64,000 nucleotides of DNA, from positions 1-64,000 of the forward strand of contig JAAPAO010000133.1 of assembly GCA_013115145.1 (NCBI GenBank), given 5' to 3'. The DNA is from Perkinsus chesapeaki ATCC PRA-425 (Eukaryota; Protista; Perkinsozoa). The notes beneath the pieces were generated by a model. The model saw only the letters and a list, made by a program, of their open reading frames with translations. It was not told the origin of the DNA and did no database searches. The translations under genes were made by a program, and so were the position numbers. Positions within the stretch are counted from its first letter, which is position 1; every line of letters begins with the position of its first letter. Below are positions 1 to 64,000 of the stretch, piece by piece.

Positions 1-870
1 GGTACAATGACTACGCCTGTCTACACGACAAATCAATCAGCGACTACTACCGGTCCTTCGGTGACAACAACGATCATTCCCGGTAACTCTACTGATGACT
101 TGACTACCACTGCCCCAATCTCCAATACCCCTACTCCAACAAATANNNNNNNNNNNNNNNNNNNNNNNNNNNNNNNNNNNNNNNNNNNNNNNNNNNNNNN
201 NNNNNNNNNNNNNNNNNNNNNNNNNNNNNNNNNNNNNNNCAAAAACTACGTTGTGGGATGAAGTTACGCAGCCTATCAATGCCACTACCACTACCTCCCC
301 CACGTCGGAGGCCAATGATACAATGACTACGCCTGTCTACACGACAAATCAATCAGCGACTACTACCGGCCCTTCGGTGACAACCACGACCATTCCCGGT
401 AACTCTACTGATGACTGGACTACCACTGCCCCAATCTCCAATACCCCTACTCCAACAAATACTACGTTGTGGGATGAAGTTACGCAGCCTATCAATGCCA
501 CTACCACTACCTCCCCCACGTCGGAGGCCAATGGTACAATGACTACGCCTGTCTACACGGCAAATCAATCAGCGACTACTACCGGTCCTTCGGTGACAAC
601 GACCCTTCCCGGTAACTCTACTGATGACTGGACTACCACTGCCCCCATCTTCAATACCTCTACTCCAACAAATACTACGTTGTGGGATGAAGTTACGCAG
701 CCTACCAATGCAACTAGCACTACCTCCCCCACGACGGCGACCAATGATACGGTGACTACACCTGTCTACACGACAAATGAACTGGCAACTACCACCGGTC
801 CTTCAGTGACAACAACAGCCATTCCTGGTAACTTCACTGATGACTGGACTACAACTGCGCCAACCTTCAA
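1..870 (+). repeat. Coding tandem repeat, unit 213-216 bp, at least 3 full copies plus a partial copy
   Basis: The anchor ttgtgggatgaagttacgcagcc recurs at 251, 467 and 680 (spacing 216 and 213); the last copy is more diverged. Confidence 0.9.
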
Positions 871-1063
871 TACCACAACTGAAGTACTACTCAATTCAAC
901 TGAGGCAGCTGGCACTTCGAGTCAATATACTACGCTCGGATCATCAACCACCTCAATGAGCACTACTGGAGTGAATATCACTCAGGCTCCTCTTTCAACG
1001 ACTGTAAAGCCTTCCATATCTCAGTCTACTGAGACCACTGGTTTTAGGCTTAGAAGAATGTAG
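1..1063 (+). CDS. Thr/Ser/Pro-rich mucin-like tandem-repeat protein (5' end outside window, interrupted by N gap)
   Basis: ORFs 7..261 and 251..1063 encode the same ~71-72 aa unit (LWDEVTQPINATTTTSPTSEANDTMTTPVYTTNQSATTTGPSV...GNSTDDWTTTAP) with several N-X-S/T sequons per unit. Confidence 0.8.
146..239. other. Assembly gap (94 N) inside the tandem repeat
   Basis: Run of N from 146 to 239. Confidence 0.99.
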
Positions 1064-1800
1064 CTCGACATCACTAGATGAGATTTAGTTATGTAATCGT
1101 ACTGACTGATCTTTCCCGTGCATGCGACAAACTCCATCTGGAGACCAAATGGAGTCCAAATTTTGGAAACAGACTGGTGAGCAACGGGCGACAGGCTCAT
1201 TTGATTGTCTCACGTATATTTAAAGCGTGTTGAGTAGTACTAGTGAGTGTCGGTATGGCAGTGAACGAAGATCAATCATCAACACCAGCCGAGAAGACAT
1301 GGAATATATACCACTAATTCTCGCTCCAACTTGTCCCTTTGGCTTCACGATGGAGTGATCCATCTTGAAGGTTGCTATTGTTGCTACATTTACTTAAGCA
1401 TAAGATTAAGCAAGATTTAATGGAGCGATGCACTTGGCAATCATGAATCTGGATTCCTGATTCAGCATTCCTGGATAGTTCGTCGAGTCTCGGTATGGAT
1501 TGTAGCAATTGGCTGCGGAGGTGGTATTCACAAAAAAAGGGGAGCATGACAAAATAGCACACAGTCGGGTTTGGTCGTGGACCTGCAACTCACAGAGGCC
1601 ATCATGAAGCCTCCTGCAGTACAGGTGTGTCCTGAGCAACACAGTTCTACAAGGCTACGTGGCGTCCTCCAACACCCATAAACTAAACAACACAACTGTC
1701 TTATTATATTTTTTCATCGAACAAATTGAGAATTAAATTCATAGTAGACTAGATAAGTGTATTTACGAATTTGTTGTTAGAGTATCACCAACAAGTGAAT

Positions 1801-2922
1801 TCACTGAGCCTTCTGTTGTTGAGTAGACTGTTTCGCCTCCTTGTCAGTAACTGCAGGAGAAGCCTTCTTCTCAGATTGAACGGGAGCAGTGAACCGTTGA
1901 GCTAGCTGATCCAGATCAGTCTGAGCAGCCTGAAGAGCACCCACCAACTCTCTGGCAGCAGCCTTGTTCTCGACAAAACCAAGGTCGCTGAGCATATCAA
2001 TGAAGTCTCTAGCTTCAGGGTTAGACTCGACCTGCTGGAGCTGCTTGGTCTCGTCGGCAACCTCCTTCGAATCCTTCTTCGACTCTGGTTGCTCATAACC
2101 CATAAGACGATTGGCGACTTGTTGCAAGCCAGACACGTTTTGGAACATCCTGCTCACCAAATCTTCACCACTCTTCTTGTCGCTTACGAAGCCCGACTTG
2201 GCCAGGAAGTCTGCCATGGCGTCCTTGGCCTCCTTCTCAGAAGACACCTCCTTCTCCATGTGCGTGACCTCTGGCTTCGAACCGGCCTTTTCAACTGACT
2301 TGTCGACGCTCACCTCCACCTTAGGCTTCTCTTCCTCAGTAGTTGCCTTCTTCTCGACTGAAGCAGAAGCTACTGAGCTTTTCTGCTCTCCCTTCGAAGC
2401 AATCTTCTCAGCCTCAGCAGGAGCTTGGTCCTTAACCGCATCTTGCTTCTCCTGTTCCTCTTTCTTGGCCTTCAAGGTCTGAGCAACCTTGCCGAGGTCC
2501 TGGTCAGCAGCCAACATACTATCAACCAATTGTAGGGCAGAAAGAGGACTGCTAACATAGTCGAGGTCGTCGAGAAGATCGGCCACCATAAGGCTAACAG
2601 GATCAAGAGGAGTGAAGCTGGGCTCTTTACCACCCTCAACATCAACATAGATATCCAATACTGGCAAGGAGTTGGTGGCTTTACCCTCAGCTTCGGCACC
2701 GGCTATAGCATCAGGAAGTGATAAATTGTTGAGAAGGCAGAACTCATTATCCTCATCCATGTAAAAGAGACGATAGTCCCTCACTTGAAGTTCACGCCAT
2801 GCTTTCTCAACATACTCACACAACTTGTCGTATGACTGAAGGTCTTCAGGATCAACTCTGATACGAAGTGTTTCGGAATCAGTGTGTAGTTTAAGGCAAA
2901 GGACGCTTGCTGTAGATGACAT
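1801..2922 (-). CDS. Intronless PB1-domain protein with three UBA-like helical repeats
   Basis: N-terminal LCLKLHTDSETLRIRV...YRLFYMDEDNEFCLL fits a PB1 fold (basic Lys plus acidic OPCA motif). Three repeats of D.L..(L/S)(G/D)(F/Y)V.....A..LV..(M/L).....L..(V/L)A are separated by K/E-rich linkers. First ATG at 2922. Confidence 0.75.
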   Translation of the reverse strand: MSSTASVLCLKLHTDSETLRIRVDPEDLQSYDKLCEYVEKAWRELQVRDYRLFYMDEDNEFCLLNNLSLPDAIAGAEAEGKATNSLPVLDIYVDVEGGKEPSFTPLDPVSLMVADLLDDLDYVSSPLSALQLVDSMLAADQDLGKVAQTLKAKKEEQEKQDAVKDQAPAEAEKIASKGEQKSSVASASVEKKATTEEEKPKVEVSVDKSVEKAGSKPEVTHMEKEVSSEKEAKDAMADFLAKSGFVSDKKSGEDLVSRMFQNVSGLQQVANRLMGYEQPESKKDSKEVADETKQLQQVESNPEARDFIDMLSDLGFVENKAAARELVGALQAAQTDLDQLAQRFTAPVQSEKKASPAVTDKEAKQSTQQQKAQ

Positions 2923-3901
2923 ACTTTTCAAAATAATTTATTAATAACTAACGAAAAGGAGAATATGAACTGAACAATCCGGCTCTGTATTATTTCAGAT
3001 TGCACTCGAATTATGATACGAACTTTATGCTAGAATAGTATCATCGAACACAAAGCTTGTGTCCCGGTATCACAATTGACCACACTTCCGCCGCGAATCC
3101 AATCCATATCGACCTCCACTAGTGTAAATCCGAAATACGGCACTAGTCACCGGTAGACCAGCGGCAAGCCATCAAACTGTTGCAACCATCATGAGCCCGA
3201 GATAATACAGGGCTCATGTTTCGCCTTGCCTTCCCATCGTAGTTAGTATGCTTGCCTATTCGCACCCGGCACTACACATAACCATTCGCTACCAGGATTG
3301 TATGACAATCTTTTGGCATGACAAGTTGTATTAAAAGTGACTAACTTGTGACCTCTACCAGCTCTGGGCAATACAACATTAATTCCATAGAATATGTGCT
3401 TCCCTCAGTAACAACAACAAGCCTCCGACTAGAGCCTCTCAAACAAGCAAGCAGCAGCTAAGACTTTCATTGTCCTTTCTTAACCTTTAAATGACGATAT
3501 TTCCAGCGCATGCGCTTTCGGGACTCCCGTTGTTGATGTCGTATTTGATGTGGGCCACATACACTTGACGCATGCAGGTGAGGATTCGTCATGATTCGCA
3601 TATAGGTCCGTGTGTTGCCTGTGAGTCGTAATTAGGTCTTGCGTTGCGAATCAACGGCTCCACGTGCTACCGGCGGTAGCCTACTGCTTTAATAATAGTT
3701 CGAATAGATTATGTATGATGCGGGCGTATGTATCCTATTTCGCAGTAAAGGTGGAATGAACTGCTCTCAGTTCACCAGCGCGCTCTCTGTTTTTTTCCAC
3801 TCGCTTTGAACAGTGGTTCTTACGGAGCTCATTACCCTACGAGCAACTGTTGCCTAAAGCAACAACGAGACCCTTCAACATAATAGAAACACAGTTCTTT
3901 A

Positions 3902-5432
3902 TCACAGTGGCTCGTCAAGCGCGTAAACAGGGCTTCCCCGTCTAGGCCGCGGCAAATCCTCTGGCTCTTCAGGAGGATCCGAGGGCGGCGCCGCCGCTGA
4001 CCAATCTGCAGAGGCAGCATTCTAATCTAGCAAAAAAAGAAATACTCACCAGGCTGATCTCCCCACTCCTCTTGTTCCTGTTCCCATTTTTCTATCTCCC
4101 TCTCCCGGAACTGAACCCTCAAGGGTATCTTGTACCTCGCAGGCTCTTCCTCCTGATCCTCTTCGGTTGGCGCCAAACACACTCCCTGACATCAATACAC
4201 TTTAAACCTCAACGCGCATGATGCGTCGTACTCCTGCTCGGCTTCTCCAAGAGCCCGCCCTTGTATCCCACATAGGCCCCTCCGTTCTAAAGAACATCCA
4301 TAAAATAAACCAGAATACCCAAGAGACCAACCTCTCCCGTATAGGCGACGGTGATCGCTGTCGATACCAGTCATGCTCCCATCGCCTGCCACGCGTGCGC
4401 CTTCTCTTATGCCTGTTATAATATAACTTCATTTACTCAACCGGCAAGACTCTCTTACTTCTGCTCAACCTCCTTATACTTTTCGACATCGTAGGCTTGG
4501 TTTAGAGGATTGAACGGATCGGGCGGCCGAGACTCGTCGTCATCCTCTGGGTCCTCGCGAAGTAGGCCGCCAGTGCTGACAGACTCCTCCTTGTGGTGCT
4601 TGTGGTGATGATGATGCTTCTTCTTCTTTTTTTTCTTCTTTCCCTCTGTCTCATCCACATCCTTCTCCAAGTCTATCACTTCCGATGATTTATTTTTAGA
4701 CTTCTTCTTTTTCTTTTTCTTCTCCTTCTTGCCGTCCTCACCGCGAATGTCGGCATTCGTGAGCCTGTTCTGATACAGCCTGAAAACAGACAGGTTGCGG
4801 TATACAACAACATCTACCGTTAGAGCCACAACTGAGATCTACATTGCGCGTTAAGCTCCAATCAACTAGGGCTTTTGATCATAACGAAGTATCAGACACC
4901 AATTCTTCTACGTCTTCCACCACACTGTGGATATTATCAACCCGCGTACATCTCCCGCTGTACAGGTGTGGCTCTCCTCTGTGGACAAGAGAGCAGCTCC
5001 TTGAGAGTCAGATGCAAGTTCGAGGATTCGCATCCTCGGTTCCCTCTTTCCTCGTTCACCATTGTTGAACCGCGAAATGAATCAACAACCGTCTCTACTC
5101 CACAGGCTCGTGGAGACAGACAGCGCGTGAGCGGTGAGAGGAGGTGACCGCTGCCGTGATGCCGCTAACACTCCTATCGCCCATGTACGCAACTGCACAC
5201 GGAGCCTCGACAGCTCGAGCAGGAGCTCTCGTCGTTCAAATCAGTGTCGTGCTCCTGACTCCTGTGAAGAAGCTTACCCATGCTCCTGTGAGAACTCCAT
5301 TGCCATAATCTCCGCCTCAGTAAAACCAGAATCGAGCATTTTCTGTCTCTTCTTCTCCCTCTCCGTCAACACTAGCAATGCCTCAGAGTCGTCATCACAC
5401 TCCATACGATTCTTCGACGATGAGGTTGCCAT
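3902..5432 (-). CDS. Hypothetical multi-exon protein with poly-Lys/His tracts (probably nuclear)
   Basis: First exon MATSSSKNRMECDDDSEALL...FSQEHG ends at a gtaagc donor. Exon 4455-4800 is KKKKKKKK/HHHHHKHH-rich; further R/E-rich exons follow. 3' end uncertain. Confidence 0.55.
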
Positions 5433-5581
5433 TGCGTAGGCGGCCTCTGCCGCGAGTGGCTAATGTACTACTAACGGTTTCACCATTATCAACCGTAACT
5501 ACTCACGCGACACTAATCTTTAAACTGAAGAAATTAACCTTTGGATTTGCCTTTAAATTATACAGTAAAAACCTCATCACT

Positions 5582-6670
5582 TTAGTGCTCCGAAGCTTCA
5601 TAATCGACACGGTACTCTCCCTTCCTTCCCGGCTTCCCTTCGTCTCCGCCGCTGCCAGACTGTTCCTTGTTCAAGTTGGTCTCCACAGTAACACTGATGT
5701 TCCCGGCGCCCATACCGTCTATCACCAAGTTTTCCCCCCGGACTATGCGAGCCCCCGAATGCGCCTGTCGGTCCATAGGTGTTCGAGGGTAATAGACCCG
5801 AGCCCAGAAGGAGTCCAGTGTCGGACAAATCGGTCGGACCTCCGCCACGCCTCCGGGGACAAGCGTTTGTGTGCCCTCTTCCACAGGGAACATGCAAACC
5901 TTATCAGTCGATTTAAAGAGACACACTTTTAGTGTAGATGGGGTGTTGTTCACCAGTTTGATCGGCAAATGCTTCCGCTTCAGGACCGACTCTGCAGTGG
6001 TGTCCCGCGCCTCGTATATCTGACCTATACGCTTCTCCACCAGTGTCAATGTCTCCTTGTTCGGTACGAAGCCTAGCACTATGCTGACAGCTCCAGCATG
6101 AATCTTAACTCTTGCCGAATAGGAGCTCAGCATCGCCGCATCACCAACCAGTTGTCTGCCGACTTGCTCCAGTAGCTCGTTCGTGCCGTCATTATCATCA
6201 CTATCACCCAGAGCAAATTGCAGCTCATCAAGAGCGTTCCTTATTATCCCAACCGCGCCGTGTAGCGTCTGTCCCTCCGCCGAGACTTGAAGTAGACTGT
6301 CAACCCACTGAGCTTGGCGGCGCATGCCCCAAACCTCGTCCCTCGGGGAAATGCCCAAGAGCTCATCATATGCCAACAGCAACAGGCTCGCAATCCTTCT
6401 GCAGGTCCTCGCCTGCCCCATCACATGACAGACCGTCTGCACCGCCTCCGGAGTCGAGCTCTTGCTCGAGTCTATCTTGGAAACCACGGCAATGGCGGCC
6501 GAACGCAGATCTGCGAAGAGACACACCACCGAGTCTGGCACCACCACATCCTCCTCTTCGTCAGCCGAGGCCTTCGAAGCCGGTGAGAATAGCAAATGGC
6601 TCCGCATGAACATGAAACCGTAAGATACCTGCACGTCATCCCCCTGCCATCCCACTACAAAACAACACAC
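5582..6670 (-). CDS. Hypothetical protein (~350 aa, possibly one short 5' intron)
   Basis: Long stop-free ORF: helical N-terminal half, beta-rich C-terminal segment (KLVNNTPSTLKVCLFKSTDKVCMFP). Family not recognised. Confidence 0.7.
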   Translation of the reverse strand: MCCFVVGWQGDDVQVSYGFMFMRSHLLFSPASKASADEEEDVVVPDSVVCLFADLRSAAIAVVSKIDSSKSSTPEAVQTVCHVMGQARTCRRIASLLLLAYDELLGISPRDEVWGMRRQAQWVDSLLQVSAEGQTLHGAVGIIRNALDELQFALGDSDDNDGTNELLEQVGRQLVGDAAMLSSYSARVKIHAGAVSIVLGFVPNKETLTLVEKRIGQIYEARDTTAESVLKRKHLPIKLVNNTPSTLKVCLFKSTDKVCMFPVEEGTQTLVPGGVAEVRPICPTLDSFWARVYYPRTPMDRQAHSGARIVRGENLVIDGMGAGNISVTVETNLNKEQSGSGGDEGKPGRKGEYRVDYEASEH

Positions 6671-6723
6671 ATTGAGTAATTCTGAAACTCACAATATTAA
6701 GAAACTGATATCTTCTTTATTCT

Positions 6724-9709
6724 CTATCCACCAGCGGCCCGGTTGATCTCCCAGATATCCTTCACAGTTGCGTTCTCATCATCAACATAAAGCATATTGT
6801 CATACCTAACACCAAAACTCTCCCTCTGCTGTCTCCAAGCAGCTCACATATTCACGGTAGGATCGCAGTGGGCCGGCTGGATCAGCACAGCTCCCCCTGG
6901 TCTCTCGCAATGGCGCTCGCCCACCAAGGCTTTCAATGACTCGTTGCTGCCCTTTAACACGGTGTGCTCGTCACCAGCGCAACTGACACTGATGCCCTTG
7001 GCCGCCCCGCCAGCTGCACCGAAATAGGGAGAGACTTCCACAGGACCACGACCGTTGGGAACAGAACCGTAGAACACCGGAGACCTGATTTGAGGAAACG
7101 TCGGTATGACAGAGATGTACCCCCCGCCCACTTTATGCAACTGTAGTCCATTCCCTTCGTCCCAACGTCCAGAACGAGTCGACCGTCGCCAATACCTACA
7201 GCATCTCGTAGGGCGGCGGCAGAGGAGGCAGGGGAGGGGAGGGGAGGAAGGCTTACTTATAATGCTAGCCAGAACGAAGAGACTTGGTTTAAATATGGCG
7301 TCGTGATTAGCACAGTAATCGGCGTCCATGAACAGATATGATCCCGGCTGGACCTATACACCAACAGGGATCAAAGAGACGTACTGCATCAACAAGCCTA
7401 GCGCGATCTGATGAACTTCTCCCCCTGTGGAGAGGCGAACTATAGCCCAGTAATAGGCGGGCTTTATTATCCTTTTATTATCGGGTTTTGGGTTTTCGGG
7501 TTTCGGGTTTACCTCCTTGACGCAGCATTATTCTCAGTGAAATACACTGCAGTGAGGTATACTTTAGATACCGAGGAGTAGAAATGATTTTATGATCGGC
7601 CAGTAGGTGATGTGAATAATATAATGACAGCCCGGAATCACCAGCCGAGTGAAAAGAAGGATAATCATAACTTAATCACACAGGCAAGCGATCACTATTC
7701 GATAGCCCTAGTTTAGCCTTACCTCAGTAAACTGCCCACTATTGCCCTCCATTGTGAATGAGCCTGTACCTCCACCGGTAACACTATTTATTTCCAAACC
7801 AGCTTTATTAAACTCCCTTCTAACCTCCTCTACTATCTGTACCACAACATCACTCTCACTTTTACGATCAACTGGATCTCTAATTTGCTGTATTCCGCCA
7901 TGGTAGGCCTGACCAAACGGACAAGAGAGTCACTAACATTCATATAGCATTTTCGTTTGGCTACGACCCACGGGAAGCATTCTACTATCTCAGATAGTCT
8001 ACCTCTATTACACTATCTCTATAATATTTTAATTTACTAAAGCCCAATTATAATTATAATAATATCATCGCCTTCACCTCTAACAGGAGCTAATACCCAT
8101 AGGCACGCCGTACTGATATACAGTATTATCAAAACCTCAGTATAATACTCCATATCTATTGGATGCTCTACCTTCGCAATGATAGATTTCTGCATATTAT
8201 CTATTTCTTTACATCTCGATTTACGCTGATATATTTACTTAATACGTGCTCAATCCTTCCACTGTTTACCCCAACTAACACATTACTATTACTGAAACGC
8301 CTCATTGCTATCAATGTTGAGTAATGAGCCCAGAAGGGTTGATAGGGTATATCTACTAAGAAGTACCAAGTACAGACCGAGGTGAACTACCCCACACCAC
8401 CACCACAAGGCCGTCCCTTCACTACCTGTATTCCGCCCCTAAAGGTAACACCTTGACCCTCTAAGCTAAGCACGCTCTGGGCTAATGTAACTGCCTCTGC
8501 TGGAGTAGACAGGCCACATCTGCCTTGTCCGACATCAACGTCTATAACACACTCTATCTTAGTCTTCGGATTGTATTGCATAACTGCCGCTGATAAGCAG
8601 GCAACTTGGTGGGGATGGTCAACACAGACCTGAACAACAACACCCAAGACCGCATATCTCCTGACTATACGAGCTGAATGTATCAACACCGCGGCAATCC
8701 TCGGTGGTGGTGTGGTTGAGGAAGCATGTTCGAGTAGAAGTAGCAGCAATAGAAGAATGATGGCTTGGTTACTATAAATAATGATGAGCTTTAATACTAC
8801 CTTCAATGAGTCAACACGGCTCGCTATATCTACTAGCCTTTGAAGGGACTCTGGCTGCAACTGAGGTTCATTCGATATTAATATGTCCTTAGCTCCACCC
8901 TGACCATAAAGATAAGTAACAACTCTACGAACGAAGCCAACAGTAACACTTTGCCCAAAAGAAGCTGACGAGCCGAGCCGGAGTAGTCAGTGGGTCCCCT
9001 CCAAAAAATATCGACCAAAACAAAATTCAGATCATCCACTTAAAGAAGCTCCACTTCCCTCAGTACCTTCACACAGGTCTCCGCTTCTGTTAGCGTTTGA
9101 CAAGAAAAACCAACGGCGCCATCCTGATAGTGAACATGTCCAGCCTGGGGTTCGAACCCACGACCTTCCTCCTACTCACCTCCAGCTGTATGCGGGCGAT
9201 AGCCGGACTCTTGTGGGCCTTGGCATGTGGACGGAAGTTACACTTGAGCAAATTCTCGTGACTGAAATATAATTTAATAGCATCAAGTCACTTCACTGCA
9301 AGGGACACGTGAGGATCTCAAAGAGCACACAGTAAAGGGACACTGTTCTATTATACCAACCCTTCCAGGAGCCCCTATAGCAGGCCAGAACTGCCTTGCA
9401 GCACCAGTGGATACTAAGCAGATTAATACTAATATATCAATGATACATTACTCCATAGTCATATACCGATATTAATGATATATAGTGGACTGATGCTGGT
9501 TGCTATGAATGCATTACAAAGGTTCACATCCATCCCACGAAAGGTACCTTCCCAAACATCCACTACCTATTAAAAATATGATCCATCTTTTCCCTGTTAT
9601 ATGCAAATGCGCTCTCCATTACAACCAGCCTCGGAGTCTCGATCCTCGACAGATGACGGCCCAACGCGTGTAGCTGACGCAGGGAGGAACTGGATGTTGC
9701 TGCTTTCAT
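6724..9709 (-). CDS. D-threonine aldolase / D-serine dehydratase (DSD1) family, PLP-dependent alanine-racemase-like fold, about 10-11 exons
   Basis: Spliced motifs in the expected order: IETPRLVV, RPHAKAHK (PLP Lys), GAVGFSCQTLTEAE, DILISNE, VIDVDVGQGRCG, GIQ|AYHGGIQQIR, VTGGGTGS, TE|VQPGSYLFMDADY, VLDVGTKG, GDEHT, PAHCDPTVN, VKDIWEINR. Confidence 0.9.
7482..7510 (+). repeat. Short telomere-like degenerate (TTTNGGG) tract inside an intron
   Basis: cgggttttgggttttcgggtttcgggttt: four GGG blocks separated by T3-4(C). Confidence 0.4.
9137..9166 (-). other. tRNA 3'-half-like fragment (variable loop, T-arm, acceptor 3' strand) within an intron
   Basis: Minus strand reads aggtc gtggg TTCGAAC cccag gctggac a; no 5' half upstream. 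Confidence 0.45.
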
Positions 9710-10134
9710 AAAGTCAAATCAAATACTAAACCATGAAATACATCACCACCATTCCCTGCACCGCCCCTCGACTCGAACTTTTGCTATGGAGCACGGTCTA
9801 CAGCTCCACCATCATTGAGAATGCCAGAGAGCTTTGAACTGACGCTAGGCCCTCTCCCACACAGTTCTTCTGACTTGGTAGAAACTATATAGGTTGCAAT
9901 TATTCCAGCTTGTGGGTGGGACAGTACCGGGAGTCCATACTAATTTACCTGATGACAGCAAAGTCCCCGATAGCTGTCTCCACCCAGGCCACCGGAAAGT
10001 GTATGCCTCCCGCTTCTATCAGAATTTCCGTATCTCGCCGGCTTAGTCGGCATTAATGCAACCAACTATACCGAATTAGGCGAAATCGTGAAATTTCGCG
10101 CAAGAGATGTTCGACGCTATCAGGCTTCACCTTG

Positions 10135-13100
10135 TTACTTTTTCCGCACCCTAGTCCGTGGCTGCTCCTTCTCCACGGGATCAGCAACGCGAACTTCAAT
10201 TTCGTCGAATTTCAATTGTACCAAAGGAGACTTCATCTCAGCCTTCGAGCCTCGGAGCAGATGCGAACACTGTAATGCTGAAAAGATACGCATCCTCCTC
10301 TCGATGTGGCACGGGCTACCTTGGCATTCCCTCAACCCACCAAACTCGTCAAAGCTTCCAGTGAAGTGCCACGCTCCAGTACTATACCTGGTGGTGAGTA
10401 AATACACACGTGACAGAGGGAAGGATATGCCAGAAGACTTGGAGACTAATTGGATGCAATTGAGCACAACGAGAAAACGCCTGAAAGACTTCCCTATATT
10501 GCTCCAAGGGAATACAATCAATTATTGCTTTCATCGAATACTCCTTCTAATTCTATCCTTTAATAAGTATGGATTCTCAGTAAGCTCTGCAGCCTGTATT
10601 AGGCTGCCTTATGGTCTATCATTACCATTTGCCAACTAGTACTGGAGTTCCAAAAATGATTTTCTCGGGCTCAGGCGGGATTGTGTGCTAATCTATAATA
10701 AGATAGGCTATTCTATTCAGGCTCAATATTGATAAATCCTATCTGGAATAGGTGAAGACTATTCTAATCAATGCGATAATGTCAAGTACAATATCGATTC
10801 CTCCATTGCCTCCCCGAATGGTACATAACCTCTCCCCCTCAGTATTACGAAGTCGTCGCTGCTCTCTCCATAGCCATTCGACTTGACTGCGATCGTTGAG
10901 CTCTAACACCAACAGACCCTCCATTAGCCGCATCTTCCGACTCTCCATCTTCCCTCGAAAATAAAGGATCATCCCGCAGCAAGGCCAATATATCCTACAA
11001 AGCAGAGTTTCCTGGCGCGCAAGAAATTACAATAGGTAGTGGCATCACCTGATCCATTGCGTCATTATCATCATCCTCCCCCTCATCTCCTGCCTTTCGC
11101 TTTCGCTTCCTCTTCCCTATGAAATGCCAATATGAAATTCCTCAACTATTTGCCAAGTGATATATTCAGTACGATGAGTAACAATGTACAGCGTGAGCCG
11201 TCGGAAAGCAGCTAATTCACAAGTGCTGGGTTTGAGGTGATCTTCCTCATTCCATTACAGCCCACATTTTACCCTTAGCTTGCTGTTGTTGTTTATCTTC
11301 CTTCGCCCTACTATCCATCACCTCCGGATGGATACTTCTAAAAGCCAGATCGAACTCCTGAAGCCAGAGTCCTTCCAGCAGCAGCCCTACCCTCTGGGAT
11401 ACTTGTGGATACCTCTTCTAGGATCTTCAAAGCCTTCTCCTTGTCCTGTAACGATGCTTTGCCCTCGGACATCAACTCATGCAGCACGTCAACTAGACAC
11501 TGACCGATCTAAAACAACGTCACCATGTAGTAATAACTGCCTGCCTTGCTCAGCTAAGGTCTACAATTATCCAACCGACTCTAGATGGGAATGCATTCCA
11601 CATTGACCAGGTGACAAAATATCAACCTGATTTCCTTACAATTTTTCCTCCCTCCAACAGATATGGGCGGCGAGCGGAGGATGCATATATTCCACCATCA
11701 ATACCCAAGCGAAAGGAGCGGTATGAGTACCTGTGTGTGATGGTATATCCTGGGCAGGCCGCCAGAGAATGTGGTCATATCTACTCCTTCAATGTTATCA
11801 TCACCATCAATGTTAGAGAAGTGAATTGGCTCTGAAACCACCACAGCAGAGATACTGTAAGCCAATGGAGGGCAATAACACAGAGTAGTGGGCAGGGAAT
11901 GGATTTATTGGATAACACCTCATTACGAATATGAACCGATTCAACCTAAGTGCAATCCTTAGGAGTCAGATTCCCTACTGCGAGGCCGCCTGGTGACACT
12001 AGGGAGTGACTTCTCACTAGAGTCTGTTGATATTGGATTCGCCAAGTCCAAAGGTGGACACTTAAATTCCCTCCATCAGACACACTATACGAGTAGCGCC
12101 ATCACAGCGCACTAGTGCGAGAAGAAACGTAATGGATCTTGACAATTAATCAACGTCCCCTCGACTATTACCCGATTCTTTAAGCTGTGCTTCACTAAGC
12201 ATTAGCTCCTGCTCCTCCGAAGGGCTCATACTACTCACCGATACACCTTCGTCGTCCTCCGATTCAACACCTAAGTCATACCGCTCCTTCCTCTAAACGC
12301 ACTTACAGTATACCACCTTCATTCCCTTCATGTATCTCCTTATCACTATGTTCTGCTGGCTTCGCTTGAGCCTTTGGCGGCATCAAGCCGGACAAAAATC
12401 AATAACTGATTACCATCTTAAAGATTCCTTTGAGGTTACCTCAGATACTCCCCTTCCACAAACCGGCTCCCATCATCCCCAATCTCGGTGCACTGAACTC
12501 AACAAGACATAACTCATCACAATAAACTATGTCTAAAAATGTATCACCATCTCCTCTACAAACGATATCTCAATAACAACAAGATCATCATGCGCATAGA
12601 TCAGCAGCAGCTTTCATCCTTTACAGTGATCAAATAAGATCATCAACCTTGAGGAAAATATAGTATCTCAGGCGCACAGAGAAGATGAACACATGTGATT
12701 GGGGTGGTGGCGGTGGCGTTGTTTTGGCTTTGACAGCCTGTTAATAGGAGAGAGCAAACAACTGTGTATGGTATAACCAAACAACTACTACTACCACTTA
12801 ACCAATGACATGCGTCCAGTAGTACAGACTTACGATCAATAGTAGCAATAAGATACTACTAGAGATTGTTCCATTAAGAAAAAATAACAACAACCACGGT
12901 CCAACGCTCTTTTTCCCTTTTTTCAATCAGATTCGCTACGCCTTAGCCGCTGCTGCCTCCTTCGCGCTCGCTTTCTTCTCGTCTGCAATGAGCTGTACGA
13001 GATCCTCTAGAAGCGGCGGATTCGCTGTCGGAGGAATGCCGTTCTGAAGAGACAGAAGAGATGCTCCGGTGGGCAACTAGATGAAGCTCACCTGGATGAA

Positions 13101-13510
13101 CAACATTCTCACTTTGTCGTGGATGGAGGTACCAGTGTTGATGGGCTGAAAACACTACTGTGGGAAAGGGACAGTTTCCGACACAATGATGCATTTAATG
13201 AATGATACCATAATTTTTCATAATGTGCTGTAGAGGATGTTTCGCTACAGAAAAACAGAAATTAAGGCGTCTATTGGGAGGTGCGTCGTAAGGGAAGAGT
13301 GCTGATCGTGCGAGAACAAAGACAGGATAAGATAGTTATACTGGGGTATATAATACGAAAATCGGAGAAAGGAGCGGTATGGACAATGCTTACTGATCTT
13401 TGTAGATCCTGCTCGACGGCGATTTCGGGGTTGGCTTCTAAGATCTTCTTCAGCAGAGCCTCTGAAAAACAACGCGTTGGCAGTTGTGCTTGTGCGCAGC
13501 AAAGGGACAT
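10135..13510 (-). CDS. Hypothetical multi-exon protein
   Basis: Coding-like exons flanked by GT/AG: MSLCCAQ...LLKKILEANPEI, NGIPPTANPPLLEDLVQLIADEKK, HELMSEGKASLQDKEKALKILEE|EFDLAFRSIHPE, and a terminal exon FPWSNIGKSFRRF...GAWHFTGSFDEFGGLRECQGSPCH. It could be more than one gene. Confidence 0.5.
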
Positions 13511-14081
13511 ATTTTGTATCTTACGCAGTCGAACCTAAGATACCCCTGTATCCTTACCATCTTGCTGCGAGAAATATATATTCTCCGCAGCCCTTTCACG
13601 CTCGTTCATGATCCTGATTCCAGTGAAAGATGCCTAAAAGGTTGATTGGCAGTCCTCCGATATTATATCGATCATACCCTGCTGTTAAAGGAGTAGCGAC
13701 GGCTTGATCTCTCCAACGAATTAGATACACGGCGGATGGCCAGCATGGGAAAACGAGTGGACAAAAGTTAGCGAAAAGGGAGTACCGCTGAATGCCAACA
13801 TTAACAACAGCAGATCTCACCAAGAAGGGTTTTGCCTAAGCGGAAAAAGGCCCCTTTATTATTAAAGAAAGCCTCTATGTCGATTCCATGCCCGATGTAG
13901 TGTTCGTAACAGAAGGCTCTGTACAGTCAATTTGGTAAATAGGCAGCGCTACACATTGGCCTCTGTCAAAGAGAGTCGGCCGACGGGTGCGCAACGAAAT
14001 TAGCGCTCGCCTGGAAATGATTGTTCGCCCTTTTCCTTCTTCTGGGAGAGTTCCATATCTAACATAGGGGTTTGTTAATAG

Positions 14082-17000
14082 ATGTATATCCCTAGACCAT
14101 ATCCTGGCCGACCTGGCTCTCGAGGGCAATCTCGAGGGCTTAGGCGAACAGAGCAGAGGGCGGCCACACCGGCTACGTTAGGAGGGTTACCATTGGATGC
14201 TGAAAGGAGGGAAGCATTGGCTTTGAAAAACAAAAGGGTTATGGATGTTGCTAAACGAAGGGCTATAGGTAAGGGTTGAAAGCTGAGCTTGAAAATATCT
14301 TTGGGGATCTTAGATGATGATAATAGAAGTAAGGAGCGTCCCTCTACATCAGCTGGAGTTAGCGGTCCCAGAAGGCGGCATTTGGACGGAGGAGGTAGAC
14401 CATAAGGGAAGTTACACAGAAACCAATGAGCCTTTAGGAGCTATCGAGGAGTCCCCTAGGGGCAACAGGCCGAGCAGCGCTGCACCAGCTGTGGGCAATC
14501 TTAGAAGGGTTAAAGAGAAGCCCCCCTTGGACACAGGGATGACTGGGCTACGTTTGAGAAGTAGTATATGTCCCAGGGATAGGCATTTTACGGTTTTTCT
14601 ATCAGATCAAACGCGAGCAAGCTCCGCTGGTCTACGTACGGCCCATGTGGCTGCCGGTATTCGGTTCCCCACTCCTGTCCTCCAAGGTCGCAAAGGCCGG
14701 GAGACTCCCGATATGGGCGTGAGTGACTACTGGCGATTTCTCAACCACAGAAGGGATGTTATAGAGAATCAGGTCGGTGCTGTTTTGGTGAGCATTGGTG
14801 TAGGATATTCTTAGGTTGCCCGCCTACAGCACAAAATAGACAACGACAGGCTACGTGAGGCCGCGATGAGGGCACAGACTCCTCGGTAAGGGAGTTTGGC
14901 AAATAATGGTTGACTGTGCTGATAGGCCTAATAAAGGAGGGAGTAGTAGTAGGCCACCTTCGGTTGTGGGCAGTCGCCTTAGGCGAAGGTTTGACAGTCC
15001 AATACGAGCTTATGATAAGGATACTACTGTGGTTGGTCTAGCAAATGACAACGATGATAAGGTAAAATTGGGTGCGATGTGTCGGGTGGCGGGATGACCC
15101 TGAGAATGGTTGAAATGTTTTACCAAGGAGAATGGAAAGGACTTTCTTCGGCCTAAATTTTCGCTTTGATGCCTCCTTGGGAATATAGGTCCCGTGTTGT
15201 AGTGCTGGATTTCGCCATCACTTGAGCTCTTGATGGCATTTCACTGGGGTGCCTCCAGTTGATGGGGTTTCATGAAGCTCCCTGGAAACGTACTCTCGAA
15301 CGCTTGAGATTGAAGATGTTATGGGTTGTGGATGTGATCGTTGCTTAGAAAACATTGGCGAAGCCAGGGGATGTTCAGAGGCCGTCGACACCTAGTGTGA
15401 CTGATGAGGCGGAGGAGGAGCGGTAGTGTTATTCCGTACAGAGACGCCTATCGGAGCATATCATCAGGCCAGTGTCACCTAGAGGCGATTCAGAGGCTCC
15501 TGGGAAAGGAGTTACGACCAAAGTAAGGAGTATCTGTATCGGGAATGTGAAGCGCTTTGTCAGTTGCCGAAACAGCACTCGACGGCAGCGGGACCACCCA
15601 TCCCTGCCGAGCTGAAGTCGCTGGTCTTGAAGGCACAGGCATGCGACCGACCGGCCACATCACCGGCAGTTCACGGTGGTCAAATCCATGTTGCCGATGA
15701 TGAGTTGGATGGGGGAGAGAGACGTCATCATCGTACAGGCAAAGGGAAGCTGGGAACGAATCTCGAGGAGTATCAGGTAGGGGGTGGGAGGAGACATTGG
15801 GGGGAGGATGGGGCGGTCTTGTCAGCTCGGAAGGTCTGTTGGCCAGGGTGCTTATGCCACAGTTCGGTTGGCCCATCACATGCCGACGAACTGCAATGTG
15901 GCGGTGAAGGTAGCCTTGGGTGGCCGTTTGGGGGTGGTGATTCGACTTGAGCATAGGTTTACGACAAAGTTAAGCTTTTGGACCCTCAGAAGAGGAAAGG
16001 CGTTAAGCGAGAGATGAAACTGTTGGAGAGAATGTCCCATCCCAATATCGTTCGATTTCATGATGCTCTTGATTCTACTCGACATATACTAATTGTTACC
16101 GAGTAAGACGGAGGGGATGCGCCGTGGCGGCGGCGGGGGAGGGGGGGTTGTACTGTGGAACGAGTTATAGTATCGTACTTGGAGCAAGCATTAGTGTGAT
16201 AGGTATGTTGGGGGAGGCTCATTGCATGCTCTTTTGAAGCGAAGACCGGGTCGTCGATTGGACGAGACAACAGCGGGAAGGATATTCCTACAAGTTGCGC
16301 AAGGAGTTAAATACATGCATGATAGGTGTATCATTCATAGGTGGGATGGTGCTTCCAGCGAGGCTGTGATGATGGTAACGCTGTGGTTGGTTAGGGATTT
16401 GAAGCTCGAAAATATCTTGATTGTTGGACATACTTATGAGAGTTTTTCACATGATGGTATTGAAGGGATCGGGAGCGCACGGGGCAGGACGCCATGTGGG
16501 AGGGCAGGGTCAAATGGGAGAGGATTGATAACGAGATCAAAGCATGGGCCATTCCCACCACAAGTAAGGAGCTGAAGAAATGTTTAAAAAGGGCGCGCCC
16601 GGATTTGAACCGAGGACCTGCTGATCTGCAGTCAGCCGCTCTACCGCTGAGCTACACACCCGATACATTTTCTAGTTTGACTTTTTCATGCTTATGTTCT
16701 ATCCGAAAGTGTCAGGTCCAAGCCAACGGGGAGCATCCCAGCGCCGACTGCACTTACCAATTGCCCGGCCCGCAGATCAAAATCATCGATTTCGGCTTCA
16801 GCACGATTCTACCCCCTGGAAAGAAACTGAAAGTAGTTCCCTCACCCCTAAAGACGAGCATCTCTCTCTTCTGAGGTATTTTGTGGCACTCCTTCTTATA
16901 TGGCACCTGAGATTGTACAGAAGAGGGAGTATCATGGCAGTTGTGCTGATATATGGGCCTTGGGTATCCTCCTGCACGCCTTCCTTGCCGGATGCTTCCC

Positions 17001-17848
17001 ATTCAAGGTTGGAACTTTCTTATCGTTTTTATGGCTGATTACTTGCTCTCTAGGGGCCTACTGATAAGGAGCTGTACAAGAAGATCGCCCGTGGAGTTTT
17101 CCAGGTGCCGAGCCACATTTCGGAGAGGGCCCAAACCTTGCTGTGTCGGCTGCTTCGGAGGGAGGCGGATAAACGCCCGCTCATTCACGTAAAGCGGCGC
17201 ATCGGCAGAGCTGGCGAAGGATGCGTTGGTTGGCAGGACGTCGTTCATTCGGATTGGCTTCAACACCTATTGGGCGATGACCTTGATGAGGAGGACAGCA
17301 GCAGTCTGCTGTGCACCAGCGGTGGGATGGAGACCAACGCTTCGACGTGTGCGACTGGTGGGGGACTTGGAGGCTCCACCACCACATGTAAGTTATTAGC
17401 TCTCTCGATGACTGATGCTGTCATAGGGACGCCAACGAGAAAGAGAGCAAAAAGCGAGGAGAGAGTTTTATATAGGGATGTTGGTAACCGGGAATGTTGC
17501 TGATCTTGTCGAAAGCGTAAAATCGTGTAGCGTTGGCAGTGCCTCCCCCAAGTATACCAAGGCCATCAACATCCAATCGGCAACAGCGGCCCAGAGCACC
17601 GCCCTCTAATAGTGCTTATGAAGAGGATGCCATTTCAAAGCTCGTGAGCTAACTAGTGTTGCTTATGCTATATTATAGGTCTTTATAGGAGCGGCTCGGC
17701 TACAGCAGAGATGAGATACTCTCGCAGATTCGGGATGAGAAATCACATTTATCGAAGTTGTATCAACGGTTCCTTCAAGTACGTCATCATCCTCCTCCCT
17801 TAATCCGTCCCTTCAACCCCTGTTCTTCCTCCTCAGACTGTAGTATGA
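14082..17848 (+). CDS. CAMK-group MARK/SNF1-like Ser/Thr kinase with long disordered N-terminus and C-terminal UBA-like segment
   Basis: GQGAYATV, VAVK, REMKLLERMSHPNIV, HR|DLKLEN, DFG, FCGTPSYMAPE, DIWALG, FPFK; C-terminal LGYSRDEI. Start and end approximate. Confidence 0.9.
16586..16590 (-). terminator. Pol III oligo-T terminator of tRNA-Cys
   Basis: TTTTT on the minus strand directly at the tRNA 3' end. Confidence 0.7.
16590..16661 (-). tRNA. tRNA-Cys(GCA)
   Basis: GGGTGTG TA GCTC AGCGGTA GAGC G GCTGA CT-GCA-GA TCAGC AGGTC CTCGG TTCAAAT CCGGG CGCGCCC T. Full cloverleaf, U73 discriminator, TTTTT run at the 3' end. Confidence 0.97.
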
Positions 17849-18136
17849 TAGCATGGAGCTAGCGGCCATCGGTGCAGCAGCTGTTACTCCTTTCAGTGTT
17901 GCTGCTGCAGGGCGTTATCTACCAACGGTTGTTAATGTAGCATTCCTTAGCATGATGATGATGATGACGTTCCTGTCACTTATCTGTTGTTAAAATACTA
18001 AGCGTTGTGTTGTGACCCAAAGACTGTGTAGTAGGCCCGGTTGCTGCCCCTCGCGGTCTCCCCTGCCGGCGGCAGGCTCCATCAGTTTTCCGAGTTGAGT
18101 AACTGTATCAGCTAACGCAACATCATCATTATGTAT

Positions 18137-18469
18137 TCAATGCTTTGAATCATCGTCAATAGGAAGGCCGTGCTCATTCACACTAAGGCCGGTTTGAAGG
18201 TAAACAGCCTGAAACTCTTCCCTGGTGAGCTGGCCTTTACCTTGGAGCATTGCCGTTACCACAGCATCTGACACCCCGTCGCCGAAGTGCCTCTTCAATG
18301 ACTCAGCGGTAATATATTCATTATCGCCATCTTTTAAATGCAGCCATAGCCACTCTATTGGTGAGGAGTCATCATCATCACCGACGATGGAAGAAGTGGA
18401 TGATGAAGAAGAAGAGGAGGAGGTGGAAGATACTTCTATTATAGAAGATGGGGGCATAATGGCAAACAT
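18137..18469 (-). CDS. Small protein with degenerate EF-hand-like C-terminus
   Basis: DGDNEYITAESLKRHF...AMLQGKGQLTREEFQAVY resembles a degenerate EF-hand pair. Ser-rich N-terminus; start uncertain. Confidence 0.45.
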   Translation of the reverse strand: MFAIMPPSSIIEVSSTSSSSSSSSTSSIVGDDDDSSPIEWLWLHLKDGDNEYITAESLKRHFGDGVSDAVVTAMLQGKGQLTREEFQAVYLQTGLSVNEHGLPIDDDSKH

Positions 18470-18691
18470 GCAGCAGCATGAGATGGCTGATTCTTGCTAT
18501 TCTTGGATATCCTTGAGTTCTCTCAACGCCAAAACCCTTCGAAAAATCAATTTTCCCTCGTAGGTCATTGATACTTCCAGCGATTTCCCCTCCTCCTTTG
18601 TTGGAGTTCTGCCTTTGTCAATACGGGAGGTTTGTAGTGTTATTGTGGTGGTACGGTATGGCTGGTAGGAGCAGCATTGGTGTTGTTGTTA

Positions 18692-20527
18692 ATGAGAGAG
18701 CATCACCATCAACCACCACCGCCGCCGCCGCCTCCACCGCCGCCTCCGCCGCCATCAGGAGGAGGCATGTCTGGGGATCGTCGGTATCATCGAGGTAGCA
18801 TGGATCGACGCTCAAGTTCGGCAGCTCGTGGGCCGCCGGGTGGAGGATGGCAAGGGGAAGGAGGAGGAGAGTGGCAGCAGCATCAGCACAGCAGTCATGG
18901 TGGCAGCAAACGGCCGCAGAGGGACTGGGAGGAGCAACAGCAGCAGCAGTCTGGATGGAATAGCTATGGTGATAGTGGGGGGAAGGGGGGGCATGATAGA
19001 TGGGGTAAAGGCGGTGGTTGGCGAGGTAAAGGAGGTAAAGGAGGAAGTAGCGAACGACAGCAACGTGGGCACGATGATCGGGAGGATTGGCGTGGTGGGC
19101 ACTCACAATGGGGGAAGGGAGGCAGTGGAGAATGGGAAGGCTCTTGGAGTGGTGGGAAAGGAGATGGTAATCGACATTGGGGAGGCAGCCATTGGGAGAG
19201 TAAAGGTGGTGGAGGAGGTCACAACTGGTCCGGAGATCGGCAGAGAGGGTGGTCTGAAGGTAGAGGTTGGGGTAGTAGAAAGAGAAGTCCCGAAGGTGAC
19301 CAAGGCGGCAAACGAACGAGCGGATGGGACCAGCCCGATGAGAGTAGTAATGCCTTTGGTAGCAGTGAAGATACGCCAGTGGCTGCAGCAGGCCCGCCAG
19401 TGCAGAACGTACCCCCGGCAGTGCCACCAGGAAGTTCGGCAAGCCAGTCTTCTGGTAAGGGCTCTGGTGCTCATGGGAAGGGCTTTTCTGGGCCGTGGAC
19501 TGGAGGAGGGTTTTCCGGAGGCCCAGCGCCAGGTGGCAAGGGCAAGGGAGCATGGCCTCCGGGATCGGGGTTCATGGCCGCTGCTGCCGCCGCACCAAAC
19601 CCAATGTTGCTGCCGTTCCTGGCGGGAAAGGGGCTGCAACAGATGCGACTGAAGCAGTTGCAACTTCGGCAGCAGGAGGCGAAGGAAAAGATGGAGAAGA
19701 AAAAGTTGAACGCTGAGGAGAAAAAGAAGCATTTGGTTTTGATTGCTGAAGGGATCGTGAAGCTTCTCATGGGGGTTGGCGGGGGCGCGCGGGAACTGTC
19801 GTTGGAGCTTCTCCCCGATGAATTCGAGAAAATGTTCGGGGTGCCCCTGGATGTCCGGGAGCATTTTCAAGAGAGCAGTCTGCTCCGGTTTGTGCAACGA
19901 TTTGAGGCGATACCTCCTACCACGGACGAGAACGATCACACAAAGATTGTCCCGCGAGCGTTGTTCCAGGTTTATTTCGACGGGTCAAGCTCCTGGCAGA
20001 TCAGGCTGCATCCGGAAGCTCCGTGCCCGCCGCCGAGCGAGTATATAGAGTACGCAGCTGGGCAAGTGGCGAAGAGCCTTTTTGGGCCTCGACGACCGAG
20101 GACGGTCATACGATTGGAGAACAGCGTTCCGTTGCCGCCGAGAGCAGCAACGGCTGAAGGCGGCGGCGGTGGGGATGTTAAAAACGAGAACATAGCTAAT
20201 ATTATGTCCCTATTGGAGAGTATAACGACTAGTGGGCACCATCAGGAGGCTGCCAATGGAGGGGTGCCGGGCGGCGGCAGCGGCGGACAGGAAGGACTGG
20301 AGACTTCCTCGCCGATGATAGGGCATGTTGGTAAGCAGAATGCCTTTGAATTGAGCCCATCGTCTGGAAGGGCGGCAGTACAAGGTAATCCACATCAGTC
20401 ACCAGTTGCTAGTGTACTTGATGGAGGTGGAAAGAGTGGAGGGGGTAGCATGGCAGCAAAGATACAGGAACTGTTGGCCAAGAGAAAGGTAGTAGTTGGT
20501 AGGCCCTGGTGGGCTGGGAGGATGTGA
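18692..20527 (+). CDS. Intronless GW/WG- and GKG-rich low-complexity protein with LOTUS (OST-HTH)-like domain
   Basis: 611-aa ORF: poly-Pro, about 200 aa G/W/R-rich region, coiled coil, then IVKLLMGVGGGARELSLELLPDEFEKMFGVPLDVREHFQESSLLRFVQRF, which matches the LOTUS pattern. Confidence 0.75.
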   Translation: MREHHHQPPPPPPPPPPPPPPSGGGMSGDRRYHRGSMDRRSSSAARGPPGGGWQGEGGGEWQQHQHSSHGGSKRPQRDWEEQQQQQSGWNSYGDSGGKGGHDRWGKGGGWRGKGGKGGSSERQQRGHDDREDWRGGHSQWGKGGSGEWEGSWSGGKGDGNRHWGGSHWESKGGGGGHNWSGDRQRGWSEGRGWGSRKRSPEGDQGGKRTSGWDQPDESSNAFGSSEDTPVAAAGPPVQNVPPAVPPGSSASQSSGKGSGAHGKGFSGPWTGGGFSGGPAPGGKGKGAWPPGSGFMAAAAAAPNPMLLPFLAGKGLQQMRLKQLQLRQQEAKEKMEKKKLNAEEKKKHLVLIAEGIVKLLMGVGGGARELSLELLPDEFEKMFGVPLDVREHFQESSLLRFVQRFEAIPPTTDENDHTKIVPRALFQVYFDGSSSWQIRLHPEAPCPPPSEYIEYAAGQVAKSLFGPRRPRTVIRLENSVPLPPRAATAEGGGGGDVKNENIANIMSLLESITTSGHHQEAANGGVPGGGSGGQEGLETSSPMIGHVGKQNAFELSPSSGRAAVQGNPHQSPVASVLDGGGKSGGGSMAAKIQELLAKRKVVVGRPWWAGRM

Positions 20528-21397
20528 TTGGCAATTTCATACCGTATTGGTGAGCTCGAAATGCGTTATATTACTTATATCGTAATGATCTAGAGTGACG
20601 CTCGGGCGGGTCTTCTCTCTCCCGTGCCCCACCCAGTTGGGTGGATAATGAGATCGTAAGGAAGCCGTGAAGATTCGTACATCTGAACGTGTCGTCTTGC
20701 CAAGTCGTCTCGCCTTTTCCGCAGTGTGGTAGTTGATCGACTCCTCCGTGGATGTAAGTATTAGCGATGAGTATAGTTAACGAAACGAAAATTATGTTAT
20801 TATGATATATGGTCAATACTGGTGGAGCCCCCCGTGGAGTGATAGAGGATATTTGCTGCTTATTCAGGCAGCCAAGAAGAACGGTTAGACCGATCCAATC
20901 GATGAGGCAGCTTCGACAAGAAAATTATCGTAGAACACCCAACAGCGGCCACAACCATCCAGTGGCCTCACTATTGTTAGTACCATTCTCTCTATACCCT
21001 CCGTAATCACTGCATTGCGTTTAGTAAGGGTAATTTGCTCCTTATCGTCATATAGTTGATGATGAGGGAGGAGGAGGCTTGGGAGTAAAAGAGGAAGGTC
21101 TTATTTTCTCTTTCGATAGAATCACTTCTCCTTCCCGCATCAAGAGCCCCTCAATGAAGATGCGCATTTCCGAAAGATTCGATGGTTTCTGCTCGGTGAT
21201 GTAGGTAGTCGCTGGTGACCATACGTGCCGAAGGAACTCGGGAGGATCGATGTTATAATAGTCACGCGCATCGAAATTAGGATAGCTCTGCTTGATTTTC
21301 CTCTATATGTCTGGATTGTTGCGTTCGCAGTATTGGCGACGGCGAGTGGCATCTTTGAAAAACTTCACAGTGCGCAACCGATCCATCCTGCCAGTTG

Positions 21398-24300
21398 ATG
21401 TTCTCGAGTCGACGGCACAGGAGCAAACCATCAGGTCTGCGGAGGGTCCACAGTGAGGAGGAAGACGACGACGTTGAAGAGGTTCAGGAGGTACTAGTTT
21501 GGTACACCTCAGTGTTGAAATATCTAAAGGCAGCTGCCTTGCTTACCATTGGTTATCTCGACGAATCGTCATGGACAGTGGACTACTCGTTGCTTTAAGA
21601 TGTGAAAGTCTACCGAAATCTCGTGAATTTTCCTCACCTCCTCGACGTTATGTAGTCGAGCTGCATGCATATATTCTAACTCCCCGTAGGTGGCCGCGGC
21701 ACCACCATCGGCAGCACCGCTGCTGTCGATAGACGGCAGCGAGGAGGAGGAGGAGGAGGGTGAGGGCTGCGCTACTAAAGCGGTAACGGTGGTGAAGTCA
21801 AAGGAGTCTAGAAGGCTACGGAGGGAGATGAAAAGGGAGAAGAAAGGTAGAATGGACCACAAAGAACCACGCCGGTCACCATATTCTGCAGGCCTCAAGC
21901 CTCGCTCTGCCACTGTCGGAAGCAGCAGAAGCAGTAGCACGGAGAATGGCACTAGTGATGTAGTGGACCCGCTGGCACCAGCGATAAGGGGCCATGCGCG
22001 CCACACGAGGCGGGCGCAGGAGGATTGGCGGATAGAAGGCCTCGACACGGAAGGAGGTAGTTTGGATGGTTTGTGGTGGAGGGGACAGACTGGTGGTAGA
22101 TATCGCTATGCTGGCAAGTGACACTATAGAGATTGAGGAGGATAATGAGGAGGAGGATGCAGGTGTAACCATAGATGACAGGGAAGTGATGGAAGTTGAG
22201 GGTGGCCTGTTTGTGGTAGTAGCCGCCGGGCTCTGGGGTGACTGGAGCGTGGATGCTTGGCAGGTGGATGGTGACGGGGTAAGCGGCGACGAGCATATCG
22301 GTATCACCACTACGGCGGAAGTTGCAGCTAAGAACTTTGATAATGACGAAGGTCCTTTAGGGATAGGTAGTGCGGTTGGTGGAGGGAGAGGCAGTGCAGT
22401 TACGCTTAGGGCCGGTCACGGTGACTCGGAGAGAGCAGTCGTCCATACCGATATTTGCTGGAGATGATTACGATGGCATGGAGTTGGATCCTTCAGCCAT
22501 GGCTGATCCCGAAGTCATTGAATTGGCCAGACGCAAGAGGCAGAAGAAAAGGGAGGCGACGCGGTAGGGCAGCGGCAGGGGGCACCTTAACCTCCGATTT
22601 ATATAGCCTTGTGGGAACATGCTTCTCGAGAGCCGATAATCGGTGATGCGATACAAAGATATTTGATATAACATGTGTTATTAGAGGATCAATGCGTACT
22701 TCTTCTTCTTTCTTGGAACAAGTGCTTATCCTCTATGGATCGCTGGAGGAGACATCAGCAGGTCCTCGGAAAACGCCATGGCACCGGTGCAAGCCAGGAA
22801 GGGCGAATTTGCTACGATCGATTTGGATCCAGGTGAGTCTCTGCTGCTGCTGCTGCTCGGCCACTGCTTTGGTCTACATCGGAGCAGGCGAGCCTGGTAA
22901 TGGTCGGGTGGAGGGCAGCGGCGATGGGCATACTACTAGAGGGATGCTACGACGGTTGGAGGTAGAGAGGAAGAGGGAACAGGTGAGAGACGAAGCGAAG
23001 GATGGGGGTGCAAAATAGAGGTATATAATAGAACACACATAGCGGCGGATATTGATATCTGACACTAGGAAGCGTACATTCGAATGTTGGCATGATTCTG
23101 AATAGGTCGATATTTGGTATAATGTGTACGTGCAGGATGTGATGACTGTTAAAGTTTCAGTTGCTGGAGTTCGGCGATGAAGATGATGACACCTGGGCCG
23201 ATGCCCAAATTAAAAAGGTGAGGAATGCTCTGTGATGTAGATGATGGTCAACGTCCCCCTAGGTGGCAGGTCTGCAGAAGTTGAAGGAGTTCCAGCAGAA
23301 GAGGGCCAACGCTGCCATGGTGGCCGAGAAGACCACTGGCGAGAAGATGGCCGAAGGTGGGCCCGCTGGATGGATCAACTGGTATACTTCCTGTCAGACC
23401 TCTTTGCCGCGGATCCTATCCCTTCCCTTGAAGATGCTCTGGACGCTGTTTATCGGAAAATCAACTCAGAGAAGGTGCATGTCCGCTCCAACACTTCCTT
23501 TGCTGCACTATTGGACCTCCTTCTTCCTACTCCTGAAATTTACGTCATCTTTCGCCACGTATTCCACAGCCTCTCAGGCTTGCGTCGCTCAGGTTCATCT
23601 GGTGGATCTCCAAGGCCGACACAAGACTCTCGCTGCGGAGCGAGCGGAGAGCCAAAGATTCCTGGAGAGAATGGAGAGTGAAAGCCTCGAGGAGAACGAG
23701 AAGTTGGATGTTCTCACCGTAGGGCGCCAAAACGCGCTATTCCGCAGCATCGCTCGTTCCTATCAGGACTTCCGCTCCTATGTGGAGGATCTTGGAAGCT
23801 TCCATGATGCCAAGTACGACCAGACGGACAACGCCCTCAATTTATTAGACAACATAGAGAAGAATGTAAAGCTTATTGAGTAGAGGATTGCTCAATTTGT
23901 TACACTCTCAGGTGTGTGCGGCTCATTACGAAAGGAAGGCCATGGCGGTGAGGAGCGGGTAGATCATAACATTCAGTGGGATGCTTCACCATTATTGTAT
24001 CAGATTGCACGGCAACAACAGTGACGATTCGGAGGAGGGTCAGATAGCTCAGGCGAGGTGAGTGGTTGACACTGGACAGCTAGAGGTGTCAGAATATTTT
24101 GTTGGACAGGTTCCAGTGGATCGGTGATCGGAGTTCTGAAGACGGCTACATCACTTCCGATGGAGAGTATTCTGATGATGGCCTTCGAGACGGAGATCAG
24201 TCTTGGCAGGCTCTCGCTCGGGATAAGAAGAAGTTCCTCAAAGTGGGCGGTCTGCGTTTTGGCACTCGTATTTTAATTACCCGAAAATTAGCAGCTCCTT

Positions 24301-25675
24301 GTTTCGATCAAGGGACCTTTGGGTTATGAGCCCAACACGCTATCCACTGCGCCAAGCTGCTTTGTACTAGAAGGATTTGATGACTTACGACATTCTTGAA
24401 GACTAATTGACGCATCTCTCTCTTCTTTATCAGGCGGCTTATCTACAACTGATGGCCGACGTGTCTGATGACTTCAGAACAGTTAGAGCCATCTGCACCG
24501 AGTTTGAAAAGGTGCTGATCTACTTCCCCCCGCCCCGACCGACTCCTATCATCATCTCACCTCGCAGGTTCGTACTGCCTGCCCAAAACTGTACAGACAA
24601 GCCTTCCTTGGAGCCAGTCTGGAGGAGGCGGTTGCCATTGCTGTTCGGTAGCCGGCAGCTGGCCAATAGTTACCTCCGCTGTGAGACAATCCTCAGGTAC
24701 CAATTGCTCTATTGGGACCCTTTCAATTTATCTGACACTTCATCTGAGGGGGAAGGCGATGATGATGGTGAGCCACGGATAGTCACCACAGTCGATGAAG
24801 TGATGGATATGGAATGGTAACGTACGGTAACTGCCTCGCAGTGTTAGGACATTCGACTTTGTTCAGGTTTGTTAGCCTTAGTGACTACTGCAACCCTCCA
24901 GGGCCCCTCTCCATGGAGCAAGCGGGCATGGCACCGAAGGCAGTGACAGCCGACAGCCTAGTGGTCCCCCATGTAGTTCACGAGTGCCTCTTCGATCGTG
25001 TCCGCCACTTCCTTGCGAATGTGTGGGACATAACCAGCGCAAAGCACGCCAGAATTGTGAAGGAGCTCCTCGCGGTGTGTATCGATTTTGATGAGACCTC
25101 AACCGCAGCTGGCTCGCCGTATAAGGATGTCATCTTGCCGGCTTGCGAGGAGAAGATAGCAGGCCAGATTGATGGACTCATTATTGCCGATGAACAGTGG
25201 AAGGTAAGGACCTGAGCGTAGCCTGGTCGCAGCCATTCCCCTCAGACATTAGCCCCATCGGTGAGACTTCGTGTGCTGCGAAGGTTGGCCAAAATGTAGG
25301 CTGGAAGCATCCTGGAAGAGTACACGGAATTCGGTTTCAGATTCTCATGCGTGAGCTTTGTCGGGACACCCTTCCTCCCGCTGGCCGTTGTTCCTCTGAC
25401 TAAACTCCTAGTTGATAACATAATCAATCGACTCGGCAGTTTAACCGATGCCGATGATGCCAAAGAGATACTGGAGAGGGTCCTCAAGGCAATCCCAGAG
25501 CACTGGGTTCTACAGGTAATGATAGTGGCCCGAGGGTCCTCGGGGACTTTACCACCCTCAGATGGCGCCCGATGCTCGAGACGCTATGAAAGTTGCCATA
25601 CAGGAGGCTTGCCAAACCCTAGAGGTCGACATTAAAGCTCATTGTCGAGTAGAATGCCTCGCCAGAACCGACTGA
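21398..25675 (+). CDS. GCFC2/PAXBP1-like (GC-rich sequence DNA-binding factor domain) splicing-associated protein
   Basis: Acidic/basic disordered N-terminus and coiled coil, then ADVSDDFRTVRAICTEFEK, RYQLLYWDP, MDMEW|FVSLSDY, VWDITSAKH. Last exon MAPDARD...ARTD* ends at 25675. Start approximate. Confidence 0.8.
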
Positions 25676-25723
25676 CCATACGATGTTTCATCCATTGCTT
25701 GTTGCGTTATCAGTTGTGCTCTG

Positions 25724-25911
25724 AATTCAGTGTTCAGCACTGAAAGCCAAGGCGTTGAGAAACAGTTAAGATAGCAAGTTACGTCGCAGCGTGCTTGCGT
25801 ACACATTCATCAGTATATAAGCCTTTTTAACCACCCGTCTGTGGTATTGAGTTACTAGCGGCTTGCCGCATAGTCTCCGTGTACTTATCTCAACAACCCC
25901 TACACGGAATT
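25724..25911 (+). repeat. 5' LTR (188 bp), ends AATTCAGTGT...ACACGGAATT
   Basis: Identical to 32041-32228 except t25780 versus g32097. Contains a TATA-like tatataag. Confidence 0.93.
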
Positions 25912-25921
25912 TTCTACCGGG

Positions 25922-28900
25922 ATGAGCCAAAATAGTGATGACGACGACGCCGTGGTCAACGCCGCCCATGTCCTGGCCGAGTTGGTCAACCCAACACTGA
26001 ACCAGTTGACACAGGCCATCGGTCAGCTCATAGAGCAACAACAAGCTGCCAATAACCTCATGCAAACTATGGTGGAACGACAGGCCGCGAAGGAGAGCGA
26101 TGACAAGAAGGAGGACACTAAAGTGGAGGACGGCACGCACAAGCAAGAACAGCCCCTAATAGGCCCCGTAGTGACCCCAGGCGCGAGTGAGGAGACCCCC
26201 CTGAAGCCCTTGAGCCGTAGGCTGAGTTATGCTCCACCACCACAGAAAGGAGCCGGATTATGCTTGGGATGCGGGCACAGCCCTTGCCCTACGCCAGTCA
26301 CCGACCAACAGCTCACGGACGCTCTGAAGGCAGTCAAGCTGCTCAAGGCGCCGGAGGGCGGTCCCTTCAAAGGCGTATCTGACAATAGAACCGGTATTTC
26401 CTTTGAAAGGGAAACGAAGAAGTGTTGCGGCCGAATGTCATCTGTTGTTCTCTACCATTATCTACTGCAACACACAACACAGTCGGCGCAAGACGCGTTA
26501 GAGGTTGGCGAGGAATGGCCTGCCAACTGTCACAGGGATTACGAGATTGCAGTAGGAGGGATATGTACCAAGCTTCTCACGGTCTTCAGTAATCAAGCGT
26601 CTTCTGAAGGTATACTTCAAGCATGGAATGCCCTACAACAAAAACAGGATGAGAGTGTAGAGAGTTTCATCTCGAGAGTCTTGGCGATGACCACAGAGCT
26701 CAGACTGGCCGGCCTAGAACGACCAGAAAGAGAAGTTAAAGCCAAACTCCGCTGTGGCCTAGCAGAACGAGACCTACAAAGTACCCTACTCCAACATTCT
26801 CGCTTGAGCTTAAGTGACTTCATGGAAAAAATGGTGGAAGAAATGATAGATAGAAGAAGAGAAACTCACTCGGGGGAGTCCACATCCGTCCCGAACCCGA
26901 AGAGCACCACATCGACGACATCCAAAGGAGACAAAGCAGGCGGCCAAAACCCCACCACATCTAAACTACCTCCACCTGTGATAGAACTGGACGAGGTCCA
27001 CCTCAACGGTATCAATGCTGGCCAGTTACCGAGTGGAGCGCCAGGGTGCGCACGAGGCTGCGGCGACTCGGCTTGTCGAGGGGTTCGCTACTGCACACTG
27101 AAGCTACCAAACCTGCCACCAGAGGCGTGTTCGAGGTGTGGTCGAGCTCATCCAGCCGATCAGGTCTGCCCGGCGGTCAACAAGGTCTGTGCTCGCTGTA
27201 ACCGTGGAGGGCACTTTGCGGCGGCCTGTCGCAGCGCCCCAAGCGGTAGACAGCATTCTCGCCCGACACGTCGATGGCAGGGTGACAGACGCGGACAGTC
27301 TCAACAAGCAGCTAAAGGAGATCCTAATGACTCAAATAAACAAGACCAATCCAAGGAGGACAAGCAACATAAGGTGACAAATGCAATCATCAACATTGAC
27401 GACGTGCCATCTGACGACGACATCTTGCCCGACATCTTCGCGCTGTCAACTAGCCCCCCTCCAAAATCTGCTGATAACAAAACCAGACCCAATAGCGTGC
27501 CCACGGAGTCCTTGAAAGGCCCGCAGGTGAAAACACCTGTTTCGAAAGCCTTCTCTCAACTACCAGGACATGTGATAACCGTGATGGCATTATGGGATAC
27601 TGGTGCGACAGCAAACTTCGTGAGAGCCGACGTCCTCGAGACATTGGCCAAAAGGGGAAACACCTCTCTCAGATGGCCCGAAAAAGGGTCGCGTATTAAT
27701 GCCACCTTGGCCGATAATTTATCTCGAGTCCCACTCCAAGGGACTTGTCTCCTGGTCTTAAAGACTCCTAGAGCCACAGCTACCATCACTGCTTATGTGG
27801 TTCGCCACTTAAGCTTACCCTTGGTCATTGGTGTACCAGCTCTACAAGCATTAAGAGTCAAACTAGAATTTAGCCCACAAGGACGAGTGAGGATCAGGAC
27901 TGGTTACGTCGAGGGTACCTACGCAGACCCGTACAGAGGCGACTTAGTTCAATCTATGACAGCGAGACCAAGGCCATTTATGCCAAGGCCATGTGTTATC
28001 CAGCCCGAGCGGAGCCATGATGAGGAACTTACCATTCACACCCTCTCGGCTCCACCGGGCCAACTACTACATCATATGCAGTGGTCGCGTATACAGCCCA
28101 TATTAAACTTCGTGGACATCAACAACGACACCTCCATAGAGTGTGAGTTATCGTCCGTGCAAGAGACACCAGTAATGCTTCCAAGAGAAGCGATCCACAT
28201 AGACTCTACCCGGTCAGGAAGGCTGGTCGCGGACTTCACCTACAACAGTGATGCGGATTTCGAAGCACTGCAGGGGAAAGGCTGGAAAGCGGCTGTGAGC
28301 AGAGCTCAAAGGTCCTCATATGGCAAAACCCTCGAACAGAAAAATCTCATCAACGACGCCATCGACAAGCTACTGAGCTCTGACTTTGTCGGTTACCTCA
28401 AGCTCAAAACCCTATCACATCCGCCGCCCACGCACAGCATTGCAAGATTGTATGAATCTAGTGATCTTATACGCCAAACCCATCTGGTACAAGACCGTTA
28501 TCTACAAGCTCATCAGCCAGTGTATATACCGGCACAAGCGGTGTTCAAGCGGACTTCCAGTACTACTCCATGCAGGTTGGTATACGACATGCGCATGGTC
28601 AACAAAACCTTCACATTACCGACGGTTAGCAGGTGGAACCTATGGGACTACTTGGTACAGGCGTGCACAAGCCCGGTATGTAAGTTCATGGATGCTGAGA
28701 AGGCCTTCAATCAAGTCTTACTAACTTCAAAATCGGCAGCAAGCTGTGCCACAGTATTAATGAAAGCAAAAACTCCACAGGTATCAAGACCCGAAGCATA
28801 TGTTGTGCTATGGACATCCATGCCCTTTGGAGCTGGGCCGAGTCCAGGTGGGTTGGAAGCAGCAACCGAAGTATGGATAGAAGAGTCTAAGCAATTATCG

Positions 28901-31768
28901 AAGACACTGGTACCTCCACACCTTTCCCATACCAACCCCTTGCCGGACTTCTACACCCTGGACAGCTTCAAATATTGCAGACCCATCATACAGGATGCCT
29001 TCGAGAACCGGCCACTTGAGCCCGGTCCACCCCTCCATCTGCTGGACTATGTAGACGACTACGCTGTCATCGGCGACTCTCTAGCACAGCTCAATTGGCA
29101 CACGGACCTCGTCGAGGCCGCTGCAGGCCATAGAGGCTTCCGCTTCCCAGCCGCCAAGAAGTATCAATCATGGGACTCCGACAATGACAACAAGCTCCTT
29201 GGTTATCACCTAAGGAATGATCTTCTATCGCCTGTCTTCTCTGCCGAACCACTGCCAGAAGGCGCCCCATCACCGGTCACCAAACGGGCGGTGAGCCACA
29301 CCCTCGCCTCTCTCTATGATCCGTTAGGGAGATACATTGAACACAACATGATGGGTCGAAGTTTATGGAGATCAGTGGTGGATTCGACCAGAGAAGAGGA
29401 GTTACCCTCTGCCCTTACTTGGAACAAGGCCGTTCCCAATGGGTTAGTACAAGCCGTTAATCGTTGGGTAAAGGCAGTTTCGGCCCTACCTCCCACGCCG
29501 AGGTTTATACCAGTTCGATGGAGACATCCAACATCATCAGAATACAAACACTGTCAGTTATTAGTCTCCTGTGATGCCTCGAACATCGCCTGGTGTGTCG
29601 ACGTGAGATCCAAAGTCAACGGACTTCCTATTGGTCCAAGATTATGTGGTCGTGGTGGTCTGTTTCCACAACGGAGGACCTATAGTCCTGATGGTAGATC
29701 GACATCAACTCCAACGTCTACGGTACCAAGGCTTGAGCTCCACAGTTTACTACAAGCCACCAAGGAACTCCTTAGGCTATGCTCAGCTACCAGAGTCTCG
29801 CCTACCACCAATACTACTGCTATTATCATGTCTGACAGTCTGATTAATATACAAAGGCTGTGTCGTATGGGCAACAGATCCGAGACTGAGCTAGTGAACT
29901 GTATCGGTAAGAAGGGGAAGTGCAACTACACCAGAGGTGACCTGGCCAAACTTCTAAAGATCAGGCAGAACCTGAAGGATGTACCCATACCAGTCACCCT
30001 AATACACCTCCCTTCGGCACTCAACTTGGCTGATGATGGTTCAAGATGCAGAGCCCCTTCGAGAGGCCCAGAAGAGACGGAGCTGCTGGAAGCAATCTTA
30101 CAAGACCCGAGCCGACGCCCAAACTACATCCCCGGAGACACTCGTTTCGAAGATTGCTCTTTAGACGAGGACGAGCAGACCAACGACTGTTCCGAAGGTG
30201 ATGAACCCGGTTCGGTGGCGCTGTGCGCCACAGCTCCACAAGCTGGCCCCCTACCAACCCCTTTCAGCGACCAAGCAACCCTTCCCACTTTAACAGAGGC
30301 AGATAGGGCAACAATCGACGACGCTATCGAGGATTCCATTAAGAAAGACGGCTTCTATAACGCTGTCCGCTCTTACCTCAAGGATGGGACTGTCGCTGAT
30401 GGGTACTCTCCTGCTAGGCTGAAACGCCAAGCCACTAACTTCGAGCTGGATACATGTGGAAGACTCTTTAGGATAGTGAGGCAGCGTCCAGATGCTACGG
30501 TGGTGCGCCAACGAGTCATTTCTGGTCATGCTCACGACATCATCAACAAGATCATTATTACGCGCCATCTGGAATGGCACCACCTAGGTCCTCAAAAATT
30601 GACGATTCGTCTATCTGACTCATTTTATTGGCCCAGACAGCGTCGCACTGTCACCAGGGCTCTCAAAAGGTGCATCCCCTGTCTGAAGACTAATGCCATC
30701 CGTCAGTTCAACTCCAGTGCAGGCTGTCAACATGTAGCAGATTTACGACCTGGTCAAGTACAAGCATGTGATATCTATCTACCTAATGTGAAAGTCGATG
30801 GTGAGCAATCTGGCAATGCCGATCGCATCGTTGCGGCGCTTGTCATGACAGACCTTGCCTCGGGCTTCCAAAGACTACAACCCATACATGGATCTGCGAC
30901 ATCAGCCAATGTTTGCTCTGCTTTGGATCTACTATTTACAAATGTCCACTTTCCTACCGTGCTCATTACTGACAATGGTAAAAGCTTCGTCTCTAACCTA
31001 ACAGCACGCTGGTGTCGAGACCGGTCTATACTACAGTTATCTTGCCCGGTGTACGCCCCGGCTCTGGCGTATTGGGAGAGATCTCACCGTGAGATAAGCC
31101 GAGCGTTGAAGGCCTGTTTATTTGATCATACCATGGTGGGAACTTGGTTCGACAAGTTGGTACAAGTCGTCAACCATCTGAATGATGCTCCGTACAACTC
31201 TGATTCGTGGCTCAGCCCCCGCTTGGTGGCGCACCCGCATTACGACATTAACCACTACTACAACACAAACAGTGCATCAGTGAACGACCTCGCCAAGAAG
31301 CTGACGACCGTGAGCCAACCAGCAGTGGCTGAGCGAGTCAGAGAAAGCGGCAAGAAGACCTACACTATCCGTATGCTTGATTATCTTAACCATTGGACTA
31401 CATTTAAGGAAGCTAGTAGAGCGAGAACCCTTGCTCACCATGGACGTCCGTGTGATCTTGCTGTCGGAGATACAGTTTTCCACCTCACTGGTCAGTCATC
31501 TAAATTATCTTCCAGAGTGGCTGGTCCTTATATTGTTGACACCGTTGATGAGGATCACAAAGGTACGGTTATTATCCGTGGAGCTGATCACTGTACGTGT
31601 CGTGTATGGGTATCTAACCTTGTCAAAGTACCACCTCTGAAGTCTGAGGGCGACACTACTACTTCTACTCCAAGCCCTGATTTATCACCTGATGGTTATG
31701 CTTGGACATTAGATCATCTTCCTCCAATACAAGTACTTCCTCCCCCTAACTATCCTGGGAAAAGGTAA
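25922..31768 (+). CDS. Gag-Pol polyprotein (1948 aa): Gag with Zn knuckles, aspartic protease, RT, RNase H, integrase
   Basis: CARCNRGGHFAAAC (CCHC), ALWDTGATANFV, MDAEKAFNQV, MPFGAGPSP, YVDD, VTKR...SLYDPLG, SCDAS, TVPRLEL, SDS, HLPSALNLADDGSR, H-H...C-C zinc motif, TDNGKSF, YWERSHREI, AGPY. Confidence 0.97.
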   Translation: MSQNSDDDDAVVNAAHVLAELVNPTLNQLTQAIGQLIEQQQAANNLMQTMVERQAAKESDDKKEDTKVEDGTHKQEQPLIGPVVTPGASEETPLKPLSRRLSYAPPPQKGAGLCLGCGHSPCPTPVTDQQLTDALKAVKLLKAPEGGPFKGVSDNRTGISFERETKKCCGRMSSVVLYHYLLQHTTQSAQDALEVGEEWPANCHRDYEIAVGGICTKLLTVFSNQASSEGILQAWNALQQKQDESVESFISRVLAMTTELRLAGLERPEREVKAKLRCGLAERDLQSTLLQHSRLSLSDFMEKMVEEMIDRRRETHSGESTSVPNPKSTTSTTSKGDKAGGQNPTTSKLPPPVIELDEVHLNGINAGQLPSGAPGCARGCGDSACRGVRYCTLKLPNLPPEACSRCGRAHPADQVCPAVNKVCARCNRGGHFAAACRSAPSGRQHSRPTRRWQGDRRGQSQQAAKGDPNDSNKQDQSKEDKQHKVTNAIINIDDVPSDDDILPDIFALSTSPPPKSADNKTRPNSVPTESLKGPQVKTPVSKAFSQLPGHVITVMALWDTGATANFVRADVLETLAKRGNTSLRWPEKGSRINATLADNLSRVPLQGTCLLVLKTPRATATITAYVVRHLSLPLVIGVPALQALRVKLEFSPQGRVRIRTGYVEGTYADPYRGDLVQSMTARPRPFMPRPCVIQPERSHDEELTIHTLSAPPGQLLHHMQWSRIQPILNFVDINNDTSIECELSSVQETPVMLPREAIHIDSTRSGRLVADFTYNSDADFEALQGKGWKAAVSRAQRSSYGKTLEQKNLINDAIDKLLSSDFVGYLKLKTLSHPPPTHSIARLYESSDLIRQTHLVQDRYLQAHQPVYIPAQAVFKRTSSTTPCRLVYDMRMVNKTFTLPTVSRWNLWDYLVQACTSPVCKFMDAEKAFNQVLLTSKSAASCATVLMKAKTPQVSRPEAYVVLWTSMPFGAGPSPGGLEAATEVWIEESKQLSKTLVPPHLSHTNPLPDFYTLDSFKYCRPIIQDAFENRPLEPGPPLHLLDYVDDYAVIGDSLAQLNWHTDLVEAAAGHRGFRFPAAKKYQSWDSDNDNKLLGYHLRNDLLSPVFSAEPLPEGAPSPVTKRAVSHTLASLYDPLGRYIEHNMMGRSLWRSVVDSTREEELPSALTWNKAVPNGLVQAVNRWVKAVSALPPTPRFIPVRWRHPTSSEYKHCQLLVSCDASNIAWCVDVRSKVNGLPIGPRLCGRGGLFPQRRTYSPDGRSTSTPTSTVPRLELHSLLQATKELLRLCSATRVSPTTNTTAIIMSDSLINIQRLCRMGNRSETELVNCIGKKGKCNYTRGDLAKLLKIRQNLKDVPIPVTLIHLPSALNLADDGSRCRAPSRGPEETELLEAILQDPSRRPNYIPGDTRFEDCSLDEDEQTNDCSEGDEPGSVALCATAPQAGPLPTPFSDQATLPTLTEADRATIDDAIEDSIKKDGFYNAVRSYLKDGTVADGYSPARLKRQATNFELDTCGRLFRIVRQRPDATVVRQRVISGHAHDIINKIIITRHLEWHHLGPQKLTIRLSDSFYWPRQRRTVTRALKRCIPCLKTNAIRQFNSSAGCQHVADLRPGQVQACDIYLPNVKVDGEQSGNADRIVAALVMTDLASGFQRLQPIHGSATSANVCSALDLLFTNVHFPTVLITDNGKSFVSNLTARWCRDRSILQLSCPVYAPALAYWERSHREISRALKACLFDHTMVGTWFDKLVQVVNHLNDAPYNSDSWLSPRLVAHPHYDINHYYNTNSASVNDLAKKLTTVSQPAVAERVRESGKKTYTIRMLDYLNHWTTFKEASRARTLAHHGRPCDLAVGDTVFHLTGQSSKLSSRVAGPYIVDTVDEDHKGTVIIRGADHCTCRVWVSNLVKVPPLKSEGDTTTSTPSPDLSPDGYAWTLDHLPPIQVLPPPNYPGKR

Positions 31769-32030
31769 ATCTCCTTCATTGAATTATCAGGTTTATGCCC
31801 TTCTCTGATGCCGATAAGCCCGCATTGGTGGTGAATCTTATCCATCTGAGTCGTGGTGCACGTAGCGTGCGTTATTATCTTACTAATGTAATGAGTCCGT
31901 TCAGGTCTCTCGTGACATCGTCTCACATTAGCATCTTCGTTCGAGTCTTGATTATTGATAGAGGCTTCATATGGTGTTAAGCTGATCCTGTTAGCGAGAC
32001 TCATTCAGTATCTGATGTTTGTTGGCAGCC

Positions 32031-32040
32031 GCGGCGGGAG
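32031..32040 (+). other. Polypurine-tract-like sequence (plus-strand primer)
   Basis: gcggcgggag directly abuts the 3' LTR. Confidence 0.6.
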
Positions 32041-32228
32041 AATTCAGTGTTCAGCACTGAAAGCCAAGGCGTTGAGAAACAGTTAAGATAGCAAGTGACG
32101 TCGCAGCGTGCTTGCGTACACATTCATCAGTATATAAGCCTTTTTAACCACCCGTCTGTGGTATTGAGTTACTAGCGGCTTGCCGCATAGTCTCCGTGTA
32201 CTTATCTCAACAACCCCTACACGGAATT
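32041..32228 (+). repeat. 3' LTR (188 bp)
   Basis: Direct repeat of 25724-25911, followed by the tctg duplication. Confidence 0.93.
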
Positions 32229-32440
32229 TCTGCCTAAATCGATTACCGCGGCGCGCGCGATTGACGAACTGGCATTTTTGCTCTTCACCGTGTTGCCTTT
32301 ACGGAAGCTGAGTGTTGAACTACACTAGTGTTTGCGGTCTGTTATATGTTATTTATGGGGCCTATATACGCCTGCCTTGGACCTCTTAGCTGTCCTATCA
32401 TAGATAGCTCACTTCTTGCCGTAGTATTGTTTATAGAGTA

Positions 32441-33433
32441 ATGTCCTCAGCACCTAGGAAGAAGGTCCTCTTAAAGGTCATCATTTTGGGTGATAGCGGG
32501 TAGTAGGGGTATAATGTCGGTAATAACAATTGAAGCTATCGCTGTGTTAGAGTCGGTAAGACTTCTCTTATGAACCAATATGTTAATAAGAAGTTCAGCC
32601 CTCAGTATAAGGTGGGCGGCGGCACAAAGGACGATAGGCTAGATAGGATTCGACGGTTTCCTCTAGGCGACCATCGGGGCTGATTTCCTTACAAAGGAGG
32701 TTACCATCGACGATAAGGTGGTGACACTCCAGATCTGGGATACCGCTGGTCAGGAGAGATTCCAGAGTCTCGGTGAGCAGCAACAGCCTTCCCATGCTGC
32801 AGAATAGGCATTGGTGGTGTTCAGGTGTTGCGTTCTATCGCGGTGCTGACTGCTGCTGTTTGGTGTATGATATCACCAATCCTAAAAGCTTTGAGAGTCT
32901 GGACTCCTGGCGGGACGAGTTTCTCATTCAGGTTAGTTGATAGCAAATGGTGAAGTGGGTACCTTCTTGCATCAGGCATCCCCCAGAGACCCCGAGGAGT
33001 TCCCCTTCGTAGTTGTTGGTAACAAGCTGGACATGGAGGCCAAACGAAAGGTTATAATGGTCTAACGATCGCTGCTTTAACGGGAACGGTGATGGACAGG
33101 TCTCGAAGGCTCGAGCGACAACATGGTGCAGGTCGAAGAACAACATTCCTTGTTTTGAAACCAGCGCGAAGGATTCTGTCAATGTGGAGCAGGTGCCGCC
33201 GCCGACGCTCCGCCCGGCTATTGAATCCCATTTTGCTTCGATCAGGCTTTCGTTGAAATCGCTCGACGAGCTCTGCAGAACGAGGCTGCTATGGCCAAGG
33301 AACAGGAGCAAATGTAAGCCTACTGTGGCGGGATGGTGTCGAGGTGTCTTTCAGGTATCTTTCCCAAACGCTCAACCTTAACAATCCTCCATCGGAGAGC
33401 CAAAGCTCTAACGTGCAGCAGTGCGAATGTTAA
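32441..33433 (+). CDS. RAB7: Rab7 small GTPase, 8 exons
   Basis: [14 protein letters not shown]|[39 protein letters not shown]|[22 protein letters not shown]-terminal CEC prenylation motif. Confidence 0.97.
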
Positions 33434-33707
33434 TCGTAGTATATTGTTCTCGTCGTGTTGTATCGCCGTCGTTATCTTACCGTTTCTCCTCAATACGGCT
33501 GACACCCCCTCCGCCTCTATTGCTGCTATTCCTTGTGATGACAATGATGATGATACTAAGACGACGACTACAAAGACTGTGATAACAATGGTGCATATAC
33601 AATAGCCTCCGTCTCGACAAGTGTGGGTTGCATTGTGTTACTAACAACAACACAACAATAAAAAGGGACTGTCCCGAGGCGGAATCAAAGTGTGCAAAAC
33701 AAACTGT

Positions 33708-35792
33708 TTAAAGAACACCGTTGAGCTTGGAGGCTTTAATGAGCTTCCGAGCTGCTTTGATGACACGCTTCTTATATTCCCCAAACACTTCGCTGAACTC
33801 TTCCTCACCCTTAACAGGGGTTGCTGAGAATTTACCATTCTCAATCGCCCAGAACTGGGTGGGATGCAAGGCACCCATGAAAGTCTCCGAATGGGTTACG
33901 GCCACGACGGCACCGTCGAAGGTCTCGAGAGCTTTGGTGAGGGCCTCCTGGCTGATTACGTCCAAGTGATTGGTGGGCTCATCTAGCAGCAACAGATGTG
34001 GCCGGGATGCCACGGCGACAGCTAGATCTAACCGAGCACGCTGGCCACCAGAGAGCTGTCCTACGACGGAGGACAGGGCGAAACGACCAAGCCCGAAGGA
34101 TCCTAGAAAGTTGCAGATCTCCTGGTTGGACAGACTGGCATCCTCTGGCCGCTCGTGCTTGAAGTAGTCGACGGGAGATATCTCGAGGAAATCCTTCATC
34201 TTCTGAAGGTGATGTTGGCTGACCAACGCCACTCGGCAGCGATTCTCCACCCGTCGTCCTCCCGATATCTTATTGGCCACACCGTCGTCCTTGAGAACGC
34301 TCATAAGGGTGCTCTTGCCGGCACCATTCGGGCCCACCAGAATGATCCTCGCTCCCATAGGTATGGTAAAAGTGACATCTCGAACGATGGCCGTATCCTT
34401 GCCGTATCCGATAACACCATTCTTCATAATATAGAGGTCCTTGTCGATCTCGGCTGGCTGGAGGAACTTGAATTTGAAGTTCTCCACCTTGTTGCTGGCA
34501 GCCATGTTTGAGACCTTCGCGTCGAGGTATTCGGGCAGGCGTACGGAATCCTCGGAAAGAGTCTTCAGCGATTGCTTCTTGAACTTCTTGCCATCCTCGC
34601 GATAGTAGTTTAGTCGGTCCATCTTCTTCAGGCGTTCGGCAGCTTGTTTCTGCTTGTTGGGGTCGTCGGAATGCCTGTTGTTCTGGACGAAAGCGGCAGC
34701 CTTGTCCTTCTGCTTTTGCTGGGCTTCAAGAGCGCTGGTAAGCCGCGTTGCTCGGGTTTCTAGCTGCTCTCGAAAAGCGCTGAAGTTGCCGGTGTAGTAG
34801 ACCAGTTTCTTATTAAAGGAATCCACTCGGCAAATATCCGTGCAAACCTCGTCCATGAACTCCGAGTCGTGACTGACGATGACCGTGACCAACTCATCCT
34901 TCTTCTCCATCAACCATTCTGTCAGCCACCACTTGGCGTGCAGATCAAGGTGGTTCGTCGGTTCATCCAGCAGCAGGACGTCTGGCCGCATGCTGATCGC
35001 TCTGGCCAGTTCCACTCGGAGCAGCCAGCCACCAGAGAGATGCTTCACAGGCGCGTCGATAAGCTTCTCGGGAAAGCCCAAACCCTGTAGAACCGCTCGG
35101 GCCCTCTCAGCGGCCTGATCGGCTTGGATGGCATCCAACTGTTCCACAACTTCTGACACCCTCTGAACCTCCTCATCGGTCATGTCGGCGCCCGAGGCCA
35201 ACTTCTCATTAAGATCGTGGTATTCTTTCATCAGCAAAGCCCGTTCGACATCAGCCGCCACAGTGTAATCGAGAGCTGTAAGGGCTTCATGCTCAGGCGG
35301 GGGAGTGAGCTCCTGGGCCACATATGCGTACTTCAAATGCAAAGGCGTTCCGGGGAGAGTAAACGATGCCAGTCGCCTGAGCAGGGTTGTCTTGCCGGCG
35401 CCGTTGACTCCTATAAGACCATAGCAGTGCCCCTTGAGGAATTGGACTTTGGCGTTCTCCAGGAGAGATGTGCTGCCAGTCTTCCCAACATAACATAGCG
35501 TCACATTATCGATGATGACATCACCGCTGTTCTGGACTTGGACCCCTCGCCCACCGTACGACGCTCCGCCCCACTGGCGGCCCTCAGCCAAACACTCCAG
35601 CCATCGCGACGTGAAGTCATCGGCATCCGACAGACTTGCGAGACCAGATGGCAGACCGAACTTGGCGATCTGGGCGAGTTGGGCATCTTGGATTTTAGGG
35701 GCCTCCTTCTTGTCAGGGGATGAGGAAGTGTCGGTATGACCTTCCTTCTTCTTGTGGCCTCGAATGGCTCCTCGCTTCGTTGAACGTACCAT
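33708..35792 (-). CDS. Intronless ABC-F family ATPase (two ABC domains, no TM segments)
   Basis: GVNGAGKTT/LSGGW/LLLDEPTNHLD and GPNGAGKST/LSGGQ/LLLDEPTNHLD joined by a helical linker. Likely ATG at 35792 (MVRSTKRG). Confidence 0.93.
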   Translation of the reverse strand: MVRSTKRGAIRGHKKKEGHTDTSSSPDKKEAPKIQDAQLAQIAKFGLPSGLASLSDADDFTSRWLECLAEGRQWGGASYGGRGVQVQNSGDVIIDNVTLCYVGKTGSTSLLENAKVQFLKGHCYGLIGVNGAGKTTLLRRLASFTLPGTPLHLKYAYVAQELTPPPEHEALTALDYTVAADVERALLMKEYHDLNEKLASGADMTDEEVQRVSEVVEQLDAIQADQAAERARAVLQGLGFPEKLIDAPVKHLSGGWLLRVELARAISMRPDVLLLDEPTNHLDLHAKWWLTEWLMEKKDELVTVIVSHDSEFMDEVCTDICRVDSFNKKLVYYTGNFSAFREQLETRATRLTSALEAQQKQKDKAAAFVQNNRHSDDPNKQKQAAERLKKMDRLNYYREDGKKFKKQSLKTLSEDSVRLPEYLDAKVSNMAASNKVENFKFKFLQPAEIDKDLYIMKNGVIGYGKDTAIVRDVTFTIPMGARIILVGPNGAGKSTLMSVLKDDGVANKISGGRRVENRCRVALVSQHHLQKMKDFLEISPVDYFKHERPEDASLSNQEICNFLGSFGLGRFALSSVVGQLSGGQRARLDLAVAVASRPHLLLLDEPTNHLDVISQEALTKALETFDGAVVAVTHSETFMGALHPTQFWAIENGKFSATPVKGEEEFSEVFGEYKKRVIKAARKLIKASKLNGVL

Positions 35793-35971
35793 CGATAAAG
35801 CAATTACAAATAACTCAGGATAATAAATAGGAATAACCAACAGCAACGATGGTGCTGTAAGAACGGTAATGAGCAGGAGCACACAACGCTGTCCCTTGGT
35901 AATGAGCAAAACGCAATAGCCGAACCGGTGGTACGAAACGGAAGTCATGGTCGCTGTGATGGCTGAGACGC

Positions 35972-38161
35972 TCATCGAGGAGTGAATCTCGAAGGGTTGA
36001 AACTGTTGACTTTGATATGTTGAGGTTTGCCATCTGCTATTATATCAGCCATGGCCTCACCAGATACCAAAGACCACAGTATGCCCCAACAGTTGTGCCC
36101 ACCTATCATATACCTACTTGACCGACATGAAGGCTGATGATGACGACAGACCAACAACACTCACATATTGGGGATGCTCGGTGAAAGACAACCAATAGCC
36201 GGGAGAGCGTCCGGTAGTATTGGCCGCAAGCATGCCTGCTGGACATCGGGAGTTGACTGGGGGTCCACTAGAGACGTCAAAGCTGACAAGGACTGGCAAA
36301 GGCCGCGGTCACCAACGATGAGACACGCTACTGTTCACCTTGTGGCCGGCGCTTACTCGAGTCACCTCGGGCTGTACGTCACAGGGGTTCAATTTTCGCA
36401 GAGTGTCTGGCTCGAGGTGGGGGGATCCGCCCAGGCCGCAGATGTAGATGTCACCGTCCGGGCGAGGATAGACTTCGAGATGGCAGCCATTGTCATCATC
36501 TGAACTGACAGAGCAAGCATGTGGCTACAAAGAGGAGTGGGCATACCAGAAGAGGGCATGGACATCGGGTACACTACTGCTCATCCTAGACTTGTATATT
36601 ATGCTGCTACTTTTGATGCCACTCATTGGCACACTTACCTTGCCCTTCAAGGATGGCCTGAATGATGAAGGCATCATCATCTGAGCGCTTACCAGTGTGC
36701 AGTACCATGTCTCAGCCTCACACAACCATGCCCCCATGGCCAGGACCACCTCAGTCCCGTCCACAACTGTGCCATCGGATAGTAAGACGCCGGTGAGGCC
36801 GCCCTGAGGGGCCACGACTGTCACCGCGGCAAGTGAGATGGCTCGCAGCCGCTCACCTTCCTGTCTTGGGCTACGACCACATCTACGACCTTGACACCAG
36901 TACGGACCTGGAGCATGCCCGAGCTGGTGGCCTCCTGGATGAGGGATTGAGTGAGCTCTAAGGGGGTTATCTGAGGATCACAGTGGATGGCGATCGGTGG
37001 ACCATCGACGAACTCATAACAGAAATGAGCGGGGAATCAAGATACCTGTTGGAGTTCGCGCGACATAGCGCGTGACGTGACAGCTATGTGACGGGATCTT
37101 TGTATCACATTTGATAAAGGGCGAGCCGCCCGAGAGATACGTAGGATTAGTAAGATTATGCTGTTGGATAGGAATGACAGAAAGTCAGCAACTACTCCGG
37201 GAAAAGGGAATGGGTATCACTATTGCCGTGATGAGTGTAAGCAGCAACACGTATTCAGGTCACATCAACAGTGGCTGGATGCTGAGGTTATCGGGAATAA
37301 CCAAGCGGATGTGTCACCACCCGATACTTATATCATTCGGGGACTTTGGCTGATATATGTACATTTAATAATCCTACCTGTGCGGTATCCGAGTCCATCA
37401 GAGTTGAGCTCGTATTACCCCTGTCCAGCCAGGAACACTGAGTGTCTCGGCTCCCACCACCCTCACCACCAGCTCGGCTGCCTCTCCTGTCCCGAATCTG
37501 TGAGATATAGATGTCGACGACCAGCGGGACATTGAATAGCCAATTTCAGACGTTTCTTGAAAACAAAGGCCCGAGGTGGTGAAAGGAGATTTGAGAGGTA
37601 TCATGCTGGTTAAGAACATCCGAATGTACTGGGCATCTCAAAGCAATTAGAAGGATGAGAAATTGGCGTTAGATGTATTCAATGGTATCCGGTACGTAGT
37701 GTGAAGTGCGTATCGAGTCACTTCACTCGATAATCACATTACAGAGATAGGAATCTGTATGGAGCGACGATTTTCATTTTAGGCTAATGACCCCCCCCGG
37801 GGGCAATACTACTTATTTCACTACGACTCCATCCCCACTCAGATACCTGCGTTTGAGCTGTTGGTATCTTCCTGTACGATATAAGTCCATGTTCCTTAGC
37901 ATACTCCTCAATAAGGTCAAAGCCTCTGAAGTGAAGTTGCCTAGTAGGCCCCGAACTCCATCCTCTAGCCAGGAAACCTCCTGAAGGCCCCCTCCTCCTC
38001 CTCCTCTTCTTCCAGTAGCCCACTGCCAACTCACCTGCCTTCCCACTGGCAGAGCACCCAATGGTCTCTCGCTCCAGGATGATACTACTCCTTCCGAGCT
38101 TGCTGAGGTAGTAAGCGGTCGAAGCCGCCATTATGCCGCCACCGACGATAAGGACCGGCAT
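35972..38161 (-). CDS. FAD-dependent oxidoreductase, DAO family (TDA3-like), multi-exon
   Basis: N-terminal VLIVGGGIMAASTAYYL...ERETIGCSASGKAG|GFLARGW (dinucleotide-binding), DGTEVVLAMGAW, C-terminal GHNCWGILWSLVSGEAMADII...FNPSRF. Confidence 0.88.
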
Positions 38162-38279
38162 GGGGAGGGTATGAGAGGACTTGGATTTCCAAACCAGAAT
38201 GATGCTGTTAAAAGACAAGTCGGATGGACGGAGAGAAACTCTATTATTAAAGTGTATACAATGGTTGTTGTCATTATCA

Positions 38280-39440
38280 TCACTGTCGGTTCTGTAGCCT
38301 CCTGTTGAGGTACCGCAGGAGGAGGAACGGCCCGAGGAAGAGCAATAGGTGCACAAAGAAGTCATATCTGAAGGAAGGTAGGGGAGAGAAGGACAACCAT
38401 AGTACTACCCTGAGGACATAGGATAGTCTCCAAAGAGGACTAGAGGACCTAGCATAACAAAGCTGCTGCTCGAGCTACGACCGGCAGAGCTCGGGCCAAT
38501 CGTTGGGGTGTGTGGCGGTGGTGTGTAGCGATACGAGGTAGATGATGGTGCCGAATAGAATAGCAGAGGGTGTCCGATGACCAGTCGAAGGAGTGAGGCG
38601 ACTAGGACCTACGCTTACGAGATGTCACGTGCCGATGGAGCCTTGGCTACCGCGGTCCAGGCCCAGCAAATCCATGTCCAATACCCTGGAGCGATAAATC
38701 TCTCCATGAAGGAGTTTGGTAGGAGCCTGCCGACAGCTGTAGGATATTCACTACAGATGGCAAGTGTGTGCTCATAGGCCTCCTCAGCTCCATGCCCAAC
38801 GTTCCTTAATAGGCCATGGATGCGGCTGCCATTAGGAGACTGAGTCGAAGGCCCACGGGCGTACTGGGCCGAGCATCGATCCAGCTCCATTCGGACATCA
38901 CTCTTTACTGAATCCTAAAAACGCAAGCCTGGCTTGGAAAGAGATCGTAAGCGGTAAGTAGAATAGACAATAGTTTCGCAAAGTAATTCCCTGACGGAAG
39001 GTCTAGACTTCCCTTATTTAGCCGATCGGCACAAGAGCTTCACGCGTGAAATTTACGGCCGGAAGGGATTCATCGGAGAGTTGTGGAACCCAGGTCTTAT
39101 CGACTTCTTGCCGCAAGGTATCCGCTATTGAGGAATTCTCCCTCCCGGTCCCGACTTCCATTTGCCCTCATTATTATTACAGCAATGCCACTCTGTGCCG
39201 TTATCCATACTAGTATGCGATGAGCAGCCAGCCGAGGTGTCCAATCCTCCTTCTGTCTCTCTGCTCGGTTTAATAACCTCACAATCTGCTAGGATCATTT
39301 CATACCGTATTTCACTCCGATCATACCTTCTGTATCTGCGTATTATACGGCCCAGAGCCTCTAGTCCAATGCTGCAAGGCTCTCATTGACTGCAATGCTT
39401 CCCTCTGGCAGGCCTGGGCTACCTCCTCGTTTGTTGACGG
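38280..39440 (-). CDS. Hypothetical multi-exon protein with C-terminal hydrophobic segment
   Basis: Coding-like exons (EEVAQACQREALQSMRALQHW; HGLLRNVGHGAEEAYEHTL) and last exon YDFFVHLLLFLGPFLLLRYLNRRLQNRQ*. Structure uncertain. Confidence 0.4.
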
Positions 39441-40144
39441 ATTCACACCACTAGGCGATAAAGAAGAAGAGGTGCTCATCAGCGGTACATTAGATATCTT
39501 TTCGCACTGCGAAGATTTTAGATACTCCCGCCGCCTACTTCACAACTCAACCCAAAAAGGCGATTATGACACTAATGTCTCGCGGCAAGTTTAGCAGCAG
39601 CTCCTTCCAGCGCCGCCCACGAGTCATTGAAGCAGTGATGCTGAGAGCGATGATGAGTCACAGCCTCACAGTAGAAACCCGCGTAGAGAGGAAGTAAGGA
39701 GGAGAGGCAGCAGACGACTTAGTAGTCTGGAGCAATCAAAGAAAGCATACATATCAAGCAGCCTGATGGACTCAACCACTGCTGCTGCTGCTGCAACCGT
39801 TGGAGAGAGTAGAGTTGGGGTATCTTCTCAACCGTTCATCATCTAGTACAGAGCTAGCACCAGCTAGAGTAATAGGATTACTATGCCGGGGAGGTTAGTA
39901 CAGAGAAAACAGTCATGTGAAAAAGGATAGAGTAGAGAGCAAGGACTACTGGCTGTGAAGCTGTGAAGATGATGATGTTAGCAACAACAATGAGACATCA
40001 CAATCATGCTGCAGCAGCTATCAAATACTACTTCAACAACGCAGAAGGCGTACTGGCGTTCCAACCACACAACCGCCCCACACCACCACCGTCATACGAC
40101 GATGATAAGAGGACTGATTGGTAATAAATGTGGTTAAGAAAAAC

Positions 40145-41759
40145 TTAGGCGGTAGCCTCAGCCTGTTGGGCAGTCTCATCAGCCTGTTCAGCAGCGGCCT
40201 TAGCAGCAGCCTCGCGAGCTTCACGGCGCTTCTCACGGTTCTCATACTCGACCTTCTGGAGATCCTTATACTCCCCGAGCCTCTTGTTGAGATCCTCAAG
40301 GCACTTAGGAATATCAGCCTTGTTCTTGGGGGCATCGACCTTCATATCAGCGAAGAGCTGAAGAGTATCGAGGCCGTGAGTGAAGGCAGCATGACTGCCA
40401 CCCTGCTTGTTGTGCTTGCCCTTCTTCTTCTGGGCAGTGGGGGCGAAGTAGTAGTTCTGAACCCTGTCCTTCTTCTGGACCAGAGCCTTAGTTCCCTCAA
40501 TAGTAGGAACCTCGGCCTTGGCAGCGGTTTCCTCAGCCTTCTCCTCGGGGGCCAAAGACTTGCAGTACTTGATGGCGTTCTCGACCAACTCGATCTCGGC
40601 AAGATAGGGGATTTCCTAAACAACTCAACTTGGACAGGATTCGGCATCAGTCACTAATTTACCTTCTCCTTCTCGAGCTCCTCCTCTTGACGCTTCTTTT
40701 CCTCCTCGGCAAGTCTAGCCTCACGCTCCTCTCTCTCACGAGCGGCGCGCTTCTCCTTCTGCTCGGCGACCCAGGCGGTGTAGGCGGTGATCTTAGCCGA
40801 GCGCTCGTCACGGAGCTCCTTGATCTGGCCGTATTTGGCCCTGATTTCCTTGTTCAACTTCTCACGGGCCTCGAAGATATCGGACATGCCCTCCATGGCC
40901 TTACGACGCCCATCCATGAGCTTCGAGTATTGTTCGTGGAGCTTGCGCCTCTCATCACGGGCATTGTTGAGGTTACTATATAAATGAAATGGTCATTCAG
41001 ATAACCTCTGGAGTATCTTACGTTCTGATATCCTCCAAGTTGGCCTTTAAAGGTCCAACGTTGGTGGTATCATACTCGCCGGAAGCGGTCTTCATGGCGT
41101 CGAACTTCTTGAGCTGAGGCTTGGTCTGCTTAAGCTCGGAGATCTGCTTCATCCTGCACAAGGAAAGTGAAGATACGTTGGAGGTTGAAAGCGTACAATT
41201 CCTTCTCCTTTTTAAGATCCAAGGACTCAGTGTGCATCCTGTACTCGATCTCAGCGATCTTATCGTCGATTTGATCCTCAGTAGAGAAGCCCAACTTCTT
41301 CTGCATGCTGCTCAATTCAGCACGGAGTTGGCGACCCTGAATCAACCGGTTTTGAATCTTTCAGTATCTATAAACCAACCTCAGTCTGCTTGGCATGGAT
41401 GCCATCCTGGGTCTTGCTCCTCTTGGTCTCCAAATCGGAGACAATCTTTTGTTGCTCATCCATCTGCTGCTTCAACAGATCACGCTTGCGAAGGAACTCG
41501 TCCTTGCCCTCGGACTTGCCGTGGATTTGATCGTTAAGCTCATGGACCTAAGATACCATATATTTAAAGATTCTTCAAGGTTAAATAACCTTACCTTAGC
41601 TTGAAGGCCCTTGATTTCCTCACTTAGCTTATCGATCTTCTTCTCATAATAAGCACGATCGACAGGTTGAGGCCTAGTAGAGGCACCCTTATCGGAACCG
41701 GTCTCCTTAGGAGCTTCAGCCTTCTTAGAGGCGGTGGCGGCGTTCTTAGCATTCGACAT
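40145..41759 (-). CDS. Bfr1/PPI1-like coiled-coil protein
   Basis: Long K/E-rich coiled coil with LGFSTEDQIDDKIAEIEYRMHTESLDLKKEKE, ELVENAIKYCKSL and FTHGLDTLQLFADMKVDAP. Confidence 0.7.
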
Positions 41760-41947
41760 GTCGGAAGGGTTGCGAGGCGTGTTGAAGGTGGTGGAAGCCG
41801 AGTAGCACTAACTCAAACGAGAGATTGTACTGATGACACAAGTGTCGTGATATGGGCGTGCGATAAATCAATTCCAGTCCTTATCGATCTCGCTATCATT
41901 ACCATTTCTCGACCCCTCCCTTACAAACACTTCAGCGACTCTTTTTG

Positions 41948-42016
41948 GTCATTTTGGCTGAGCGGTAGAGCGCTAGACTGCCTAGCGATCAGACTCGCGT
42001 TCTATCCCTGGCGACG
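41948..42016 (+). pseudogene. Degenerate tRNA-like element (Ser-like features) in the divergent spacer between Bfr1-like and GYF genes
   Basis: gtcattt tg gctgagcggtagagc g ctagactgcctag...ttctatcc...gac g, followed by T runs. A-box-like D arm, truncated anticodon loop, mutated T loop. Confidence 0.4.
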
Positions 42017-42245
42017 ATATTTTTTGACATTTTTTGACGTTGAAAATTGATCAATGGACACGCTATGGCGCAGTAAGTGGTATTTCAGTTAGCCACAACC
42101 CTTTTGTCGCTGCTAATGGCAACAACGGCGATGATAGATCACACAGACTCACCGAGCTCATCGAGCGAATACTATTACAATCGGAAACAGTTACTTAAGT
42201 AGGGGAGTATCATGCACGCTTCAACCTAGGATACTCCTCCTCAGA

Positions 42246-45200
42246 ATGTACCCGGGCCGTCCTGGTCCTGAGACCCCTAATCCAATAGGGATCAAGATCC
42301 ATCGATTCCCTCCACCAGCGGCCAAACAAAGGTCTCAAGGCGGTCACGATGATATGACCGGAGATATAGGGGGTAATACCGGTAATACCCCAACAAAGAG
42401 AATATATGCGATTAGGTGTTACTCGAGGAGGACCCCATTCTGGAGCAAAGGGAAGAGGCAAAGGTGCTGGTGGTAAGGGAGGTATAGATGCTACTATAGC
42501 TGGAGGGCCAGCTGCTAAAGGGGGCAAGGGGAAAGGCAGGAATCACGTGGAAGGTGGTGCCAGTCATAAAGCTCTTCATCCCTACCCCTATTGAAGGTCG
42601 ACCGTGCATTATACACCTTTATTAGATACTCTGGGCGGAGGCTCTCCTAAAGCTTCGGATCATGACGGCACTGCTAATGCTGGTGATGATGGCTGGCAAG
42701 TAGTAAAGCCTAAACAAGGCAATAGGGATTGGGGTGCTTTAAGAGGAGGTCGACAAGGTGAAGTGGAGCTCACTGGAGATACGGTTACTAATCGCAATCC
42801 ACAGATGATGAAGATGGGAAGCCCCTGCCACCATGGCGGCGGAATGCAGCTGGTCAGCAGCAGCAGCATCACCAAGGAGCAGGCGGCAGACGGGGAGGTA
42901 CTTGAGGTGGCTTCCGCTGTTCCAGAGCTCATTTGCAGAGATGTCACCACCGCACCATTTACACGGTGATCAACTACATGAGCACTATCATAGAGCTGAC
43001 GAGAACAACGACCACGACCATAGCCCTGTGGCCCACAGACCTGCTAGTCTGGTCTCTCCCACCAAAAAGTAAGAAGTTAATTAACAACTAGTATGACGGG
43101 ATGCTATTAGGGTTGCCAATTCTGAGAAGGCGGCAGAGCCAGCAGTGCAGCCAGCACCTGCTACTGCTGAGGCAGGTCCTAGTACCCCAGCATCAGTGGA
43201 CCCTTTCACTATGGCCTTATTAAGAGGTGCATCACCGGAGCCTCGAAGGGAGTCACCTCCGAGCACTTTTGATCATGGAGTAACAGCCTCTTTTGTAGTA
43301 GAATCAAGGGCACCTGTTTAGACTGCTGCCCCTTTGGCCCAGCCCAAGCAGCCACCAGCTGAGAGCAGCAGCAGCAACCTATTTGGTGATAGTATGGGCT
43401 CAGACAGCCTATTTGGTCCACCCTTAGAGCACGAGGGTATCGCTGCCTTTACTGAGGTAAGCCTGTCATCATCGACATCATCAACGAGTAGCTCTGACAT
43501 TACTCCTTGCCTTTAGACTGCTGTCCCTGCGTCGTCTGGGAGCCGCTTCGCCAAGCTTTTTGAGACATTGCATGCTGCAGACGAGCCCCATTCAAAGCAA
43601 TCTGCTCCTTTTCCTCCGCAGCAGCAGCTTCCGACAGCTACTCATCCTCAGCCTGCTTTCCCAGGCAGTGGTGCTTTCCCTTCTTCGGGGCCCTTCGCCG
43701 CAGCAGCAGCACCCTCACCGTTTGCTCCAGCTGTCAGTAGCCCTCAACCCTCTACTACCTCCCTATTCGGTGGTGGCCTGTCCTCCTCTGCTGCCCCTCC
43801 CAGTAGCCTTTTCGGCTCATCTCGTCTCCCACAGCAGCAGCAGGCACCGAAGACGTCCCTGCCAGTAAGGGTCGAAGCACGGCTACTCATCATTAGTGTT
43901 GCGGTTTTTGTTAGGCAACTGGAGGGCCCGCACAGACGGCCACGGCCAGCCAGGCTCAGCTGCAGCAGGCTCTGCTACAGCAGTTGAGGGCAGCTCCACC
44001 AGCTACTACGGCGAAGGTCCAACAGATTCTCGAGAGAGCTTCTAGTAACGCGTCCACTCAAGGAGGAGGTGTCCCTGCTTTATTACACCAACTACAGGCT
44101 CAAGCACAGCAAAAGAGGGAACAGGCTGAACAACAGGTAGTTAGGGAGGAGAGGGAGGGAGGGAGGGGCAGCATCGTGGCTCAGGCGAGAGCTATGGCCG
44201 CGGCAGCAACCCAACAACAGCAACAACAGGCAGCGGCCTTGGCCAAGCTGCAACAGATGCAAGCTCAACAACAACAGATGAAGAAGTTATTACAGGAACA
44301 ACAACAGCATGCCAGACAGCAAGTAGTGTTGTTGTTGGTATTGATGATGTATTATAGTAGTATTATAATAGGGAGGATACGAGGGGGGCACACCACCACC
44401 ATCCACCTCTACAATGGCCGCATTGAACAGGCTACTGTCTGCCAGTAGCCACCAGAGCTCTCAAGCAGCTGGAGGAGGAGGAGCAGGCAGTTCGGCTGCG
44501 GCGGTGGCGGCACCAGTCGGGACACCCTCACCTGGCATTGACGTTAACGCTCTATTCTGGACTTATCTCGATCCCCATGGTCGCAAGCAGGGCCCGTTCT
44601 CCAACGCTCAGATGAAGAGTAAGCTTCCTTCTCGAATTGCTTCAGCTATGTATTGCCTCGTCAGCGTGGCACTCGGCCAACTACTTCGCTGCCGATCTCC
44701 CTCTTGCCTTCTCCACCTCAAGCGCTCCAACACCTGGTAGCAGATTCGCACCACTAAATAGAATCTTTCCGCCAGGCAGCAAGCCTTTCTCTGTAATTGC
44801 CGCCGTCCTGCTTTCTACCCCCTCAACAGCTGCTGTGTTTAGGATGCCCCTCGTCCGGTGGGCACGGCAGCGGCTCCTCCCCGTCCCTCCTCGAGCAGCA
44901 GCAGTCTTGGTTCTACTCCGTCCCCGACTCGCTCCGGTATGATCGCCGCGGCCCTCGAGAAACAGGCATCGAATGCATCCCTGTCATCAAGTGGTGGCCA
45001 TTCGAGATCCCCTCCACCTCCACCGGTCCTCCCTCCAACTCAACCGCCTAATGCTCGTAGAGGTAACCACGAGGCAGCTGGCAGCGCTGGCCGAAGCCGA
45101 GGTGGAAAGGCAAACAGACAGGTGAGGATGATGACGATGCCTTTCGCCGATGCGTAGCTGGTGTCCGGTCAGCAACCACCAGTACTCCCTCCGACGGCCC

Positions 45201-45926
45201 CTCCTACCAATAGTCGATCCGCCTCACCGGAAGGCCGCCGCTTCGACGAGAGAGGTCGTGCAAAGGAGCAGGCCTCAGAGTCGTTGAGAGGTCTCTTGGG
45301 ATTGAACTCAGCTTCACGCTCGCCCAGTAACAGCAGCAGCCCTGAGAGGATCACACCGAGCGCTCATGCCAAACCATCTGGAGGGGAACGAGTAGGAGTG
45401 ATAGACAATTCTCTCAGTCTACTATTGTTCCTTATTTTAGTCCACCGAGACCGACCAACAGCGCAAGCAAGGCGGACGTGGTGGCAGGCGCAGCAACCCT
45501 GATGGATCGGATCGTCCGAGAACAGTCTATCCGAGGAGGCCTGGTGATGAGAAGGACAAGCCCAAGACAGTTGTATGGCCAAAAGCGCACTATGAAGAAT
45601 TATGGATACCTTATTATCAGGTTGCCGGAAAGGACGTTGCTGATCCTTCATCGCTACATAAAGGATGGCTCTGGTCACCGAGCGATGAGGCAGCTATGCG
45701 CAGGAAGGAGCTTGGTAGAGAGGTTGCGCCGTCCCCAGCTCCTAAGAAAATGTCATTAAAGGAGATTATGGCTTGCGAGAATGACGCTAATAATATCAAG
45801 GCCTTGATGACCGGTCATAACGCCACTCAACCGCATAAAATGAAAATACCAGCGGCAAAGAAGAAGAGCCAAAAGCAGCTTAAAAAGGAGGCTGCTGAAG
45901 CGTCTAAGAATTCTGGAAGCTCATAA
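42246..45926 (+). CDS. GYF-domain protein (GIGYF/Smy2-like) with G/K-, Q- and P/S-rich low-complexity regions
   Basis: FWTYLDPHGRKQGPFSNAQMK|..WHSANYFAADLPL is a GYF-domain signature. About 12 or more exons; ends approximate. Confidence 0.8.
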
Positions 45927-46539
45927 AGGAAGTCTGTCCATCACTTCTGTCCATATTTATATGAAATAAAGCATATATTAGAAGGACCTTTGATACCGCA
46001 GATAATGCTGTGGCTGCTGCTATCGGAAGGAGTGGTATAGCATTTTTGCCCCTATCACTATATCAGTTTTAGCAGCACCACCATCGTCATCACCATCATC
46101 TGTGCTGTTGATCTCATTTGCCATATAATTGTACATCTTCATTATAGTCTACTCCATCATCATCACTAGATCATATTACGTTGTTGCCGATGACGATGAT
46201 GATGACGGAACCCCCTGGAATTTCTACTGCTACATCAAACATAGTTTTGTTGAGTTATATCAGTAAAGGCAAGAAGACACTGGTAAAGCTAATGAGCACA
46301 TTGTCATTGAACAGTGTACAAATATTTAACAACTTTGTGGCAGCAGTCCACTAGTTGCCGTAGGCCTTGCGCGATAGGGTTCTAGTGTTAGACAATCGCA
46401 AATGGCATGCGAGTCTAAGTTAATAATTATATAATGTTTTGTATTATAATATCATCTTTACCGTGGACGAATGCAGATTGTACTCAGTAACGCGACTAGC
46501 CTATTAAAGGAAACACATCAGCAGCAGCAACACGGGCTA

Positions 46540-48655
46540 TTAAGTCTTCTTATCAACCACTCTAAGCAACGATGCATTCTTCAAAGCCAAGAGGCATCCA
46601 GCCAGAAGTAGCATCTGAAATAGTCATCAAGCTCCAGCCAGGCAAAACAGGACTCACCGAGCACGTCGCAAAGACAGTAGCTTCGTCCATGTCACCGACA
46701 CTCGTGCAGATTTTAGCCACAACAATGTTAAGTGGTATCCGATAAAGGTTGAACATCGTAGCTCTGATAGACGCTGGAACGATGTCTAAATTGGAAGGGT
46801 ATAAAAATGGGCAAGGCCAGTGCCAAGGGTTACTCGAGCGAACTGAGTAGTGTGTCGGGAAATATACGCCACAACATCCTTCAAATAGAGAGAATGCAAT
46901 AAGTCTGAGTATAGGAGAGCTTGTGAGGCAAGGCACCTGAAGAGGGCTATAATAGGGACATACCAGAGGCATTGGACATACTGCCAAAGCAACAGCACCC
47001 ACTAGCAGCACGTATGGGAGGACTCCAGCGAGACCGATGGAACGCTTCTGAATGACAACACTTATGGCAAAGGTAATCGGAGGTTGGCTGCTGCTGCCTA
47101 CCGTAATGAACTCGAAGACTTGACTGCCGATCATCATAGCAATCATAAAATCGGTGAAGACCGTACCAGGGTCCATAGATTCGGGAAGGGCGGGTGTCCA
47201 CATGAATACAAAGACATACATTGCTGATTCAAAACAGGACTGAGAATACACTAGATGGAGTAATAGTAGGCATATTATTACTTGAACAAGGCCACAGAGG
47301 AGGACGCTTGGCTGGGCGAGGGCAACTCTGAAGGCCTCTTCGATAGCCGATACCATTCCACCTTCCCCGTTTGCCTCGGAGCTTGTCTTACCACCGCCGT
47401 AGTTCTCATTCCTGAGTTCCCTCACCAACGGTACAAATGCTATATCTTACCACAGTAAGGTTATCAGTAAACCACAGACAGCAAGCGAGAGGGCCGAGAG
47501 CTCGAAGGGTCCGATCGGCCCGTACTGCACCGCGGCGAAGTGGGACAAGATTCCAGCAAGGATAGCGACACTTCCATTACCTAACAGAAGGAGCTCCAAT
47601 ATTAATGACAAGTCGGTACGGACCAAGAGTTGACTTGGCAAAGGTGTCATTTAAAGAGGCCTCATTAAAGCCTCGAGCCGTGCGCTCATGGAGCATCCAA
47701 GCCTCAAAGGCTGAGAATAGGATTGACGTGGACACTCCACCGAGGAACCTGAAGAGCACCTGTTGGAGTCATTAACTTAGGCAAAATTATTGCCGCCGAT
47801 TTCGACATTTCTACCAAGATAAGTAATTGTCGAAAATAGTCAAAGAGAGTCCAAGCCGAATTGACAGCGTAAAGATGTGTACGTGAACCGTGGAAGGCTG
47901 GAGGATATTAGAGAGCATAGAAGATAAACTCACCGGCCGATGAGTAGAACGTAGTAGTCGTGGAAGTGATAAAGTAGACAGGCCAGGCCGTAGAGCACAC
48001 AGTACCTGTTGGGAGGAATGACGGGGAAAAGAACGGAAGGTGTACATGAGACAGGCCTTCTTTCGACCGAACGAGTCGGTAAGTCCACCAACGAACATAC
48101 CGAAGACGCCGGAGGTAAGGAAACCCACTATAAAGAGGGAACCTGGGGGCAGGAGGAGGAGGAGGAGGATGAATTGAATTATCATCGGAGCAATCCTCGT
48201 GGAAAAATAAGTGACATTGGAAGTGGAGACCAATGTATGGCTTTAGATACGTTAACAGTTTTAACGTCTACTCGGATCAAAATCCAACCTTGAAAGTTTC
48301 ATGTCATCATTGCCAGCGCTTCGCCACCTTCCTTTACTACCTATTTCCTCTATACTATATCCATAAGATCGATACAGTGCATACACAAAGGGTCCCTGTA
48401 GCCAATCAGCCAGAGCAGCTAATAGGTAAACGCTCAAATATGCCCATTGGAAGCGACGGAACTCTTGGCTGGAATTACTGCTGGTGCCCTGTAAGGTGTA
48501 GCACTGTCGAAGCAAAGAGGCATTGTGACGGCTACCTTGGACACTCGTGGAAGGAATAGGTTATAAAGAGGCTTGGCAGCGCATAAGGCTGCCAGGAGGA
48601 TACCTACACTCCCCTCTGTAGTGAAAGGCCATTCGAATACGATCATGACCTGCAA
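46540..48655 (-). CDS. MFS molybdate-anion transporter family (MFSD5/MOT2-like)
   Basis: FRRFQWAYLSVYLLAALADWLQGPFVYALY, GGLTDSFGRKKAC, GRFLGGVSTSILFSAFEAWM, WENYG-like segment, FESAMYVFVFMWTPAL, RATMFNLYRIPLN. Confidence 0.92.
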
Positions 48656-48853
48656 GTCTGTTATGCCAGAATAGGCTGAGGGGCGGTGAAGGCCAGTCTC
48701 CGATTATTCACATTGAATTTGTTGGAGCTTTCACACACAACGGATGCCCAAGGATCACAGCGGGGAGTGTAATGTTAGTATAAGACATGGCTACAGTGTC
48801 TCATCGATTTCATCAATCTTTGCCGGTTTTTATCCTACCCGGCATACCCCTGC

Positions 48854-50400
48854 TCACCGAAGGCTGGTGGCACTTGTCAGGAATCCAGGATCTGGAATTG
48901 GGCAGAGTTGAGCGATAGAATAGAGAGAATCTTTAATATTCTTCTGATCACATCTTGGCATTCTCGGAGTCCCCGAGAGAATTCCCTGGACCAGGGCTGG
49001 AACCCGCGCCGTTGTGCACGCGTGCATGCCAACTGCGCTGGCCGCCGCCCTTTGTGCGCTTTGACAAGCTTTGTCATACGTGGAGGCACAGGAATCCTTC
49101 GTTATATGCGTGCAGAATGTGTACTGAGAGCTTCGATTGAGTCGATTGAGCCAGAACGGTGTGACTAAGTAACGAAGTGGCATCTACTACTCAGAAGTGC
49201 TCGAAAGAAGTGCATAGGTGCAAAGGGAAATTACAAACGTGCGGGGCCTCCTTCGGCTCCCTACGAACGCAAGCAAGCTTATTGGTCAGGCGAGTGAAGA
49301 GTTCATGCTATCAGCGGCATGTCGGGCCCGTAACGCATAAGCTGAAAGCTACTGGCTGTGATACACTTATTCACGGAGAATGGCACTCGAGAACCTGGCT
49401 GGGATTCACCGTGGCAAATGAATACCCCAAGCGCATAGCCCTCGCATAGCTCTGTTATATGACTGGAAATACGGCGGATCATTATGATGCCGTTGGCCCA
49501 TTCGTATCATTGCGCTGAAGGGTACACGAGACGGTCAATACCGGCATTTCACATACGTACTGTAGGAGCAACGCTGATGGTTACCCAACGGGTGAAATCC
49601 ATACATCTTGTTAAGAACCTCTTACCGTAAAAGTCTTACCAGTAGAACCTGGAGATAGTTTAATAGGTAGACGAACCACAACAAGTACAGAATGACACAC
49701 CTGTGTCACATGGGCCATCATTGGCATAATGCGTTCGGGATGCTGCCCCCGATGGAAAACTCGAGCGCAGTGCTCAGCAAACAAGATGCCCGGAGACCTC
49801 AATTAGTATTGCTCAAGCCTCGGCTAAACTAAGATTCCAAGCTAGTCTTGTTGTTCACAGTCGGCCTTCATCGTCTGCACGTGCTCCTCCTGGCATGTTC
49901 TAATTACGCATTTCAGCTGCGTGAGGGGTCTGTCACCATCATAAGCATAAAACTCGGCTTGCCCTGAGCTAGGGTAGGAGTTTACAGCGGTAATTATAAT
50001 CCTAGAACAAGATGATATCTCTCATACTGTCGTGATATTTCGCATAGGATCCACGCATGCGCACCCATAACTTCACGGTGATATCCGTTCTCATACCGCC
50101 TACGGGACTCTTAACTTACTATAAAACATGCAAGACCCTTGCACACGGATTCGGTGTTGAATAGTACACCAACTTCATCTCGCATATACGGGATAATCAT
50201 TATCGGGCCGAGTGCAAAAAAATCCACTTGTGTCGCGGAAGGATGAGTGTCCCTTCGTTAACCAGGGGGCCTCGCCTCAAAGCGCGGCCTGTCACGCCCA
50301 GGTGGGGTATAGATAGGGACTGGGCGAGCGCTGCCAACACATGTCTCCCCAGGGGCGCATAAATGTAGGCATGGAGACTGAGGGGACACAGGCCGTCTCA
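48854..50400 (-). CDS. Hypothetical multi-exon protein
   Basis: Several GT/AG-bounded stop-free segments (HVLAALAQSLSIPHLG..., DEVGVLFNTESVCKGLACFI, GYHREVMGAHAWILCE). No family recognised. Confidence 0.35.
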
Positions 50401-50597
50401 TAAGGGCAACGCTGCCGCTTTGCTTATAAAGGATTGGCGTATATGTCACGAGGTGGCGTTCGATTTGCATCAGCTAGAAAGTCCAAACATCCCACATCCG
50501 GCAGCGCGTTTCGATCATGTTGTCTTCAACAATATCACAGGACAGTGGCTCGACAGATTCTCCGATCATTCATTCGACAGAACCCTCCCATCAGAAA

Positions 50598-52289
50598 ATG
50601 TGCTCCGCGTTCAAGCGGGCTGTCTTCCTGGGAACTAGTTCTGGTATGCCTCAACCAGACAAACGGAACCACAGTGGATTGGCCATACAGCTGTTCAGTG
50701 GAAGTTCAGTAGGACACTGTAGGCCTCTGGCGAATGGGACAGTAATGGGAGTCAGATATTAGTGGACTGCGGGGAGGGAACCGAAATACAGCTGATGAAG
50801 TCGAGCGTAAGGATGTCTCGTATAGATTATATATTTATAACACACCTTCACGGAGACCACTGTTACGGTGTATTTGGTCTGCTGCATTCGATATGTCAAG
50901 GAGGGCGTACGTTTGGCATTTCTGGACAATGCCAGCAGTGGTCGGCTTAGGTCCTTCTCCGCTGTATATCTACGGTCCCGTAGGGCTGAAAAGAATGATC
51001 GACACAGTGTTTGAGGTCTCTGGTGGATGGCACGGGTAACGATGCGCAACCGCTAGAGAACCTGGGCAGTTTTACAGCGATGGAGGTGTTGTCGTTTGCC
51101 CTCCAGACATGGTTCAGTCTGAGCCGTTTAATATTTCAGATTCCCGATAGTTGTTACGGAGTTCACGGAGAACGAACATTATGAGCTCTCCTTACCTTAC
51201 GTGCCCTACCTGCGGGAATGCCCTCAGGAAACGCTCGGGCCCATTACGGTCAATGTATGCCCGATGAAGCATCGTATACCAACATTTGGATACGTAAGCA
51301 CCGGGGCATCGAACTTATAAGCGAGCTTTGGAAAATTTCCCCATCAGGTTTTCACCGAGGCCGACCGTCCGGGTGCGCTGGATGCAGCCGCTGCGTCTAA
51401 ACGAGGTGCCCATGGTCCCATGTTGGGCTTTCTCAAGGCAGGCGAAGACGTCCGAACCCCTAGCGGTAGCGACAAGCAATAAAGCTTTGATAATCGAAGT
51501 GGTGTGGCAGGTGAGGTCATTTGTTCCAGCGACGTGGTAGCACCTACGATACCGGGGCGGAAAATCGCCGTGATGCAAGACACCTCCGACTGTAAGCCAG
51601 ACCAGTGGCTGGCAACTACTAACTTCATAACATTGGTCTCTCAGGCACCACTGCGTTGGGGCACCTCAATGGCTGTGATTTGCTTATACACGAGTGTACT
51701 TTCCATAAAGGGCTCACTGAGAAAGCTCTATCTGTAGACAGTGAGTCACGAAAAGCACTGCTAGAGGTCCTGCTTATCAGACCGGTCATTCAACCGCCGA
51801 AATGGCCGGGAAGGTTGCTCGAATGTGCCAGGCAAAAATCCTGTGTCTGACGCACTTCAGTCCGAGGTGACTTGGCGACATCGGAGCTTTGCACATGCGT
51901 CTCCCATTGGTACGTTAGATATCTTCACGATTCAGAGATCCCACCCAGTCGGGTCTCTAACGCGCTGTTGGACAGAGATGCTGATGCCTTCAGTGGTACC
52001 CCTGTTTGCAGACTTCATAGCATCTTTAGTGTCCGGCAGGTGATTCTGACGAGACATCGGCCTCGACGAGGTCAGTTAGAGGCTCCGCGTCTCGTGTTAC
52101 TGTTGAGATGCTGCAACGGGAAGCCTGTCACTCTGCCAATGTGAGCCAGCCAACCTCCTCAATGAGCCTCAACCATTTGTGATTTTTTTGCTGTAGCACG
52201 GGAGAGCCGACGGCACTGCTAGCATTCAAGTGCTGATTGCTGAGGACTTCCTCAGTCTTGAGGGCCCCAAGTTTGATCAGCTAAAGTAA
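50598..52289 (+). CDS. Short-form ribonuclease Z (ELAC1/RNase BN-like metallo-beta-lactamase)
   Basis: [10 protein letters not shown]...[70 protein letters not shown]. Confidence 0.92.
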
Positions 52290-53126
52290 GGCATTCTTGT
52301 GGACGCTCACTCTACGCCGCAGCGCAGTTACCGAGACGACTGTCGCAGCAACCCTTGCCCACGAAAACCGGCTAAGGTCCCAAAGCGGAAAGCTCAATTA
52401 AGAGACACGTTCTCTTCATAGCTGGCCCCATGCAGCTGCCGACGCCACGATGCCGTTTTATATACTTAAACCATGTCTCTGCTTTGTACGATCTGTTCCA
52501 TGTGTGTTCCTTTGATACTAAAGGTTTTGAGTTTTCCGGTATGTAAACTAATCAGTGGAGCGGCGGCGCCACTAAACGGCGTTAAGAGTTGCAGTCGAGA
52601 CCCTGCCGTTCGTTATCACAACCGTGATTAGTGCAGACAGTACAGATCTCTCGAGCCAGTGTATCCGATTATGCATGCGCGGATAGTGAATAACTCGAGG
52701 CGATCATCTGGCGATACTCCAACACAAGTCCCGATATCGCATATGATGATAATGTTGAAGCAGCAGCAACTAAATTTACATGCATTTACTTCCATGGAGT
52801 AAGTGCAGGCAATAATGTTCCTGTATAATATATTATTGATTGGCATAGGACAGTTAATGATCACATACATGTCCGCATTGTTGTTGTTATTATTATCGTC
52901 GTCACCGAGGCAGTACCAAGCGGTATCAGCCTCATTATTGTACTACATGAAGAGAAGGGGGAGGAGGAGGAGAAGGACACATAGAAATAATGATCAGACA
53001 TATGGGCTACATTGAGGGGGGCAGTAGCAAGCAGCAACAGTAGAGCTGACGATGCTACTACGGTGACGAAGAAGAAGAGAAAGAAGAAGGATAAGACAAC
53101 AATAACAACAACTGTTCACATACACC

Positions 53127-57914
<4,788 letters not shown>

Positions 57915-58033
57915 GATGGGGTTAAGCAGGCTTATCAGATTACAGGATCAGTGCAAGGAAGAGCAGGCATATCTCAGGTCGAAGCTAACACTAGACATTG
58001 CACTGCTTCGGCAAGCTTCATGGAAACTTGTCA

Positions 58034-60557
58034 TCACAGGTGTGGTAACACATGCGCCTCCATAAATTCATCCGCCTGCGCTCCGGCCCCCTCCTCCTGC
58101 CTTCGTCCGCAGGCTACTTCTCTTCAAGAAGTCTACCAAACTCTTCTGCATTTTCGGCACTTGAGCATTTCTGTCCGAAACTCTACCGACCATCTCGCAC
58201 AACATCGGCGCCCAAATCTCCGACGCGCATTTAATATTCCAATCAGCAACACTCACAAATGTCCCCGGCCCCATATTTTTTATTTTCCTCAGACCTCCTG
58301 TGATTGCAGCGATGAGCAACGGCAGGTGATCGCCGCCGTTCCGAGGCGGAAAACCAGCCAAGGAGGATTTGGAGAGCGATCCGAACTGGCACCCGCCGCT
58401 CTCTACATTGATATAAACGTCAATAGCTCCCCAAGTACTGGGGCTCTCCGGGAAGACAGAACAGTTGAGCTGACATGACAGCAGGCCTACTTCACGGAAT
58501 TCATCACCGACTTTAACAATACCGAACTCATCACCCATTCTCCCACCAATGGCTTCCTTCAATGCTTGTAAGCAACAACACTCCGTCCAACCGGAAAGGT
58601 TCATCATCGCAGTGCTGTTCACCAGGCGAGTGACATTAACGACCCGATCGGTGCCACAGTTCATCTCCGGCTCGCGGCGGACCCTTATCGCAACGGTGAC
58701 ACAATCGAGCTTGTAGCTTGCCACCGGGTGAGCCGCCGAGGCCTTGAGGGACGGTAAGCCTACTGAAGAAGATATTCCAAGAAGAGCCTGCCTGATGCCT
58801 GTCACCTGCGAGCTTCTGGCCGTTACATTGAAATGATATGGTTGCCTGTGGTGGTGTGAGGAATGATGATGTGAGAGATAGATATTCCCGTAAGGATTGC
58901 AGTAGTATATCATAGGTCAACTCGGGTGATGATGGTAACTTCACAGACACCTACACAGACACATTTGATAATACGAATAACTGATACTAAACTGTTAGTG
59001 GTACAAGATGATCATTATAATGTATAGACCAGCAGCAGCAACAACAGCATGATGATGATAATAAACACTGTAACAGCAACTGGAGTCTATTCAAAGAGGA
59101 GCTTGGCACATGACAAAGAAGAAGAAGAAGAAGTAGCAGTAGTAGTATTATAAGAATATTGTTGGCCGTTCGATCCGGTCATAGCTCATATTCACCCTCG
59201 AGCCCATCATCATCTAATCAAGTATCTTAACCCCTAAAAACATTCTCTCCCTCTTCCCATAGTTCTTCTTGCTCCGCCACACAGGACGGGTAAATTTAGG
59301 AAATAACATTGAGGATTTAACCCAGGGCCTCAAACACTAACTGCTGCTGCTGCTACTACATACAGGCTCGAATATGCACATAAAAAGTGTTTCGGGTGTT
59401 CGGATTCGGCAACTTGGATTCCATGACAAGAGACATTTCTACGGTATATGGCGAAGGCATTGAGTGCAAACTCGCTCTACTTAAGATATAAATCAATTGT
59501 CAAGAAGCGCGCGTTCTAGATGACGCGTACTGTAACTCCTACCTCCGTGGTGAACTCTACAGCTTGCTTCATGTCATCATCCACACACACCTCCCCCACT
59601 CTAATGGCATCCCCGCCGCCTTCGACCATCAGATCGAACTTGACGACCTTTGAATCTTTACTTACAATTTTGAAACTGGCAAAATGATAATGGATACTTT
59701 TATACAGCACCACCAACGACTTACTGTATCGGCCCGCAGCCCGCCTGGTGGAGGAATATGACAACGAACTTCAAGCCGAGGCCGAACTTGCCACTGAAAC
59801 CTCCGAGGAGCAATAACAAGCAAGTGAAGGAATTACACACACTTTCAGAACAGAAAGTTTCCATGGTAAAAAGGAGCAGCTTCGGGCCGAGCACGTTCAA
59901 GTGTCAAAAACTGAGCAGCAAAGACATTCCATGACGCCTGTGGACAATTGTGATGTTTATATATAAAGTAGATACGTGCAACATCTTTCTGACTGGTTAT
60001 TTCTTAATAAATATTTAAGCTTTTTTCTGGCTTTTCTTTATAAGCACGGCAAATTATGGAAATTATCTCCTTCCCCCCTGATACGCCCCTTGAGGGCCGA
60101 ACGACTTTAGTAGTGTGGAAGAGGATATAATACAGAGGTTATTAGAAATGGATATCGTGGTGAGGTTCAAGTAGGTAACTTACCAGAGCCGGTCGCCTTG
60201 GTCGACGAGAACATATTCTGAATACTTTCAACCTCTTCCGGGGTGATGCCAGGTCCTCCAAAGTCAGTGCAGACAAACCGAGTAATGTCACCCTCATTGA
60301 TCAGCTCCACGGTAACTCTAGAAGAGTCTACGCCAGGCCATCCTGCTATCGACAGCACTGAGGACAGCGGGGAAGAGCAAGGCCATCTCACCGTGGGAGC
60401 GGCATGCGTCCATGGCATTGTCGACAATTTCCTTTATTACTAGGAAGACACTCTTATTGCTTATTTTATCACCGCCACACAGAGCCATCCCATGCCGCAT
60501 GAACCAGGATGGTAGCGATGGTTCAGCACTTGTGGAACGAATATGAGGCACCACCAT
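58034..60557 (-). CDS. Topoisomerase VI subunit B-like (TOP6B/MTOPVIB-like) GHKL protein
   Basis: SWFMRHG...LVIKEIVDNAMDAC (N box), TDFGGPGI (G1), FSSTK, GKFGLGLK (G2), and a C-terminal transducer-like helix AAITGGLRKIK...F.S....IK...IWAPML. Confidence 0.75.
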
Positions 60558-61174
60558 TCGAACTGAGTAGATGATGGGAGTTGCACAATGTAGCTGGACA
60601 CAAACAAGCAATACAAAGTAGCTGCTGCCATTTTTAGATACAGTGGCATCATCTACAGGGTCCCGAAAAATGTGCTTAGAATAGCTTTTTCAGGACGGCG
60701 GTGACCATTCCGGCGATCGAAAGCTCCCGAGAGTATCTTTCTGATGTGAATAATCCTAGTGTGGTACTCGATAGGGTTGGCGAGAACTGCTAATTTCAAA
60801 GATCGAAGAAACGGTTTTAATGGAAGAGCTTCGACTTAGCTGATTCATCAGCAAAGTAAAAATGGCTTTACTGCACCGTCTGCGAGAAGGCCACTTTCGA
60901 GGGCTTCCGAACGCAGCAGGTGTCGCCAAAATATTCAGCCTCTTGCAAAAACTATTGAAAAAGCATATTTCCCGGGACAGTCTGTAGACGGGAAATTGAT
61001 GGCTGAGTGGAGAGGCGCGTGATGCACAGAAAGATGTTGCGTAGAGGACACTCCTAAACAGTACACTAGAAGGAAGCTTTATTTTAAATACGACAAACGA
61101 GATTCTGAAGCATTAACCATCACTGAACCAAAGACATGAGCAAGTACATCAACATCGAATAAATAGGGGTAGAA

Positions 61175-62197
61175 TCATGGCATGTAATCCTTCCTCAGTT
61201 CAATTCTATCATCACCAAAGTACAGCACAGGTTTGTTATTCTCCCCACAGAGCCTCATCTCCCTAGGGTTCAACTTTTGTCCGCATTCCTCCGCTGCCTT
61301 CTCAAATGAGCTCTCGGTTATACTGTTAATCTCCATCAACACCATACAGCCCCCCGCATCTCGCTTGAGTGCCAGTGGACCGATTTCGATGCCTCCATCA
61401 ACCGCAAAGGTAATCTTAAAAGTGAATCGCCCACCACTACCAGGAGCGCCCTCTCTATTAACGTCGAGGAATACGGGTACCCTGCGGACACCCCAGGAGC
61501 CGGACTCGGCCATTATGTACTTTGCCACTTCCAGGCCATCTGGAAGAGGTAACACCATTATAGGTGGGGGAGGGGGAGCTGGACCGGTGGCCCGTAACCT
61601 CATAGCAGGCCATGGCTGTTGAGGAGAGACGCCTGTAGAACGGATATCATAAACTCGACACGCTATAGCATTTCCATCAACCACCAGCCAAGCTGGAATA
61701 CCATTATTATTAGGTAGACTCAAGCCAAGCTTTAGATATCTCCTTTGGACATGTTCTGCACCGGATACAAGGGCGAAATGACGGTATGCCGGCGACCCTC
61801 GTCCACCACTACCATCTTGCTCCGAGGGAGGGTTTTCATCACGTTGAACCAATTTCCACTGGTATGGAGGAGGCTGGGTAGATATTTGTATTGATTCAAT
61901 ATTCTGACCATATGATAGTATCCTCAACCACACTTCCGCTTCATGACATTGGTATAACCTTTCCACCATAGAGGTTGACGGCGGCCTTCCCCCCGCATGA
62001 CCCTGCCGTGGACGTCGGGGCTCGGGTGCAGCACTCAATATATAATTTATCGTGTTGAAAGCGCATAGAAAGCGATAGAGAAGAGCACAACGCATATGAA
62101 AGGGATTAGAATGAGACGGCGGCCGCAACGGAAATGCTCTTCTTTGCTCGGAGACGGCTAATACATACAACATGGCGAGCGAAAGATACAAGGCCAT
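61175..62197 (-). CDS. Hypothetical secreted/surface protein
   Basis: Long ORF with signal-peptide-like MALYLSLAMLYVLAVS and two beta-rich segments joined by GPAPPPPP. Confidence 0.6.
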   Translation of the reverse strand: MALYLSLAMLYVLAVSEQRRAFPLRPPSHSNPFHMRCALLYRFLCAFNTINYILSAAPEPRRPRQGHAGGRPPSTSMVERLYQCHEAEVWLRILSYGQNIESIQISTQPPPYQWKLVQRDENPPSEQDGSGGRGSPAYRHFALVSGAEHVQRRYLKLGLSLPNNNGIPAWLVVDGNAIACRVYDIRSTGVSPQQPWPAMRLRATGPAPPPPPIMVLPLPDGLEVAKYIMAESGSWGVRRVPVFLDVNREGAPGSGGRFTFKITFAVDGGIEIGPLALKRDAGGCMVLMEINSITESSFEKAAEECGQKLNPREMRLCGENNKPVLYFGDDRIELRKDYMP

Positions 62198-62719
62198 CGC
62201 CGCCGAGTAGGAGGGTGCATGTACAGAAGTAGTAAGCGCTATGAGCAAACGATGGTCCTTCTTCTTGTTGCAGTCAGCTCACATCTTAGGTTACAGTGAC
62301 CTTGACCAACTTACGAGATTGGTAGTATATTACTAGGTGAAGGGTTAGAACGCTGCTGCAGCTGCTGCTCCTCCCCCGTGGCCAATAAACGACATACCAC
62401 AGTGTTCGGTAATAATGAATCATGTTTAGACTCTTGCGCTAATATCATCGTACAAATCTCCTGGATTAGCTTCAAGATAGGCTTAGTCCCTTTTATATAG
62501 GTAATGCCACAAACCGTTTCAGATCATAGTTCTGCTGCTGTCTTATGCAGCTTCCTGACCTCCCTAATACCCTCTACTTCATCCTTGATAACAATTCCCG
62601 CTCCCTCCCCACGACACCCCCTTTAGCACATGATTATCCCAATTAACTCACTAACTCAAAGATTCACATATCACAATCACAACCCGACAGTGCTCATGAC
62701 TCGCATGGCAGTGGTGCTG

Positions 62720-64000
62720 GCGTTGTAGCGTCGAACAGTAGGATCCTGTAGTGCCTGCAGCAATTAGCATGCCCATGATGATGATGCCGCCTTGGCAGCA
62801 GTAGCAGCTACCTACCCTGTCTTGGCTTTCATCTCCTCGAGGTTATCCGTGGACCCTTCATTCGACTGGAAATACTCATCAGCCGCCACCATATATTTCT
62901 GAACAGCCATCTTCATCAAACCAGCAGCACACTGTGGGCGCTTATCATCATCATCACCTGTGCCATCGGAAGATCCTTTCCTGTATAAAACTTCATCAAC
63001 GATAACACGTATCTGATAACAACTGCTAAGCTCCACCGCCTGCTATACCATCTTTACTGTGTCCTCGCTACATCACTTTCCCTTTCAGAGCCAGCAGCCT
63101 GCTGCTGCTGATGATGATTCAGAATGTGTCCTAATATATCCAAGCATTCATCTAACTCCACGGGTGATAGCGAAACAACAGTCCTATCATAACCTACAAC
63201 GAGACAAACTGCTTGAAAGATGATACTGGGGAATCACACAACGTCGTAATACGGATCCCAAAGGACCAGTTTCATAATACTACTACATACTACTATAACA
63301 CGAGCAGATGGACAAATACTAAACGCGTATCCTCGCTTAGCACTCCTCTACATGGCGGCGGTAAGGCAGCAGCAGCAAACATGATGCACTAGGGCGAGTG
63401 GGCGACGCTCACAATCTTGTGCTCGTTTGTAGAACCAACGATCACTAGTCTATGTACAGGGGCATAGTAAGTGCAGCACTATTGGTTACCAGGTTAATGC
63501 GATAATATTTAGTATTAAACAATATATATGTATAGTAAAGTAGTAAAATATTATTGCATTTCTCTTACCACCACCATCCCTTTTATAGCATCGATCATAA
63601 ATTACAATGAAATCGATTATACTATATTACCCTCGCAGCTCGTCTCTATCATCCACTCATATGCACTATATCGCCTATCAATACTAACAGGCCGTCGACC
63701 TAGCAGCCCACCAGATCTACGAAGTGCCTACACAGCTGTGGTAATAATAATAGCATATCACTCCTTACTATAGGCAACCATTCTCTATTGTCAATGGCAT
63801 TCTCAAGCCATTGTGAATATATCAATATAACCCTACCATAAAAGGACTTTGCCTGACATAAACCATTACACCATAACTCATCTACAACTACACCTTCAAT
63901 TCCTCTCCCATGGCCTGGAACACTCTTCCCATGTGAAAGTAGCACGGTGCTGTTCTAGGATCACTAGGACCAAACCGACCAGATGTTTGATGACAATCTG
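62720..64000 (-). CDS. 3' part of a hypothetical multi-exon helical protein (5' end beyond window)
   Basis: Exons YDRTVVSLSPVELDECLDILGHIL..., ELSSCYQIRVIVDEVLY...MKMAVQKYMVAADEYF and SQWLENAIDNREWLP, with GT/AG flanks. Confidence 0.45.

Follow-up and report, generated by a model that had tools for sequence, protein, structure and literature searches.

An AATT-ended, BEL/Pao-like LTR retrotransposon clade in the protist Perkinsus, with four-base-pair target duplications and a putative promoter-proximal target motif

Few features of retroviral and LTR-element integration are as well conserved as the terminal CA dinucleotide; for the BEL/Pao family, TG...CA ends are typical rather than defining. 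Across LTR elements as a whole, TG...CA ends are near-universal (PMC12440569, PMC3601003), and the described exceptions include the Zam clade, whose LTRs run AGTTA...TAATT or TAACT without TG...CA (PMC3601003, Table 3), and the Troyka elements of aquatic animals, which combine CG...CG ends with target-site duplications (TSDs) of 3 bp and whose non-TG/CA ends have been confirmed by insertion comparison (PMC12440569). In Drosophila, elements of the Gypsy group generate 4-bp TSDs at sequence-specific targets and those of the Pao group 5-bp TSDs (PMC3276498). BEL/Pao elements (Belpaoviridae, with Pao, BEL, roo and Max) have been described as confined to metazoans (PMC3601003).

The window, the whole 64,000-nucleotide stretch analysed here, comes from Perkinsus chesapeaki, an alveolate protist parasitic in clams and not an animal, and contains at 25724-32228 an intact BEL/Pao-like LTR retrotransposon. 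The two 188-bp LTRs (25724..25911 and 32041..32228, both on the + strand) differ by a single mismatch; the 5' copy, AATTCAGTGT...ACACGGAATT, carries TATATAA at 25814. A primer-binding site, TTCTACCGGGAT (25912..25923, + strand), directly adjoins the 5' LTR and lends its final two bases to the gag start codon as the A and T of ATG, while the polypurine tract GGCGGGAG (32033..32040, + strand) directly adjoins the 3' LTR. One uninterrupted gag-pol ORF (1948 aa; 25922..31768, + strand) encodes CCHC knuckles (27128-27229), a protease DTG (aa 559-561; 27587-27607), a reverse transcriptase YVDD (aa 1043-1046; 29045-29062), a segment of Peptidase_A17 homology between reverse transcriptase and RNase H (aa 1120-1290; 29279-29791) and an integrase (30542..31087, + strand) in which an HHCC zinc domain (30542-30697) is followed by an intact DD35E core (D1617, D1684, E1719), HHCC and DDE together spanning aa 1541-1719. 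The two runs that may be RNA yielded no contig covering the element, an outcome uninformative on expression either way.

This organization, PR-RT-RH-IN downstream of gag and between flanking LTRs, with Peptidase_A17 and an HHCC plus DD35E integrase, is that of BEL/Pao elements. The Pao-type family PF05380 is matched in the window ORF at 35.9 bits against a cutoff of 22.3, and is found in 8 of 8, then in 25 of the 36 next-nearest, relatives outside the element's own clade. Among those 36, the Gypsy-type RNase H families RT_RNaseH and RT_RNaseH_2 occur in 12 and 11, respectively; these are the more distant matches and are read as matching mainly via the integrase. The BEL/Pao-like label refers to domain content and to the PF05380 of the relatives; the tree comprises unnamed relatives only. 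In comparison with described BEL/Pao elements, the window element has a protist host, belongs to a clade with A(A/G)TT...AATT ends, gives no DUF5641 match (nor do any of 44 relatives), uses a 12-nt primer-binding site for a putative 3'-shortened tRNA-Gln and makes a 4-bp TSD, within the 4-6 bp of the family, where the Pao group of Drosophila makes 5 bp (PMC3276498).

The initial annotation had described an LTR retrotransposon with AATT termini and a recessed TG...CA, and its description of the ends was confirmed. Apart from one mismatch, the LTR start AATTCAGTGT and end ACACGGAATT are inverted copies of each other over their terminal 10 bp, TGT and ACA sit 7 bp inside either end, and flush with AATT lies an exact, unstranded TCTG duplication (25720..25723 and 32229..32232) that fits at 4 bp only, and not at 2, 3 or 5-8 bp. 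Repeat-finder matches run one base past the LTR on each side, on one side because the last G of the polypurine tract equals the last base of the TSD and on the other because the first T of the primer-binding site equals its first base; solo LTRs have different bases at those two positions. Both flanks are known for five AATT-type insertions, and tabulating them as the initial annotation had proposed gave A(A/G)TT...AATT ends with an AATT-flush, exact 4-bp TSD in four: the window element, the solo LTR on C3093 (A(A/G)TT...GAATT type, TSD TTCT), a second P. chesapeaki family with ~42% pol identity (C664; ends AATTCAGGG...CGAATT, TSD AAAG) and a P. marinus relative (ends AGTTCCC...GGAATT, TSD GAGA). 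The fifth, the solo LTR on C3114, has a TSD of CTGC/CTGG that matches at three of four bases, and at all four once an 8-bp tandem duplication of GAATTCTG at the junction is removed. At each of the five, 4 bp is the sole TSD length that fits. The polypurine tract of the C664 and P. marinus elements is the same 8-mer, GGCGGGAG, in the same place, and that of the P. olseni element L081 is GCCGGGAG; the junction of ...GAATT with TTCTACCGGGAT recurs in seven elements from three species. The ...GAATT/primer-binding-site junction is also present in C1165, an element with a decayed coding region whose 3' LTR lies off the contig.

The parallel that the initial annotation drew with Drosophila gypsy-group elements holds, both for Zam-clade ends and for the 4-bp TSDs of the Gypsy group (PMC3601003, PMC3276498). 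Errantiviruses (Zam, gypsy, 17.6, 297; Metaviridae) share AGTT...AAYT ends, a 4-bp TSD and sequence-specific targets (PMC3276498) with the Perkinsus elements, the closest likeness being the AGTTCC...GGAATT of the P. marinus relative. They nonetheless belong to another superfamily, defined by a Gypsy-type RT_RNaseH and env, whereas the window element has a single ORF with BEL/Pao-type domains; a Pfam search of it found no RT_RNaseH or env family, PF05380 occupying that position. The resemblance of the ends is probably convergent. Troyka shows that non-TG/CA ends can be fixed across an entire lineage (PMC12440569), although it is phylogenetically separate from the Perkinsus clade.

In the tree, the AATT clade (SH-aLRT 100) spans three Perkinsus species and is sister to a second Perkinsus clade, with a joint support of 99. 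All four of its subclades end in ...GAATT flush with the primer-binding site and lack TG...CA ends. The sister clade has them: its one examined member, a single insertion, combines TGTG...CACA ends with a GAAC TSD and the same primer-binding site. Monophyly of the AATT clade beside a TG...CA sister agrees with a change, specific to this lineage, in how the integrase recognizes ends and thereby supports what the initial annotation had suggested. It is the end signature that changed and not the TSD length, the sister clade contributing one insertion to this comparison. Since the TG...CA sister element also makes a 4-bp TSD, the 4-bp TSD does not depend on the odd ends; of the earlier pairing of non-TG ends with 4-bp TSDs, the co-occurrence stands and the tie between them does not. 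Following the first catalytic Asp of the integrase, the AATT clade reads D-[IL]-Y-L-P (D-I-Y-L-P in the window element) versus D-[IL]-x-G-P in the sister clade, which makes this stretch one candidate for the residues that read the DNA end. A loop difference before the catalytic Glu was rejected as the cause of the end change, both Perkinsus clades having it.

The change probably ran from TG...CA to AATT, with some doubt because a metagenomic relative, P0018 (L088), may also begin with AATT. The AATT ends could be ancestral to a wider protist BEL/Pao-like group, with the TG...CA clade of Perkinsus as a reversion, a course of events that we regard as unlikely while taking it seriously: in P0018 the polypurine tract reads GGGCCGGGAG and the next bases are AATTGCG, and a candidate LTR end, ...ACCAATT, gives a 5-bp inverted repeat. 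However, the 3' LTR of P0018 is cut by the contig end and its tree position is weakly supported, another relative (L086) ends TGTTCC...GGAACA, with no clear TSD, and TG...CA is the near-universal state (PMC12440569, PMC3601003). In a further relative, L083, no LTR pair was found.

The insertions are also placed with respect to a host sequence. In five of seven insertions, across three species, exactly 5 bp separate ATCGAT from the TSD; the two without it are the solo LTR on C3114 and L081, of which the 5' side is known. L081 and L090 represent one P. olseni insertion, with its 3' LTR off the contig in both. In the window, the motif ATCGATTACCGCGGCGC (ATCGAT-N6-GGCGC; 32238..32254, + strand) begins 5 bp past the right TSD copy, and the ATG of a Rab/Ras-family gene (first exon of 20 aa at 32441..32500, + strand; Pfam Ras match on a later exon, 32667-32774) follows ~200 bp downstream of it. 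From the centre of the TSD to the centre of the ATCGAT palindrome is 10 bp, or one helical turn. ATCGAT-N6-GGCGC has 275 copies in the genome versus 4 for a control, about 1 per 150 kb, and ATCGAT itself is not enriched in the window (20 versus 15 +/- 4 in shuffles). Gene starts lie 98-481 bp downstream of the motif in five genes, a position from which ATCGAT-N6-GGCGC is likely to be a core promoter element of Perkinsus genes. The integration complex may then be guided to promoter-proximal ATCGAT[TC]A-N4-GGCGC, either directly or via a host DNA-binding protein, and would insert on the ATCGAT side of the motif in either orientation; a domain search found no extra DNA-binding Pfam domain in gag, the RH-IN linker or the integrase tail.

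The motif-adjacent insertions are all outside coding sequence and upstream of genes, where they might be tolerated, and it could be argued that their adjacency comes from harmless insertions having survived, or from a repeat common to the insertion sites, instead of targeting. This is improbable: selection could not place five independent insertions from three species at one exact distance of 5 bp, and the flanks have nothing in common beyond a short and sparse motif. Targeting near promoters has known counterparts. Yeast Ty3, Schizosaccharomyces pombe Tf1 and Dictyostelium DGLT-A keep a set distance to some feature of a promoter when they insert, do so in both orientations and spare coding sequence; elements of this type rely on Pol III factors or on Pol II promoters free of nucleosomes. 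The motif-adjacent Perkinsus insertions would likewise be promoter-proximal, at a set distance and outside coding sequence, but they are spaced to the exact base pair from a short, bipartite DNA motif.

A second unusual feature lies at the primer-binding site. TCCCGGTAGAA occurs 86 times versus 21 for a control, in tRNA-Gln gene arrays and beside many LTR ends, and the 12-nt site is common to many unrelated LTR families of the P. chesapeaki genome. The site is complementary to positions 59-70 of tRNA-Gln, whose genes end in ...AATCCCGGTAGAACCT, so the putative primer would be short of the tRNA's final 6 nt. Minus-strand synthesis would start from a tRNA-Gln-derived primer with its 3' end at or before position 70, without CC-U-CCA. 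The complementarity ends right past A58, where plus-strand copying of a tRNA primer normally halts, and plus-strand synthesis would start immediately after GGCGGGAG. With these two predicted starts, the cDNA would end at, or at most 2 nt past, ...GAATT-3' on both strands; its 3' ends would undergo either no processing or a 2-nt processing step. As far as can be judged from sequence, the integrase would join the terminal T to the target with a 4-bp stagger, and the inner CA, conserved 7 bp inside the end, would not be the joining site. Among known elements, copia and Tca2 prime from tRNA fragments and Tf1 primes itself; the putative Perkinsus primer is similarly not an intact tRNA 3' CCA end, but its complementarity is to the normal 3' region of tRNA-Gln minus the last 6 nt and is found in many unrelated LTR families.

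Joining at the inner TG...CA, with the 7-bp AATTCAG and NNGAATT tails as cDNA extensions irrelevant to the reaction, is in comparison very improbable. Retention of the inner CA (positions -9/-8) in eight of nine 3' ends across relatives, and of the inner TG (+8/+9) in three of five distinct 5' ends, speaks in its favour. Processing at that site would nevertheless strip 7 bp, yet the tails are kept in every integrated copy and in both solo LTRs; the 4-bp TSDs are flush with AATT, and ends placed at TG...CA give no duplication at all, as had been noted.

Two sequencing studies, independent of each other, supply Logan contigs in which the same window junctions appear at flank-level depth; the junctions are therefore no assembly artefact. 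In these runs, which are contigs and not raw reads, no loose end from an unoccupied allele accompanies the insertion, and an empty-site search found no second copy of either window flank in the assembly. An origin in animal-host contamination or misassembly has next to no probability: it would suit a family described as metazoan-restricted (PMC3601003) and a parasite that lives in clams, but the nearest proteins come from P. marinus, P. olseni and P. chesapeaki, element depth equals flank depth in two studies, and the primer-binding site is common to many LTR families here and matches the tRNA-Gln genes of this genome.

The window element is quite probably a young and seemingly complete representative of a BEL/Pao-like clade specific to Perkinsus, one that has AATT ends, would prime from a tRNA-Gln fragment and would be guided by a motif on integration. 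For the clade as a whole, we lean towards a fuller account in which a protist BEL/Pao-like lineage would have replaced TG...CA with errantivirus-like A(A/G)TT...AATT ends, would integrate, precise to the base pair, at one helical turn's distance from the ATCGAT[TC]A-N4-GGCGC of ordinary protein-coding genes, and would share with other Perkinsus LTR families a tRNA-Gln primer lacking six nucleotides. A literature search of a limited library found no paper on BEL/Pao elements in Perkinsus, on an ATCGAT-N6-GGCGC promoter motif or on such a primer-binding site.

These elements extend the BEL/Pao-like group to an alveolate protist, against its description as metazoan-only (PMC3601003). LTR finders that need TG...CA ends or a primer-binding site starting with TGG would probably miss them. 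The AATT clade beside its unchanged sister offers a natural comparison for the integrase residues that read the DNA end, and the exact motif spacing suggests a new targeting mechanism. If true, this account would make the Perkinsus elements a compact natural model in which to study integrase end specificity, targeting directed by a motif and the unusual processing of a primer.

The retrotransposon (25724-32228) carries LTRs of 188 bp each, at 25724-25911 and 32041-32228, which differ from one another by one mismatch; they start with AATTCAGTGT and end with ACACGGAATT, confirming the 10-bp inverted repeat with one mismatch that the initial annotation had placed at the termini. TCTG directly flanks the element on both sides (25720-25723 and 32229-32232) and, when lengths of 2-8 bp were tried, 4 bp was the sole fit, so that the exact 4-bp target-site duplication (TSD) claimed for the AATT ends also holds. 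A repeat finder extends the LTR match by one base per side because the polypurine tract and the TSD both end in G, and the primer-binding site (PBS) and the TSD both start with T; the solo LTRs differ from the element at both positions. No empty site was found when the flanks were compared with the assembly and with contigs of two sequencing studies, and two possible RNA runs yielded no contigs covering the element. Between the LTRs runs a single open frame (25922-31768, 1948 aa) encoding two CCHC knuckles, a DTG protease, a YVDD reverse transcriptase, an HHCC zinc domain and an intact DD35E integrase core, with a match to Pfam Peptidase_A17 (35.9 bits vs a cutoff of 22.3).

The family is low-copy: besides the single full element, the genome contains two solo LTRs and an internal fragment; the fragment, on contig C90 (G000:C90:2521-4371), is 86-92% identical to the internal region of the element and has no matching LTRs. 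Ends and TSDs of other copies were tabulated, as the initial annotation had proposed, in a small sample of five complete insertions, and agree with A(A/G)TT-type...GAATT termini and 4-bp TSDs, exact in all cases except one. The element itself and the solo LTR on contig C3093 both read AATTCAG...GGAATT, with TSDs TCTG and TTCT, respectively; a family on contig C664, about 42% identical to the element in pol and with LTRs 100% identical to each other, reads AATTCAGGG...CATCGAATT with AAAG; and a P. marinus relative reads AGTTCCCTC...ACACGGAATT with GAGA. The exception is the solo LTR on contig C3114 (AATTCAG...CCGAATT, CTGC/CTGG), whose junction (L004, about 600-615, minus strand) reads GAATTCTG-GAATTCTG-C. 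This tandemly duplicated 8-mer covers the LTR end and the TSD; deleting one copy yields an exact CTGC TSD, and the duplication is seen in contigs of two sequencing studies.

The canonical dinucleotides lie 7 bp inside each end, as first described, and are partly kept in relatives: the inner CA (positions -9/-8) is present in 8/9 3' ends and the inner TG (+8/+9) in 3/5 distinct 5' ends, C664 having GG and P. marinus TC there. Because integrated copies retain the 7 bp and their TSDs are flush with AATT, the inner TG...CA does not appear to be the joining site. It may instead belong to the site bound by the integrase, or be a vestige of canonical ends that acquired a 7-bp extension on either side.

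The AATT-ended elements, which include P. olseni relatives with ends AATTCAGTGATG...CAACGAATT, AGTTCCCTGAAC...GCACGGAATT and ...CAAGGAATT, all abutting the PBS, are monophyletic in a maximum-likelihood tree of the RT-to-IN region (SH-aLRT 100), and their sister is a second Perkinsus clade (joint support 99). The one member of this sister clade examined has 572-bp LTRs with canonical ends, TGTGAACGG...GCTCACA, a 4-bp TSD (GAAC) and a PBS identical to that of the AATT clade. The unusual ends are thus a clade trait, and the 4-bp TSD is not tied to them, being common to both clades on the evidence of one sister insertion. The polarity of the end change is clouded by a metagenomic relative that may also begin with AATT: on the JGI contig L088 (1471-1674 and 7393-7491), which encodes P0018, a BEL/Pao-like element of a eukaryote has a polypurine tract GGGCCGGGAG followed by AATTGCG and a possible LTR end ...ACCAATT, its 3' LTR being cut by the contig end. 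AATT-type ends may, given L088, exist outside Perkinsus. In the P. olseni contig L090 (6740-6793), a second copy of the LTR start, 10 bp long (AATTCAGTGA), precedes the true 5' LTR of the P0153-type element by 44 bp, perhaps left over from an older insertion or a rearrangement.

The priming sites bear on where the ends are placed. The polypurine tract directly before the 3' LTR reads GGCGGGAG in the window element, the C664 family and the P. marinus relative; in L081, from P. olseni, it reads GCCGGGAG. The PBS, TTCTACCGGGAT (25912-25923), directly abuts the 5' LTR, overlaps the gag ATG and is the complement of ...AUCCCGGUAGAA in tRNA-Gln, positions 59-70; the tRNA-Gln genes of the genome read ...GGTTCAAATCCCGGTAGAACCT, and complementarity stops 6 nt short of the mature CCA end. 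In retroviral replication, primer complementarity normally starts at position 59, since plus-strand copying of the primer halts at the modified A58. Since the end of U5 marks the start of the minus strand, the 3' end of the primer should lie at or before position 70, and the primer would have to be a tRNA-Gln without its last 6 nt (CC-U-CCA). The same 12-mer directly follows the LTR in many unrelated Perkinsus families (L044-L072, L076, L077, L081, L082 and L089, as well as 25912-25923 in the window), most of whose LTRs end in canonical ...ACA; the word TCCCGGTAGAA occurs 86 times in the genome vs 21 for its reversed control. The cDNA may be blunt at ...GAATT, or may first include the conserved dinucleotides AG and TT and lose them later.

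The parallel drawn with Drosophila gypsy-group elements is supported by the literature: the Zam clade of errantiviruses has LTR ends AGTTA...TAATT or TAACT (PMC3601003), and Drosophila TSDs measure 4 bp in the Gypsy group and 5 bp in the Pao group (PMC3276498). Troyka elements show another departure, with CG...CG ends and 3-bp TSDs (PMC12440569). In Perkinsus, errantivirus-type ends occur together with a BEL/Pao-type polymerase, and convergence is therefore the simplest reading. BEL/Pao-type animal clusters found in an atlas search carry DUF5641, whereas a Pfam search detected no DUF5641 match in the window element or 44 relatives. In the integrase alignment, the first catalytic Asp is followed by the pattern D-[IL]-Y-L-P in the AATT clade vs D-[IL]-x-G-P in the sister clade and P0018, a difference that is a candidate determinant of end specificity.

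Five insertions from three species share a target motif. Read from the TSD outward, their flanks are TCTG-cctaa-ATCGAT, TTCT-tcata-ATCGAT, CTTT-gtccc-ATCGAT, TCTC-atcat-ATCGAT and CCCG-acgtc-ATCGAT, and six bases past ATCGAT stands GGCG (4/5) or GACG (1/5). By itself, ATCGAT shows no enrichment in the window (20 copies vs 15 +/- 4 in shuffles); ATCGAT-N6-GGCGC has 275 genome copies vs 4 for the reversed control, with the consensus ATCGAT[TC]A-N3-[GT]GGCGC (window instance 32238-32254). Within the sequence examined, ATCGAT-N6-GGCG was found only beside insertions. Exact sites occur about once per 150 kb, which makes the likelihood of a fixed offset arising by chance negligible. The element lies on the ATCGAT side, the motif being beyond the 3' LTR in two cases and beyond the 5' LTR in three; the motif was absent at the older C3114 solo LTR and on the 5' side, the only one known, of a P. 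olseni element. A pattern search for LTR end plus motif, with about 0.4 chance matches expected, gave one further match, GAATT-CGCT-GATAA-ATCGAT-TAGATG-GGCG (G000:C203:5107-5136, minus strand), which matches the order of LTR end, 4-bp TSD and target motif and may be another AATT-clade insertion. As an ATG-initiated frame begins 98-481 bp downstream of the motif, in the ATCGAT-to-GGCGC direction, at all five sites (a Ras-family gene in the window, a citrate synthase at C3093 and, for the remaining three, open frames), the motif may be a promoter element of Perkinsus genes that has not been described before.

Bel/Pao elements have been described as exclusive to metazoans (PMC3601003). Contamination is an unlikely source of the window element, since its contig depth equals that of the flanks in two sequencing studies, a Rab/Ras-family gene lies ~200 bp downstream, and its PBS is common to many other LTR families in the genome. 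The C664 family protein, P0004, is P. chesapeaki KAF4670049, and the nearest other proteins belong to P. marinus and P. olseni, so that the host is an alveolate protist. Two ENA metagenome contigs, L084 and L086, carry PF05380-bearing retroelements surrounded by closely spaced housekeeping genes, among them FBPase, ABC transporter and WD40 genes. Both resemble contigs from small microbial eukaryotes, and BEL/Pao-like elements may therefore be more widespread outside animals.
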